A DNA stretch of 63,445 bases, the filler included, from Deltaproteobacteria bacterium (lineage in GTDB: Bacteria > JAUYMQ01): assembly GCA_030698575.1 (NCBI GenBank). It is 10 parts of 10 records of this genome, joined end to end, with 100 filler letters (N's around TTAATTAATTAA, not from the genome) between each part and the next. Parts side by side here need not be neighbours in the genome. Positions count along the whole stretch, not along the records: positions 3,109 to 8,787 come from JAUYMQ010000255.1; 9 more parts are not named here. One strand, given 5' to 3'. Under the pieces are notes generated by a model that had not been told where the DNA came from, searched no databases, and saw nothing but the letters and a program-made list of their open reading frames with translations. The number at the start of each line of letters is the position of its first letter. The stretch's first letter is position 1. A program made the position numbers and the translations under genes. Shown here one piece after another: positions 1-63,445 of the stretch.

Positions 1-1255
1 TGCACTTGAAGTACTTGTACCAGTCGGCCGAATCATTCACCAGGCCGCGCTGCACGTACTCCTGCCACAGTGGCGTGCCGCGGTAGACGCACATGCGATT
101 GAAGCCGAAGCTGTCGATCGGGATCTTCGAGGCGAAACGGAACGTGGCGCGCAGATCCTCCTCGGTTTCATCGGGGATCCCCACAACGAAGAAGCCGTGA
201 ACGATCTCGATACCGGCCCGCTTGGCGCGTGACACCGCCGTTTCGATCTCCGCGAGCGTCTGTTCCTTCTTGAGCCGGTCGAGGATCTTCTGGCTGCCGC
301 TCTCGATGCCGAACATCAGGGTGCGGCAGTGGGCCTTGGCCATGGCCGGGAACAGGTCCATGCAGGTGGAGTCGACGCGCCCCTCGCAGCCCCACTCTAT
401 TTTGATGCCGTGCTCGTTGATGCCGTTGCAGATCGCCTCGATGCGCTTGGGCTGCAGCAGGAAGTGATCGTCGACGAAGAACACGGCGCCATAGCCGAGC
501 GCCTCGAGATGCCGGAACTCCTCCACCACGTGGCCGGCGCTGCGCGACCGCCACTTCCCCTCGTTGAAGATCGGGATGTCGCAGAAGATGCACGGCCAGG
601 GGCAGCCGCGCGACGTCTGCATGGTCGTGAAGCGATCGAGCGACAGCACGGCGGGGACGTCGAGCGGCATCGATTCGACGAAGTCGATCGGAATGCTCTC
701 GCGGTCGGGGAAGGGCCACTGGTCGAGGTTGCGCTCCAGGACCCGGTTCGGGTTGTGGCGCATCTTGCCGTCGCGCTCCTGCCAGGTGACGCCCTCCACG
801 GTGGCCGGATCGTCCAGGCGATCGAGCAGGTCGAGGAGCAGCTGCTCGCCGTCGCCGCGGCAGACGAAATCGATCTCCGGGACCTGCATCTTCACCAGCT
901 GCGCATTGAGCGAGGCGAACACGCCGCCGAAGGCGATGCGCACCCGCGCATCGGCCGCGCGGATCTGGCGGGCCAGCAGCTTGGCGTACGGGTAGCTGGT
1001 GGTCGACAGGAAGCTCAGCCCGACGAGGTCGGGGCGCTGGTGACGGATCATCTCGACGATGACATCGTCAGGGGTGTCGGGGTTGGCCTGGTCGAACAGC
1101 ACGACCTCGTGCCCCGCCCGCTTGAGAACGGAGGACAGCGACATCACCCCGATGGGCGGAAAACCCATCACCTGGACGCGGCCGTTCCTGCCACGCGTCT
1201 TGCCCGGGATGGCGTAAAACTGCGGGTCGCGAACGTGGATCAGAAAAACGCGCAT
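1..1255 (-). CDS. B12-binding domain radical SAM protein (runs off window start)
   Basis: Translated by hand (absent from ORF track because it has no stop in the window): MRVFLIHVRD...FPPIGVMSLSSVLKRAGHEVVLFD...PDLVGLSFL (cobalamin-binding domain) and TSRGCPWPCIFC (CxxxCxxC). Confidence 0.9.
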   Translation of the reverse strand, partial: MRVFLIHVRDPQFYAIPGKTRGRNGRVQVMGFPPIGVMSLSSVLKRAGHEVVLFDQANPDTPDDVIVEMIRHQRPDLVGLSFLSTTSYPYAKLLARQIRAADARVRIAFGGVFASLNAQLVKMQVPEIDFVCRGDGEQLLLDLLDRLDDPATVEGVTWQERDGKMRHNPNRVLERNLDQWPFPDRESIPIDFVESMPLDVPAVLSLDRFTTMQTSRGCPWPCIFCDIPIFNEGKWRSRSAGHVVEEFRHLEALGYGAVFFVDDHFLLQPKRIEAICNGINEHGIKIEWGCEGRVDSTCMDLFPAMAKAHCRTLMFGIESGSQKILDRLKKEQTLAEIETAVSRAKRAGIEIVHGFFVVGIPDETEEDLRATFRFASKIPIDSFGFNRMCVYRGTPLWQEYVQRGLVNDSADWYKYFKC

Positions 1256-1395
1256 GATACCCCCTCGTGGCCGCCGATCGGCCGGCACGAAGCCGTGACG
1301 AGGATACACGCATCCGGTCCGATGCCAAACAGAATCTGTGTCCCGGGTGGAGGGACTGGATCTGGGCCGGCGGCCCAGGGAGCGCCCGCCGGCGC

Positions 1396-2838
1396 TCAGA
1401 CCCTGTCGGTGCCGCCGCGCTGGCCCGCGAGCTTCCTCGGGTAAAGGGCCCGCAGGCGGTTGCCGGAACGCCGCCAGAACATCATCCGCACGATCAGCCC
1501 GGCATACAGGTAGAACTCGCGCCGACGGGCGAACAGCACCCGCAGCGCCCGCGGCGTAAGGTTGTTCTTGAGGGGCAGGAAGCCGTTGGCGATCAGGTCG
1601 AGCGTTACGAAAAAGAAGTAGCGGTATCTCAGCCCGCCCTTTCGCAGGTGGGCGCGGTAGCGCTTTCCCGGGGCGAAGGTGGCCCACATGTCGCGCACCA
1701 CGCAATCCTTGAGAAGGGCGACGGGAATGCGGTACAGAACATGGTAACGGGCCGGTTCGATCGCGTGCCGCTCGATAGTTCCGCGCCCATAGTCGAGCAC
1801 CCAGAAAGGCTTCTCGTCGGTCGGCACTTCGAACACGTAGATTCCCGCGAAGAGACGCCGCACCACGCGCGGGATGGCGCGGATGATGCGCCGGAAATAC
1901 CGCTCGAACGAGCCGAACGACAGGGTGGCCTTTGCTTCCTGTGCGTAGACCTTCTCGAGCGTCGCGGCATGGCGCTGGCGGTAGAGCTCGATGGTGCTCT
2001 CCCGATCGAGCAACTCGCGGTGCTCGCCGAGGCTGAACCCGCTGCTCTCGTCCCAGGAGTCTCCCGAGGTCATCACCACGCAGCTCGAATCCGGAATCTT
2101 ACAGGTGTTGTAATGCTCCTGGACCTCGATCGGCGAGACGATTAGGGAATTGAATTCAATGGTGTCCTTGTGCAGGTAACAGTGGTTGCTGGCGAACGGG
2201 ATGGCATAGCGCGGGCGGATCGTGCTGCCGACGTAGGCGAACTCCTCGATATAGTCGGAGCGGTCACGCACCCGCACCTCGGCGGCGTCCTCACTGGTGT
2301 AACAGTAGGGGTATCCCGATGCGTTGCTGTGGCTCTGAAACAGGAAGTCGATCGGGCCGTGCCGGCGCAGGATCCAGCGTAGCGGAGCGCCGCGCATTTT
2401 TGAGTCGTTCAGGTTGAGCAGCGTGGTGCGGCCGTTGCCGACCACCAGGGCCGAATCGTTTACCACGCCGAACTGGTATGAGGTGACCTCGAGGTCCGGC
2501 GCCAGGCGCAGCGGCCGGCCATGCGGCAGTTCGACGATGTTCTTGAAGCCGAGGCCCTCCGCATTGTCCCGCATGCGCGGCACCGTCGTCCGGGCGAGCA
2601 GGATGGTGGTGTCGCGCGGGAAGCGGCGGAGTGATGGATAGTGGCAGTGGTCCCAGTGCTCGTGCGTCAGATAGATGAAGCGCACGCCGCGGACGATGTC
2701 GTCCACCGGCGTGTCGATGGCCGGGAAATGCCACCAGGAGCGCCAGTAGCACGAGCCGACGATCCAGGGGTCCATGATCAGTCCGGTGTCGCCCTGGGTC
2801 ACCTTGAGGCAGGCATGACCGAAAGTCTCGAAACGCAA
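1396..2838 (-). CDS. MBL-fold metallo-hydrolase (UlaG/CMP-Neu5Ac hydroxylase-like)
   Basis: GHACL, DPW, THEHWDH metal motif, PFAS. Confidence 0.85.
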   Translation of the reverse strand: MRFETFGHACLKVTQGDTGLIMDPWIVGSCYWRSWWHFPAIDTPVDDIVRGVRFIYLTHEHWDHCHYPSLRRFPRDTTILLARTTVPRMRDNAEGLGFKNIVELPHGRPLRLAPDLEVTSYQFGVVNDSALVVGNGRTTLLNLNDSKMRGAPLRWILRRHGPIDFLFQSHSNASGYPYCYTSEDAAEVRVRDRSDYIEEFAYVGSTIRPRYAIPFASNHCYLHKDTIEFNSLIVSPIEVQEHYNTCKIPDSSCVVMTSGDSWDESSGFSLGEHRELLDRESTIELYRQRHAATLEKVYAQEAKATLSFGSFERYFRRIIRAIPRVVRRLFAGIYVFEVPTDEKPFWVLDYGRGTIERHAIEPARYHVLYRIPVALLKDCVVRDMWATFAPGKRYRAHLRKGGLRYRYFFFVTLDLIANGFLPLKNNLTPRALRVLFARRREFYLYAGLIVRMMFWRRSGNRLRALYPRKLAGQRGGTDRV

Positions 2839-2904
2839 CGCGGAATCTCCAGGTACGGCACTCGAAAGCGGCCGTGCGGCCCATCTTCTGAGAAGGGGAG
2901 AGCC

Positions 2905-2933
2905 CTACTACCGCGAACTTCGAGTCTTGTCAA
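2905..2933 (-). promoter_or_regulatory. sigma70-like promoter upstream of the MBL gene
   Basis: Minus strand TTGACA-17 nt-TAGTAG. Confidence 0.5.
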
Positions 2934-3008
2934 TCAATGAATTGGCTCACGCCTTGAGAAGAGTCGTGGGGATTCGGTACAGGACGTGATAATCGGCCGG
3001 CTCGGTCG

Positions 3009-3108
3009 NNNNNNNNNNNNNNNNNNNNNNNNNNNNNNNNNNNNNNNNNNNNTTAATTAATTAANNNNNNNNNNNNNNNNNNNNNNNNNNNNNNNNNNNN
3101 NNNNNNNN
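3009..3108. other. Artificial contig spacer (others at 8788-8887, 11863-11962, 15326-15425, 19508-19607, 22890-22989, 43685-43784, 48208-48307, 60383-60482)
   Basis: Identical N-run/TTAATTAATTAA/N-run blocks that put stops in all six frames. Confidence 0.99.
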
Positions 3109-3291
3109 CTTCCGGGCAGCGGGGATTCGTCTTTTAGCGTGGTAGCTGAGGCGCGTTATGAACTGGAAAAGAGGATTCGGAAGCGAAGAAGCGCAGGTCA
3201 GAACGCCCTCTGGAGCAACGTGGCCCAATCGTTAATTATCAGCCTGTGCATGGCGAATTGCCAATTAGGTAGCCATGGGGAGATCGAATAG
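3109..3291 (+). CDS. C-terminal fragment, possibly of a site-specific recombinase
   Basis: LPGSGDSSFSVVAEARYELEK resembles recombinase C-termini that overlap a degenerate tRNA 3' end; only 60 aa visible. Confidence 0.3.
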   Translation, partial: LPGSGDSSFSVVAEARYELEKRIRKRRSAGQNALWSNVAQSLIISLCMANCQLGSHGEIE

Positions 3292-3496
3292 TCCCCGCCG
3301 AGTTCTTCGTGGCGGGGAAACCGATGGTAGAACGGCCTCCGGGGCAACCCCGCCGAATCGCTGATTTTCAGCCACAAATTGAAATTCGCCAGCTACAGGT
3401 TGGCTTCGGTCCCCAACGAAGCTGGTTCGGAAGAGAGCGCCGGTCCGATCATGCGGACCAACCCAAACCCCCGAATACCGGCCAGATAAACAAAGA

Positions 3497-3572
3497 CCCC
3501 GGCCGCTCACGCCGCCGGGGTCGTCGTTCACACCAAGCCGCGCACTTCGCGCGGCTTTTAATTTGGCTCCCC
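3497..3572 (-). repeat. 76-bp structured element, copy 1
   Basis: 63/76 identical to 5803-5878 with no gaps; two hairpins; second hairpin followed by UCUUUGUUU on the minus strand. Confidence 0.85.
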
Positions 3573-3709
3573 AGGGTCAACCCTCTTCATAACCACTCTC
3601 TGAAGAGAGTATCAGGCGAACCTCGAACGAAGGGAGACCTCTTTCCGGCAATCGATTCTACATGGGTTCACCCAGACCCCTGTGGATCTGACGCCACCAG
3701 TTCGACGGA

Positions 3710-5422
3710 TTAAATGATGATCACCGTCCCGTCGAACCGGGTGAGGGAGAAACCCGCGAAGTCTTCCTCATAGGTCGCCTTTTGGTCCCGCAGGACGCCG
3801 ATCGCGACGGCCTCGCCCAGCGCCAGAGATTCCGAATAGTCAGTCCGCCAGTGAATGCCCGCGAAGTTGCGTCCAAATGCGATGTTCGCGGCCACTTTGT
3901 CGAGTTCGCCCCCGACGGTCAGCGCGCCCGCATCCGGCCCGGTGTAGGCAACGAGCGCGGTCCCGGCGGCGTTGGGAACCACGGGATCGGGAAGGACGAA
4001 GGATTCGTCGAACCAGGCCTTGAGAATGGTCACGCACGCGCCGGCCACGGTTGCATGCCCCGCGCCGTAGGCCGGGTGAAGCGGAGAGCCCTCGGGATAG
4101 GCCTGTGGGAGGAAGTAGGTCCCATACAGGTCGAAGGCCTCACTTACAGCCTGCGAGCTGAGAATTTCGGCGTCGATGGGATAGACCGCGGCGCCAGTCA
4201 TGTGATGGTGGATGCGCCCACCAAAGGACTCGGGGCGCAGGCGGCGGTGCACGTACCACTTCTGGTACCAGACGGCCTTGAGCGCGCGCGTCGCCACCTC
4301 GGTCACGAGGCTCAGGATGTGCGGTCCCCCGAAAGTGGCGAACGCGTCCGTCCGGCTGAGGCCGTGGTAGGGGTTGCCCGGATCCACAGCTGCACCCATG
4401 CCGAGGAGGATCAGGCACGCGTTCAGGTACGCCTCGTACAGCGCGTCGTAGTGCACGTACGCGGCCAGGTCGCGTCCGTTGCGGATGTAGCGCGGCGTTC
4501 CATCCAGGGCATCGGCGAGCACCGGATTGTCGCCGTTCTGGATCGCCAGCCACGAAGCGGGATCGGTCATGTAGTCGAGGCCCGGAAGGACTGTCTGCTG
4601 GCGCTGGTTGATGGTCAGCGTCCCATAGGGGATGTCTTTCAAGAGAAATTGCGACAGGTAGGGGCCGGCCAGATCGCCAGGAGTGTTTCCGCGGAAGATC
4701 GCGGCTGGCGTGACGAGTCCCGCCTGCTTCGGCCCTCGAAAATCCGAGAAGCCCGAGAGGTCCGCGCAGCCATCGGCGATGAGACCGTCGCTCCCGTAAT
4801 CGGCGAAGTGCACGTCCCGGGCAAGCGCCATCCAGTAAAGCTCGCTCATCTCGGCCGAATTCTCCGGCCCGTCGATGCGCGGCGCCGGGCGAATCGCCAG
4901 ATGGTGGGAATCCGGGCCCTGCAGGTCGAATGCGATGCCCGCCTGCGGGTTTCTCAAGGGACGGTCGCCACCCTGCGGGATCGTCTCGAAGGCAGCGTGG
5001 CTGCCCACCGAGAGCGCGGCCAGCATCGCCTGATAGGCCGAAGGTGTCACTTCGCCCAGATCGTTGTGGGGAAGGCCCTTCGAGAAGTTGGCGAGGTAGG
5101 GGTAATCGCTCTCCTCGCCGTTGTCGGGATGGAGGGGGAGTGGAAGCTTCCTCTGGGTGAGCGCCGCTTGCTGTCGGATGCGGAACGCATCGTTGCGCCG
5201 CCTGCGCGCGTCTCCACTGCCCTGCTCCGCGGCCAGTGCCTCTGCGCCCTTCGGTGAGCCCGCGAGCAGTGAGCCTCCTGTGCCCGCGTCCACGGCAAGC
5301 GCTGCCATGCCGCCGATGCCGGCGAGAAATGCACGCCGGCTGCAGGAGGCCGGAGAAAGGGCTTCGTTCTCGATCGTTGAAGGGTTGTTCCCGTCGATGC
5401 CGTCTTCGCTTGTTCGATTCAT
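3710..5422 (-). CDS. Vanadium-dependent haloperoxidase with Tat signal
   Basis: SRRAFLAG Tat motif; KWYVHRRLRPE, HPAYGAGHA, RNFAGIHWRTD vanadate-binding motifs; start taken at MNRTS (ORF track extends to 5671). Confidence 0.92.
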   Translation of the reverse strand: MNRTSEDGIDGNNPSTIENEALSPASCSRRAFLAGIGGMAALAVDAGTGGSLLAGSPKGAEALAAEQGSGDARRRRNDAFRIRQQAALTQRKLPLPLHPDNGEESDYPYLANFSKGLPHNDLGEVTPSAYQAMLAALSVGSHAAFETIPQGGDRPLRNPQAGIAFDLQGPDSHHLAIRPAPRIDGPENSAEMSELYWMALARDVHFADYGSDGLIADGCADLSGFSDFRGPKQAGLVTPAAIFRGNTPGDLAGPYLSQFLLKDIPYGTLTINQRQQTVLPGLDYMTDPASWLAIQNGDNPVLADALDGTPRYIRNGRDLAAYVHYDALYEAYLNACLILLGMGAAVDPGNPYHGLSRTDAFATFGGPHILSLVTEVATRALKAVWYQKWYVHRRLRPESFGGRIHHHMTGAAVYPIDAEILSSQAVSEAFDLYGTYFLPQAYPEGSPLHPAYGAGHATVAGACVTILKAWFDESFVLPDPVVPNAAGTALVAYTGPDAGALTVGGELDKVAANIAFGRNFAGIHWRTDYSESLALGEAVAIGVLRDQKATYEEDFAGFSLTRFDGTVIII

Positions 5423-5802
5423 CTTGACGTTCCTTCTGACGTTGCCGCGCTGTGACCCGCGACATGCGCGGGACCGGCTAGCGCACACCCTTCCGCCGGT
5501 CGCGATCCCGGAGGGAGGGGCGCGTACGTGCGCTTCTGCCGTCGACCCGTGACACGCGAGAGCAGGAGGTCGCTTGCGGCGCTCGCTTGCTTTGGTCCGG
5601 GGAGGCAGTGACCCCCGCGGCTTTTCGAGGGGGTCATCGCGCGACCGACCCGGCCGGGCCGATGCCGGCATAATGACATAACCTGAGGGGAAAAACCCAG
5701 TATATTGCCGGGAGAGTCGCGGGGTTAAGACGCCGCGGGGCCGGGCGAGAGGCGGGCCGATTCGAGGGGGGGGAGGAGAGGTCTAATGAAACATGAGCAC
5801 GG

Positions 5803-5878
5803 CCCCGGCCGCTCTCGCAACCGGGGTCGTCGTTCACAAGCCGCCGCGCCCACAGCGCGGCTTCTGATTTGGCTCCCC
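5803..5878 (-). repeat. 76-bp structured element, copy 2
   Basis: Direct repeat of 3497-3572. Confidence 0.85.
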
Positions 5879-6190
5879 GGAATTCTGTCCAGCAACTGTG
5901 AGTAGGAAGACTCTCCGGAGGATGCGAGAGTCGATCCATAGAGTACAATCCTGGTACACACCTGATCACCGGATTCGGCGGGCCACCTCCATCCCCGCCG
6001 GCTCTGAGACATGCCTGGAGCTTTGGGGGAGGGTGAGCGAATCGTTGGATCTTTGGGCCCTAGTGGGGGGTGGCCCCGACCTCTTGACCCAGCGGCCCCG
6101 ATCGACTCTAATCCCCCGGCCCATTCGGTCTCCCCTTACGCGCGCGGGCGCCGGGGGAGACGGCGGGGTTATCCGGGAGGAGGATGGCGC

Positions 6191-7471
6191 GTGAGCCAGC
6201 CTACGCGAAGTTCGGATGTGATCGTCGTCGGGGCGGGGCCCGCCGGGTCGGTTGCGGCGACGATGCTCGCGCGCGCCGGGGTCCGGGTCACGTTGCTTGA
6301 TAGAGCGCGGTTTCCCCGCGACAAGATCTGCGGCGACGCGGTGGGCCTCGATGCGGTGCGGATTCTCCGGCGGTTGGATCTCGTGCAATCCCTTCACGAC
6401 GCCGGCGCGGTGCCCATCAGCGAGACTCTCATCACGTCGCCGGAGGGCAAGAGGGCGCGCTTCATCGCTCCCCCCGCGCCCGCCTACAAGCGCGGCTTCA
6501 TCCTTCCCCGCATGGTCCTCGACTTGGCCCTGGCCGAGGCGGCGGTGAAGGCGGGCGCCACGCTGATCGAGGAGTTCAAAGTCCAGGCACCGATCCTCGA
6601 AGACGGGCGGGTCAAGGGCGTGGAAGGGATCACGGAGAACGGCGGGACGGCGTCATTCCGTGCGCCCGTGGTCATCGCCGCGGATGGCGCCCATTCGGTC
6701 CTCGTGCGCGCGCTCGGCCTCCGGCCCGCGAGAAGCGGTGGGCGCGCCTTCGCCGTCCGCGCCTACTACGAGGGAGCGGAGGGTCTGGGCTCCACGCTGG
6801 AGCTGCACTACATCAGGGAGATACTTCCCGCCTATGGCTGGATCTTCCCGACGGGGCCCTCCACCGCGAACGTGGGGATCGGCGTGTGGGGCGGCGAGGG
6901 AGAAAGCAAGCGGCTCCGGGCGCTTTTCGACAGCTTCGTCAACGAGCATCCGGCCTCGCGCGAACGCCTGGGCCGCGCAAGGGCCGTCTCGCCCGTGCGC
7001 GGCTGGCCGCTCGATCTCGGCAACAACGCCGGACGCAGCTCGGCCGCCGGCCTTCTCGTGATTGGCGATGCAGCGTCGTTCGTGGATCCGATCACCGGCG
7101 AGGGAATCGGAACGGCGCTCGTCTCGGCCGAACTGGCCGTCCACACGGCCCTCAAGATCCTCGAGCGCGGGGAGTTCTCGGAGCGCGCCTTTCGAGAATA
7201 CGACCGGGCCTGGCGCCGGAAGCTGGGCTGGGATTTTCGCGGCGGAGTCGCGCTCCAGCACCTCCTGGCCCGCCCGCGCGCCGTCGAGACGGTGGTCGGC
7301 CGCGCGGCGAAGGACGAGGTCATCGCTGCCGTCCTCAGCTCAATCGTCGGCGGTGCCATCCCGAAGTACATCGCTTTCCATCCACTGGTTCTCGCGCGGT
7401 TCGCCTTCGGGAAGCGGGTTCCAGTTCCGGGGCCGCGCCGGCGGCGGGGGGCGCCGAGCCCCCGGAGCTGA
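6191..7471 (+). CDS. Geranylgeranyl reductase family FAD-dependent oxidoreductase
   Basis: DVIVVGAGPAG, FPRDKICGD, YGWIFP, GDAA..DPITGEGI; GTG start with GGAGG RBS. Confidence 0.9.
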   Translation: MSQPTRSSDVIVVGAGPAGSVAATMLARAGVRVTLLDRARFPRDKICGDAVGLDAVRILRRLDLVQSLHDAGAVPISETLITSPEGKRARFIAPPAPAYKRGFILPRMVLDLALAEAAVKAGATLIEEFKVQAPILEDGRVKGVEGITENGGTASFRAPVVIAADGAHSVLVRALGLRPARSGGRAFAVRAYYEGAEGLGSTLELHYIREILPAYGWIFPTGPSTANVGIGVWGGEGESKRLRALFDSFVNEHPASRERLGRARAVSPVRGWPLDLGNNAGRSSAAGLLVIGDAASFVDPITGEGIGTALVSAELAVHTALKILERGEFSERAFREYDRAWRRKLGWDFRGGVALQHLLARPRAVETVVGRAAKDEVIAAVLSSIVGGAIPKYIAFHPLVLARFAFGKRVPVPGPRRRRGAPSPRS

Positions 7472-7516
7472 GCGGGCCACCGATCGTGGCGCCGGCGCTC
7501 AAGCCCTTCCTTAGCC

Positions 7517-7798
7517 ATGTTCCGGAGCTTCCGCTGCAAGGAAACAGACAAAATCTTCCGGCGGGAGTACTCCAGGAAGTTCCACCCCGGCGTTCAGCAC
7601 GTCGGGCTCCGGAAGTTGGTGATCCTCGACGCGGCGGAGACGCTTCAGGATCTTCGACTCCCTCCCTCGAATCGCCTGGACAAACTCTCCGGGGATAGAA
7701 AAGGGCAACACAGCATTCGCGTCAACGATCAATGGCGGATCTGCTTCCGGTGGAAGGAAGGCGACGCCTACGACGTGGAAATCGTCGATTATCACTGA
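7517..7798 (+). CDS. higB: HigB/RelE-family toxin
   Basis: DLRLPPSNRLDKLSGDRKGQHSIRVNDQWRICF...VEIVDYH. Confidence 0.93.
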   Translation: MFRSFRCKETDKIFRREYSRKFHPGVQHVGLRKLVILDAAETLQDLRLPPSNRLDKLSGDRKGQHSIRVNDQWRICFRWKEGDAYDVEIVDYH

Positions 7799-7812
7799 GG
7801 TACCGATAGACC

Positions 7813-8118
7813 ATGCCAAAGAAGAAAATGGCGCCTGTCCATCCCGGGGAGGTTCTCCTGGAGGAGTTTCTCGATCCCATGGAGATCACCCAGTATCGGC
7901 TCGCCAAGGCCATCAGCGTGCCGGCCCGCCGCATCAACGAGATTGTTCTGGGCAAGCGCGCCATCACGGCCGATACGGCCCTGAGGCTGGCACGTTATTT
8001 CGGCACGTCCGAGCGGTTCTGGATGAATCTCCAGGCCCGTTACGACCTGGAGGCCGAGAAGGATCGACTGGGAGCAAGGCTGGACCGCGAGGTCGAGATC
8101 CACAGAGCCACTGGATGA
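7813..8118 (+). CDS. higA: HigA antitoxin (HTH)
   Basis: PVHPGEVLLEEFL...RINEIVLGKRAITADTALRL...FWMNLQARYDL; follows the toxin. Confidence 0.93.
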   Translation: MPKKKMAPVHPGEVLLEEFLDPMEITQYRLAKAISVPARRINEIVLGKRAITADTALRLARYFGTSERFWMNLQARYDLEAEKDRLGARLDREVEIHRATG

Positions 8119-8185
8119 GAACTTGCAGAGCGAAGCGAACCTGCGGGGTTCGGGCTGGGACCCCTCTCTTCTGACGAAATTACGG

Positions 8186-8209
8186 CGGCCGTTAACTGGT
8201 TAACGGCCG
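8186..8209. repeat. Perfect inverted repeat
   Basis: CGGCCGTTAAC-tg-GTTAACGGCCG. Confidence 0.7.
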
Positions 8210-8359
8210 AGTTCGAAATTGCTGAAAACGCCCCCTCGCAACCCTTTGTGGCACCCGAGAATTCCGGCCGCCTGATCCTAGCTTGAGGATTCCTCAAACT
8301 CTTCGAATACTTCCCGCTTTTCCGAGCGCCCACCTCATCCCTACTTCCGGAACCGGCCG

Positions 8360-8497
8360 ATGCTCTTCATCCCTTCCCTTCTGGCCCTCTTTCGAACCCT
8401 CACCCAGGACCGGGCCGACCTTGTCCTCGAGAACCTGGCCCTCCGCGAGCAGCTCGCGATCCTCCAGAGGCACAGCAAGCGCCCGAAGCTCTTGTGA
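8360..8497 (+). pseudogene. N-terminal remnant of an integrase-core (rve) IS transposase
   Basis: DLVLENLALREQLAILQRHSKRPKL matches the typical 'LENLALRQQLAVL..RP.L' N-terminus; stops after 45 aa. Confidence 0.7.
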
Positions 8498-8712
8498 ACG
8501 GTCGCGTGCTGAAGTAGCCAGCGCCTTCCGCCGTTAGCTTCAGCGGAACAGGCAATTGACAGGAAGTGCATACCCTGTCAACGTAGAAGACATGAACCCC
8601 CTCCTTAGGTTGCCCCGCCGTGGGTAGCCGGCCCGGTGGAGGTGGCCGAAGTGGCGCGCTGAGAGAAGCTCAAGCAACTCGAGGTCCACGTGGCTTGAGC
8701 GGGAGCTGGGCG

Positions 8713-8787
8713 ATGACGAGGAGCTACCGCGTCGAGATCGAGCAGGAGGAGGACGGCCGCTTCCTCGCCGAGGTGGTCGATCTGCCC
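8713..8787 (+). CDS. HicB-family antitoxin (partial)
   Basis: YRVEIEQEEDGRFLAEVVDLP. Confidence 0.75.
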
Positions 8788-8903
8788 NNNNNNNNNNNNN
8801 NNNNNNNNNNNNNNNNNNNNNNNNNNNNNNNTTAATTAATTAANNNNNNNNNNNNNNNNNNNNNNNNNNNNNNNNNNNNNNNNNNNNCAGATGGAGGTGG
8901 GGC

Positions 8904-9551
8904 ATGGCGCGATTACGGACAGCGGGCCCCCTCGCGGCCTTTGCGGTGCTCGTGATGCTCCTCGGCGTCTTCAGTGCTGGAGCACTGGGGTATCGCACCG
9001 GCCAGCGGGCCGGCGAAGCCACCGGGCTGAGCGTGTCGCAGTCGGCGAGCCAGGTGGAGGCGAAAATCCTGGCCGTGATCGTCCGGCGGAACCCTGGTGC
9101 CACGGTCCGCGAGTTCCTCCGGTTCCCGAACCAGTTGATGACCGAGGCTGAGCGGTTGAATCTGGATTTTCGATACGTCATGGCGATCGTCGATAGAGAA
9201 TCGAACTGGCATCCACAAGCGGTTAGCCCGAAGGGCGCCATCGGGTTGATGCAGATCATGCCAGACACGGCCCGGCTCGTGGTGGACAAGCTGAAGCTGA
9301 CGGGGTTCGACGCCCCAGTCCCCGCCCGAGGCGGGGGTTATGTCAGCCTCGGTAGCCTTGGCGAGCCGGAGTTTAACCTGCGCGTCGGGATGCAGTTCTT
9401 GCGGTGGCAACTCGACGACTTCGGGCTCGGCCCCGTTGCCCTGCGCGCGTACAACCGAGGGCCAGCGAAGGCGACGGAGCGGTGGCCTGGGGACACCTAC
9501 TCGGCCGACGTGGCCCAGCGGTTGCTCGTGCTCGTGCATGAGGTCCGGTGA
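8904..9551 (+). CDS. Lytic transglycosylase (SLT) with N-terminal membrane anchor
   Basis: RESNW, GAIGLMQIMP, AYNRG motifs; hydrophobic N-terminus. Confidence 0.88.
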   Translation: MARLRTAGPLAAFAVLVMLLGVFSAGALGYRTGQRAGEATGLSVSQSASQVEAKILAVIVRRNPGATVREFLRFPNQLMTEAERLNLDFRYVMAIVDRESNWHPQAVSPKGAIGLMQIMPDTARLVVDKLKLTGFDAPVPARGGGYVSLGSLGEPEFNLRVGMQFLRWQLDDFGLGPVALRAYNRGPAKATERWPGDTYSADVAQRLLVLVHEVR

Positions 9552-9796
9552 TGCCAGCCCTGATGAATAGCTGGTGCCCGAACTCCGCAAGGGTGTGGGG
9601 CCATTGTCATCGGTGGAGTGCTGAGGGGCGATGTGATTTCTGTGGCGTGTTGCGATGTACAGCGCCGGCGAGGTGGCCCGGAACGCGTTGTGCCCTGCCT
9701 GCCGCAGCGATGGGAGTCTGTGGCGTCCATGGCGATCTTGAGACTTGGAGACGAGTGACGAGGCGGCGCGAGCGTGGTGCTAAGATATTGATATGA
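9548..9796 (+). CDS. Small Cys/His-rich, probably Zn-binding protein
   Basis: CxxC plus RC-x10-C-x9-CGVHG; overlaps both neighbours by 4 nt. Confidence 0.55.
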   Translation: MMPALMNSWCPNSARVWGHCHRWSAEGRCDFCGVLRCTAPARWPGTRCALPAAAMGVCGVHGDLETWRRVTRRRERGAKILI

Positions 9797-10335
9797 CGGA
9801 TATGATCGGGCAGATCCAGCAAACAGAAGAGACGCCCCAGGTGACCGAGCAAGAAAGTAAGCGTGGGCGTCCAACAAAGCTCACACCGGAGATCCAAGAC
9901 AAGATTGTGGAGGCGATCTCGGGGGGCAACTACAAGGAAATCGCAGCGGAGTGGGCCGGGATCGCTCCGGATACGCTGGGGCGCTGGCTCAGTCGTGCCC
10001 GTGAGCCCTACTTGACGTTTCGTCGGGCAGTCTTGGAGGCGGAGCGGACCGCTGAAATACGTTGTGTCGCGCTCATCATGAAGGCCGCAGGCGAGGACGC
10101 GAAGCATGCGGAATGGTTGCTAGAGCGGAAGCACCATGAGCGGTGGGGGCGGAAGGATCGCCATGAAGTGACAGGAGCGAACGGCGGCCCGATTGACGCG
10201 CGCGTGGTCTTCTACCTGCCGGAGCCGACGCGGCGGGTGGCGGTGCTGGAGGCGCCTCCGAGCCGGGCGCTCCCGCCGGCGGGGCATGAGGGCAACGGGG
10301 ATGGCCCCGGGGCGCCGAGGGAAGGCGTACAATGA
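9793..10335 (+). CDS. Terminase small subunit-like HTH protein
   Basis: GRPTKLTPE..HTH..AEWLLERKHHERWGRKDRHEVTGANGGPI. Confidence 0.72.
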   Translation: MTDMIGQIQQTEETPQVTEQESKRGRPTKLTPEIQDKIVEAISGGNYKEIAAEWAGIAPDTLGRWLSRAREPYLTFRRAVLEAERTAEIRCVALIMKAAGEDAKHAEWLLERKHHERWGRKDRHEVTGANGGPIDARVVFYLPEPTRRVAVLEAPPSRALPPAGHEGNGDGPGAPREGVQ

Positions 10336-10353
10336 TGTACGTGAGGTGACGCC

Positions 10354-10542
10354 ATGAGACTTGGAGATCATTTCATCCTCTACGTCAAGCGAACGCCCCG
10401 GGAATACCGGCTTGGGATTGAGTTCCAGCCATTCCACATCAACGGGTTCGGGTGGCGTCAGATGATCCTGACGATCTGGACTGGGAGTCTCTCGCTGGAC
10501 GCGATCTGGGAATGGTCCGTGCGCGGCGTGGGGCAGGAGTAA
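10354..10542 (+). CDS. Hypothetical phage protein
   Basis: GAGGTG RBS; fits the gene string. Confidence 0.5.
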   Translation: MRLGDHFILYVKRTPREYRLGIEFQPFHINGFGWRQMILTIWTGSLSLDAIWEWSVRGVGQE

Positions 10543-10545
10543 CGA

Positions 10546-11100
10546 ATGTCTCACGAGCCGAGGACGGGTGACGAGAGCCACCAGGCGCACAATGATGTAC
10601 GGTTATTCGAGCGAGTGGAGGCGGCCTTGAATGCTCCTCTGCCCGGGTGGCCGCCACCGGATGAGATAGAGACGAGCGACGACCTGGTCCCCGATGCGAG
10701 CCCGCCAAGCCAGAACTGGCGTAATGATCTCGGCGCACCCCCGGCTTGGGTTCGTGCAGCACTGGCCGCGCCCTTACCCGAAGGGGCGCCGCCTGATCTT
10801 CTGCGGGTGATCAGCGGGCTGCGCAGCCGCATTGGCATTGATGCCCGGCTCCTTGAACGAGAGGATGAGTTATGGGAGCGCGCTTGCATCCAGGCGTCCG
10901 AAGCGCTGCGTCTTAGGTTGGCTGCTCCCGCTGTGGACAACGTGAGTCAAGAACTCGTTGACCTCGCTCGCCAAGGCGACGAGCCGAGCTTCCGGCGCCT
11001 CGCGGTCTGCGTGATGCCCGTGGAGAAGATCGGCGAGTGCTGGGCTGGGGCGCGGGGGCGGCTGGGGTTGCCGGTGGCGGAGACCCAGGAGTCAGAGTGA
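10546..11100 (+). CDS. Hypothetical phage protein
   Basis: AGGAG RBS; coupled to the next ORF. Confidence 0.6.
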   Translation: MSHEPRTGDESHQAHNDVRLFERVEAALNAPLPGWPPPDEIETSDDLVPDASPPSQNWRNDLGAPPAWVRAALAAPLPEGAPPDLLRVISGLRSRIGIDARLLEREDELWERACIQASEALRLRLAAPAVDNVSQELVDLARQGDEPSFRRLAVCVMPVEKIGECWAGARGRLGLPVAETQESE

Positions 11101-11504
11101 GCGACATGCCGGCGAAGTTGAGTGATCTGCTGGCGACAATCGGGGCCGTGGAAGGCGTGAGCATCACACAACTCCGCGACCGCCTCAACGCGCCCGTGAG
11201 TCGGCGAACCATGCGGCGGTGGCTCAAGGGACTTGAGGCCCTGGGCATCCTCGCGAGTAATGCCCATCGCCCCGGACTCCGCGCTCGTTGCTTATGGTGG
11301 CGGTCTGACCGTCAGGTATCGCAGGATCACCCCCGACTCTTCGAGGGAGTGGCGGCCGCCTTGAATTCTCCTCTCACCCTCCCTGGGTGGCCGCCGCAGG
11401 CTGAGCTAGTGGCTGGCATGGTGCGCCTCTTCATTAAAGCCTCCGCCGCCGCGACAGGCAGGCCGTCCGTGGCTCCGCCTCACCGTGACCCGCCCGCGAG
11501 ATAG
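11097..11504 (+). CDS. Winged-HTH-like hypothetical protein
   Basis: SITQLRDRL..VSRRTMRRWLKGLEALGIL; GTGA overlap with upstream ORF. Confidence 0.55.
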   Translation: MSDMPAKLSDLLATIGAVEGVSITQLRDRLNAPVSRRTMRRWLKGLEALGILASNAHRPGLRARCLWWRSDRQVSQDHPRLFEGVAAALNSPLTLPGWPPQAELVAGMVRLFIKASAAATGRPSVAPPHRDPPAR

Positions 11505-11506
11505 CC

Positions 11507-11692
11507 ATGGCGCGCCTCCTCCAGCCCCGGGCTCCTGTCCATCATCGCTACACGGACCCGTCGTCCCCGTGGCCGTCAGCTCTCATCTCGCTCGCCCGCG
11601 CCGGCGTGCCGGTAGAGGCGGTGTGGGCGATTCTCGTGAAGCTCGCTGGAGTGGAGTCGCCGGTCGACCAGCGGCGATGGAGGTGGCGATGA
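11507..11692 (+). CDS. Hypothetical protein
   Basis: Fits the gene string; ATGA overlap with next ORF. Confidence 0.45.
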   Translation: MARLLQPRAPVHHRYTDPSSPWPSALISLARAGVPVEAVWAILVKLAGVESPVDQRRWRWR

Positions 11693-11826
11693 CAGACATC
11701 GAGCGCGCCGAGGCGTTATACAGATTGGCGGAAAAGATGACGGACCCTGAGGCCCGTGCATTGCTGCGTTCAACGGCAGAAAGGCTAGAGCAACTTGTCG
11801 ATGACGCGTTGGATAGGGATTGGTAA
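11689..11826 (+). CDS. Hypothetical small helical protein
   Basis: GGAGG RBS; MTDIERAEALYRLAEKM. Confidence 0.5.
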   Translation: MTDIERAEALYRLAEKMTDPEARALLRSTAERLEQLVDDALDRDW

Positions 11827-12203
11827 TGAGCGCCTCTCGGCAACAGGTGGCCATCGTGACCGNNNNNNNNNNNNNNNNNNNNNNNNNNNNNNNNNNNNNN
11901 NNNNNNTTAATTAATTAANNNNNNNNNNNNNNNNNNNNNNNNNNNNNNNNNNNNNNNNNNNNCGGTCACCTCGGAGGACCGTCCCATTCGCCCGCCCGCT
12001 GGGTCGCCTTCGTGTGCCCACGGCTCCTCCCGTGCCCCGGCCATCATCGCCACCTCACCTCTGCTCGCCTCTGCATCGCCCCCGATCCCCTCCCACACCC
12101 TGCACCGGGGCGCGCGCCCCACCCCGCCATGCCACCCGTCTTTCATTTCCCCCACACCACCCCTGCGATAGAATCCCCATAGGGCGACCCTCGGCGGGGT
12201 TGA

Positions 12204-12288
12204 GTCCAACCGGTTCTATCCGCCGGGAACACTGCTCTCGGCGACTTCTGTCCGTGCCGCCCGGCGGATAGAACCTTATTCGTTAGGC
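12204..12288 (+). mobile_element. attC-like integron recombination site
   Basis: GTCCAAC (RYYYAAC) ... 16-bp perfect inverted repeat GGTTCTATCCGCCGGG/CCCGGCGGATAGAACC ... GTTAGGC (GTTRRRY). Confidence 0.55.
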
Positions 12289-12310
12289 CGTCATTCGAGG
12301 AGGAAGCGCG

Positions 12311-12697
12311 ATGTCTCAACAGCAGTCGGTGTCCGTAGAAACGGTGAAGGCCATCCTCGATGCCTTCAATGCTCACGATCTGGACGCGATCATGGAATTC
12401 TTTGCGGACGATTGTTCGTTGGACCTGCCGCGTGGGCCAGATCCTTGGGGACAGCGCTTTGTGGGCAAGGCCGCCGTGCGAGAGGGGCTGGCGACGCGCT
12501 TCAAGGGTCTCCCGGATGTCCACTCTAGTGAGGACCGCCATTGGATCAGTGGAAACCTGGTTGTCTCGGAGTGGCTGCTGTCGGGCACAACGCCCAGTGG
12601 GGTCCGAGTCAAAGTTCGTGGCTGCGATCACTACGAGTTTCGCGACGGCAAGGTGATTCGGAAGGATTCGTACTGGAAGATAGTTGAGAAGCCATGA
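12311..12697 (+). CDS. SnoaL-like/NTF2-family protein
   Basis: DAFNAHDLDAIMEFFADD...FRDGKVIRKDSYWK; GAGGAGG RBS. Confidence 0.9.
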   Translation: MSQQQSVSVETVKAILDAFNAHDLDAIMEFFADDCSLDLPRGPDPWGQRFVGKAAVREGLATRFKGLPDVHSSEDRHWISGNLVVSEWLLSGTTPSGVRVKVRGCDHYEFRDGKVIRKDSYWKIVEKP

Positions 12698-12709
12698 TGG
12701 GGCATCGGG

Positions 12710-12766
12710 GTTGAACTGTGTACGCAGCCGACGGCCTTCGGCGGCGGCTGATACAAACCGTTAGAA
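12710..12766 (+). mobile_element. attC-like site
   Basis: AAC-4nt-TACGCAGC...GCTGATA-6nt-GTTAGAA with central GCC-TTC-GGC hairpin, 12 nt after the stop codon. Confidence 0.62.
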
Positions 12767-12793
12767 AGAAAAGGAACCGAAAGAGCAACCCCT

Positions 12794-13612
12794 ATGGGTA
12801 GTTCTGGTACCGACAAAGTCTTCGCTGGCTCGATTCCGACATTTTACGAAACGTATCTGGTTCCCCTGCTCTTCGAGCCGTACGCCGCGGACCTGGTGAA
12901 CAGGCTCGCTTCGAGATCTCTTGGTCGCGTGGTGGAAGTAGCAGCCGGCACAGGTGTCGTGACTCGTGCGTTGGCTTCGATACTGCCAGAACGCGTCTCA
13001 ATCGTGGCGACGGATCTGAATTCGCCGATGCTGGACCAAGCGTCCGCGCTCGGGACCAAGCGGCCCGTGGAATGGGGTCGGGCGGACGCCATGCAGTTGC
13101 CCTTCCAAGACGGAACGTTTGACGCCGTTGTATGCCAGTTCGGGATCATGTTTGTCCCCGAAAAGGCGAAAGCGCTTTCGGAGGCACATCGAGTGCTCAG
13201 GCCGGGAGGCGTGTTCATGTTCAACGTGTGGGATCGGATCAAAGAAAACGAATTCGCCGACACCGTGACGACGGCACTCGAATCGCTGTTTCCTGAGGAT
13301 CCGCCGCGCTTCCTCGCTCGCACACCCCACGGCTATTACGACCGTCCGACCATCGAGCGCGATCTTGCAAGCGGCGGGTTCATTGCGTCACCCCAAATCA
13401 CCACGGTTGCGGCGCGCAGTCGGGCAAGATCTTCCCGGGTCCCAGCGATCGCGTACTGTCAGGGGACACCACTACGGAACGAGATCGAGGCGCGCGACGC
13501 CTCGCGGCTCGGCGAAGCAACCGACATCGCGGCGGAAGGGATCGCCCAGCGGTTCGGGCGAGGGGATGTGGACGGCAAGATCCAGGCACACATTGTCACC
13601 ATCGAAAGCTGA
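12794..13612 (+). CDS. Class I SAM-dependent methyltransferase
   Basis: VVEVAAGTG, ADAMQLPF..FDAVVCQFG, RVLRPGG. Confidence 0.9.
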   Translation: MGSSGTDKVFAGSIPTFYETYLVPLLFEPYAADLVNRLASRSLGRVVEVAAGTGVVTRALASILPERVSIVATDLNSPMLDQASALGTKRPVEWGRADAMQLPFQDGTFDAVVCQFGIMFVPEKAKALSEAHRVLRPGGVFMFNVWDRIKENEFADTVTTALESLFPEDPPRFLARTPHGYYDRPTIERDLASGGFIASPQITTVAARSRARSSRVPAIAYCQGTPLRNEIEARDASRLGEATDIAAEGIAQRFGRGDVDGKIQAHIVTIES

Positions 13613-13641
13613 CAGTCGCGAGTTGAGCGTGTTGCGGTCTA

Positions 13642-14289
13642 ATGACTCATACGCGGCGGGCATTCCTCGCTGGTGGGCTCGCCTTCGTTCCGGCGGTGCT
13701 GGCGTCCGCCCGGTCCGGGTACGGGCATGACGGCGGGCTGTACGAGAGCCTGAGGCAGGCGGGCCGGATCGACAGGCCCGCGCTGGCGGCGACCCAGCAT
13801 GTCTTCGACAGCCCGGCGGCTCGGGCGGCGAATCCCGGCCGGTGGATGCCGAAGGCGCCGCTGCTGGTGCCGCGCAGCTAGATGGCCTGGGCGGCGGAGC
13901 ATGCCGGCCGCATGCACCTGGTGGGCGGGTACGGAGAGCAGCGCGTGGACCGGTCGTATCACCATGTCTACGACCCGGCGGCGGACAGGTGGGTGCCGCG
14001 CAACCCGCTGCCCACCGCCCGGTCCGGGCATGTGGCCGTGCAGTACCGCGGGAGGATCTTCGTGATGGGAGGAGAAGGCACCAGCCGCGTCTTCGGCCAG
14101 AACGAGGGCTACGACCCGCAGCGAGACGCATGGGAGCAGTACGCCCCCATGCCGACGCCGCGCCACGGCCTCGGGGCCGCGGCGATCGGAGACGCCATCT
14201 ACGTGGCGGGAGGCGGCGCGGTGATGGGCGGGGAGGTGTAGAGCGCCGTGCACGAGGCCTTCACGCTCGCCCTGGGCTCACGGGGCTGA
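13642..14289 (+). pseudogene. Tat-signal Kelch-repeat protein with two in-frame TAG stops
   Basis: TRRAFLAGG; Kelch GG/YDP..W motifs; TAG at 13879-13881 and 14239-14241 in one frame that continues SAVHEAFTL. Confidence 0.75.
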
Positions 14290-14324
14290 GTGAGGGCGGG
14301 CGGCCGTGCTACGATGAGCCGCGC

Positions 14325-15325
14325 ATGCCCATTCCCTTCTACTCCGTCATCTGGGGCATCCTCGTCTACGCGTGGGTCTGCAACTACCTCATCCGGCTGG
14401 CGCTCTCCTCGCTGCTGCCGCCCATCATCCAGGAGTTCGGCCTCTCCTACACGAGTGCGGGCTTCCTCTCCACGGGCTTCTTCTACGCCTACATGGCGAT
14501 GCAGCTCCCGGCCGGCGTCCTCGGCGACCGCTTCGGCAGGAAGCGCCTGCTCCTGGCCGGCGTGCTGCTGGGCGCCGTGGCCTCGGCGCTCACCGGGCTC
14601 GCGACCTCGCTGACGACGCTCTTCCTCGCGCGCCTCCTCACGGGGCTCAGCCAGGGCCTTCTCTTCTCCAACGACCGCGTGATCATCGCGGCCACGACGC
14701 CCAGGGAGAAGATGGCGCTGGGGCAGGGGGTGTCCTTCTCCGGGCCCGGGATCGGCACGACGCTCGGGCTCTTGCTCGCCGGCGCCCTCGGCGTCATCAT
14801 GCCGTGGCGCTCCGTGTTCTTCCTCTTCGCGCTGCCGCCGCTCCTCGCGGCCGTGCTCCTGTGGAAAGTGGTCCCGGAGCCGCCGCACGCAACGGCGGCG
14901 GCCGATCCCGCGTGGCCCTTCCGCCGCGTCCTGCGCAACGCTGATTTCTGGCTGCTGGGGATCACGGGCATCATGCCCGTCTACGTCCAGTTCCTGCTGG
15001 CGACCTGGGGCCCGCTTCTCTTCTCCGAGGTCGGTATCCGCGATCTCGGCCGCTCGGCGTCGCTGGCGAGCCTGCAGGGGGTGGTGGCGCCCGTGGGACT
15101 CCTGCTCTCGGGGCTCGTCGCCGATCGGTGCCACCGGCGGGGCGTGCACCGGAAGGTGGTCATCGTGGCCGCAGTGGTCATGACCGCCGTCTCGATGATC
15201 GGGATGGGCGCAGTGACCCAGGCCCACGGCCCCGCGTGGCTTCTCACGGTGTTCCTGCTCGCGGCGAGCTTCTCCGTCTGGTGCACCTGGGGGCCGTCGT
15301 ACGCCATCCTCGGCGAGCTGTTCCC
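14325..15325 (+). CDS. MFS transporter (partial)
   Basis: GVLGDRFGRKR motif A; multiple TM helices. Confidence 0.92.
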
Positions 15326-15425
15326 NNNNNNNNNNNNNNNNNNNNNNNNNNNNNNNNNNNNNNNNNNNNTTAATTAATTAANNNNNNNNNNNNNNNNNNN
15401 NNNNNNNNNNNNNNNNNNNNNNNNN

Positions 15426-18400
15426 CGACCTCTGCTTTCACTTCCCGCTGGTGCGATCCCGTTTCGATCTGATGGAGCGCGCCTTCCGGGACCATCCGCG
15501 CGGCTACACCCCTTCCCAGTTCATCTTCCCGCCGCCGACCCTGGGAAGCTCGGTCGATTCCGACGAGCAGGAACGGCTCCTCTGGCAGATGGACGGGGCC
15601 GTCGAGTCGGTCTTCGTTGCCAGCGCGGCGATCTCGGGGCTCCTCCAGCGCCTCGGCCTCAAACCCGACATCGCGACCGGACACAGCGCCGGCGAGTACA
15701 CCGGCCTCCTTGTCACCGGCGCCACGCGCGTGGACAGCGACGAATCGCTCGTCCGGATGATCCTCGACGTGAACAGCGTCTACCAGCGGCTCTACAAGAC
15801 ACAGAGCATTCCCGCCGTGGCTCTCATCGCGGTGGGCGGCGCCGACCCCGAACTCCTCCGGCAGCTCCAGCGCGAGCACGAGGGAAAGCTCTTCGTCGCG
15901 ATGGACAACTGCCACTACCAGGTGGTGCTCTCCGCGGCGCCCGAAATCGCCGAAGGTGTCATGGCGCGCCTCAAGTCCGCCGGCGCGGTCTGCAATGTTC
16001 TTCCATTCGATCGCCCCTATCACACGCCGCTGTTCGAGCCGGCCTATCACTACCTGGTCGAATCCTTCCCGCCGATCGATCGGCCGAGGCCGGAAATCCA
16101 GCTCTGGTCATGCGCCACCGCGGCGCCCTATCCCGAAAACCTCGAAGAGGCGCGCCGCGTAGCGCTCGAGCAGTGGATCAGGCCGGTGCGATTCCGCGAC
16201 ACGATCGAGGCCATGTACGAGTCGGGCGTGCGCATCTTCGTCGAAGCGGGCCCGCGCGGGAACCTGACATCTTTCGTCAACGACATTTTACGGAAGCGCC
16301 CCTATCTCGCGACGCCGTCGAACGTTCCGGGCCGCTCAGGCATCCGGCAGTTGCACCATGCGCTGGCCCTCCTGGCGGCGCAGGGCGTCCCGCTCACACT
16401 CGACCCGCTCTACGAGCGCCGCGGGCCCGAGCGCCTCGATTTCGACCGGTGCGAGAAGCCGGCGCCGGCAAGGAAAGGGGCGATGCAAATATCGCTCGCC
16501 CTGCCCTACCTGAAGCTGCCGGACGGAGCGCGCCCGTTCGCGAAGCCGGCCGGCGCCCGGCCCGTCGCCGCCGCGCCGGCCCTGCGTCTCCCGGCCCTGC
16601 CGGCCCCGGCTGCGGAACAGCCCACGGCCATCGATGGCGGCGAAGACGCGAGCTTCGCCCCCGAAATGCAGAGCTATTTCGAGACTATGGAGCAATTTCT
16701 TGAGATCCAGGAAGACCTGATGCACGCCTTCCTTGCGGACCCGGCGGAGCCGCTGCGGGATCACTCCGGGGACGCGGTCGCCACGCCCCAATCCGCGGAA
16801 GGCGCATCGCAGAGGCCCCTTCTCGGCGAGATCGTTTTCTGCCGCCCCGGCGAAAGTCTGACCGCGCTAAGGCGGCTCGATCCGGCCAAGGATCTCTTCC
16901 TCCAGCACCACACCCTGGGCGGCCAGGCCTCGTTGCGCGACAGATCGCTCACCGCGCTCCCCATCATGCCGCTCACGATGACAATCGAAATGGCCGCCGA
17001 GGCGGCGGAAGCGCTGGCCCCGGGAATGAAAGTCGTCGCGCTCCAGGAGATCCGTGCAAGCCGCTGGATCGATCTCGGCGAAGGCGCGCGGACGGTCCAG
17101 ATTAACGCATGGAGCGAAGCCGCGGATCGGGTGCGGGTCACGATCACGGAACCCGCCGGGGACGCCGGCGCAATTCCGGATGTGAAACCGGATGCAAACC
17201 CGGCCGGCCTGCTCTCCGCGCCCCCGATCTTCGAGGCCACGGCCCGGCTGGCGGCAGAGTTCCCCGCTCCGCCCGATGCGAATCCGTTCGCCCCGCCCGA
17301 TGCGAGGCCCTCCCGGTGGAACGCCGCGACGCTCTACAAGCTGGCGATGTTCCACGGCCCGAGCTTCCGCGGCGTCGAGCACGTGGACGCCTGGAGCAAG
17401 GAGGGGGTCAGGGCGCGGCTCCTCACGCTTCCTTCCGACCGCCTCTTCGCTTCCGAGCCCGCGCCGCGCTTCGCCCTCGATCCGGCGCTGCTCGACGCGG
17501 CGGGGCAGCTCGTCGCATTCTGGAACGGCGAGAAGGATCTGCGGGGGGTCAACTCCACGCCATTTAGAATCGACGCGATCAACCTTTACGGCCCGCCGCC
17601 TCCGCCTCACATGCGCCTGGACGCCAGGGCGCGGATACAGCGTCTCGCGCCTGATCACCTCCGCGCGGACATCGAGGTCGACGGACCGGACGGAAGGCCC
17701 TACTTTGGCATCCGCGGCTGGGAAGACCGCTGCTTCGAGTTCCCCGAGCCGATCGTCAAGCTCACCTGGGAGTCGGAGGGGCTGACGCTCAGCGAGCGCT
17801 GGAAGGCGCCCGAGGCGCCGCTGGGCAATCCCGCGGCCTTCCGCTGCCGGCGCGTCCACGGGTGGCCCCGCGGAACCTTCGAGGGGTCGGGCATGCTGTG
17901 GCAGAAGCAGGTGGCGCACCTCGTGCTCTCTCGTGACGAGCGTGACGTCTGGCGCGCGCTCCGCAAGCCTCCCCGCGCACGGACCGAATGGCTTTTCGCC
18001 CGTGCAGCCGTGAAAGACGCTGTCTGCCAGCTGGCGCGGGAGAACCACGGAATCGAACTGCTCCCCGCCGACGTCGAGATCACGGCCGACGAGCTGGGCA
18101 GGCCGCGCGTGGCGCCTGCACTTGCACAAATTTTCGGACCGCTCCCCGCTGTCTCGATGGCGCACGGTCGCGGCATCGCGGTGGGCATCGCGGCCGAGGG
18201 TGAACTGGATCTGGAGGTGGGGATCGATGTCGAGAGAATGCGCATTCTCGAGCCGGGGTTCGAGCGAATCGCATTCTCGGAGGAAGATCTGAAGATCCTC
18301 GGCGACCTGGATGATGCCGCGCGCGCCGAGTGGTGGCTTCGCGCATGGTGCGCGAAGGAAGCCGCGGCCAAGGCTCTCGGAACGGGCCTGGCGGGGAAGC

Positions 18401-18576
18401 CCCGCGGTTTCGTGCTGCGGAAGCTCGATGAAAGCAGCGGTCTCATCGCGATTGAAATCGGCGGTGAGCTGGCCCGCCTGCGTCCCGCCCTGGGCGGCGC
18501 CATCCTGGATGTTTACACGCTTCGCGAAGACGACCTAATTATGGCAGTCACAACGTGCAGAAGGAGTGATAAATGA
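15426..18576 (+). CDS. Type I PKS, C-terminal part: AT-DH-PPTase (5' end missing)
   Basis: AT GHSAG, PVRF, FVEAGP; DH FLQHHTLGG...P, MFHGPSF, LDAAGQ; PPTase GIDVE, WCAKEAAAKALG. Confidence 0.9.
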
Positions 18577-18893
18577 GCACCGAAATGCAGGCACCAAGCG
18601 GATCCCGGGATACGGTTCTCAAGCAGGTGATAAGCGTGCTGGAGGACATGACGAGCGACTGGGATATCGATTTCTCGGGAGACATCGGCGACGGGACCCA
18701 CCTGGTCGGCGATCTGGCCTTCGAGTCCATCGACGTCGTCCATCTCATCGTCACCCTCGGAGAGATCTACCAGGAGAAGGATCTGGGCTTCGAGGAACTG
18801 CTGATAGAGGACGGGCGGTACATCAGCGATCTCCAGATCGCGCAGCTCGCCGACTTCCTGCACCGAAAGCTGGTTGAAAGGGGAAACATCTAG
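18573..18893 (+). CDS. Acyl carrier protein
   Basis: Acidic 106 aa; DLAFESIDVV phosphopantetheine site. Confidence 0.88.
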   Translation: MSTEMQAPSGSRDTVLKQVISVLEDMTSDWDIDFSGDIGDGTHLVGDLAFESIDVVHLIVTLGEIYQEKDLGFEELLIEDGRYISDLQIAQLADFLHRKLVERGNI

Positions 18894-19507
18894 ATGGGGA
18901 AGACGCTCCTACTCGGCCTCGACAGCATGACGTTCACGGTTCTCGACGACCTCGTCGAAGAAGGGCGCCTTCCCTTCTTCGAGCGATGCCTGCGTGAAGG
19001 AGTGCGCGCGGATCTCATATCCACGCCCAATCCGCTCACCCCGCCGGCCTGGACCAGCATGATCACCGGCCAGGGCCCCGGCAAGCACGGCGTGTACGAC
19101 TTCATGCACTGGAGTGAACATGAGTTCGGCCCCTGGGGGCGGCTCGTCACGTCGAACGAAGTGCGCTGTGAGACCCTCGCCTCGATGGCGGATCGGCACG
19201 GAAAGCGGGCGATCTGGCTCAACTTCCCGCTCATGTTCCCCGCGCCGCGCATCAAGGGGTTCGTGGTGCCTGGATACATCACCGCCAGGCAGCTGCGAAC
19301 GAGTGTCTATCCCCGTCCGCTCTACGATCGGATGCGCGCGCTCCCTGATTTCGATCCCAAGGAGTTCAGCTGGAACATGGACGAGAACCGGCGGGCTGTG
19401 GACGGCCTCCCGCCGGAGGAATACGAGCGCTGGATCGGCTACTACATCAAGAAGGATCGCCACTGGTTCCACGTCGCCCGAATGCTCATAACGGAAGAGG
19501 AATGGGA
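18894..19507 (+). CDS. Alkaline phosphatase/nucleotide pyrophosphatase family protein (partial)
   Basis: LLLGLDS, TPPAWTSMITG.GPGKHGVYDF. Confidence 0.88.
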
Positions 19508-20041
19508 NNNNNNNNNNNNNNNNNNNNNNNNNNNNNNNNNNNNNNNNNNNNTTAATTAATTAANNNNNNNNNNNNNNNNNNNNNNNNNNNNNNNNNNNNN
19601 NNNNNNNCCCCAGGTCCGAGAAGTTCGCGCCCGAGCCCAGGACGGACGGCCGTCCTGCACGGGCGGGGCGGCATGTGGGGGCCTGCGGGGTGGGATCGGG
19701 CAGCGGCTGCGCCCCGGGCGTCGGTGGGCCGAGGCTCCGCAGGCCGAGCGGGCGGACGTGGGCGGCTGCGGCGGAGCGGGGGCACTCACTCATAGCGGGC
19801 GCAACACCGGGGCAGGTTCCGCGGATGGATGGTCAGGATCTCGGCGGTCCGCCCGTCAGGGGTCCTCTGGGGGCGGCTGAAATTACCTCTTGCGCTCGCA
19901 TCGCCCCTCCTCTGCGGCGCGAGCACGGGCGCAGACACTTCATCTGATCTGGGGAGCGGATGGATGATGCGCTCCCCAACACGGCCCAAGAAACTGAGGG
20001 CCCGACGCGCAACTCTTGCGCTATAGTGATTCGCCGAGGCC

Positions 20042-20671
20042 ATGAATACGGAGCCGTCGTTTTCGCACGCGCGGGCCTACCTCATGGAGGCCGGTGAGAT
20101 CTGCCTGCAGATCGACCACGATCTCATCGACCGCCTCGCGGGGGAGCTGGCGGCGCTCCGCGCGCGGGGCGGGCGCCTCTTCTTGCTCGGGGTGGGTGGG
20201 AGCGCGGCGAACTGCAGCCACGCCGTCAACGACTTCCGGAAGCTCTGCGGCATCGAGGCCTATACGCCGGTGGACAACGTCGCGGAGCTCACGGCGCGCA
20301 CCAACGACGAGGGATGGGACACCGTGTTCGGCCCATGGCTCGAGGTGAGCCAGGCGAACGACCGGGATGCTGTCTTCGTGCTGTCCGTGGGCGGCGGGGA
20401 CATCGAGCGGAACGTGAGCGTGAACCTGGTGCGGGGCCTGGACGAGGCCAAGCGCCGGGGCCTGCGCATCTACGGGGTGGTCGGCCGGGAGGGCGGATAC
20501 ACCAAGCAGATCGGGCACGTTGTGGTCGTCGTGCCCACAGTGAACTTTCGGCACGTCACGCCCCATACCGAAGCCTTCCAGGCGGTGGTGTGGCATTGCC
20601 TGGTCTGCCATCCCCAGTTGCAGATCGCTGCCACGAAGTGGGAACGCACGGTGCCGGAGGCGAAGCGCTGA
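20042..20671 (+). CDS. gmhA: SIS-domain phosphoheptose isomerase-like protein
   Basis: LGVGGSAANCSH, LTARTNDEGW, EAFQAVVWH. Confidence 0.8.
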   Translation: MNTEPSFSHARAYLMEAGEICLQIDHDLIDRLAGELAALRARGGRLFLLGVGGSAANCSHAVNDFRKLCGIEAYTPVDNVAELTARTNDEGWDTVFGPWLEVSQANDRDAVFVLSVGGGDIERNVSVNLVRGLDEAKRRGLRIYGVVGREGGYTKQIGHVVVVVPTVNFRHVTPHTEAFQAVVWHCLVCHPQLQIAATKWERTVPEAKR

Positions 20672-20676
20672 GCCCC

Positions 20677-20826
20677 ATGGCGGTCGCGGTGTTCCTGGAT
20701 CGCGACGGCGTGCTCACCCGCGCGGTGGTGCACGGTGGTAGGCCGCATCCGCCGATGACGCTCGCTCAGTGCGGGATCCTCTCCAGCGTGGCGGCCGGCT
20801 ACCGTGCCCTCTTCATCATCGAGTAG
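20677..20826 (+). pseudogene. Truncated HAD-IIIA heptose bisphosphate phosphatase (GmhB-like)
   Basis: AVFLDRDGV motif I present but only 49 aa. Confidence 0.7.
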
Positions 20827-20849
20827 CGAATCGGAGCAGGAGGGGCTGG

Positions 20850-21581
20850 ATGATTGATCTCGCCGCCCTCAGCGTGAAGATCTTCGCGGATGGTGCCGAC
20901 CTCGCGGGCATCAGGGCCATGGCCGCAACGCCGTGGGTCCGGGGATTCACGACCAATCCGACGCTGATGCGGAAGGCGGGGGTCCGCGACTACAGGGAGT
21001 TCGCGCTCCAAGTGCTGGAAGCGGTTCCTGACCGGCCCGTGTCCTTCGAGGTCTTCGCCGACGACCTCGACGAGATGGAGCGGCAGGCACGGGAGATCGC
21101 CCGGTGGGGGGTCAACGTCAACGTGAAGATTCCCGTGACGAACACGCGGCGGGAGTCCTCGGCTCCGGTGCTGCGGCGGCTGACGCAGTCCGGCGTGAAG
21201 GTGAACGTCACCGCCGTGTTCACGCTGGAGCAGGTCAAGGACGTGATCGAGGCCCTGGCGGAGGAGACACCGGCCATCATCTCGGTGTTCGCGGGTCGCA
21301 TCGCCGACACGGGGGTGGACCCGGTGCCGCTCATGCGCGAGGCGCTGAAGGTCATGCAGGCCCGCCCGCGGGCGGAACTCCTGTGGGCGAGTCCCCGAGA
21401 GGCGCTCAACGTCGTCCAGGCCCACGAGGCCGGGTGCCACATCATCACCGCGACCAGCGACATCCTTGCCAAGCTGTCGCTTCTCGGCAAGGACCACGAG
21501 CGATACTCCCTGGAGACCGTGGAGATGTTCCATCGGGACGCCAGGGCGGCGGGGTACACCATCCCCGACGCGGCCGCGTGA
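20850..21581 (+). CDS. Transaldolase family protein
   Basis: IFADGAD, GFTTNPTL, VKIP, VNVTAVF, LWAS. Confidence 0.92.
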   Translation: MIDLAALSVKIFADGADLAGIRAMAATPWVRGFTTNPTLMRKAGVRDYREFALQVLEAVPDRPVSFEVFADDLDEMERQAREIARWGVNVNVKIPVTNTRRESSAPVLRRLTQSGVKVNVTAVFTLEQVKDVIEALAEETPAIISVFAGRIADTGVDPVPLMREALKVMQARPRAELLWASPREALNVVQAHEAGCHIITATSDILAKLSLLGKDHERYSLETVEMFHRDARAAGYTIPDAAA

Positions 21582-21615
21582 GCGGGCGCGCCGGGACACG
21601 GGAGGGCAGCGGATC

Positions 21616-22611
21616 GTGAGAAACGTCCTGATCACGGGCGGCGCCGGCTACGTCGGCACGGTGCTGACACCCCAGCTCCTCGACGCCGGCTACAACGTCG
21701 CCGTCTACGACACCATGTACTACGGCTGCTACCTCCGCCCGCGGCCCCGCCTGCGGATCATCGAGGCGGACCTGCGCGACACGGGGCGGCTCCGCGACGC
21801 CCTCTGGGGAGTGGACGCCGTCATTCACCTGGCGTGCATCTCCAACGACCCCAGCTTCGAGCTGGACGAGGAGCTGAGCCGCACCATCAACTACGACTGC
21901 TTCGAGCCCTTGGTTGTGGCGGCCAGGGAGCAAGGCGTGCGGCGGTTCATCTACGCCTCGACCAGCTCGGTCTACGGCGTCTCGGAGGCGCCAGAGGTCA
22001 AGGAGGACCACCCGCTCGTGCCCCTGACGCTCTACAACAAGTACAAGGGCATGTGCGAGCCCCTGCTCTTCAAGCACCAGTCGAGCGAGTTCGTCTGCGT
22101 CACCATCCGCCCGGCGACGATCTGCGGCTACAGCCCGCGCATGCGCCTGGACCTCACCGTGAATATCCTGACCAACCACGCGGTGAACACGGGGAGGATC
22201 ACCGTGTTCGGCGGGGAGCAGCTGCGGCCGAACCTGCACATCCAGGACATGTGCGACCTCTATCGACTGCTCCTCGAGGTGCCGGACGAGAAGATCGCGG
22301 GGGAGACGTTCAACGCCGGCTACCAGAACCAGTCCGTGATGGACATCGCGACGACCGTCCGACGGGTCGTCCAGCAGGAATTCCCGGGCAAGGGCGAGAT
22401 CGATGTCGTGACCACGCCCACGAACGACATCCGCTCCTACCACATCAACTCGGACAAGATCGCCGCCCGCCTGGGCTTCCGGCCGAAGCGCGGGATCGAG
22501 GACGCGGTGCAGGACCTCTGCCGGGCCTTCAAGGCCGGGCTCCTCCCGGACAGCATGGCGGACGACCGCTACGTCAACGTGAGAGTTCTCAAGGGCAGCC
22601 GGGCCCACTGA
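21616..22611 (+). CDS. NAD-dependent epimerase/dehydratase
   Basis: ITGGAGYVG, YNKYK, RPNLHIQD. Confidence 0.92.
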   Translation: MRNVLITGGAGYVGTVLTPQLLDAGYNVAVYDTMYYGCYLRPRPRLRIIEADLRDTGRLRDALWGVDAVIHLACISNDPSFELDEELSRTINYDCFEPLVVAAREQGVRRFIYASTSSVYGVSEAPEVKEDHPLVPLTLYNKYKGMCEPLLFKHQSSEFVCVTIRPATICGYSPRMRLDLTVNILTNHAVNTGRITVFGGEQLRPNLHIQDMCDLYRLLLEVPDEKIAGETFNAGYQNQSVMDIATTVRRVVQQEFPGKGEIDVVTTPTNDIRSYHINSDKIAARLGFRPKRGIEDAVQDLCRAFKAGLLPDSMADDRYVNVRVLKGSRAH

Positions 22612-22889
22612 TGGGGAGGGCCCCTCTGGCTGTCGTCACCGGCGGGGCCGGGTTCATCGGCAGCCACACGGTGGACCTGCTCCTGGACCGCGGTTTCCGC
22701 GTGCACGTGATCGACAACCTCGTGGGCGGGCGGGAGGCCAACCTCGCGCGCCACCGGGGGAGCGCCGACCTCGTCCTCGATCGGCGCGACGTGCGAGCCC
22801 TCGAGGCGGGCGACGCGCTCTTCGCCGGCGCCACCTGCGTGTTCCACTTCGCCGGGATCGGCGACATCGTCCCCTCCATCGAGCGTCCC
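22611..22889 (+). CDS. NAD-dependent epimerase/dehydratase (partial)
   Basis: VTGGAGFIGSH, IDNL, FHFAG. Confidence 0.88.
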
Positions 22890-22989
22890 NNNNNNNNNNN
22901 NNNNNNNNNNNNNNNNNNNNNNNNNNNNNNNNNTTAATTAATTAANNNNNNNNNNNNNNNNNNNNNNNNNNNNNNNNNNNNNNNNNNNN

Positions 22990-23180
22990 ATTCCCGACAC
23001 GAAGACGGTCTGTTCCGGCGGAAGCTGCTCGGCCTCCAGCACTCGTTGCACACCGGTGAGAATGGCGTGGTCCCCGCAGCCGGGGCACCATCGCGGCGCG
23101 CCGCTGGAGTAATCCTGAAGGCCGTACTCATGCTCCTCGTCCTGTCCTGCCGTGAGCAGCGAGCAGCTGTTTCCCCTCAT
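22990..23180 (-). CDS. korB: 2-oxoacid:ferredoxin oxidoreductase beta subunit (partial)
   Basis: WCPGCGD...VFVSG; overlaps the alpha-subunit stop. Confidence 0.85.
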
Positions 23181-25093
23181 GCGGTCCTCCCCTTGAGCAG
23201 AACGTTGCGGATGACCTCGTGGATCCGTCCCGGTCTGAGCGGCTGGCCCGGCACCCGGGTCCAGCAGTCGACATCGACGAGCGTATTCGCCCGGAGAAGC
23301 CACGCGAGCTGGCCCATCCGCCGGTTCTCCGGCGTGATGTAGGGCGCGTCCGGTGCGTCGCTGTAGTTGATCTCCACCGTCATGACACGATTGAAGCGGC
23401 CGAAGATTTCCTTCAGGCCGGGCTGGAGCGGCGACAGGAAGGTGATGTTCGTCGAGGACACCCGATACCCCTCGGCCCTCGCCCGGTCGACCGCTTCCTC
23501 GATCGCCCCCTTGGTGCTGCCCCAGCCCACCACGAGGAGATCCCCGTCGGGGTCGCCGTGCAGGGCCGGCGGCCGGAGGGCCTTCTGGATCACTGCGAGC
23601 TTGCGGCTCCGCATGGCGCAGCCGCGCTCGTGTGCGTCCGGGTCATAAGCGATCTCGCTCGATTCGTCGTGGGCCAGACCCGTGAGCGTGTGCATGCCCC
23701 CGGGTTGGCCCGGGATGATCCGGTGCGAGAGCCCGGTGTCTGGATCCCAGTCGAAGGGGCGGGCGCCCTGCGCCACCGGACTCTGGTCGATGGGCCCCGC
23801 CATCCAGCGCGGGTCGACTTCCGGCCGCGGATAGGGCTGGACGCCTGAGGCAAGGTTTGCGTCCGAGAGCACGATGACGACGCACCGGAACGTCTCGGCA
23901 ATGCGCCGCGCGGTGATCATGAGATGAAAGCACTCGTCGATGGTGGCCGGCGCGATCACCACCCGCGGCGCATCGCCCGGCTGGCCGAACAGCGCGGCGA
24001 GCAGGTCGGACTGCTCCACCTTCGTGGGCAGCCCCGTGCTCGGCCCTCCCCGCTGCACGTCGACGACCACCAGGGGGATCTCGCCCATCACCGCGAGACC
24101 CAGAAACTCGGTCTTGAGGGCGAGCCCCGGTCCCGACGTGACCGTGAAGGCGACCTTGCCCGCGTAGGACGCCCCGATCGCCACGCCCGCCGCTGCGATC
24201 TCGTCCTCGGCCTGGTGAACCATGCCGCCGAACTCTTCGAAGATATCGCTCAGGTAGTGGCTTACGCTGGTCGCGGGCGTGATGGGATACATCGCGCAGA
24301 GATCCATCCCGGCCGCAATCGCGCCGAGGGCCACGGCCTGGTTCCCGTTGGTCACCAGCATTGGCCCCTCTGGTTTGGTGGCGGGCACATCGAAACGAAA
24401 GTCGAGATTGTCGTTGGCCCAGCGGTATCCGAGATCGAGGAGATCATGGTTGATCTTCACGACGTCCGGGGACTTCTTCCGGAAGGACTGCGCGATGAGG
24501 TCCATGATGAGCGCGACGTCTCGCTGGTACAGGCAGGCCAGCATCCCCAGAACGAACATATTCTTGCCGCGGCGGGGCGTGTCAACGATCTCGAGGCACG
24601 CCTCCTCTATAGGCACCTCGATCAGCCTGTAGGAACGGCCCGCCAGCTCCTTCATCCCCTTTTGCCACTCCTCGCGGATGCGCTCGTCGTCGTGCCTGGA
24701 CCAGAGGCTGTCGAGCAGGATGATCGCGTCATCCGACAACGCATCCAGGCGGTGGCGCCCGAGCAGAACTTGCTCGTTGAACGCGACGACCAGGCCGGCC
24801 TGATCGCCCCAGTTCGTGACCGGTCCGCTGCCGATCCGGATCCGGTTGCCGCTCCCGCCGGCCGGCGAGCGGGCCGGCGGCTGAATTTCGGCCGGGATGA
24901 TCTCCACGGTCCACACGCCGTTGCCCATGCGCGCGGAAACCTGCCCGAAGATCTGGCCGCACTTCTGCGCGCCCTCTCCGGGGTCGGAAACTATCTCGAT
25001 GGTATGCTCGGAAAGCTTGATGAGGCGGGGTTCAGGCGGCGCCACGCCCGCGGCACCGCCGTCGGGAGCCGAGGTAGAAGGGGTCTCCGTCAC
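23177..25093 (-). CDS. korA: 2-oxoacid:acceptor oxidoreductase alpha (gamma-alpha fusion)
   Basis: YPITPAT, QAEDE, TSGPG, QRGGPSTGLPT, WGST. Confidence 0.92.
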   Translation of the reverse strand: MTETPSTSAPDGGAAGVAPPEPRLIKLSEHTIEIVSDPGEGAQKCGQIFGQVSARMGNGVWTVEIIPAEIQPPARSPAGGSGNRIRIGSGPVTNWGDQAGLVVAFNEQVLLGRHRLDALSDDAIILLDSLWSRHDDERIREEWQKGMKELAGRSYRLIEVPIEEACLEIVDTPRRGKNMFVLGMLACLYQRDVALIMDLIAQSFRKKSPDVVKINHDLLDLGYRWANDNLDFRFDVPATKPEGPMLVTNGNQAVALGAIAAGMDLCAMYPITPATSVSHYLSDIFEEFGGMVHQAEDEIAAAGVAIGASYAGKVAFTVTSGPGLALKTEFLGLAVMGEIPLVVVDVQRGGPSTGLPTKVEQSDLLAALFGQPGDAPRVVIAPATIDECFHLMITARRIAETFRCVVIVLSDANLASGVQPYPRPEVDPRWMAGPIDQSPVAQGARPFDWDPDTGLSHRIIPGQPGGMHTLTGLAHDESSEIAYDPDAHERGCAMRSRKLAVIQKALRPPALHGDPDGDLLVVGWGSTKGAIEEAVDRARAEGYRVSSTNITFLSPLQPGLKEIFGRFNRVMTVEINYSDAPDAPYITPENRRMGQLAWLLRANTLVDVDCWTRVPGQPLRPGRIHEVIRNVLLKGRTA

Positions 25094-25399
25094 GTTCTCC
25101 GATCCTTGTCCGATGCGTCCAGGCCGTCGTGCTCGATCATGCGCCCCCGGCGGATGCATCCGGAATGGGCCGGCAGGGCGCAGCCTGCCCTAAGCTAGTC
25201 ACTCTCATGTGTTTTGCCACTCCCCTACCGATTTTATCGACCAGTGGCTCCCTCTTAATTAGCAAGATTCATGCCCACTCTTCTTGCGGAACGAACTGGA
25301 GATCCTCTGGGATTTCGACCGCAGGTTTTACACTACCGAAGGCAGCGCTGTGAAAAATTTGCACGGATTGGGCCCGCCGGGAGGGGAAAGTCTGGAAGC

Positions 25400-26647
25400 T
25401 TATTCGTAGCGGAGGGCTTCGATGGGATCCAGCCGGCTTGCCTTGCGGGCGGGATAGACGCCGAAGAATACGCCTACGATGAGCGAGAAGGACCAGGCCA
25501 GCAGGACGGACCAGAGGGGCACTTCAGCGGGGAGGTTCTCCGCCAGCGAGCGCACGAGCGCGGCGCCACCCACGCCGAGCAGGATGCCGAGCGTCCCGCC
25601 CACCGAGCCGAGCACGGCCGCCTCCACGAGAAATTGCCGCAGGATGTCGGAGCTGCGCGCGCCCACGGCCTTCCGCACGCCGATCTCGCGGGTTCTCTCC
25701 CGCACGCTCACCAGCAGGATGTTCATGATTCCGATTCCGCCCACGAATAGCGAGATGCCCGCGATGCTGCCGAGCGCGTAGGTGAGGATGTTCATGATCC
25801 CCTCGAGCGTTTGAAGCATGCTCGCCTGGCTCGTGATCGTGAAGTCCTCCGTGTCGTTGTGCCGATCCTTGAGAATGCGGCGGATCTCCCCCGTCGCCTC
25901 GTCAAGTTCGGCATGCGAGGACACCTTGACGAGAATCTCGAAGAGCCCCTCTTTCTGGAAGAGATCCTGCGCGCTGCGAACCGGGAGATAGACCAGATCA
26001 TCGACGTCGAAACCGAGGGAGCGCCCCTTGGGCTCCATGAGGCCGATCACCCGATACTTTCGCTCGCTCACCCGCACGAACTTCCCGAGCGGATTGTCTC
26101 CCCCGAACAGCTCCCGCGCCACGACCCGCCCGAGCAGGGCGACCCGCCGTCGGGCTTCCACGTCTTCCCGCGTGAAGAAACTCCCCACGTCGGCGTGGAT
26201 GCCCCGCACCTCCTGGAACTCCTCGTTGACTCCGATCACGTTCACATCGCGGGTGCGGTTGGCGAACTTGACCTCGGCGGTGCCGAAGGCGACCGGCACG
26301 ACCCCGGAGAGATTGCGCGCCTGCCGGCGCAGGTAAGTGGCGTCGCGGTAGGTGAGCTTGTGAACGTTGTCGGAGCCGAACTGCGGGGCGACGCCGCGGG
26401 TCTCGATCTTGCCGGGCGTCACGATGAGCAGGTTCGTTCCCATGCCGGCGAACTGATCGTAGACGTAGTTCTTCGCGCCCTGGCCGATCCCGACCAGGAG
26501 GATGACGCTCGCGACGCCGATGGTGACCCCGAGCAGGGTGAGCCCGGTGCGGACCGGGTTCACGCGCGCGGTCTCGAGGGCCAGTCGGAAGGCTTCGGCA
26601 ATGGACATGGATGCCCCACTGGCGGTGCTAGGAGGCGCGGTGGTCAC
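25400..26647 (-). CDS. MacB/FtsX-family ABC permease
   Basis: [28 protein letters not shown]...DPIEALRYE. Confidence 0.93.
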
Positions 26648-27335
26648 TCACCGCAAGTCCGTCCCGGATCTCCACGATGCGGCGGGCGCGGGCGGCGACG
26701 TCGGCTTCATGCGTGATCACGATGAGGGTCATCCGGGTTTCTTCGTTGAGCTGCTGGAACAGATCGAGGATCTCGGCCCCCACCTTGCTGTCGAGGTTGC
26801 CCGTCGGCTCGTCGGCCAGCAGAATTTCCGGCCGCTGCACGAGGGCCCGGGCGATCGCCACGCGCTGGCGCTGGCCGCCCGAAAGCTGCGCCGGAACGTG
26901 CGTCATCCGATCTTCTAGCCCGACGCGCAGCAGCGCCTCTTCGGCGGCGGCGCGACGCGCGCGCCTGTCCGGCGGCGCCCCGGCTTCGCCGATGTGCGGG
27001 CGGCGGTAGAGCAGGGGGAGGGCGACGTTCGCGAGGGCGTCGTAGGCGGGGAGGAGGTTGAAGGTCTGGAACACGAACCCGATCTTCTCGTTTCGTATCC
27101 TGGCCAGCTCGTCGTCGTCAAAGGCCGAGACGTCACGGCCGTCGAGCAGGTAGGTCCCCGAGGTGGGCGAATCGAGGCACCCGAGCAGCGCCATGAGTGT
27201 GGACTTGCCCGATCCCGAGGGTCCCATGACGGAAAGGAACTCGCCTCTCTCCACCCGCAGTGTGACGCCGCGCAGTGCATCGACGCGGCCATGGGGGGTC
27301 TCGTAGGTCTTCGTGATGTCCCGGGTGTCGATCAT
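26628..27335 (-). CDS. ABC transporter ATP-binding protein (MacB/LolD type)
   Basis: [25 protein letters not shown]. Confidence 0.95.
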
Positions 27336-27354
27336 TTGCTTACCGGTCTGGCGC

Positions 27355-28533
27355 TTACCCGCCTGGCTTCTCGCCCGACTCCTCCACGCTGACCCGGGCG
27401 CCCTCGCGCACCGACTTGTCATTCAGCGACGTTATCACCAGCTCGCCTTCCGAGAGGCCCGAGGTGACTTCCGAGGTTTCCCAGTTGGAAAGTCCCGTCA
27501 CTATCTCTCGCTCCCGGGCCCTTCCCCCCTCGGCCGTGAGCACGAATTTCTTTCCCGAGCGCTCGATGACGGCGAAAGTCGGAACGTAGAGCACCGAGTC
27601 GTTCTGCGCCAGGATGACCTCCACGTCCACGCTCATGCCCAGCTTGAAGGCCCCGATGCCCCCGCTCTCATCCTGCGTGCCTCCGGGGTCGTCCCTGTCC
27701 AGCGCGACCTTGATCTGGATGGTCCGGTTGGTTTCCGTGCCCGTCGAGACAATCGGAGAGATCTCGTACACCCGGCCGTAGAAGACCTGATCAGGGTAGG
27801 CGTCGGGGATGAGCCTTGCGCGCTGCTCCAGCCGAACCTTCGCGGCGTCGATCTCGTCGATCGGCGCCGCGACGTGCGTCCGCGAGTCGTCCGCGACCTC
27901 GAGGATCTTGCTCCCGATCGTGACGGTGTCGCCCTCATCGATGTGAATTTCCGTCACGATCCCGTCGAAGGGCGATTTCACCTCCGCCTTGTCGTGCCGT
28001 ATGCGGGAGACCGCGACCCGCCGGTCGAGCTCGGAAGCCGTCGCTTGCGCTTCCTCGACCCCGCGCGCCGAAACCTTGGCCTCGAGAACGGCCGCGTCGA
28101 GGAGGCGCCGGGAAAGGACGCGCTGCTGGTAGAGCGCCTCGGTGCGGCGGAGCTCGCGTTCGGCTTCCTTCCGCTTCGCCACCGCCTGCGCCAGCCGGGC
28201 GCGCGCCGCGGCGCGGCCGGCCACTGCCGCGGCCAGCTCCTCTTTGCGCTCCTCCGGATCCAGCGTCACCAGCACCTCTCCGGCCCGAACGCGCTGTCCT
28301 TCCTGGACGCGCTTTTCCATCACGCGCGCGATGAACTCCGCGCTCAGACTCGCGCTTGCCCGCGGCTCGACCGAGCCCGATGTGGTGCTGGTGATCGTCG
28401 ACACCACGGGGCCGCGCTGGACGGCGGCCACGCGCACAGGTATCGCGCTGCCTGAGCGTGAGAGGAAGAGATAAGCGAGTACCGCGAGGACGAGGAGGGT
28501 GGCGAAAAGGGCTTTATGGCGGGGCAGGATCAA
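27355..28533 (-). CDS. Efflux periplasmic adaptor (MacA/HlyD-like)
   Basis: N-terminal TM, VQEGQRV.AG, coiled hairpin, SPFDGIV. Confidence 0.9.
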
Positions 28534-28542
28534 TGACCGGAA

Positions 28543-30450
28543 TTACTCCTCCTTGAGGAAGTCGATGTCGAGGTTGTCCAGGGTGGCGCCGGTGGCGCGG
28601 GCGAGCTCGGAGAGCGCGATCTTGTGCGCGGTCAGCGCCCCGATCTCTTCGCGGCGCCGCTCGGTGAGGTCCGTCTGGAAAGTGAGGACCTCGAAGTTCG
28701 TCGAGAGCCCCACCGCCAGCTTCTTTTCTTCGGCGATGAGCTGTTCCTCGGCCAGGCGGCGCGCTTCACGCGTCGAGAGAACGGCCCGCGCGCTGGCCTC
28801 GAGGGTGTCGATCACGTCCTTCACCTGGAGCGTGGCGGTCTGCTCGGTTTGGGTGAGCTTCTTCTCCGACTTGTTGAGCTCGAGCTTGCTCCGCGCATGC
28901 AGCGCCCGCGCCTCGCGGTTGCCGATCGGGTAGGTGATGAAGAGCCCGACCGACCAGAAGCTGAACTGGTCGTCGTCGAAGAATGTGCTCGTGGAGTCGA
29001 GGAAGCTCGACTTGCCCGCGAAAGGAGTGAAGGGGACGCCCGCTCCCGCAGGCAGCGGGCTGAATGGGGTGATAATCGAACTGGGGTCGCCGGCCAGCCC
29101 CTGGAGGCCCGTCGAAGCCCGCAACTCGACCGAAGGGAGCAAGTTGTTCTTGGCGCCCTTCTCGGCCAGCGTCTTGTCCTGCACCTCCAGGGCCGCCACA
29201 TGCAGGTCCGGCCGGCGGGTAAGCGCGGTGTCGAGGCTCTGCTGGAAGTCGACCTCGCGGGGCGTGAAGACAGGCTCGTCGGTCGTCTCGATGCGAACGT
29301 CCTGCGTGAGAAGCCGGTTGTCGCCCGTCGTCAGGCGCAGGAGGTTGTTCTGCGCCTTCCGCACGTCGTTCTCGGCCACGATCACGCTGGTCTCGGCGGC
29401 CTTCATCTGCGCCTCGGCCTGGAGGACGTCGATGGGCGCCATGGTGCCGACCCTTACCTGAATCTGATTCTGCCGGAGGAGATCCTCCGCCAGCCTGAGC
29501 CCGAGGCGCTCGACCTTGAGGGTCTCCCGCGCCTGGACGAGCCGCCAGTAAGCCGACTCGACCTCGAACATCGAATTGATCACCTGCTGCCGCAGCGCCT
29601 CTTCCGACTGCGACCGGCCGATCTGTGACCGGCGCAGCAGAATCCGGTTGACGTTCCATCCGAAATTCTTGGCGAGGTTCTGCGAGATTGAGAGCGCCAG
29701 CACCGGCTCGAAGGTGTCGACGAGGCTCGAGATGGGCGAATTGGTGTCCGTTCGCACGGTCAGCAACTCGGCCCGCACGATGCCGCCGATGGTCGTGGGC
29801 TGGTTCACGCCGAAGGACCACTCGGTGATCTGCTCCGAGAGCGCGCCGGTGGGGAAGAAGATGCTGGCGACCGGCGTGTCCCGATCGGTGTAGTTGATGC
29901 TCGAATCGAAGATGGGATCGAAAAGCCGGGCCTTGACGGCGACCACGTCGCGATCGAGGAGCAGCGGGTTGTAGCGCTCCACCACGATGTCGAGGTTGTA
30001 GGCGAGCGCGGCCTCGACCGCCTCCTTAAGCGAGAGCTTGATGAGCCGTCCCGCCGGCGGGAAGGGCGCGCCGGCGTACTCCGCCGACTCCTCCCGGCGC
30101 GCCTTGCGCGACGCTTCCGACTCGAATTCTCCGGCAAGCCCCAGCATCGCGCCCGTGACGTCGGAAGAATCTGCTTCGTCCCCGGACGCAGCGGCAGCTT
30201 CATCGCTCGCTGTGTCCGCCGTCCCCGCGTCCCGTGGCGGAGCGGCGGGAACATCGACGGGGTCCGTGGCTCCCCCCGCACCCAGGAATTTGGTCTCCTC
30301 GGCGCCCGCGGGCGGGGCGGCCAGGAGGAAGGCGATCGCGACGAGCAAGATCGCCACGGCCTGAGCCCCGCGAACCGTCCGCGCGGGCGCGGCCGTTTCC
30401 GGATCAATGCAGGACGATCTCGTGATTGAATCGAACGGAAACGAGCGCAT
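28543..30450 (-). CDS. TolC-family outer membrane protein
   Basis: LSLKEAVEAAL.YN, two OEP repeats; operon with adaptor and ABC genes; start uncertain. Confidence 0.88.
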   Translation of the reverse strand: MRSFPFDSITRSSCIDPETAAPARTVRGAQAVAILLVAIAFLLAAPPAGAEETKFLGAGGATDPVDVPAAPPRDAGTADTASDEAAAASGDEADSSDVTGAMLGLAGEFESEASRKARREESAEYAGAPFPPAGRLIKLSLKEAVEAALAYNLDIVVERYNPLLLDRDVVAVKARLFDPIFDSSINYTDRDTPVASIFFPTGALSEQITEWSFGVNQPTTIGGIVRAELLTVRTDTNSPISSLVDTFEPVLALSISQNLAKNFGWNVNRILLRRSQIGRSQSEEALRQQVINSMFEVESAYWRLVQARETLKVERLGLRLAEDLLRQNQIQVRVGTMAPIDVLQAEAQMKAAETSVIVAENDVRKAQNNLLRLTTGDNRLLTQDVRIETTDEPVFTPREVDFQQSLDTALTRRPDLHVAALEVQDKTLAEKGAKNNLLPSVELRASTGLQGLAGDPSSIITPFSPLPAGAGVPFTPFAGKSSFLDSTSTFFDDDQFSFWSVGLFITYPIGNREARALHARSKLELNKSEKKLTQTEQTATLQVKDVIDTLEASARAVLSTREARRLAEEQLIAEEKKLAVGLSTNFEVLTFQTDLTERRREEIGALTAHKIALSELARATGATLDNLDIDFLKEE

Positions 30451-30710
30451 CTCGGGAAGACTCCGGGAGCGGTGCGCCTGCCATCGCGATGGGATCCGCC
30501 TGGCAGACGTCTTGATGCGTAGCCAATCGGTCATGTGGCTCGGGTTCGGGGGGTGAACTGTTTCGGCCGGCGCTGCAAGATAGCGCAAAATCCCTCCCGG
30601 TGTCATCGCAATAGGGGGGGCGGTTTCCCGGGAGGACCTACAGGGTGTAGCCGAAAGCGGATCGGGAAGTCAAGTCCCCGTTATGAAACGGAAAAAATGG
30701 GAGATTGCGT

Positions 30711-30739
30711 TTGACGCTCTCCCGGTGTGGGGCTAGATT
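30711..30739 (+). promoter_or_regulatory. sigma70-like promoter upstream of PIN/TRAM gene
   Basis: TTGACG-17 nt-TAGATT. Confidence 0.55.
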
Positions 30740-30855
30740 GGAGGCATGGTCGCTTCAATACATCCTGTCATCGCCCCCTGGTGCGTGCCGGCGTTTCATT
30801 CATCCCTGGAAGTCACTTCTACTAGGCCGGTACCGGGGTGGCCCGGAGGTCAATC

Positions 30856-31845
30856 ATGTCCGCGGTCATCGTTCTACGGACACTGCTCGTGCTGTTTTGC
30901 ACGATCACCGGCAGCCTGGCCGGAGACGCCATCGGCGGCCCCTACGGGGGGGCCACCGGTGCTGCCCTCGGCGTGGTCATCGCATTCGCCGCCTTCGGCC
31001 TGGAGCGGCAATTCAGGAACGCTCCCCTCAAGGTCGTGGTGGGAGGGCTCGGCGGGCTAGCCGCCGGCCTCGTCGTCGGGAACCTGATCGGCTTTGCCTT
31101 CCTCCTCTCGCGGCTCGGCCAGCCGCGCCTGGAACTTCTTGCCTACTTCACCGTCACGCTCCTCGCGGGCTACCTCGGGCTCCGCGCGGGCGCCCAGCAG
31201 GGGCTGGCCTACAAGCGACCAAAGGGTGAGGGGGAAGACGACACGAACGTAGGCCTCAAGATCCTCGACACAAGCGCGATCATCGACGGCCGCATCGCGG
31301 ACATCTGCGATACCGGATTCCTCGAAGGAACGATCATCATTCCGCACTTCATTCTGCAGGAACTTCAGTACGTCGCCGACAGCTACGACGGCTCGAAGCG
31401 GGCCCGGGGGCGCCGCGGACTGGACATCCTGAAGCGCATTCAGGGGCAGCAGCATGCCCGGGTCTCCATCATCGATCGCGATTTTCCCCAAATAAAGGAG
31501 ATTGACGCCAAGCTGGTCGCGCTTGCGCGCGCCATGGGGGCGAAGATAGTCACGAACGACTTCAATCTGAACAAGGTTGCCGAGCTGCAGGGAGTCCTGT
31601 CCCTGAACATCAACGATCTGGCGAATGCCCTCCGGCCGGTGGTTCTGCCGGGCGAGATGATGAACGTCTACGTGCTGCGGGAAGGGAAGGAACCCGGGCA
31701 GGGGGTGGCCTACCTCGAGGACGGCACGATGGTGGTGGTGGACAACGCGAAGCGGCAGGTTGGCAAGAACATCGAGGTGACGGTGACCAGCGTGCTGCAA
31801 ACGACGGCGGGCCGGATGATCTTCACCCGCCTGAAGGAGGAATGA
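30856..31845 (+). CDS. Membrane PIN/TRAM domain protein (YacL-like)
   Basis: KILDTSAIIDGRI, TNDFNLNKVA, GVAYLEDGTMVVV, VLQTTAGRMIF. Confidence 0.93.
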   Translation: MSAVIVLRTLLVLFCTITGSLAGDAIGGPYGGATGAALGVVIAFAAFGLERQFRNAPLKVVVGGLGGLAAGLVVGNLIGFAFLLSRLGQPRLELLAYFTVTLLAGYLGLRAGAQQGLAYKRPKGEGEDDTNVGLKILDTSAIIDGRIADICDTGFLEGTIIIPHFILQELQYVADSYDGSKRARGRRGLDILKRIQGQQHARVSIIDRDFPQIKEIDAKLVALARAMGAKIVTNDFNLNKVAELQGVLSLNINDLANALRPVVLPGEMMNVYVLREGKEPGQGVAYLEDGTMVVVDNAKRQVGKNIEVTVTSVLQTTAGRMIFTRLKEE

Positions 31846-31885
31846 GCGGCGTCCGCGCCGCCGTCCCGACCTGGAACAGGAGCCC

Positions 31886-32785
31886 ATGAAGCTTAAGCAC
31901 ATCGTCGTTGCAACGGATTTCTCCCCGATCTCCCGCCGGGCCGTCGAGGCGGGGCTGGCGCTCGCCGCGAAGGCCGGCGCGAAGCTCACGATCGCGCACA
32001 TACTCCCCTCGGTCGTGCCGATCTACGCGGCCCTTCCGACGCAGATATCGAAGGATCTCTCGGCGAAACAGGATGCGGTCAAACGCACTCTCCACGCGCG
32101 CCTCGAACGGTTGATCGAAGAGGCCGGGAAGGCGGGTGTGCGGGCAACCGCACTCTTCGAGACGGGGGATCCGGTCGCCCGGATACTTCATCTGGCCGCC
32201 GCGAAGCGCGCCGATCTTATCGTGGTCGCGACGCACGGACGGGGCGCCGCGGCCCATTTGCTGCTGGGGAGCGTGGCCGAGAAGATTGTCCGCCAGGCGC
32301 CCTGCTCTGTGCTCGTAGTGAAGAAGGGCAAGTGGCGCGCGAAAGGGCGGGCGCTGATCGCGCTAGATCGATCAGCCGTGACGCCGCGGGTTCTGAAGGG
32401 CGCCGCCCAGCTGGCCGAGCAGATCGGCGCGCGCCTGTCGGTCGTTCACGTCATCAACGATACGCGCCAGGTGGCCGACGCGCTCGCGTCATCTCATCCG
32501 GGTAACATCCTCGACGCGATCACGAAGCTTGGGATTGAACGGGCGCGGAAAGGCATTGGCGAGACGCTGTCCGAGGCGGGTGTGCGAGTGAAGCCGGCGG
32601 ACATTCTCATCAGGGAGGGGCGGCCGCAGGACGTCATCGAGCGCGAGAGCGCGAAGGGCGTCATGCTGACGATTGTCGGAACGCACTCCCGCAAGGGAGC
32701 CTCACGGCTGTTCCTGGGGAGCGTGGCCGAGGCCGTGGTGCGGAGCGCGCGCTCGCCGGTGCTGGTGCTGAAGGGGCTGCACTGA
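31886..32785 (+). CDS. Universal stress protein (tandem Usp)
   Basis: IVVATDFS; two LGSVAE...P..VL motifs. Confidence 0.92.
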   Translation: MKLKHIVVATDFSPISRRAVEAGLALAAKAGAKLTIAHILPSVVPIYAALPTQISKDLSAKQDAVKRTLHARLERLIEEAGKAGVRATALFETGDPVARILHLAAAKRADLIVVATHGRGAAAHLLLGSVAEKIVRQAPCSVLVVKKGKWRAKGRALIALDRSAVTPRVLKGAAQLAEQIGARLSVVHVINDTRQVADALASSHPGNILDAITKLGIERARKGIGETLSEAGVRVKPADILIREGRPQDVIERESAKGVMLTIVGTHSRKGASRLFLGSVAEAVVRSARSPVLVLKGLH

Positions 32786-32795
32786 ACGGCGCTTC

Positions 32796-33413
32796 TCAGC
32801 CCTCCGGCCCGGCGCTTTTCGTGTAGGAAGGGCGCGCTTTCAGGCGCTCGACCCAGGCCGAGAAGCGCGGGAACCGGTCGCCCACCTCGATTCCGATCAG
32901 ACCCAGAACGGTCACGTGAGGCGCCAGCGCGGCGTCGGCCAGCGTGAACTCGCCCGCCAGAAACGGACCCGATCCGAACCGCTTGTCGAGCTCCGCGACG
33001 GCACGCTCGATCGCCTTCGTCCGCCGGGTGATCATCTCCTTGTCGCGCTGCGGCTCTGGCTTCAGCAGGCTTTCCACCAGCACCGGGCCGAGGTTGGCGT
33101 GAAGATGCTGATTGGCCCAGTGGATGACCTGGCGCACGCGGGCACGGTCCGGCGCCCCCTCAGGCATGAGCGGCGGATCGGGGTAGTGCTCGTCGAGATA
33201 GCTGTTGATGATGTTTGATTCGTAGATCGTCAGGTCGCCGTCCACGAGGACCGGCACCTTTCCGAAAGGGTTCATCGCGAGAAACTCCGGCGTGCGGGTC
33301 TCCCCCTTCATGACGTTCAGGACTTTCGACTCGAAGTCGAGCCCCTTTTCCGCGAGAACAATGCGCACCTCGCGGCTGTTGCCCGATTCCCAGAAGTGGT
33401 AGAGCGTGATCAT
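32796..33413 (-). CDS. Glutathione S-transferase family protein
   Basis: NPFGKVPVLVD, YESNIINSYL, FTLAD. Confidence 0.92.
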   Translation of the reverse strand: MITLYHFWESGNSREVRIVLAEKGLDFESKVLNVMKGETRTPEFLAMNPFGKVPVLVDGDLTIYESNIINSYLDEHYPDPPLMPEGAPDRARVRQVIHWANQHLHANLGPVLVESLLKPEPQRDKEMITRRTKAIERAVAELDKRFGSGPFLAGEFTLADAALAPHVTVLGLIGIEVGDRFPRFSAWVERLKARPSYTKSAGPEG

Positions 33414-34924
33414 CGCGTTGACTCCCTCCCGTTGAGATTCTCGAGGAGCGCTTCACCCGCCCCCTCTCTCCTCGCTTCGCCTGCCAGCTCGCCTGCCAGC
33501 TCGCCTGCCAGCCCGCCTGCCAGCGCGCCTGCCAGCTCGCCTGAATGAACGCTGTCGGGAATCCCCACGCCCTCCAGCCAGTTTCCCGCAAGAGCGAGGC
33601 CCCGATGCCGCGCCGCCGCGCGGCGGATCGCCTCGACACGCCCCAGGTGTCCGGGCTCGTACTGCGGCATCGAGGCGGGGTGGCGATGGACCGCCGAGAA
33701 GATCGGCGGCTTCCGGACGCCCAGGATCTCCCCCAGCTCCGCGCAGGCCGCCTCGACCAGTGACGAATCCGGCGCTTCGAGTGAGCCGGGCGCGAGATTC
33801 CCGCCGAGGAAGGCGCGGATCAGCGCAACGCCCGGCGGCGAGCGCCCGTCGAACTTCACGCTCGAGAACGTCACCGCCAGGATTCGCCGCTTCTCCACCT
33901 GCGGTGCGACGAAGCCGAAGGCGTCGAGCGGGTGAGGGACGTCCTCCCGCGCCCAGGCCAGCGTCACGATGGCCGACGACGCCGTGCGGATCGAGCCGAG
34001 GAGTGCGGACAGCTCCGGATCGAGCTCCGACAGCAGGCGCGCGCTCGCGGCGGCAGGCAGGGCCAGCAGCACCGCGTCGGCAGGAAGGCTCTCACCGCCG
34101 GCGAGGCCGAGCGCGAAGACGCCGTTCCGCCGGCCAAGGGACTGCGCCTCGACACCGAGCCGCAACCGGTCGGGCCCGATGACGCGGGCCAGGGCACCGG
34201 TCAGCGTCTGCATACCGGCGTCGAAAGAGGCGAAGAGCCCGTAACGTGCGCCGGAAGCGTTGCGCTGCTCGCCCGCGGTCGCGCGCAGCCCGCGGACGAC
34301 GCTTCCGTAGTCACGCTCGAAGGCAGCGAAGCGTGGGAGGGTTGCGCGGAGGCTCAGCCCATCTGGACTGCCCGTGTAGATGCCCCCGACGAGGGGTTGC
34401 GCGAGGCGATCCAGGCATTCCCGTCCCAGCCGGCGCCGGACGAACGCCCCCACGGATTCGTCCTCTTCCGCGGCGGCGCCACGGCGCCGGGGGATGAATG
34501 GCTCGCAGGCCGCCCGCAACTTTCCCCGCCAGGACAGCAGCGGGGTCGCGAGGAAAGCCGGCCATTCGGCCGGCGCCAGCAGCTGGAAGCCCTGCGGGAC
34601 GGGGAGAAGCCGTCCCCGGTGCAGGATAAGGGCCCGGCGCGTGCGCGGATCGTCCCGTGTGGCCACCAGGAGTTCGCCGAGACCAAGGCGCCGCGCGAGG
34701 TTCTCCGCCCAGGGCTTTTCCGTGAAAAACGAATCGGCTCCCCACTCCACGAGGATTTCGCCGAGGGGTGTCGACTCGCGCGTCGTCCGGATGCTTCCGC
34801 CCGGGCGATCGGCCGCGTCGATCACCTGGAGATCGAGCGGTGCGCCGGCCGCTGCTGCCAGCTCCAGCACGCGGTGGGCCGCCGCGAGCCCCGTGATGCC
34901 GGCCCCGATCACGATGAGCTTCAC
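33410..34924 (-). CDS. hemG: Protoporphyrinogen/coproporphyrinogen oxidase (HemY type)
   Basis: IGAGITGL, EWGADSF, MPQYEPGH, GVGIPD. Confidence 0.92.
   Translation of the reverse strand: MKLIVIGAGITGLAAAHRVLELAAAAGAPLDLQVIDAADRPGGSIRTTRESTPLGEILVEWGADSFFTEKPWAENLARRLGLGELLVATRDDPRTRRALILHRGRLLPVPQGFQLLAPAEWPAFLATPLLSWRGKLRAACEPFIPRRRGAAAEEDESVGAFVRRRLGRECLDRLAQPLVGGIYTGSPDGLSLRATLPRFAAFERDYGSVVRGLRATAGEQRNASGARYGLFASFDAGMQTLTGALARVIGPDRLRLGVEAQSLGRRNGVFALGLAGGESLPADAVLLALPAAASARLLSELDPELSALLGSIRTASSAIVTLAWAREDVPHPLDAFGFVAPQVEKRRILAVTFSSVKFDGRSPPGVALIRAFLGGNLAPGSLEAPDSSLVEAACAELGEILGVRKPPIFSAVHRHPASMPQYEPGHLGRVEAIRRAAARHRGLALAGNWLEGVGIPDSVHSGELAGALAGGLAGELAGELAGEARREGAGEALLENLNGRESTR
33476..33543. 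repeat. 12-bp tandem repeat, about 5.7 copies, inside the hemG 3' end
   Basis: Unit C(T/C/G)CGCCTGCCAG encoding GELA/GALA/GGLA. Confidence 0.9.
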
Positions 34925-35847
34925 TGGAGCGCCCGCACCGCGTCCGCGAGGGCGCGGATGAAGCGGGGGTGATCGAGGACGGTTCGCGCGCGGATGAGGC
35001 GGAGATCGAGCCTCTGCGCCGCGTCGGCGGCCTCTACGTCGAGATCGTAGAGGACCTCCATGTGATCCGACAGGAATCCGATCGGTGCGACGACGGCGAT
35101 GCGCGTTCCCCGACGCTTCTCGTCCGCCAGGGCGTCGCAGACGTCGGGTTCGAGCCAGGGGTCGGAAGGGCGCCCGCTACGGCTCTGGTAGACGAGCCGC
35201 CAGCGGCGCGGGCGCACCCGGGCGGCGACCGCCTCGCAGCTCTCCTCGAGCTGGGAGACGTAGGGCGTGGCCTTCGCGGAGGCGGTGGGGATGCTGTGCG
35301 CCGTGAAAAGCAGGACGCCGTCTCCGGCCCGGGTCGCCCTGAAGCCGGGGTCTGCCTCGCCTATCCGGTCGGCGACGGCGTCGATGAAGCCGGGATGGGC
35401 GTGAAACGATTCGGTGTAGACGACCTCCGGCGCCCGCTCCCCCAGTGCCGCGCGCGCGTCCTCGACGGCCTTCACGTACTTGTCGTAGGACGCCGCGCCC
35501 GAACGCTGGGCGGCCATCACCACGCCGGCGGTCCGCCGGGCGCCGCCATCGACGAGCTCACGCAGCGCCTCGGCGGCGAAGGGCTTCCAGTGGCGGTTCC
35601 CCACCCGGACCGGCACGTCCAGGCCGTCCTCGCGTAGCGCTGCCTCGAGCTCCCGCGCCTGTGCAAAGGCGTGCTCGTTGATGGGCGATCGCCCTCCGAA
35701 GTGCATGTAGTGCGGCGCGATCTCGGAAATCTTCCCGGCCGCTCCCGGCACGTTCCGGAGCACGTTTTCGAGAAAGGGAACGACGTCGTCGGGGCCCTCG
35801 GGCCCGCCGAAGCTCACGAGGATCACGCTGTCGATGGGCTCAGCCAC
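34921..35847 (-). CDS. hemH: Ferrochelatase
   Basis: SFGGPE, GGRSPIN, FTAHSIP, YQSRSG..WLEP, GFLSDHMEVLYDLD. Confidence 0.95.
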   Translation of the reverse strand: MAEPIDSVILVSFGGPEGPDDVVPFLENVLRNVPGAAGKISEIAPHYMHFGGRSPINEHAFAQARELEAALREDGLDVPVRVGNRHWKPFAAEALRELVDGGARRTAGVVMAAQRSGAASYDKYVKAVEDARAALGERAPEVVYTESFHAHPGFIDAVADRIGEADPGFRATRAGDGVLLFTAHSIPTASAKATPYVSQLEESCEAVAARVRPRRWRLVYQSRSGRPSDPWLEPDVCDALADEKRRGTRIAVVAPIGFLSDHMEVLYDLDVEAADAAQRLDLRLIRARTVLDHPRFIRALADAVRALQ

Positions 35848-37789
35848 GTCGCGCGCTCATCTCGTGCACCGCCTCGACCAGCGCGATGGCGTGATCGACT
35901 GAGGTCTGCGGGAGGATGCCGTGCCCGAGGTTGAAGACATGGCCCGGCCGGCCGTCGGCGGCGTCGAGGATGGCCCGCACGCGCTCGCGAATGGTTTCAG
36001 GCGGCGCGAACAGCACCATGGGATCGAGGTTGCCCTGCACCCCGCGATCGTGCCCGACGCGCGCCCATCCCTCGGCCAGATCCAGGCGCCAGTCGAGGCC
36101 GATCACGTCGCCGCCCGCCTCGCGCATGAGATGAAGGATGCCCGCCGTTCCCGTCCCGAAGTGGATGACGGGGACGCCGGGGGTGAGCGAGCGGATCAGA
36201 TCCCGGGTGTAGGGAAGCGCGTGGTCGGCGTAGTCGCGAGGCGAGAGGGCGCCGACCCAGCTGTCGAAGATCTGGACCACCTGCGCCCCCGCCGCGATCT
36301 GGGCGTTCAGGTGCCGGCCCAGGGTCCGCGTCAGCTTCTCCATGAGCGCGCGCCACGCGCCTGGATCGCGGTACATGAGCGTCTTCGTCTGCTCGAAGCT
36401 GCGTGAAGCGCCGCCCTCGCAGACATAGGAGGCGAGCGTGAAGGGCGCGCCGGCGAACCCGATGAGTGGAATGTCGGGTGGGAGCGCATCGCGCGTGAGG
36501 CGAATGCCCTCGTAAACGTGGGGGAGAAACTCCAGGGGATCGATCTCCCGCAGCGCGTCGACGGCGCCCGCGCTGCCGACAGCGCCGTGAAGCACCGGCC
36601 CATCACCGGCCACGAACTCCAGCCGCGCGCCCATTGGATCGAGCGGCAACAGGATGTCCGAAAAAATTATGGCGGCGTCGACGCCGAGCCGCTTGGCGGC
36701 GGTCACGGTCACCTCGCAGACGAGCTCGGGGCGGCGGCAGAGATCGAGGAACCCGACCTTGGCCCTGACGGCGCGGTACTCGGGCATGTAGCGCCCCGCC
36801 TGGCGCATGATCCAGATGGGCGTGTAGGGAGCCGGCTTCAGGCGGCATGCCTTCATGAAGGGGCTTTCTTCGAGGCGCGCCTGGCGGTCGGCCGCCGGAG
36901 CGGCGCGCGCTTCCCCGCGGGGCATCTCGACGGCGGGCCCGAGCGCCGCCTCGCGCTTCGCCGCAAGCCACTCCGCGGCGCCCTCGGCGGTCTCGCGGAT
37001 GAGCGGTCCCATTTTCGGATGAGAGGGTTCGAAGTCCACCGGGCACCTCTCGCGCCGGAGCGCCTCGGAGCAGACCGGGCCGACGGAGGCGACGACCATG
37101 GAGGCCAGGGCGCCGCGGAGTTCATCTTCGAGCGATTCCTCGCGCGCGATCCGGAAGAGATGATCCACCTGCGTGGCGTTTGTGAACATCGCCACCTGTA
37201 CCCGCCCCGCGGCGATCTCCCGCACGGAGGCGCGAAGCGGCCCGGTGTCCTCGGGCAGGGCCCAGCGGTAAATCGGCACGGGCAGCACCTCGGCCCCCCT
37301 GGCTTCGAGCCCCCGGACGAGATCGGCGTTGGAGACGCCGTATTCCTGCACTGCCACCCGCTTGCGGGAGAGCGGCGTGGCGGCGTCGAGCGCCGTGAGA
37401 AGTTCGCGCCAGGTGTTCGGTTCCGGCACCAGGATGTCGACCCGCGCTCCCAGTTCGCGGAGCGCGGCGACAGGCTTGGGACCGCGCGCCACGACCAGCG
37501 TGCCGCCAAGGGCCTCGGCGAGGGCCTCGCGCGGGAACGAGGGCGCCAGGGCAGTCGCCAGGGTCCGGGTGCCGACGCCGGTCAGGAAGATGACGACGTC
37601 GATGGTTCCGGCGCGCAGAGCTTCGAGGAAGGGCTGGAGGGCGGGCGGGTTCTCGATGGGAATTTCGCGGAGACTCGGCACGACGAGAGGAACGCCGCCA
37701 TGGCGTGCAATGCTCTCGGACATCGTTTCAGCGTGGCGGCTCTCGGGAGAGAAGACTCTGAGACCGCCGAAATTAGCGCGCTCCCTCAT
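35840..37789 (-). CDS. hemE: Fused uroporphyrinogen-III synthase / uroporphyrinogen decarboxylase (HemD-HemE)
   Basis: N-terminal FLTGVG, ARGPKP, YRWALP, SVGP (HemD); C-terminal WIMRQAGRY, FSDIL, QIFDSW, FNLGHG (HemE). Confidence 0.92.
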   Translation of the reverse strand: MRERANFGGLRVFSPESRHAETMSESIARHGGVPLVVPSLREIPIENPPALQPFLEALRAGTIDVVIFLTGVGTRTLATALAPSFPREALAEALGGTLVVARGPKPVAALRELGARVDILVPEPNTWRELLTALDAATPLSRKRVAVQEYGVSNADLVRGLEARGAEVLPVPIYRWALPEDTGPLRASVREIAAGRVQVAMFTNATQVDHLFRIAREESLEDELRGALASMVVASVGPVCSEALRRERCPVDFEPSHPKMGPLIRETAEGAAEWLAAKREAALGPAVEMPRGEARAAPAADRQARLEESPFMKACRLKPAPYTPIWIMRQAGRYMPEYRAVRAKVGFLDLCRRPELVCEVTVTAAKRLGVDAAIIFSDILLPLDPMGARLEFVAGDGPVLHGAVGSAGAVDALREIDPLEFLPHVYEGIRLTRDALPPDIPLIGFAGAPFTLASYVCEGGASRSFEQTKTLMYRDPGAWRALMEKLTRTLGRHLNAQIAAGAQVVQIFDSWVGALSPRDYADHALPYTRDLIRSLTPGVPVIHFGTGTAGILHLMREAGGDVIGLDWRLDLAEGWARVGHDRGVQGNLDPMVLFAPPETIRERVRAILDAADGRPGHVFNLGHGILPQTSVDHAIALVEAVHEMSARRG

Positions 37790-37924
37790 GGCGGGAAGAA
37801 ATACCACCCTTCCGGAGGGGTGTCCACGCGGGTCGCTCCGCGGATCACGGCCGGCCCCATACCCCACGAAAGCTGCTCGAGGTGCTATAGAGTAAGAGAC
37901 CCCGTTCAGGAGGGCCTCCGGTCC

Positions 37925-38677
37925 ATGAAAAGCAGTGACAGAAACGCCTTCATCACCCGCCCGTCGGTCTGGAACCTGCTCGGAGAAATACGCTGGGTGG
38001 GGGAGTGGGTCGCGGGGAGCCTGCGGCGGGAGATGACCGATCTGCCCGAGGGTGACGGCCACGCTGTGCTCCTTCTGCCGGGCTTCCTTGCCTCTGACCG
38101 CTCGCTCGCGCCCCTGGCGCGCACGCTCCGCCGGCTGGGCTACATCACCTACCGTTCGGGGTTCAACCCCAACCCCGGGCCGACGCGCCCGGCCCTGGAC
38201 TGGCTGCGCGGTCGTGTGGTCGAGGTCATGGAGCGCGCCGAGACCCCGATATCGATCGTGGGCCAGAGCCTCGGCGGGATTTACGCGCGGGAGATCGCCC
38301 GGAACTACCCGTCGCGGGTTCGATGCGTAATCACGATGGGGAGCCCGTTCCAGGCGCCCGAGAACACCAACGCCTCGCTGGTCGCGACGGCGCTCGGGCG
38401 TTTCTGGGGCCGGGAGGAGAGAGAGTCTCGCCCCGCGCTCTCCGAGCCGCTCACAGTGCCGACCACCAGCGTCTTCAGCCGATCCGATGGCGTCGTTCCC
38501 TGGGAAGCCTGCATCGAGGCGCCCGGCCCGCAGCGGGAGAACATCGAAGTCCGCACGAGCCACATCGGCATGGCCGTTCATCCGGCGGTGATCCGCATCG
38601 TGGCCGACCGGCTCGCGCTTCCGCGGGGCGGATGGCGTCCCTATGCCTCCTCCGAAGGCTCGGCCGGAACCGCCTGA
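37925..38677 (+). CDS. Alpha/beta hydrolase (lipase/esterase-like)
   Basis: LPGF, GQSLGG, DGVV, SHIG. Confidence 0.85.
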   Translation: MKSSDRNAFITRPSVWNLLGEIRWVGEWVAGSLRREMTDLPEGDGHAVLLLPGFLASDRSLAPLARTLRRLGYITYRSGFNPNPGPTRPALDWLRGRVVEVMERAETPISIVGQSLGGIYAREIARNYPSRVRCVITMGSPFQAPENTNASLVATALGRFWGREERESRPALSEPLTVPTTSVFSRSDGVVPWEACIEAPGPQRENIEVRTSHIGMAVHPAVIRIVADRLALPRGGWRPYASSEGSAGTA

Positions 38678-38749
38678 CGGTCGGGCGTTTCATCTTTGCG
38701 CGATCAGCCGGGACGATCTTTCTCATCGCCCTTCTCACAGGAACCGCGC

Positions 38750-39154
38750 ATGCCCGCCCCAAGCATCGAGGAGCGCCCGATCGCCCTTGCCGCTTTCGGG
38801 AAGGGCTCTCGGCCCGCCATCGCCCGCGTACGCCTGTGGGGACGGGGTGAGCGGATGGGCCGCGCCGCCAAAGGTCTCCTGGCTTACTGGGCGCTGGCGG
38901 CCGCGGGGGCCTTCATCCCCGTCGCGCATCTGTTTCTGGTGCCGGGATTCCTGATAGGCGGGATCGTGGTGGGGCTCCGCCGGTCGGGCGAGGATGCAAC
39001 CTTCGAGGAGGTGCGGGGCGCCTGCCCGCTTTGCGGAGTCGAGGGCGAGTTCAGGGTGCGCGGAAAGTTTGCACTGCCGAGGGAAACGGACTGCGCCGGT
39101 TGTGGCGGGCGGGTGATGCTCCGGGAACCGGAGCTGGAAACGCGCATCGGGTGA
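38750..39154 (+). CDS. Hypothetical membrane protein with Zn-ribbon
   Basis: Two TM segments followed by CPLC...CAGC. Confidence 0.65.
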   Translation: MPAPSIEERPIALAAFGKGSRPAIARVRLWGRGERMGRAAKGLLAYWALAAAGAFIPVAHLFLVPGFLIGGIVVGLRRSGEDATFEEVRGACPLCGVEGEFRVRGKFALPRETDCAGCGGRVMLREPELETRIG

Positions 39155-39184
39155 AGCAGGTCGCCCGGCCCGGCACCGGACCGG

Positions 39185-40756
39185 TCAGGGCGAGGCCTTC
39201 TCCGGGAGCAGGCCGGGCTGCATCGGGGCCAGCTCGTCGGGAATCTCGCGGAGCTGGATGATCAGCTCGTCGAGCCGCTCGTTCACGTGCCCCGCGTACT
39301 CGTAGAAGTGCTTGTGGACGAGGGCGAAGAAGACGGCTTCCCGCAGGGCGGCGGGCCGGCGAAGAGCCGTCTGGACCACCATCGAGATCGTCATCCAGGC
39401 CCGCCTCGGCGAGGCGTTGAGCACGCAATCGCGGAACATCCTGAAGAGAACGCCAATGTCTTCCCGCCGCGTCGTGATCTTTCCCGTAACCTGCCGCCCG
39501 CGCCGCATGAGGTAGTCCATCGTCCGCTGCTTGTAGTTCCGGTAGTCGTAGAGCCGCTCCAGCAACGCCCGGTAGCCCTCGTAGAGCTCGAGGCGGCTCA
39601 TCGCCTTCGGAATGACGTTCGTAAAGACGAACTGATCGCCGACACTTTCCGCGATGAGCCGGCCCGCCTCGCGAAGCCGCTGGTGAAGCGGCGTTTTCGG
39701 CATCGCGTTGAGCATTCCCGTCATCGACACCGGAATGCGCGCGTCCTGGATGAACCGGAACTGCTCGTCGAAGATGTCGGTGTCATCGTGATCGAACCCG
39801 ACGATCATCCCCGCCTCCACCTGGATGCCGAAGGACTGGATGTGATGGACGTTATCCAGGATGTCGCCCCGGGCATTCTGCGTCTTGTGGGTCTCGAGCA
39901 GCGATTCTTTTCGAGGGCTCTCTATGCCTACGAAGATGGTGGTCATGCCCGCGTCGCGCATGAGCGCGAGCAGTTCGTCATCCCCCGCCACGTTCAGCGA
40001 GACCTCGGTGTTGAACTCGATGGGGTAGCCCCGCTCTTGCTGCCAAGCCGTGATCGCCCGGAGCAGCTCCTTGGCCAGTTTCTTGTTCCCGATGAAGTTG
40101 TCGTCGACAAGGAATATGCCGGTCATTCCCAGGCGGTAAACCTCTTCGATCTCGGCCATCACCTGCGCGACGCTCTTCGCGCGCGGCTTGCGCCCATACA
40201 TGACGATGATGTCACAGAACTCGCAGTTAAACGGGCATCCGCGCGCGAACTGGATGGTCATCGTCTGGTAGCGGTCGGTCTTCATGAGGTCGAAACGGGG
40301 GAGGGGAGAGTCGAGCATGCTGGGCTTCTCGACCTGCCGGTAGACCTCGAGATGCTCCCCGCGGGCATAGTCCTCGAGGAACTGCGGCCAGGTGTACTCC
40401 GCCTCATCGACGAAGCGCACGTCGACCTTCCCCTCCAGCTCCTCCGGGCAGAGCGAGACGAAGGGCCCGCCGACGACCACGAATTTTCCCCGCCGCTTGA
40501 ACTCCGCCGCGATCTCGAGAATGCGGTTCTTGTGGACGATGAAACCGGTGATGCCGATGATATCGGCGTCGGTGTCGAAGTCGACGTCTTCCACATTCTC
40601 GTCACAGAGAACGACCTCGTGCGCGCGAGGCGTGATGCCGGCGACGGTTGGCAGCGAGAGGTTCGGGAAGACGCAGCGTTTTCCCAGGCTCGACAGGATC
40701 CGATCCATGGTCCAGAACGACTCGGGGTTTTTGGGCGCGATGAGATAGATCTTCAT
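39185..40756 (-). CDS. B12-binding radical SAM protein (DUF4070/HpnP-like family)
   Basis: PNLSLPTVAG, DENV, RGCPFNCEFCDI, DDNFIGN, IVGFDHD. Confidence 0.9.
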   Translation of the reverse strand: MKIYLIAPKNPESFWTMDRILSSLGKRCVFPNLSLPTVAGITPRAHEVVLCDENVEDVDFDTDADIIGITGFIVHKNRILEIAAEFKRRGKFVVVGGPFVSLCPEELEGKVDVRFVDEAEYTWPQFLEDYARGEHLEVYRQVEKPSMLDSPLPRFDLMKTDRYQTMTIQFARGCPFNCEFCDIIVMYGRKPRAKSVAQVMAEIEEVYRLGMTGIFLVDDNFIGNKKLAKELLRAITAWQQERGYPIEFNTEVSLNVAGDDELLALMRDAGMTTIFVGIESPRKESLLETHKTQNARGDILDNVHHIQSFGIQVEAGMIVGFDHDDTDIFDEQFRFIQDARIPVSMTGMLNAMPKTPLHQRLREAGRLIAESVGDQFVFTNVIPKAMSRLELYEGYRALLERLYDYRNYKQRTMDYLMRRGRQVTGKITTRREDIGVLFRMFRDCVLNASPRRAWMTISMVVQTALRRPAALREAVFFALVHKHFYEYAGHVNERLDELIIQLREIPDELAPMQPGLLPEKASP

Positions 40757-41054
40757 GAGCGAGCCTCGTGAGGCACCCGGGCGCCTTTCGAAAGGTTCAC
40801 GCGGTCCGGCCTGGAAGCAGTCGTTAGCTACTATCACGCCAACCCCGCGTTGGCAAGCGCGGGAACGCCGACCGACGCTCTCCTCCAGCATCGCCGGCGA
40901 CGCTACTTTCGCGGCGCGCGATCGGCTATGCTGGCCGCTCCCCGGGAGGCGAGACCCGTCGCCTGCTGCTTCAACAGGGCGGGCAAGCTCGGCCGCTGGC
41001 GTCGTCGAGTCATCCTTACGAATCATCACTATTCAAGCGAAGGAGTTCCGGATC

Positions 41055-42209
41055 ATGAATCGCAGGTCGTTTCTCAAGAGTGCGGGCGCTGTCACGGTGG
41101 TCGCCATGGCGGGCGGCGTGTGGCAGGCCTGCGGGAAGGGCGACGCGGGACCCGAGGGCGGCGTGGCGTTCGAGCCCTGGCGGAACTGGCAGGGAACTCC
41201 CGAAGAGGGGCCGCTCGCGCTTGTGCGCGCCGGCATTCTCGCGGCGAGCCCGCTGAACACGCAGCCCTGGATCTTCCACGTGACGGAGGATCGCATCGAC
41301 GTCTTCCTCGACACCGCGAGGCTGCTTCCCGCCACCGATCCCTTTCAGCGGCAGGCGCACATGGGCCTCGGCTGCGCGGTGGAGAACATGGTGGAAGCCG
41401 GAAGCCCGAACGGCTACCGGGTGCAGGTGACGCTGCCGGCGGCGGGCGACGCCGCCGCCGGAGCGGACAAGCAGGCACCCGTCGCCCGTCTCGATCTCGA
41501 GCGCGTGAGGCCTGGGTTGCCTGTATTTCTCCATCTGGTTTCCAAGCGCCACACGAACCGGGGGCCTTACGATCCCGCCCGGGCGATATCGGAGGAGTTC
41601 CCGCTCTCGATGAAGCTCGGGATGGAGACCTATCCGAGCATGGACCTCGTCTACCACCTGGAACCGCCTGCGCGGGATCGTCTCGGGAAGGGCCTCCTCG
41701 AGGTCACCGAGGCGCTTCTATCAGAGGATGAAGTTCTCCAGGAGATGATCCGCTGGTCCCGGCGGGACCCGGCCGCCGCGAACAAGTCCCGCGATGGCGT
41801 GATGCAGGGTGCCGCAGGCGGGTCAGGCGGCGATGCGCCGGAGGCCGTGGCGGAAGCGGCGCGCCGCGCCGCGAAAGAGCAGATTTCCTCGGCGGCGTGC
41901 CTGGGCGTTCTGGTCTCCAACAACCCCTACGATCGGCGCGAGGCCGTGGCGGCGGGGAGGCTCATGCAGCATTTCTACCTCTGGTCGACGAGTTTTGGCA
42001 TCGCGATGCAGCCGCTCTGCCAGCCCATCACCTTTCTGGACCGGGAGCGCGCGCGGAACGACGCACGCCCGCTGCCAGCCGATCTGACGTCGCTCCTGCC
42101 GCCGATCGGCTGGCAGCCGATGTTCGCGTTTCGCATGGGATACGCCCTGTCCCCCGCCGGACCGAGCCCCCGTCGGGGCCTCGAGGATGTCGTGAAGAAA
42201 GGGCTATAG
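41055..42209 (+). CDS. Tat-exported Acg-type nitroreductase family protein
   Basis: MNRRSFLK; AASPLNTQPW, GCAVEN, RHTNR, FRMGY..SPRR. Confidence 0.82.
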   Translation: MNRRSFLKSAGAVTVVAMAGGVWQACGKGDAGPEGGVAFEPWRNWQGTPEEGPLALVRAGILAASPLNTQPWIFHVTEDRIDVFLDTARLLPATDPFQRQAHMGLGCAVENMVEAGSPNGYRVQVTLPAAGDAAAGADKQAPVARLDLERVRPGLPVFLHLVSKRHTNRGPYDPARAISEEFPLSMKLGMETYPSMDLVYHLEPPARDRLGKGLLEVTEALLSEDEVLQEMIRWSRRDPAAANKSRDGVMQGAAGGSGGDAPEAVAEAARRAAKEQISSAACLGVLVSNNPYDRREAVAAGRLMQHFYLWSTSFGIAMQPLCQPITFLDRERARNDARPLPADLTSLLPPIGWQPMFAFRMGYALSPAGPSPRRGLEDVVKKGL

Positions 42210-42245
42210 AACGGAGCTGTCATTGAAGTTGGAGTAACGGGGGTA

Positions 42246-43502
42246 TTGCTTTTGCCCACCATCGCCCGCATCGAGTTGTTCCACGTTGCCATCCCGCTTC
42301 CGGCCCGGTTCTATCCGAGCTGGATCCCCGGCTTCCCACAGACCGAGAACCGATTCGACCTGGTCAAGATCACGACCGACGACGGCGTCGAGGGCTACAG
42401 CGCCGGGCCTGCGCTCGGGCGCGAGCGCGCGGGGCTGGGGGACCTCCTCGGCCCCTATCTCATCGGCGAGGGCGCGACCGACATCGCGCTCGTGCAGCAG
42501 CGCCTTCGCGAGATCTCCTATCTGGGCTGGCGCAACTGGTGGGTGGAGCCTGCTTTCTGGGACATCAAGGGGAAGATCGCGGGGAAGCCCGTTTACGAGC
42601 TGCTCGGCGGGAAGCCGTGCCGGGTGCCGCTCTACGCCTCCACAGGAGAGTTGAAGAATCCTGCAGCGCGCATCGAGGAGGCGGAGGCGCGCTACGCGGA
42701 GGGGTTCCGGGCCATCAAGCTCCGCGTGCACGATTTCGATCCGGCTGTGGACGAGCGGCATGTGATCGAGGTGGCCAAAGCCGTCGGCCACAAGATGAAG
42801 ATCGGCGTGGACGTGAACCAGGCCTGGCGCGTCGCCGTCATCGCCGACGCGCCGCTCTGGAATCTCGATCGCGCCAAGCGGTTCGCGGACGTCTGCGCCG
42901 AGGTGGGCGTGGCCTGGATCGAGGAGCCGCTCCCGATGGACGCCTACGACGATCTCACGGCGCTCACGGCCTACAGCCGGGTGCCCATCGCCGGCGGCGA
43001 GCTGCACACGCAGGGGCTCGCGGAGATCCGCATGATGATCGCGCGGCGCTGCTACCGCATCTTCCAGCCCGACGCCATCTTCTCCGGCGGCATCGCGCAG
43101 ACCATCGAGATTTCCCGGCTCTGCCGCGAGGCGGGCCTCCTATACACGCCGCACACCTGGACGAACGGAATCGGCTTTGCGGTGAACCTCCAGCTCATGG
43201 CGGCCAGCGGCTTCGCAGGGGAGAAGGAGCTGGAGTATCCGATCAATCCCCCCGGCTGGACCGTCGAGGCGCGCGACGGGATCCTCGAGTCTCCCTTCCG
43301 CCACGAGAAGGGCTCGCTCGAGATGCCCGCCGCGCCGGGCCTGGGGTTCACCATCGATCGGAAGGCGCTCCGCCGCCACGGGAAGCGCTTCTTCGTCATG
43401 GACAAGAAGCGGCTCGTCTGGTTCTCGCTGCGCAACCGCGGGCTCAAGGTCTCGATGGAGATGGACCGCGTCCGCAAGGCCCGGAAGGCTGCTGGCGATT
43501 AG
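42246..43502 (+). CDS. Mandelate racemase/muconate lactonizing enzyme family
   Basis: WDIKGK..GKPVYELLGG, DVNQ, WIEEP, GGE, QPD, PH. Confidence 0.9.
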   Translation: MLLPTIARIELFHVAIPLPARFYPSWIPGFPQTENRFDLVKITTDDGVEGYSAGPALGRERAGLGDLLGPYLIGEGATDIALVQQRLREISYLGWRNWWVEPAFWDIKGKIAGKPVYELLGGKPCRVPLYASTGELKNPAARIEEAEARYAEGFRAIKLRVHDFDPAVDERHVIEVAKAVGHKMKIGVDVNQAWRVAVIADAPLWNLDRAKRFADVCAEVGVAWIEEPLPMDAYDDLTALTAYSRVPIAGGELHTQGLAEIRMMIARRCYRIFQPDAIFSGGIAQTIEISRLCREAGLLYTPHTWTNGIGFAVNLQLMAASGFAGEKELEYPINPPGWTVEARDGILESPFRHEKGSLEMPAAPGLGFTIDRKALRRHGKRFFVMDKKRLVWFSLRNRGLKVSMEMDRVRKARKAAGD

Positions 43503-43684
43503 GCGAGGTGCTTCGCCGCCTCGGCGGGCTTGATGTCCTCGTAGCGCGTGAGCGCGTGGTAGAGATCGAGCACGACGCGATCGTCGCGCCTGATCTCCCG
43601 GACGGCGTCCGGCGACAGGCGCTCGCGCGCAAAGAGCGCCGCCACGATCGCCTTGCGGGCCAGGCCGCGCTCCGCCAGCTCCCA
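43499..43684 (-). CDS. Hypothetical protein, C-terminal fragment
   Basis: Open frame ...VVLDLYHALTRYEDIKPAEAAKHLA* converging on the neighbour's stop. Confidence 0.5.
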   Translation of the reverse strand, partial: WELAERGLARKAIVAALFARERLSPDAVREIRRDDRVVLDLYHALTRYEDIKPAEAAKHLA

Positions 43685-43784
43685 NNNNNNNNNNNNNNNN
43701 NNNNNNNNNNNNNNNNNNNNNNNNNNNNTTAATTAATTAANNNNNNNNNNNNNNNNNNNNNNNNNNNNNNNNNNNNNNNNNNNN

Positions 43785-44082
43785 CGATTTCCTTTACGTG
43801 CTGGACGAACCGACTACCGGTCTGCACATGGACGATGTGAGGAAGCTGCTTGCCGTGCTCGACCGGCTGGTGCGGGCCGGAAACACAGTCCTGGTCATCG
43901 AGCACAATCTGGACGTTATCCGGACCGCCGATCTCGTCATCGACCTCGGCCCGGAGGGGGGCGACGAGGGAGGCCGAATCGTCGCCGAGGGACCGCCCGA
44001 AGCCATCGCCCGCTGTGCATCCTCCCACACCGGAACCTGGCTCCGGACCACCGGCGGGGCCGGGGGAGGGGAGGAGGAGTGA
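43785..44082 (+). CDS. uvrA: Excinuclease ABC subunit A, C-terminus
   Basis: [32 protein letters not shown]. Confidence 0.93.
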
Positions 44083-44753
44083 GGGGCGGAGGGGTGGGGA
44101 AGCGCAATCCTGCCGTGCTGGCCGAGGGACAGCCGGAGCCCTTTCTCGAAGACCCGGGAGATCCCCCGGACTGGCGTCAGGAGTTCGGGCGCGGCGCACC
44201 TATCGAAGTGGACATCGGCTTCGGCAAGGGGGAGTACCTGCTGGCCCTCTGCGCGGGACACCCGGAGACCGACTACGTCGGCATCGACTATGATCGCGGG
44301 CGTGTTTGGAAACTCCGGGACAAGATCGTTCGCGGGAACTTACGCAACGTCCGCCTGGCCTGCGGCGACGCCGCTCTTCTCCTCCCCAGGATGTTCGTCC
44401 CCGGCGGCGTGAGGTCGTTCACCGTCAATTTCCCCGATCCCTGGCCCAAGCGGCGCCATCACAAGCGGCGATTCATCACCCGGAAGTTCGGAGAGCTCCT
44501 GGCGAGCCGGCTGGAGCCGGGCGGAACCCTGACTGTGGCCACGGACCACCGGCCCTATGCCGACGTGATCATCGGGGAGCTTTCCGCCGTGAAAGGCCTG
44601 GAGCCCGACTTCGGGCAGCCCGGTTTCGCCACCGCGCTTCCCGGTCGCATAGAGACACTCTACGAGCGGAAGTATCGCGAGATGGGGAGAACGAACCACT
44701 ACATGCGCTACCACGCCGCCGCCGGCTGCGGACGCGCTGATGATGCCAAATAG
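44079..44753 (+). CDS. trmB: tRNA (guanine-N7)-methyltransferase
   Basis: [32 protein letters not shown]. Confidence 0.92.
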
Positions 44754-44993
44754 CCACAGGGGCGTTGTGATTAGTCCCCAGGATTTTTGAAGCGACGGGA
44801 GGATTTTCTTGACTTGCAGCATGAGAGGATATATCGACGAATGGTAGTTGTCGCGCGATTGCCTACCGGCCTGCTCCCATTGGGCCGCGCATCAGTCCTT
44901 TCAGTCAGAACTACCGCTGCCACCTAGAGAAACATCGGAACTCGCAGTGCAGGTCCAGGTTGAACATGCACCGGCCCGGGGGGGACGAGTTCG

Positions 44994-45182
44994 ATGAAGC
45001 TTGAATGCAGCTGGTGTCGGAAAGATCTGGGGACACGCGAGCCGGTATCGAATCTGGATACCACCCACGGCATGTGCCCCGGTTGCCTTCAGCTGCGCAT
45101 CTACCCATTCGTGAGGCAGGTGCGGATGACGCGGTCGAAGACCCCGAGGGGGACCGACCGGCGCCCGCTCGCAACCAGGTAG
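44994..45182 (+). CDS. Small Zn-finger-like hypothetical protein
   Basis: CSWC...THGMCPGC. Confidence 0.6.
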   Translation: MKLECSWCRKDLGTREPVSNLDTTHGMCPGCLQLRIYPFVRQVRMTRSKTPRGTDRRPLATR

Positions 45183-45195
45183 GCGCGGGGAGAGG

Positions 45196-45522
45196 TCAAG
45201 CGTTCCGTTTCCGGGCCTTCGCCGGCTTGGCGCTGGTGGAGGTTTTTGCGCGTGCGGTCATGAAGCGCTTGACCAGTGCTTTATCCTCCTTCGTCCCCGT
45301 CTTCTTCACGCGCGCCTGTATTCGCTCCCCAATCGCTCGCACCAGATCCCGCCGCTCGTCCCCATCCAGCTTGCGGAGCGCCGAGAACTCCTCGTTCGTC
45401 GTCTCGACCTTGAACTCCTCGGCCAGCCGGTCGTACTCCTCGCTTCCGAAACGATCGCCGAATCGGCCCTTCAGGTAGGCCTTTATCGCGGTCTTCAAGA
45501 GGGGGGCCATCAATCCTTGCAT
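45196..45522 (-). CDS. Hypothetical protein
   Basis: GGAGG RBS, charged helical sequence. Confidence 0.55.
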   Translation of the reverse strand: MQGLMAPLLKTAIKAYLKGRFGDRFGSEEYDRLAEEFKVETTNEEFSALRKLDGDERRDLVRAIGERIQARVKKTGTKEDKALVKRFMTARAKTSTSAKPAKARKRNA

Positions 45523-45610
45523 TTCTTCCTCCCGGTAGGGTTCGGGGCGGTCAGCGTCGTTTTCCTATCAAACCGTGACGGGGTGACGCAAGCGCGCCCG
45601 CGGAACGCGG

Positions 45611-45685
45611 GGCGGTCGCAGCCCTGGCGGTCGCAGCCCCGGGGGTCACAGGCCCGGGGGTCGCAGGCCCGGGGGTCACAGCCCT
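45611..45685. repeat. 15-bp tandem repeat x5 upstream of rlmN
   Basis: GG(C/G)GGTC(G/A)CAG(C/G)CC(C/T). Confidence 0.9.
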
Positions 45686-45709
45686 GGGAATCATGTATAT
45701 TTCAGCGCC

Positions 45710-46834
45710 ATGTCGACTACGCCCATGTCCACTTCAGTCAGCGACAGCGTGAGCAGCCGGATCTCGGCCGATCCCGGCGAGGCCCTGCGCCCGGCCATCA
45801 AGGATCAGGATCTCGCGGGACTCGAAGCGCGCTTCGAGCGCCAGGGCATCCCCGCCTTCCGGGCTCGCCAGATCTTTCGCTGGCTCTACGCCAAGTCGCC
45901 TGCCAGCTTCGATGAGATGACCAATCTCTCACGCGAGTTCCGCGTAGCCCTGGAGTGTGAATGGGATCTCCACGTCATGGAGGAGCGCCGATCTGAAACC
46001 TCCGGGGACGGAACGCGCAAATGGCTCTTCGCTCTGCGGGACGGCAACCTCATCGAGACGGTCCTCATTCCCGAGTACGGGAGGAACACCCTCTGCATCT
46101 CGACGCAGGTCGGGTGCGCGATGAAATGCAGCTTTTGCTTGACCGGCACGGAGGGCTTTGTTAGAAACCTCTCCACCGCCGAAATCCTGGATCAAATCTG
46201 CCAGGTCAAGAGGGGCGAGCCGGAGCGGAAGATCACCAACGTTGTCCTGATGGGCATGGGCGAGCCGCTCCTGAACTACGACGCCGTGATACGGGCCATT
46301 CGCGTCATGTCGGACAGTGCGGGGCTGGGGATCTCCTCGCGCAGGATAACCCTTTCGACGGTGGGCGTGCTGCCGAAGCTCCGCCGGCTGCTCGAGGACG
46401 TCAACGTTTCGATCGCGATTTCCCTCCACGCTGCGTCGAACGAGATACGCGGGCGCCTCGTTCCCCTGAACAAGAAATATCCAATCGAGGATCTCATCGG
46501 CGCCTGCCGTGAGTTGTCGCTTCCCGCACGGCGCCGGATAACGTTCGAGTACACGCTCATCGAAGGGGTCAACGACGCCCTTGAGGAAGCCGACCGCCTG
46601 GCCCGCCTCCTCCATGGCATTCCATCGAAGGTGAACCTGATTCCGCTGAACGAAAATCCGGGGCTGCCCTACCGCCGCCCGACGGAAACCAGGGTGGCGG
46701 AGTTCCAGTCAAGATTGCGTGTCCGGGGCGTTAACGCCGTGAGGCGCGCGACGCGGGGGGCGGACATCTCCGCCGCCTGCGGACAGCTGAAGGGGCGGCG
46801 GGAGACTGATCCGGTCGCCTCGGGATCGCACTGA
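45710..46834 (+). CDS. rlmN: 23S rRNA/tRNA m2A methyltransferase
   Basis: CISTQVGCAMKCSFC, MGMGEP, SLHA, AACGQL. Confidence 0.95.
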   Translation: MSTTPMSTSVSDSVSSRISADPGEALRPAIKDQDLAGLEARFERQGIPAFRARQIFRWLYAKSPASFDEMTNLSREFRVALECEWDLHVMEERRSETSGDGTRKWLFALRDGNLIETVLIPEYGRNTLCISTQVGCAMKCSFCLTGTEGFVRNLSTAEILDQICQVKRGEPERKITNVVLMGMGEPLLNYDAVIRAIRVMSDSAGLGISSRRITLSTVGVLPKLRRLLEDVNVSIAISLHAASNEIRGRLVPLNKKYPIEDLIGACRELSLPARRRITFEYTLIEGVNDALEEADRLARLLHGIPSKVNLIPLNENPGLPYRRPTETRVAEFQSRLRVRGVNAVRRATRGADISAACGQLKGRRETDPVASGSH

Positions 46835-46853
46835 TCGGCAGAGGGAGGGCAGC

Positions 46854-47291
46854 ATGGGAGAAGCACACGTGGCGGGGGGGAAGTCCGCGGTGAAGCCGAA
46901 TGCGGGGATGATCAAGGCGCAGGGGATCGATCACGTCTCTCTGTCTGTCGCCGACCTCGACCAGGGCATCAAATTTTACACGGAGCTTTTTGGCCTGAAG
47001 CTTCTCAGGAAGTTCGGCGACCCGCGCCAGGCCTACCTGGCCTGTGGCCGCAATCTGCTCGGCCTCGTGGAGGTGAAGGACTATCCCGGGCTCCTCAATA
47101 TCTCGAAGTCGCGGGCGCACATTTCGTTTTTTCTTTCGAAGAGTGAGTTTCAGAGGGCGGTCACCCTCCTCAAGGAAAGCGACGTGCGGGTGATCTACGG
47201 TCCCGAGCGATCCCGCGACGGCAAGCGAATGATCCTGCTCGACCCCGACGAGAACAAGATCGAGCTGACCAGTCCCCGCACCAAGATGTAG
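46854..47291 (+). CDS. VOC/glyoxalase family protein
   Basis: IDHVSLSV.DL...FYTELFG, DPDENKIEL. Confidence 0.85.
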   Translation: MGEAHVAGGKSAVKPNAGMIKAQGIDHVSLSVADLDQGIKFYTELFGLKLLRKFGDPRQAYLACGRNLLGLVEVKDYPGLLNISKSRAHISFFLSKSEFQRAVTLLKESDVRVIYGPERSRDGKRMILLDPDENKIELTSPRTKM

Positions 47292-47422
47292 AAGCGGCGC
47301 ATCGCGCCGGAGCGTCGGCGGACGTGAGTCGCGGGCATGATGAACGGGCATGATGAAAAGGATACGCCCCGGCCTCGCGGTCCGGGGCGTATTTTTTTCG
47401 ATGTGCATCCGGGGCCGATCGA

Positions 47423-47833
47423 TCAGTAGCCCCGGTTGTAGCGCCAGATCCACCGCTGGCTCGTCGGGTCCCACTCGTAGTAGCCCGGCGGAGGTGGCGG
47501 CGGGGGAGCGCCGGGGGGGCCGCTATAGGTCGGCGGCGGGTACGGGTAGCCGTACCCGGGAGGCGGCGCGGAGCGCTCATTCGACCGGCTTGCTTCGTCG
47601 ATGCCGCGGCCGATGACATTTCCTGCGACAGCGCCGACGCCTGCGCCTATGGCTGTTCCCTTCCCGGTGTTGCCCGACTGATTGCCGATTATCGCGCCGG
47701 TGCCTGCGCCCAGCGCCCCGCCGGCAACGGTGCCGGCGATTTCATGCTTCCCCGCCTTGGTGCATCCGGAGAGTCCCGCAAGTCCGAGCACCGAGAACAG
47801 GGCCAGCGTCCACGCAATGCGCGCGGTTTTCAT
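47423..47833 (-). CDS. Glycine-zipper lipoprotein
   Basis: LSGC lipobox; GxxxG repeats; Pro-rich tail. Confidence 0.8.
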   Translation of the reverse strand: MKTARIAWTLALFSVLGLAGLSGCTKAGKHEIAGTVAGGALGAGTGAIIGNQSGNTGKGTAIGAGVGAVAGNVIGRGIDEASRSNERSAPPPGYGYPYPPPTYSGPPGAPPPPPPPGYYEWDPTSQRWIWRYNRGY

Positions 47834-47893
47834 GGCTGACTGATCCTCCCTCGACTGTGGCCTCCCATGCGGCGGATCCCCCGAGAGGGGTGA

Positions 47894-48207
47894 TCAGCCG
47901 CCATGGCGGCGAGCATGGCGATTGCTGTTGCCATCGTGATCGCGCGTGTTGTCGTTCTTGTTGTTGTTCTTGTGATCCTGGTTCTTCATCTGCTTGTTAC
48001 CGTCGTGACGCCTGTCGAAGTTGTCATTGCGATCGTGCCGCGAGTCGGAGTCGCTCTGGCGCCAGTAGCCTGGGTGGCGATGCGAGGGGGTGCCATAGGT
48101 CGGGAAGCCGTTCTGGTTGTGTCGGACGGCATTGCGTCGATGCATGGGCTGATGCTTGAACCAGCCCCGATGGAGACCGGGATGGGCGACCTGCCCCCGG
48201 CGAACGC
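47894..48207 (-). CDS. Low-complexity hypothetical protein, C-terminal fragment
   Basis: Open frame to contig edge; HPGLHRGW then N/D/H/R-rich tail. Confidence 0.45.
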
Positions 48208-48307
48208 NNNNNNNNNNNNNNNNNNNNNNNNNNNNNNNNNNNNNNNNNNNNTTAATTAATTAANNNNNNNNNNNNNNNNNNNNNNNNNNNNNNNNNNNNN
48301 NNNNNNN

Positions 48308-49648
48308 CTTCCCCGTCTCGCCGGCGGCGAGCCGGCGAAAGTTCTCCAGCGCATCTGAAGCGCGGCCCTGCTTCCAGGCGATCCAGCCGAGCCGCCACCG
48401 CGCCTCCTGCACCTGCTCGGCGGTGCCCCGGCCGAGGACCTGCTGGTAGGCGCCAACCGCCTCATCGAGCCGTCCCCGATCCTCCAGCAGGAGCGCAAGC
48501 CGGTACCGCGATTCACGCGCCCACTCTGAGCGCCCGTAGCGCGAGATGATCCGGCGATGCATTTCGAGCGCCTCGTCGAAGCGCCCTTCCCGGGTGACGC
48601 TGCGCGCCTCCCAGTACATCGCCTCTTCTTCCGCGCCTCGCGATCGATAGTCGGTTCGAAGAGCGGCGAAGGCACGCGTCGCCTCGGGGTAACGCTTGAG
48701 TCTGAAGAGGCAATTCGCGGTTCGCTCCGCCAGGCGGTATCGCTCCGCGTTGTCCCGGGCCTCGCGCGCCAGGTCCCGGTAAGCCGCAAGCGCCTTCTCG
48801 TAGCTGTAGCGCGAGAAGAGAAGGCTGGCGCGTTCAGCGCGCGCCTGATAGGTGGTGTAGGGCGGCGACTGGCCCTCTCTTTTCAGGATGCTCGTGAAGC
48901 GCGCACCCGCCTCGTCGGCAGCGTTCGTCTCCGGGTAGCGGCTCCACAGATCGCGATACACGCGCACCGCCTGCACCATGCTTCCGGATTTCTCCTGGGC
49001 TTCCCCGAAGGCAAGGCGGGTTTCGGGCAAGAGGAGTTCATCAACACCCTCGCCGAGCGCCCGCGCGAGTGCTTTACGGGCTTCCGGGGGATTGCCCATT
49101 TTCAGGAAGGCAAGGCCGACGAGACGCGCGGCCTCGCCGCGCCAGACGCTGTTCAGGTAGTTCAGGCGAAGCTGCGAGAGGATCCGCACGCCGTCGGTGT
49201 CGTCGCCGGCGTCCAATGCCGCTTTCCCGGCGTAGTAGAGCGCGTGATCGCCGAGGACGGGGTACTCGCGGGCGGCCTGGAGCAGAATGTCCCGCGCGGG
49301 AGCGTACTGTTCGAGGGCGAGCCGGGACAGTCCCAGCATGTAGCGGGCGCGCCCCCGCGGAACCCCTTTCGGGCCCCGGGCGGCACGGCGGAAGGCGCGC
49401 ATCGCGGCGGTGAAGTCGTCCGCCTCATAGGCGTCGAGCCCTTCCTCCAGCGCTCGCCGGGATTGTTCGGCCGTGATGTTCGAGGGGGGGGGCAAAGGCG
49501 GCGCGGGAGGACCGAGGACCGCCGCCGGCGAGGATCCCTCCGGGGCCGAAACCGCCGAGCGGCACGCAGCAAGGAACACTGCGATCGCAAATACGGCCAC
49601 CAGGGATCCCAGGAGGGCGCGCCTTCGGCTGGAGCCGTGTGCAATCAT
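48308..49648 (-). CDS. TPR-repeat lipoprotein, probably Slt70-like lytic transglycosylase N-terminus (partial)
   Basis: LAAC lipobox; TPR-like repeats; catalytic domain not in the window. Confidence 0.7.
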
Positions 49649-49732
49649 CCGTCGGGTTCTCTCGATCCGCAGTGGTGGGGGTGAGGAAAGGCTCTTTAGC
49701 ACACCGAGACGGAGAATACCAAGATTTCAGCC

Positions 49733-49780
49733 GGCAGACATGCAGGCAAACATGTAGGCAAACATTAAGGCCAACATGGA
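49733..49780. repeat. Degenerate 12-bp tandem repeat x4 in divergent intergenic region
   Basis: GGCAGACATGCA GGCAAACATGTA GGCAAACATTAA GGCCAACATGGA. Confidence 0.75.
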
Positions 49781-49789
49781 GACGAGCCC

Positions 49790-51025
49790 TTGGCCCGCGC
49801 GGCCCTGAAAACCTTGTTGCTCATTACCGCCCTCCTCCTCGGTGGCGCGCCTCCGGCTTTTGCAGGGCCCGCCGGCAGCCCGAGGCTTGGCCTCTGGATC
49901 GAGTGCGAGGGCGCGCATCACACCCTGGACGATGCTGAACGAATTGCAGCCGCCGTCGACGCGGCAGGAGCGCTCGGCGCAACCGATCTTTTCGTTCAGG
50001 TCTACCGGAACGGGACCGCCTGGTTTCCCACGCGACTCGCCAGCGACGCCCCCTACGCGCGCGCCCGGGCGCGGGGCGTCGACCCGCTGGGTATGACCCT
50101 CCGCCTCGCCCATGCGCGGGGCCTTCGCGTTCACGCCTGGGTAAACGTGCTTCGTGTGGACTCCGGGGAACGCTCCGCGCTGGTCCGCGCGCTCGGGCCG
50201 GAGGCGGTGCTGGGCGACGAGACCGGCAGGCCCCTGACGGCCCCCGGTCCCTGGGGGAGTTCACAGAACGTCAAGCCCGACACGCCTGGCGCCTGGCTCG
50301 ACCCGGGATCGCCTGCCGTCGCGGAACGTCTCTCCGGAATTCTCGGGGATCTGTTGAAGGCCTATCCGGCACTCGACGGTCTCCACCTCGACTACCTTCG
50401 GTACCCGATGCCAATCTCAGCCGGCTCCAAATCCCGGGCGGAGGTGCGGGAGCTCGGGTGGACCGCGGCGTCCCGCGCGGCCTTTCTGGCGGCGACCAGG
50501 AAGGCGGGTGTCGAACCTTCCCGGCCGCGGTGGGACGCCTGGCGCCGCGATCGGCTGACAGCGCTGCTCCGCCGGCTCCGCGATGTTCTATCCTCAGATC
50601 AGAGGGAGCGCGTTCTTTCCGCCGCGGTAATTCCGGCCCCCCGCGAGGCCATCGATCGCGCGCTGCAGGACTGGCCCGCCTGGGGACGCGACGGGCTGCT
50701 CGACGTCATCGTGCCGATGAACTACACCGCTGATCCCCTGGCGTTCGACGCACTGGCACGAACCGACGTGGCGCGACGGGGACGTGCCGCGATGCTCATT
50801 GGCGTGGGCGCCTGGCGTTTCGCCGACGACGTTGCCGCGATCGCGCTTCGCGTTCACCTGGCCCGGGAGGCCGGCGCCCAGGGGGCTGTCCTGTTCTCCC
50901 ACGACAACCTCCGCTCCGAGACCGGTGCCTTCGATCGGCTTGGCGCCCTCCTCCGGGCCGAATTGAGAACGCCCGCCACTTCGATCCGACCCGCAACGAC
51001 CGACGAGGCTTTGCCTGCGCCCTGA
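49790..51025 (+). CDS. Glycosyl hydrolase-like 10 (YddW/DigH-like) protein
   Basis: FVQV, DPL..AHARGLRVHAW, WLDPG, DGLHLDYLRYP, QDW, PMNY. Confidence 0.85.
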   Translation: MARAALKTLLLITALLLGGAPPAFAGPAGSPRLGLWIECEGAHHTLDDAERIAAAVDAAGALGATDLFVQVYRNGTAWFPTRLASDAPYARARARGVDPLGMTLRLAHARGLRVHAWVNVLRVDSGERSALVRALGPEAVLGDETGRPLTAPGPWGSSQNVKPDTPGAWLDPGSPAVAERLSGILGDLLKAYPALDGLHLDYLRYPMPISAGSKSRAEVRELGWTAASRAAFLAATRKAGVEPSRPRWDAWRRDRLTALLRRLRDVLSSDQRERVLSAAVIPAPREAIDRALQDWPAWGRDGLLDVIVPMNYTADPLAFDALARTDVARRGRAAMLIGVGAWRFADDVAAIALRVHLAREAGAQGAVLFSHDNLRSETGAFDRLGALLRAELRTPATSIRPATTDEALPAP

Positions 51026-51041
51026 ACGCCGAGATGGTTAT

Positions 51042-51503
51042 TTAGGCGCAGAGTCTCGCGTGCTCGATCTTGATGCAACGCTCCTCGATCACCAGACGTC
51101 CCGCTGCCCGGGCACGGGTGGCCGCGCCGGGGTCGGCAACGCCGAGCTGGAACCAGATGACGGGCGCATCGATCGCGAGCGCGTCCTCAACCGACTCTGC
51201 AACAAATTCCTGTCGCCTGAACACATCGACGACGTCCACGCGGCCCAAAATCTCCCGTAGCGAAGCCACGACGCGCTCACCGAGCAATGACTTTCCCGCC
51301 AGATTTGGATTCACCGGAATGATCCGAAAGCCGGCCCGCTGCAGATAGGAGGCCACGTCGTGACTCGGGCGATTCGCGCGATCGGAAAGCCCGACCACGG
51401 CGATCGTCCTTGCACGACAGAGAACGAGGCGAAGCGCTTCATCCGTGAGCTTGCCGCTCACAGGCACGAGAACGGGGGGGATGGAATGATCTCCGGCGAC
51501 CAT
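51042..51503 (-). CDS. CoA-binding protein (YccU-like)
   Basis: TIAVVGLS..RPS, IPVNP, VDVFRR, WFQLG, RCIKIEH. Confidence 0.9.
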   Translation of the reverse strand: MVAGDHSIPPVLVPVSGKLTDEALRLVLCRARTIAVVGLSDRANRPSHDVASYLQRAGFRIIPVNPNLAGKSLLGERVVASLREILGRVDVVDVFRRQEFVAESVEDALAIDAPVIWFQLGVADPGAATRARAAGRLVIEERCIKIEHARLCA

Positions 51504-51790
51504 CAATCGAGAAGCTTTCTTGCGAGAGACTGGGGGCGGGTCCGCGAGGCACTCGGCGTGGCCGCGAGGCGGACACCGAAGAAGTAGCAGCACTGGTAGT
51601 GATCGAGGTCGTTGTTGAAAACGCGCTTCCTGCCATCGGTCCACTGCACACGGGCAAAGGCCGAGCCGCCCGGAAGGGTGCTCGTCATGAGTTCAACGAC
51701 GCGCCCCTCGCCCCAAGCGCGATTGCGCTCGTGGTAGACGGTGTCTCCCGCGCTCAGGAAGAGACGCTTGTTCTGCGACAGCTGTGGCAC
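51503..51790 (-). CDS. DUF3553-like small protein
   Basis: GDTVYH..WGEGRV; coupled to the CoA-binding gene. Confidence 0.6.
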   Translation of the reverse strand: MPQLSQNKRLFLSAGDTVYHERNRAWGEGRVVELMTSTLPGGSAFARVQWTDGRKRVFNNDLDHYQCCYFFGVRLAATPSASRTRPQSLARKLLD

Positions 51791-51832
51791 GGTTCACCCT
51801 TCGTCCGTCGGGCCGGAAGGAAGGCTTCAGCG

Positions 51833-51861
51833 ACGCTATCGCACCCCGCCGGGGGAGTCAA
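51833..51861 (-). promoter_or_regulatory. sigma70-like promoter
   Basis: Minus strand TTGACT-17 nt-TAGCGT. Confidence 0.4.
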
Positions 51862-51951
51862 ACAATTGCTCCCGGAGGGGCACGCCCGGCGCCCACATAT
51901 GAGAGTGCCCGCGAATTTCCTCCGCCCCGGGGCGTGCTATCATATCGCGCG

Positions 51952-53025
51952 ATGGATTCCGCCGAATTCGACTACTCGCTCCCGCCGGAGCGCATCGCCC
52001 AGCGTCCTGCGCGCCCGCGCGACGCGTCGCGCATTTTGCTGCTCAGCCGCCACGAAGGTGCGCTCGCAGCCGCGGGCTCGCCCATCTCGCACGCCTTTTT
52101 CCGCGATCTTCCCCGTTACCTCCGACCCGGTGACCTCCTGGTCGTCAACGACGCACGCGTTGTGGCGGCGCGCTTGCGCGGGCGAAAGCAGGCGACCGGG
52201 GGCGGCGTCGAGATTCTCCTGCTCGGGCCCGCGGGCCAGGGTCGCTGGCGGGCCCTGGCGCGAGGGCTCGGACGAGCGCCTTCAGGAACCAAACTCTCAT
52301 TCACATCGGCAGCTTCCGCCGAGAGTCTTGAGGAAAAGCTCGAAGCCGAACTCCTCGGCAGGGAACCGGACGGCGCCGTCCTCCTCGGCTTTTCGGGCAT
52401 AGCCGCCGAAGCCCCCACCCGCCTGGGCGAGATGCCGATCCCCCCCTACATCCGCAAGGGCCGGGCCGACGAGCAGGACCGCAGCGACTACCAGACCTGC
52501 TTCGCGGCCACGCCGGGCGCCGTGGCCGCCCCGACCGCAAGTCTTCACTTCACGAGGGAGCTTCTCGAGCGCATTTCGGCGCGAGGAGTTGAGGTCGCGC
52601 GGCTCACGCTCCACGTCGGATGGGGCACCTTCGCGCCCATCGACCGGGACCGGCTGGACGCCGGGAGACTGCACTCGGAAAGGTTCGCCCTCGACGAGGG
52701 CGCTGCCCGCGCCGTGAACGAAGCCAAGGCGGAGGGCCGCCGGGTCATCGCCGTTGGAACCACCACGGCCCGTGTTCTCGAATCCGTCGCGGACAGCTCC
52801 GGACGCGTCGAGGCGCAAAAGGGCGCGACGGATCTCTTCATCCGCCCCGGGCACCGCTTCCGCTGCATGAATGCGCTGATCACCAACTTCCACCTTCCTC
52901 GCTCGAGCCTGCTCATGCTCGTCGCCGCATTTGCGGGGCGCGAGCACGTTCTCGACGCCTATCGCGAAGCGCTCGCGCAGGACTATCGCTTCTACAGCTA
53001 CGGCGACGCGATGTTCATTTATTGA
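51952..53025 (+). CDS. queA: S-adenosylmethionine:tRNA ribosyltransferase-isomerase
   Basis: FDYSLP..IAQ, AAPTA.LHF, TLHVG.GTF, TNFHLP.S, YRFYSYGDAM. Confidence 0.96.
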   Translation: MDSAEFDYSLPPERIAQRPARPRDASRILLLSRHEGALAAAGSPISHAFFRDLPRYLRPGDLLVVNDARVVAARLRGRKQATGGGVEILLLGPAGQGRWRALARGLGRAPSGTKLSFTSAASAESLEEKLEAELLGREPDGAVLLGFSGIAAEAPTRLGEMPIPPYIRKGRADEQDRSDYQTCFAATPGAVAAPTASLHFTRELLERISARGVEVARLTLHVGWGTFAPIDRDRLDAGRLHSERFALDEGAARAVNEAKAEGRRVIAVGTTTARVLESVADSSGRVEAQKGATDLFIRPGHRFRCMNALITNFHLPRSSLLMLVAAFAGREHVLDAYREALAQDYRFYSYGDAMFIY

Positions 53026-54631
<1,606 letters not shown>

Positions 54632-54635
<4 letters not shown>

Positions 54636-56164
54636 ATCCTTCCCGATCTCGCCCGGTCGGAGTTCCCACGACCGGCGCCGCCGGCGCCCAGCCGCCACCC
54701 CACGCGGAGATGGCGGATGCAGCCGTCGAGGAGGCCCTCCGGGCGGGCGCGGGATACGCCGATGCCCGTGTCCTTCGTCGCGCGCGCCGCGCCATCCTGG
54801 TCAAGAACGGAAACGTCGCAAGCCTGGAGGAGGAGGAACAGCTCGGCCTGGCCGTCCGCGCGCTCTCTGGAGCGGAGGGGGGCGCCTGGGGGTTCGTGGC
54901 GACGTCCGATCTGAGCGAAGCCTCCGTCGCCCGGGCGGCGCGCGAAGCCCTGGCCCAGGCAAGAGCGACGGCCTCGGCTGGCGGCGCTGTCCGCCTTGCC
55001 CCTCAGCAGCCCGTTGAGGCCGCATGGGCGACACCGATCGTCATCGATCCCTGGTCGGTCCCCCTCTCAGAGCAGGTCGATCTCCTTCGGCGCGCCGACG
55101 CGGCAATGCGCACGGTCCGCGGCATTGGCGTCTCCGAGGCCTGCCTGCGCTTCGAGCGGCGGGATCAGCGGTTCGTTTCGAGCGAGGGTGCGCGCATCGA
55201 TCAATCGATCATTCACACCGGCGCCGGAATCTGCGCCCGCGCCTTCAAGGACGGCGTCATCACGCGCCGCTCCTATCCGAACTCCGCGGGCGGGCAGCAT
55301 GCCGCCCGGGGTTACGAGCTGGCGCTGGAGCTCGATCTTCCCGGAAACGCGCACCGCATCGCCGGGGAAGCGGTCGCCCTGCTCGACGCTCCCCCCTGCC
55401 CCTCCGGAGAGATGGACATCATCCTGGGCGGCGCGATGCTCGCCCTCCAGATACACGAGTCGATCGGGCACCCGACAGAGCTCGACCGGATCCTGGGGTG
55501 GGAGGCCGTCGTCGCCGGCACGAGCTACCTGGGTCTCGAGGACCTGGGGAGCTTTCGCCTCGGCTCGCCGCTTGTGAACGTCGTCGCCGACGCCCGCCCG
55601 AACCACGGCCCCGGTGTGGGAACCTTCGGCTTCGACGACGAGGGTGTCCCTTCTTCCTGCGTCGACATCGTGCGAAACGGCGTGGTTGTGGGCGCGACCT
55701 CCGGACGCGAGAGCGCGGCGGCGGCGGGGCTGGCCCAATCGGGGGGCGCCGTTCGCGCCGAGGGGTGGGATCGATTCCCGCTGGTGCGCATGACGAACGT
55801 GAGCCTTCTTCCGGGAGCGGGCACGCTCGCGGATCTCGTCGCCGACACGCGCGAGGGGATGCTTCTCGACACCGACTACTCCTGGTCCATCGACGACAAA
55901 CGCCTGAACTTCCAATTCGGAACCGAGATCGGCTGGCGCATCCGCGGCGGGCGCGTCGCCGAGATGGTGCGGGGGGCAACTTACGGGGGCGTCTCGCCGA
56001 GCTTTTGGTCGGCCTTCGACGCCGTCTGCGGCCCGGAGGAGTGGAACATCTGGGGGCTCGCCGACTGCGGGAAGGGACATCCGATGCAGAGCATGTCGAC
56101 CGGCCACGGCGCCGCACCGGCGCGCTTCCGCGGCGTGCGCGTCGGCTTTCTGGGCGGATCGTGA
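54632..56164 (+). CDS. tldD: TldD metalloprotease
   Basis: HESIGH.TELDR, DDEG, RMTN, CGKG. Confidence 0.92.
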
Positions 56165-57561
56165 CCGCGTCACGGTCGCCCGCGAACACGGGCGGGCTTC
56201 CCGGCCAGGACGAGTGCCTGGCGGTCCTCGAGCAGGCGGTGCGCTCGGTCAGCGCCGACGGCGCCGAGGCCACCCTCTCCGCCCATGTCGAGCGACTGAC
56301 GGGATTTGCCGCGAACCAGGTGCGTCACGCGACCACCGAATCCCGACGTTCACTCTCTCTCGCCGCCGTCTTCGACCGGTGCCTGGTCCGCGTCACCACC
56401 GACCGCTGCGACAGAGAGGGGATCAGCCGTCTTGGGCGGCGCGCCGGGGAGATGGCCGCCGTGCCCCGGGAGCCTGATCTCGAGATCACCCTGGCGCCGC
56501 CGGGCCCCTCCTACCCGGAATCGCGTTTCGATGCAGCCACCGCAGCCGACGATCACGCCGCGCAGGCCGAAGACGTGGCTGGCGTCCTGCGGCTCGCCGC
56601 CGAACGGCACCTGGAGGCCGCCGGTTACCTGCTGTCGAGGGTCGCGTCCGAAGCGATCCTGAACACGGCCGGTCTCGCGGCCTACCACCTCGGTACGGCC
56701 GCGGAAACGGCGGTGACCTTGAGGCGAAACTTGGGCAGCGGAAAGCTGGGAAACGCGGAGACGAGCGGTTACGGGGCGATGGCTTCCTGGCGGGCCGCAG
56801 CCTTGCGCCTCGAGGCCCTCTCCGTGTCGGCCGCGAACAAGGCGCTCTGGGGCGCCGCCTCTTCGAGCGTCCCGCCCGGCCGTTACACGGTCATCCTGGA
56901 GCCGCTCGCCGTGGCCGAGCTCCTTCTCTTCCTGGCCGAGGGGTTCAACGCGCGTGCCGTGCTGGAGGAGGACAGCTTTCTGTCGGGGCGAATGGAACGC
57001 ATGCGGTTCAGCCCGCTATTCACCCTTCGCGACGACGTCACCCATCCGCTGCAGCACGGTGCGCCCTTCGACGGCGAGGGATGGCCGCGACAGCGGGTGA
57101 CGCTCGTCGACGCCGGGCGAGTCGCGTCGCTGCTTTACGACCGCGCCACCGCCAGCCGGATGGGCGCGGCGCCGACGGGGCACGGCTACGCTCTCCCGAA
57201 CCCGCACGGCGCAGCCGCTTCCAACCTCGTGCTCGCGCCAGGGGAGACGACGAACGATCAGCTCGTGGCTGGTTGCGAGCGGGGAATCCTGGTCACTCGG
57301 TTCTGGTATGTGCGCCCCGTCGATCCCGGCACGCTCACCGTCACGGGGCTCACGCGGGACGGAACCTTCCTCATCGAGGACGGGCGAGTCACTCGCCGGC
57401 TCACCGATCTGCGCTGGAATGAATCGTTGATCGAGGGTTTCGGGCGCATCGACGCCGTCGGCAACCTGCCCGCCGTGGTGCCGATCGACGGCGCAACGGT
57501 CGTCACGCCGGCGCTTCGCATACCGGGCTTCAACTTTGGCGGTAGCGAACCGGATCCGTGA
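56161..57561 (+). CDS. TldE/PmbA family protein
   Basis: [26 protein letters not shown]; no HExxxH. Confidence 0.88.
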
Positions 57562-58228
57562 TACCCGCCTCGCGAAACCCCTTCAGGCGAAGCTGGCAGG
57601 CGTCGCAGCGGCCGCAGGCCACCGCTTCAGCGTCGGGATCGTAGCAGGAGTGCGTGAGGGAAAAATCGACGCGCAGATTTCTCCCGTACAGGATGATTTC
57701 CGATTTTCGGAAGCGAAGCAGCGGCGTATGCACGCGGAACTCCCCCTGCCCTTCCACGCCGGCCTTGGTGGCCAGGTTCGCGAGCCGTTCGAAACTCTCG
57801 ACGAATGCCGGGCGGCAGTCAGGGTAGCCGGAGTAGTCGAGCGCGTTCACTCCGATCCAGAGATCGAAGGCGCCTACCACCTCGGCCCATGCGAGGGCGA
57901 GCGAAAGAAAGACGGTGTTTCGAGCCGGCACGTAGGTCACCGGAATGCCCTCGGCGATGTCTTCCGCCGGCCGATCCTTCGGCACCGGCGCATCGCTCGT
58001 GAGCGCCGAGCCGCCGAAGGCGCGAAGATCGATCGGCAGGATTTTGTGCTCGACGGCCTCGAGGGCGCCAGCCACGCGCGCCGCCGCCTCCAGCTCCACG
58101 CGGTGGCGCTGACCGTAGTCGATCGTCAGGGCGTAGCACGCGTACCCCTCGTGGCGAGCGCTGGCCATGGCGACGGTCGAATCGAGCCCTCCCGAGAGAA
58201 GCACTACCGCCTTTGCTTCGTCAGCCAC
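57530..58228 (-). CDS. queC: 7-cyano-7-deazaguanine synthase
   Basis: LSGGLDS, YGQRH, YVPARN, YPDCR, SCY..CGRCDAC. Confidence 0.96.
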
Positions 58229-58421
58229 GTCTCAGATCCCTCCCCGGGCCCGCGTTGCGGGCCGGCTCCGTTCCAATACACCGGAGAACACCAGCGGGCA
58301 ACAGGCGCTCTCGGCCCGCCGTGTCACGGCGTCCTTTGAGCCCGCCGCTCGAACTGTGATATCTTGCGCGCACACCGACCGCGGCGGCCAGATCGCCGCC
58401 TCAAACAGCAGATCCGACCCA

Positions 58422-59501
58422 ATGGCGCAGCAAATATTGAAGGACACCTCGCCCGTCCGGCCGGGCGAGGCAATCGACCCCGAAGCCCTGGAACGCTACC
58501 TGGAAGGGCGTCTTCCAGGCGCCGCGGGGCCTGTCACGATCAGCCAGTTTCCCGGGGGCCACTCAAACCTCACTTACTGCATCGAGATGGGCGGACGCGA
58601 GTACGTCCTGCGGCGGCCACCGGTCGGCCCCGTCGCTCCGACTGCCCATGACATGTCTCGCGAGTATCGCGTCCTGAGAGCGCTCCAGGGTCATTTTGAG
58701 CCGGCCCCCGAGCCCTACGTTCTGTGCGAGGATCCGTCGGTGATCGGCGTCCCCTTCTACGTAATGGAGCGGCGACGGGGAATTGTCATCCGCCGTGATA
58801 TTCCGGCGGAGATCGAGGCGATGGGGCGCCCGGAAGTCGTGCACCGGGCCATCAGCGCCGCCATGGTCGACACGCTCGCCCGGCTGCACGGAGTGGATTT
58901 CGTCGAGGCGGGGCTGGGGAATCTCGGCAAGCCGGAGGGCTTTGTTCGACGGCAGGTAACCGGTTGGGCAGGGCGATGGGAGAAGGCCAAGACGAGGGAG
59001 ATCCCGGAAATCGATCACCTGGCGAGGCTTCTCGAGGCGCGCATCCCGCCGTCGCCCGCGCCGACCCTGGTGCACAACGATTTCAAGCTCGACAACCTGA
59101 TGATCGACCCTCGGGATCCCTCCCGCATCGTGGCCGTGCTCGACTGGGAGATGTGCACGGTTGGGGACCCGCTGATCGACGTGGGACTCCTGCTCGCCTA
59201 CTGGCCCCGCCCCGACGATCCGACGGCGCGGCAGCTGGCCATCAGTTCGATCACGACGCACCCGGGCTTCTTCACGCGCGACGAGGTGCTGGCCCGCTAC
59301 GTCGAGCGCACCGGGCGGGACGTGGAGCAAATTGGTTTCTACGAAACCTTCGCGCTCTACAAGCTCTGCGTCGTGCTCGAGCAGATCTATGTTCGATACG
59401 TGCGCGGCCAGACGAAGGACGAACGCTTCGCCGCTTTCGAGACGTCGGTCCCGGGGCTGGCGCGAGCAGCCGCCGACCTCGCCGAGCGCGTCGGCCTCTG
59501 A
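58422..59501 (+). CDS. Phosphotransferase (APH/ACAD10-11 N-terminal-like)
   Basis: [33 protein letters not shown]. Confidence 0.9.
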
Positions 59502-59564
59502 CACACCCTGGACGCCCAGAACCTGCCTGCCGGAAAACGTGCCCGGCCGCATACAGGAGGTTAC

Positions 59565-60382
59565 ATGCCTCTCCTTCGAACACCGGAAGAACGGTTCAGC
59601 AATATTCCCGATTACCCGTTCGCGCCCCACTATCTTGATTGGAACGGAGCGCGCATCCACTATCTGGACGAGGGTGAAGGAGAGGTGATCCTCTGCCTCC
59701 ACGGCGAGCCTTCCTGGTCCTTCCTTTACCGCAAGATGATCCCGATCCTTGCCCGCAAGGGGCGTGTGATCGCGCCCGATCTCATCGGTTTCGGAAAGAG
59801 CGACAAGTTCACCGAGCCCGACGAATACTCGATCCAGATGCACCGTGATTCCATGCGCCATCTCCTCGATGGCCTCGGGCTTGATCGCATAACGCTCGTC
59901 GGGCAGGACTGGGGCGGGATGATCGGTATGCGGCTCCTCGGAGAGGAGCCAGAACGCTTCTCACGCATCGTCCTCGCGAACACGGGCCTGGCGACAGGCG
60001 ACACGCCGGTGCCGAAGGGACTCTCTGTCTGGCGGGACTTCATCGCCCGGTCGGAGGATCTCGACATCGGGCTCGTCTTCCGGCAGGCCATCATCGACGA
60101 CGCCTGCAAGACCGACGAAATCATTCATGCCTACGAGGCGCCCTTCCCCGATCGTTCCTACAAGACGGGCGCCCTCAGATTTCCCATGATGATCCCCGTG
60201 CTGCCGGACGATCCGGGGGCGGCGGAGATGCGCGCCACGCGGGAGGTCCTGTCCGGCTGGAAGAAGCCGGCGTTCGTCGCGGGCTCCGACCAGGACATGG
60301 TTCTCGGTGTTCCCGCGGCCACCCACCTCGCGAAGATCATCCCGACGGCGGGTGACGTCGTCGTCATCGAGGGGGCGGGCCA
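59565..60382 (+). CDS. Haloalkane dehalogenase (partial)
   Basis: LRTPEERF, HGEPSWSFLYRK, GQDWGG, AYEAPFPD. Confidence 0.88.
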
Positions 60383-60482
60383 NNNNNNNNNNNNNNNNNN
60401 NNNNNNNNNNNNNNNNNNNNNNNNNNTTAATTAATTAANNNNNNNNNNNNNNNNNNNNNNNNNNNNNNNNNNNNNNNNNNNN

Positions 60483-60888
60483 CGGCTTTGTAGACGCGCT
60501 TGGCGAGGAAGTCGCCCTCGGAGTAGTAGCGGCGGAAGAAGCTGAACAGGTGGTCGTAGACCTCGCTCTCCAATGCCCCAATGTCCACGGCGTCGCTCTG
60601 GAGCCGGGCGCGCAGCTCGTCGACCTTGGGCGACTGCGCGGGGTCCATGTCCGCGGCCTCGATGCCCGCGATGACCCTGGCCAGCTCCTTCTCGATCTCG
60701 GCCTTGTCGGCGCTCTGGTATTGACCGAAGGCCGATTGCACCTGCGGCAGCAGGTCCCGGCCAAGGAACTGCGACACCTCGGCGCTCTTGGCGTGCATGA
60801 CGCGGTAGAGGCCGAAGTCCAGGTCGGGCTGGTCGAGCTGGAACAGCTCCTGCAGCAGGGACTTCAGCTTTTCGTATTTCTGGCTCAT
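60483..60888 (-). CDS. Site-specific DNA methyltransferase (type III Mod-like), N-terminus
   Basis: LQELFQLDQPDLDFGLYRVM...VYDHLFSFFRRYYSEGDF, an N-terminus typical of this family; catalytic motifs lie beyond the contig. Confidence 0.75.
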
Positions 60889-62243
60889 GAGGCTTCCATC
60901 GAGAAATAGCGGCGTTTGGGATCCTGCGGGCCGGTGCCGATTTCACGCACCAGTCCAAGGGCAACCAGGGCGGCGAGGCGTGTGCGTGTGGCGCGCGGGG
61001 TGAGTCCGATCTTGTCGGCGATCTGGCGGGTCGCAAGTCCTTCGGGCGCCCGGACCAGGGCCACGATGGCCCGATCGGTTTCGTCGAGCGTGACCGACTG
61101 CACCTGGCCAGTGCGCAGGGTCACGCGGAAGCGGATGCCGATCTCCTCCAGCACCGGGGCCGCGAGCCCGGCGTCACGGCACGCCGCGATCATGCGCTGG
61201 ACGCCGCTGCCCCACTGCTCCACCAAGCCGAGTTCGTGGAACACCCGTCCGATCACGCGATTGCGCAGCTTGGAGACGCCGAGAGGAAGATCGGCAACGG
61301 TCAGGCCGAAGGGGAGGAGTCCTGGGTTTTCGACCTCCAGCCGGTCGTCGAAGAGGGCGACGCGGATCGGTGCGCCGACCTGGGAATAGTCGGCGTGCGC
61401 CACCGCGTTGATCACGGCCTCGCGCACCGCCACGGGCGGCAGCGACCACTGTTCGCTGCGCCGCAGCCGCCCGACCTGCGCGCCATGGGTCGAGTGCTTT
61501 TCCACGAAGGTGATGGCCTGTTCGATGGCCTCCAGCAGCGGGCCCTTCAACTCGGCGTGGTCGGCGATCCTGGCGCGATCAGTGCCCCCGAATCGGCCCA
61601 CCTGGATCCAGGCGTCGGGAAAGTGTCGTAGCCGGTCGATACCAAACAGCAGCGTGCCGCCCGCCGTCGGCACCCTGCGGCCCTGGTGTTCGGTCACGAG
61701 GCGCAGCGTCTCCAGATCCCGCTTGCCCAGCCGCCTGACTGCGGCGAAGGACTCGGAAGCCGCTCGGAAGTCGATCGCTTCCGAGTCGAGGCCGGGCATC
61801 GCGCGCTCATCAAACGCCTCCCCACGTGAGAAGCGATGCATCTCGGCGATCAGCGCATCGTCTGCCCGGCGGTTGGTCGAACCCACACGCACATACGTCC
61901 CCGCCGTTACACCTGTCCTGGCGAGGTGGTGCGGACGCGTCGGACTGGGGTGGACATGGACCGCCACCACGTGGGTATTGCGATAGGTCAAGATCTCGAT
62001 ATCCGGCAACAGGCGCGGGGCGATGGCGTCGGTGATCAAGCTGGCGATCCGCTCCTCCAGGGCGAACGGGTCGGCGACACCACGAACGTGCCGGGTCCCG
62101 TCCTCGACCCCGACGAGAACGACGCCGCCGGCCGTGTTGGCAAAGGCGACAACCGTCCGCAGCAGTCCCTCGGGCGAGGACAGGTCACGTTTGAACTCGA
62201 GTATCTTGCCTTCAGGCCGGCGGAGCGCGTCGAGGAGATCCAT
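60885..62243 (-). CDS. AlbA_2 (Schlafen-like) + HATPase_c_4 + HTH protein
   Basis: EGKILEFK, AFANTAGG..VGVED, REAVINAVAHADY, ENPG, RNRVI, GSGV, C-terminal HTH. Confidence 0.9.
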   Translation of the reverse strand: MDLLDALRRPEGKILEFKRDLSSPEGLLRTVVAFANTAGGVVLVGVEDGTRHVRGVADPFALEERIASLITDAIAPRLLPDIEILTYRNTHVVAVHVHPSPTRPHHLARTGVTAGTYVRVGSTNRRADDALIAEMHRFSRGEAFDERAMPGLDSEAIDFRAASESFAAVRRLGKRDLETLRLVTEHQGRRVPTAGGTLLFGIDRLRHFPDAWIQVGRFGGTDRARIADHAELKGPLLEAIEQAITFVEKHSTHGAQVGRLRRSEQWSLPPVAVREAVINAVAHADYSQVGAPIRVALFDDRLEVENPGLLPFGLTVADLPLGVSKLRNRVIGRVFHELGLVEQWGSGVQRMIAACRDAGLAAPVLEEIGIRFRVTLRTGQVQSVTLDETDRAIVALVRAPEGLATRQIADKIGLTPRATRTRLAALVALGLVREIGTGPQDPKRRYFSMEAS

Positions 62244-62386
62244 TACTCGGAAGTGTACTGGGAAGCGCTGGCGCTCGCCAGCCTTGGTCCTGGCCAACCG
62301 AGGCGTTCACGATATTGAGTATTTTTACTCATCGCCCTGAGCAACAACAGGCAGAGCAGGCCTGCGGATCGGCGCCATTCGACGGT

Positions 62387-63445
62387 TCACTCGACCACCC
62401 AGCGGATGGTAAAGAGCGTTTCCGTCTCAGTCCGTTGCGCCAGCCGCCGCTCCAGCGCTTCGATCAGCGCGTCGCGCTTCTCCATGATCTCGTCCTCGGC
62501 TTTGAAGATGTCCTGGCGCTGGCGACGCTGCTGCTTTTCCAGTTTCCGCAGTTGCTGCTGAATCGCGTGCTGCTCTTCGAGCGTGACCGCCTGGCGCCCC
62601 AGGCGCCGCAGGGCCTTGATCTGCTCCTTGGTATCTGACAGCGCTTTCTCCGCCGACAGCACCATGTCGTCGGCCCACTTCTCCAGCTTTTCGCGGGCCG
62701 CGTGGAAGTACACGTTGTTCTGTTCGAGCGAGCGGCTCACGGTGGCCTTGGCATGGCGCTCGGCTTCCGCGGTAAGGCGTTGCGCCACAGCGGCCGGGAT
62801 CGTGCCGCCCCCTTCCTGCGAGATGCGGCCCGCACAACCGAACAGCTTCTCCATCGTCTCCCGGTCGAGCGAGCCCCCGGCCTCGTCAAAACCGGAGAAC
62901 AGCAGGTGTTCCTCCCGCTCGTAGGACTCGATGGTGAGGCGGGTCAGCGTGAGGTAGCCGGCATTCCCGCGCAGCGCCTCGATCACGGAGAGCCGTGTCG
63001 GATGGTTCGTCACATCGAAGACGATCCGCTCGGGCGGCGTCGACAGCGCCTTGGCGCTGTCCACAACATGCTCACCCAGCGGGTGCGAGAGGCGATAAAG
63101 AAACTGGCCGCGCTGGTCGCTGCTGCCGCCGTCGCCTTCCTGCGCTGCCTTAGGGGAGGACTTGGAGATCAGGTGGTAGCGGCCAGCGGCGATCTCCGCG
63201 CTCGGCGGGCGCTCGAGGTCAAAGGCCAGCGCGGCATCGTCGAAGCGAGCGCGGTCGTCGAGCATGAAGCGAGTCAGTGACCAGAAGCGCTGGCCGAAGC
63301 GGTCGAGCTGGGCCTTCGCGTCGTCGAGCTGCAGCCGTAGGCGGTGGTGCACGTCCTCGTCGAAGTGCTCGAACAGGGTCCGGCGTGTGTCGTCCATTCG
63401 AGCGCGGATGCTCTCGTCCATCTCTGCCTGCAGGGTGCGGAACGC
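62387..63445 (-). CDS. SNF2-family helicase, C-terminal region (partial)
   Basis: YRLSHPL, EKLEKWADD, coiled coil, LFTIRWVVE* tail typical of SNF2 proteins next to Mod genes; helicase motifs are outside the window. Confidence 0.65.
   Translation of the reverse strand, partial: AFRTLQAEMDESIRARMDDTRRTLFEHFDEDVHHRLRLQLDDAKAQLDRFGQRFWSLTRFMLDDRARFDDAALAFDLERPPSAEIAAGRYHLISKSSPKAAQEGDGGSSDQRGQFLYRLSHPLGEHVVDSAKALSTPPERIVFDVTNHPTRLSVIEALRGNAGYLTLTRLTIESYEREEHLLFSGFDEAGGSLDRETMEKLFGCAGRISQEGGGTIPAAVAQRLTAEAERHAKATVSRSLEQNNVYFHAAREKLEKWADDMVLSAEKALSDTKEQIKALRRLGRQAVTLEEQHAIQQQLRKLEKQQRRQRQDIFKAEDEIMEKRDALIEALERRLAQRTETETLFTIRWVVE

Follow-up and report, generated by a model that had tools for sequence, protein, structure and literature searches.

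A structured direct repeat around a vanadium haloperoxidase gene, read as a probable trace of integration at tRNA-Asn

The 76-bp repeats on either side of a vanadium haloperoxidase gene in this metagenome-assembled genome (MAG) are probably, in our assessment, two of at least eight att-type junction copies made by integrative elements that target tRNA-Asn, with the haloperoxidase carried in a 2.3-kb unit that lacks a recombinase. Each junction would consist of the last 9-10 nt of a tRNA-Asn(GTT) gene (GGGGAGCCA[A]) together with 65-175 nt of the following DNA, and would have been duplicated by integrative elements recombining at the 3' end of tRNA-Asn, the copies probably arising through successive (tandem) integrations followed by decay. 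The haloperoxidase gene would most likely belong to a small leftover island rather than neighbour a new class of RNA. What catches the eye as a structured repeat would be explained as the signature of tRNA-Asn-directed integration, in a phylum with only three genomes in the reference set.

The window, 63,445 nucleotides in all, strings together ten contigs of the MAG with N/TTAATTAATTAA spacers between them, and the repeat pair is confined to one 5679-bp contig (3109-8787). A repeat search recovered, at the same coordinates, the ungapped repeat that an earlier note on this DNA had described: 3497-3572 and 5803-5878, identical at 63 of 76 positions (83%), with a spacing of 2306. In a search of the 4.1-Mb genome, the alignment of copy 1 with copy 2 had an E value of 3.2e-16, and contigs assembled independently in run X1 (records 2 and 4), which is possibly the source sample, span both copies without differences. 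On the minus strand, the 13 differences between the copies fall in the linker after GGGGAGCCAAAT (2), the loop of hairpin 1 (4), the stretch directly past hairpin 1 (4), the loop of hairpin 2 (1) and the stem of hairpin 2 (2); the two stem changes bear out the U-G pairs previously noticed in copy 2. UCUUUGUUUAUCU comes after copy 1. While the repeat is real, its proposed limits had to be redrawn, as 76 nt is merely the extent of a shortened copy 2: the family unit has an upstream arm of about 30 nt, the core, two hairpins and about 90 nt beyond, and what is common to the copies extends to about +185 counted from the core start.

Read along the minus strand, on which all of these features lie, the contig carries a possible decayed tRNA-Asn, copy 2, the haloperoxidase gene, the arm with copy 1, and an insertion sequence (IS) remnant. 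The core of copy 1, GGGGAGCCA (3564-3572), equals the last 9 nt of tRNA-Asn(GTT), encoded CCA included. Upstream of it lies a "P arm" of type I (CAGAGAGTGGTTATGAAGAGGGTTGACCCT; 3573-3602) that is kept in C528a, C121a, C121b, C242b, L155 and L123; homology in the arm stops 30-58 nt upstream of the core, and arm and core together form the quasi-palindrome TTGRCYC-TGGG-GAGCCAA. A small ORF starting from ATGAAGAGGG in the arm was dropped, its length and stop varying in every copy and none being present in copy 2. Behind the core comes hairpin 1 (3535-3557; stem of 7-9 bp, 5-nt loop), which in both copies is terminator-like when read on the plus strand, in copy 1 with TTTTAATTT behind it. In the extended hairpin 2 (3487-3529), the CCCCGGCGGC/GCGGCCGGGG stem is enclosed by pairing between GAACGACGA and UCUUUGUUU, and a U-rich tail comes after it. 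The downstream extension "ext" (3398-3486) is kept in C205, C121b, C242b and L189 and terminates in the core-like GGGGACCGAAGCCAACC; immediately past it, an IS481-like copy without transposase (MITE-like, with ends TGTAGCTGGCGAATT ... AATTCGCCATGCACA) is inserted at 3245-3397. Copy 2 (5803-5878) is a shortened core version of the family unit, comprising only the core, hairpin 1 (5843-5861) and hairpin 2 (5800-5832), without type-I arm and without "ext".

The only gene between the copies (3710-5422) encodes 570 aa from an ATG at 5422. Searched against the PDB with phmmer, its product matched 1QHB (E 1.7e-103) and several V-bromoperoxidases; Pfam gave a weak PAP2 match alone, and the protein has a twin-arginine-type signal (SRRAFL). 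The contig was found to carry no site-specific recombinase, neither in the interval between the two copies nor outside it. We searched for joints in the assembled Logan contigs of runs X1-X4 and saw no clean excision joint there. One joint that "goes back 2304" has three letters that match neither copy, and the MAG lacks it; on both grounds it more likely represents another copy. This joint, the short-sided X4 joints 3267 to 3712 and 3262 to 8253 (sides 20-25) and the uncovered parts in X2-X4 were all set aside as evidence. The notion of a single-gene 2.3-kb module holds for its anatomy. The unit would be a remnant, or at best a cassette movable by the recombinase of another element. The analysis suggests that the vanadium haloperoxidase perhaps travels, or formerly travelled, as accessory cargo.

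To define the family, we combined profile and covariance searches. Both nhmmer and covariance model R1 gave eight copies in the MAG; R1 also identified one full copy in a sister genus and at least five true copies among the 119 pattern matches listed from metagenome contigs. When 61 genomes were searched at the DNA level, the unit turned up in the MAG and one relative only; three genomes represent the phylum in the reference set. By the model, none of the 118 matches listed from the pattern scan of genome contigs was true (L290, the best full-length alignment among those listed, is coding DNA), nor was any of the five matches in viral contigs. Going by the genomes searched and the matches listed, the family is limited to one small lineage. 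Its copies share 67-88% similarity, with no exact repeats, and the junction "arm + core + non-repeat flank" was not found among the copies compared.

Mobile elements that insert at tRNA genes leave tRNA-end repeats as scars. Using ARAGORN, we found that tRNA-Asn(GTT) ends exactly at the GGGGAGCCA core in L143, L152 and L189, which are three of the five metagenome copies among the matches listed, and that in each of these the two hairpins come directly behind the intact tRNA. The other two copies among the matches listed, L155 and L123, have the type-I arm instead. The junction sequence directly follows an intact tRNA-Asn in related organisms, and elsewhere a short conserved arm replaces the tRNA. 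L143, of the tRNA type, and L123, of the arm type, were recovered from the same metagenome with near-identical hairpin regions, the pattern expected for the two ends of one element. Also in favour of this reading, the genes next upstream of the arm-type copies bear no relation to one another (haloperoxidase, DUF2784, RHS, GMC oxidoreductase, beta-lactamase-family protein). The left border of the repeat is sharp and lies at the tRNA 3' end. The earlier suspicion of a tRNA end was thus right, GGGGAGCCA being the tRNA-Asn(GTT) 3' end in this lineage, and the att-like alternative that it had raised gains support both from the hairpin region directly behind intact tRNA in all three tRNA-linked relatives and from copies beside large-serine-recombinase modules.

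Within the MAG itself, the tRNA-Asn on C441 has the 3' end GGGGAGCCA(A), as in L143, L152 and L189; it is the only tRNA-Asn of matching type assembled, and unrelated DNA lies behind it. On a contig of run X2, a copy-2-like core runs on into a tRNA-Asn T-arm (loose end 5880). Directly upstream of copy 2, positions 5879-5950 aligned locally to the genome's tRNA-Asn with a score of 25.5, which was reached by 29 of 2000 shuffles and 30 of 3000 random genome windows (p ~0.01, with hand-chosen gap penalties); the regions upstream of six other copies scored 12.5-21.0. We tentatively read this stretch, from its alignment, as a decayed tRNA-Asn with a 21-nt insertion by the core and two internal deletions. 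The repeats account for contig breaks in the MAG, and they indicate where the missing tRNA-Asn locus may be sought. The end of contig C97 carries a tRNA-type promoter.

As for the enzyme, the recombinase would most plausibly be a large serine recombinase with a DUF2924 partner, which lies beside two copies. Two copies are located upstream of such modules, and the copies on C121 adjoin one; DUF2924 follows 650-790 nt downstream of a copy in two of three cases, and in the third the contig ends 70 nt upstream. The recombinase, of 527 aa, has Resolvase, Recombinase and Zn_ribbon_recom domains, and its best NCBIfam match, CcrB, scores 168 bits where the cut-off is 900. L189 matches C121 over 357 nt past the core, toward DUF2924 and the recombinase. 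DUF2924 was not found in either of the two relatives, one of which has a copy of the unit, though at 90% and 72% completeness the gene could have been missed. A DUF2924 gene adjoins the large serine recombinase of Wolbachia prophages, according to a published account (PMC11376236). In our reading, the arm-core quasi-palindrome may be the attP core of this candidate enzyme, and the pair may be a tRNA-targeting integrase, an unusual pairing if true. Since large serine recombinases need short sites only, a repeat of 76-185 nt is not expected from one crossover.

Several known systems resemble parts of this arrangement. Genomic islands and integrative elements at tRNA genes have direct repeats of the tRNA 3' end on either side and can accrete in tandem at one tRNA, and asn-tRNA-linked islands are found in enterobacteria. 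Likewise, the present repeat opens with a tRNA 3' end, one copy lies by an intact tRNA in relatives and other copies by element DNA, a recombinase module stands beside a copy, and the cargo is diverse. Our repeats depart from those islands in taking in no more than 9-10 nt of the tRNA while reaching 65-175 nt past the gene, in having as candidate enzyme a large serine recombinase instead of a tyrosine integrase, and in the divergence of the copies (67-88% alike). SCC or pseudo-SCC-type cassettes with Ccr large serine recombinases have reportedly been described in a study of an Enterococcus cassette chromosome. Such cassettes integrate at the 3' terminus of a single conserved gene, stack in tandem between direct repeats and include units without a recombinase, as the elements proposed here would, and CcrB is the best NCBIfam match of our recombinase; however, the latter falls too far below the cut-off to be a Ccr member, and the target would be a tRNA rather than rlmH. 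To our knowledge, SCC elements have no DUF2924 partner. Finally, CIMEs, known from work on ICESt1, are att-flanked remnants without integrase, and the haloperoxidase unit is similarly short, lies between two att-type repeats and carries cargo without recombination genes, although the recombinase family differs and mobilisation in trans is putative here.

The surroundings of the copies bear on a different explanation. The unit could simply have arisen from the tRNA-Asn flank and then been dispersed, in low copy number and much like a REP/MITE, by transposition or through recombination among IS copies, and would act at most as a portable terminator. The contexts are indeed varied, and the copies on C205, C242 and C458 adjoin housekeeping-looking genes (ThiF-like, NDH-2, PHO4). 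An IS481-like element is found in or beside five of the eight MAG copies and two of the five metagenome copies among the matches listed, with complete copies encoding a 362-aa rve/HTH_32 transposase on C242 and C458, making IS-mediated rearrangement plausible; contigs also break at the repeats. Yet there are only eight copies, pairwise comparisons showed no terminal inverted repeats or target-site duplications around the unit, its left border is sharp at a tRNA 3' end where three relatives have the intact tRNA, and the divergence of the copies, with its compensatory changes, is not what recent transposition would produce. We therefore consider this explanation unlikely. The features of a REP/MITE (terminal inverted repeats, target-site duplication, many near-identical copies) belong instead to the 153-bp IS481-like remnant; the second repeat family to which it belongs (3245-3397, about 19 places genome-wide) had been considered as a cassette boundary and was rejected, as it represents the ends of an IS481-like insertion sequence.

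The hairpins themselves raise the question of a functional structured RNA: the unit of about 185 nt could be a 3' trailer of tRNA-Asn, elsewhere the 3' terminus of transcripts from the gene upstream, and maybe a trailer-derived small RNA multiplied by mobile elements. Base pairing is well kept, and both hairpins covary. Among 13 sequences, 94.6% of pairing cells were occupied by pairs, against 84.0% in shuffles, and none of 500 shuffles scored as high; 11 of 23 pairs had changed on both sides, counts taken on mutually related sequences in an alignment that had been fitted to the model. G-U exceeds A-C by 23 to 5, a wobble bias to the tRNA-sense strand that partly reflects one subfamily counted repeatedly. 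Fold z-scores were -5.72 for the copy-1 unit and -3.4 to -5.5 for four of the five other copies folded, with copy 2 at only -1.44, and a helix CAGAGAG/CTCTCTG possibly closes the unit. No Rfam family matched at the gathering score across the whole window, and at E up to 1 the region 3109-6100 gave one weak unrelated match only, inside the haloperoxidase gene; such an RNA would therefore be new. Most copies are also oriented like their upstream gene. The earlier note had held that a high copy number, an Rfam match or a lack of covariation would speak against its proposal; we found eight copies, no match and covariation.

However, terminator hairpins would account for the pairing equally well. 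The supposedly single-stranded and best-conserved stretch, described before as an invariant UGUGAACGACGA linker, turns out to be the 5' half of an extended hairpin-2 stem, with its partner UCGUCGNUU downstream, so that hairpin 2 has a stem of 19-21 bp once this stretch is counted in. Consensus and single folds gave two or three separate hairpins. Loops vary among copies, and the GNRA cap that had been seen on hairpin 2 does not hold as a family feature, being present in only two of the 13 aligned copies. Moreover, most of the unit is missing from copy 2, and the family is limited to one small lineage among the genomes searched and matches listed. No separate RNA gene was seen in the analyses run. 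The two hairpins together look like back-to-back terminators. Under tRNA-Asn-directed integration, they would be trailing structures of the tRNA, with hairpin 2 stopping tRNA-sense and hairpin 1 antisense transcription, and this proposed role would explain why pairing is kept despite sequence drift and why G-U pairs build up on the tRNA-sense strand. Small RNAs derived from tRNA 3' external transcribed spacers (3'ETS) are known in E. coli. As in terminators and 3'ETS, the GC-rich hairpins lie directly behind the tRNA, hairpin 2 of copy 1 is followed by a U-rich tail, and hairpin 1 is terminator-like on the opposite strand; unlike in these, the tail is mostly absorbed into the hairpin-2 stem, and the unit has been copied to at least eight places. 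What stands of the proposed new structured RNA is thus the covariation, the strand bias and the lack of an Rfam match, while the layout is that of a tRNA trailer with terminator-like hairpins, and we regard a functional RNA as improbable. Quite doubtful, too, is a variant in which the trailer, made up of hairpin 1, the 19-21-bp hairpin 2 and an extension closed by CAGAGAG/CTCTCTG, would be a functional RNA carried by integrative elements and placed on insertion behind the host tRNA-Asn promoter, hijacking this strong promoter so that the element's own structured RNA is expressed, with leftover copies still tailing and stabilising cargo transcripts such as the haloperoxidase mRNA.

It is scarcely credible that the haloperoxidase is an integron gene cassette with the repeats as its attC sites, and we rejected this reading. 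A single gene does lie between co-oriented, fold-conserving structured repeats, and the same genome has a true integron integrase (TIGR02249; score 450.8 bits, cut-off 265). However, where attC sites have the defining RYYYAAC/GTTRRRY boxes, the repeat reads (T/G)GT(G/T)AAC ... G-N-TT(A/C)W, and it forms two separate hairpins rather than one. Our genome-wide scan for such box pairs 50-140 nt apart and folding together gave 22 matches on six contigs, none of them on the repeat-carrying C528, C121, C242, C205 and C458. The genuine sites are canonical (GCCTAAC...GTTAGGC, about 90 nt, one imperfect hairpin), with arrays on C50, C308 and C364, single sites on C297 and C210, and IntI itself on C206, together with a canonical attC at 68-129.

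Both 76-nt repeats that flank the vanadium haloperoxidase gene lie on a single contig (C528, window 3109-8787), with copy 1 at 3497-3572 and copy 2 at 5803-5878 on the minus strand. A repeat search of the window confirmed the pair as the earlier note had described it, with 63 of 76 positions identical and no gaps, and a search of the whole genome with copy 2 as the query matched copy 1 at an E value of 3.2e-16. On direct reading, 11 of the 13 differences between the copies fall in loops or linkers, and the other two lie in hairpin 2, where U-G pairs take the place of a C-G pair and a G-G mismatch. A profile built from the first matches placed the repeat at eight sites in the metagenome-assembled genome (MAG; 653 contigs, 4.13 Mb, completeness 91.6%, contamination 4.6%): contigs C528, C121 and C242 have two copies each, C205 has one, and C458 has half of one. 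The alignment extended the family unit beyond 76 nt in three ways. Upstream of the core, i.e., the last 9 nt of tRNA-Asn(GTT), an arm of about 30 nt (type I), CAGAGAGTGGTTATGAAGAGGGTTGGCYYT, is kept in four copies; C205 and C458 share an arm of another type. What had been taken for an invariant linker, GAACGACGA, is actually one side of a stem: it pairs with UCGUCGNUU behind hairpin 2 to give 19-21 bp, and this extended pairing is maintained through double changes (e.g., CAGAGA/UCUCUG in C205). Finally, about 90 more bases are conserved downstream, with the common unit running to about +185 from the core. Copy 2 is atypical in having the 76-nt core only, and its fold z-score (-1.44) is no better than that of many shuffles, compared with -5.72 for the copy-1 unit. 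The extension closes with a core-like GGGGA(C/G)CGAAGCCAACC (window 3398-3420, minus strand), which recurs at the same place in C205, C121b and the metagenome relative L189. In C242 a second full core begins exactly at this position, and the unit may thus contain a pair of recombination-type sites separated by about 165 nt.

The repeats are better read as att-like than as a new RNA, and the clue from tRNA-Asn in the earlier note was correct. The covariance model of the repeat (R1) found the eight MAG copies and one full copy in a sister genus; the family's third genome gave only partial, hairpin-2-sized matches. These three genomes make up the phylum in the reference set, and the repeat was absent from the 59 other genomes searched. 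A pattern scan of metagenome contigs gave at least 119 stretches, and after all 119 were scored with R1, five stood as real relatives. In three of these (L143, L152 and L189), ARAGORN identified an intact tRNA-Asn(GTT) ending exactly at GGGGAGCCA, with hairpins 1 and 2 directly 3' of it and, in L189, the extension as well; the remaining two (L155 and L123) have the type-I arm where the tRNA would be. The hairpin sequences of L143 and L123, both from one metagenome, are nearly identical. The MAG's own tRNA-Asn, on contig C441, likewise ends at GGGGAGCCA, and the DNA behind it is unrelated to the repeat. A copy-2-like core continues into the T-arm of tRNA-Asn on a contig of sequencing run X2, which was generated in the same study as the likely source. 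No tRNA gene was found across the whole window; upstream of copy 2, a 72-nt stretch can be aligned to the full length of the C441 tRNA with one insertion and two deletions, a resemblance that is suggestive only, as 29 of the 2000 shuffles and 30 of the 3000 random windows scored at least as high. The first 200 bases of contig C97 contain a TTGACG-17-TATTAA promoter like one upstream of the L143 tRNA-Asn, and the 821 nt upstream in L143 share 85% identity with C97; the assembly probably lacks a second tRNA-Asn locus that starts just past the end of this contig.

A large serine recombinase is a candidate for the acting enzyme. On C121, a DUF2924 gene lies 650-790 nt downstream of each repeat copy, and the second is followed by genes for a 527-aa large serine recombinase (domains Resolvase, Recombinase and Zn_ribbon_recom; closest NCBIfam model CcrB, far under its cut-off) and an HTH protein. 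The tRNA-linked L189 is homologous to C121 for 357 nt beyond the core, towards these DUF2924 and recombinase genes, and the third DUF2924/recombinase pair of the genome is close to a contig end, with the break 70 nt away. On direct reading of the alignment, the arm joined to the core gives the quasi-palindrome TTGGCTC-TGGG-GAGCCAA, which would be the shape expected for a serine-recombinase site. In a comparison with assembled contigs of the sequencing runs, a single joint resembled a circle or tandem junction; considering that it has three letters found in neither copy and does not occur in the MAG, we counted it as another copy rather than as excision. The interval between the two repeat copies of C121 holds genes for a 1810-aa RHS-repeat protein (L037:3893-9325), an IS transposase and a DUF2924 protein, the last without a recombinase, and looks like a decayed island with a polymorphic toxin.

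The other alternative of the earlier note, a new structured RNA, survives solely as a minority reading. In an alignment of 13 related copies that was itself fitted to the model, standard pairs occupy 94.6% of pair cells (shuffles, 84.0 ± 1.3%; none of 500 equalled it), 11 of 23 pairs show changes on both sides, and sliding the hairpin partners leaves 33-54% standard pairs. G-U pairs outnumber A-C pairs 23 to 5, which favours pairing in an RNA of the tRNA-sense strand, although many of the G-U cells come from one subfamily. We read hairpins 1 and 2, however, as back-to-back terminators behind the tRNA. A simple terminator scan called hairpin 1 as a + strand terminator in both copies. In copy 1 a U-rich tail follows hairpin 2, yet the scan did not call this hairpin, an omission that we attribute to an internal G-G mismatch. 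The GNRA loop is incidental, being present in 2 of the 13 copies, and no Rfam family reached its gathering score across the whole window. That the repeats are integron attC sites was rejected: an integron integrase is present in the MAG (450.8 bits, with the TIGR02249 cut-off at 265; L045:992-1984 on C206, tail-on to a canonical attC at 68-129), but a genome-wide scan requiring canonical box pairs to fold together gave 22 attC matches on six contigs, none of which carries the repeat. A complete chromosomal integron is found elsewhere in the genome (C206, C50, C308 and C364), with five near-identical 90-nt attC (GCCTAAC...GTTAGGC) spaced 391-779 bp apart at C50:12728-15057.

Just beyond copy 1 lies a transposase-less (MITE-like) insertion sequence with ends TGTRNNTGGCGAATT (3245-3397). 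Full IS481-like copies with these ends (L038:188-1373 and L042:3076-4276) encode a 362-aa rve/HTH_32 transposase, for which IS481 is the closest model, under cut-off, and about 19 end-fragments are spread across the genome. Of the repeat copies, 5 of 8 in the MAG and 2 of 5 in metagenome contigs have the element inserted within or next to them, and three of six mapped insertion points are 0-16 nt behind hairpin 2, which suggests hairpin or terminator targeting. This preference probably explains why the assembly breaks at these repeats. The window itself consists of ten MAG contigs rather than one chromosomal stretch, joined by synthetic 100-base spacers of N runs around TTAATTAATTAA (3009-3108, 8788-8887, 11863-11962, 15326-15425, 19508-19607, 22890-22989, 43685-43784, 48208-48307 and 60383-60482), and features crossing these are artefacts of concatenation. 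The largest repeat family in the window (D1, 27 copies) was discarded, as it is the spacers themselves. On a window contig other than C528, a 12-nt tandem repeat, CGCCTGCCAGCT, occurs in six copies (33466-33555).

Between the two copies, the haloperoxidase homologue (3710-5422, minus strand; 1QHB, E 1.7e-103) has a twin-arginine-type signal after its ATG at 5422. In run X4, a 92% identical haloperoxidase has the copy-2 region attached (record 28), which indicates that the linkage predates this strain. Divergent from the haloperoxidase gene of the window, 6011-7471 (+) encodes a FAD-dependent monooxygenase whose N-terminal part weakly matches tryptophan halogenase, so that two halogenation-type enzymes are adjacent with copy 2 between them. 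The same contig also encodes a toxin-antitoxin pair made up of a HigB-like toxin and an HTH protein (7517-7798 and 7813-8118, +).
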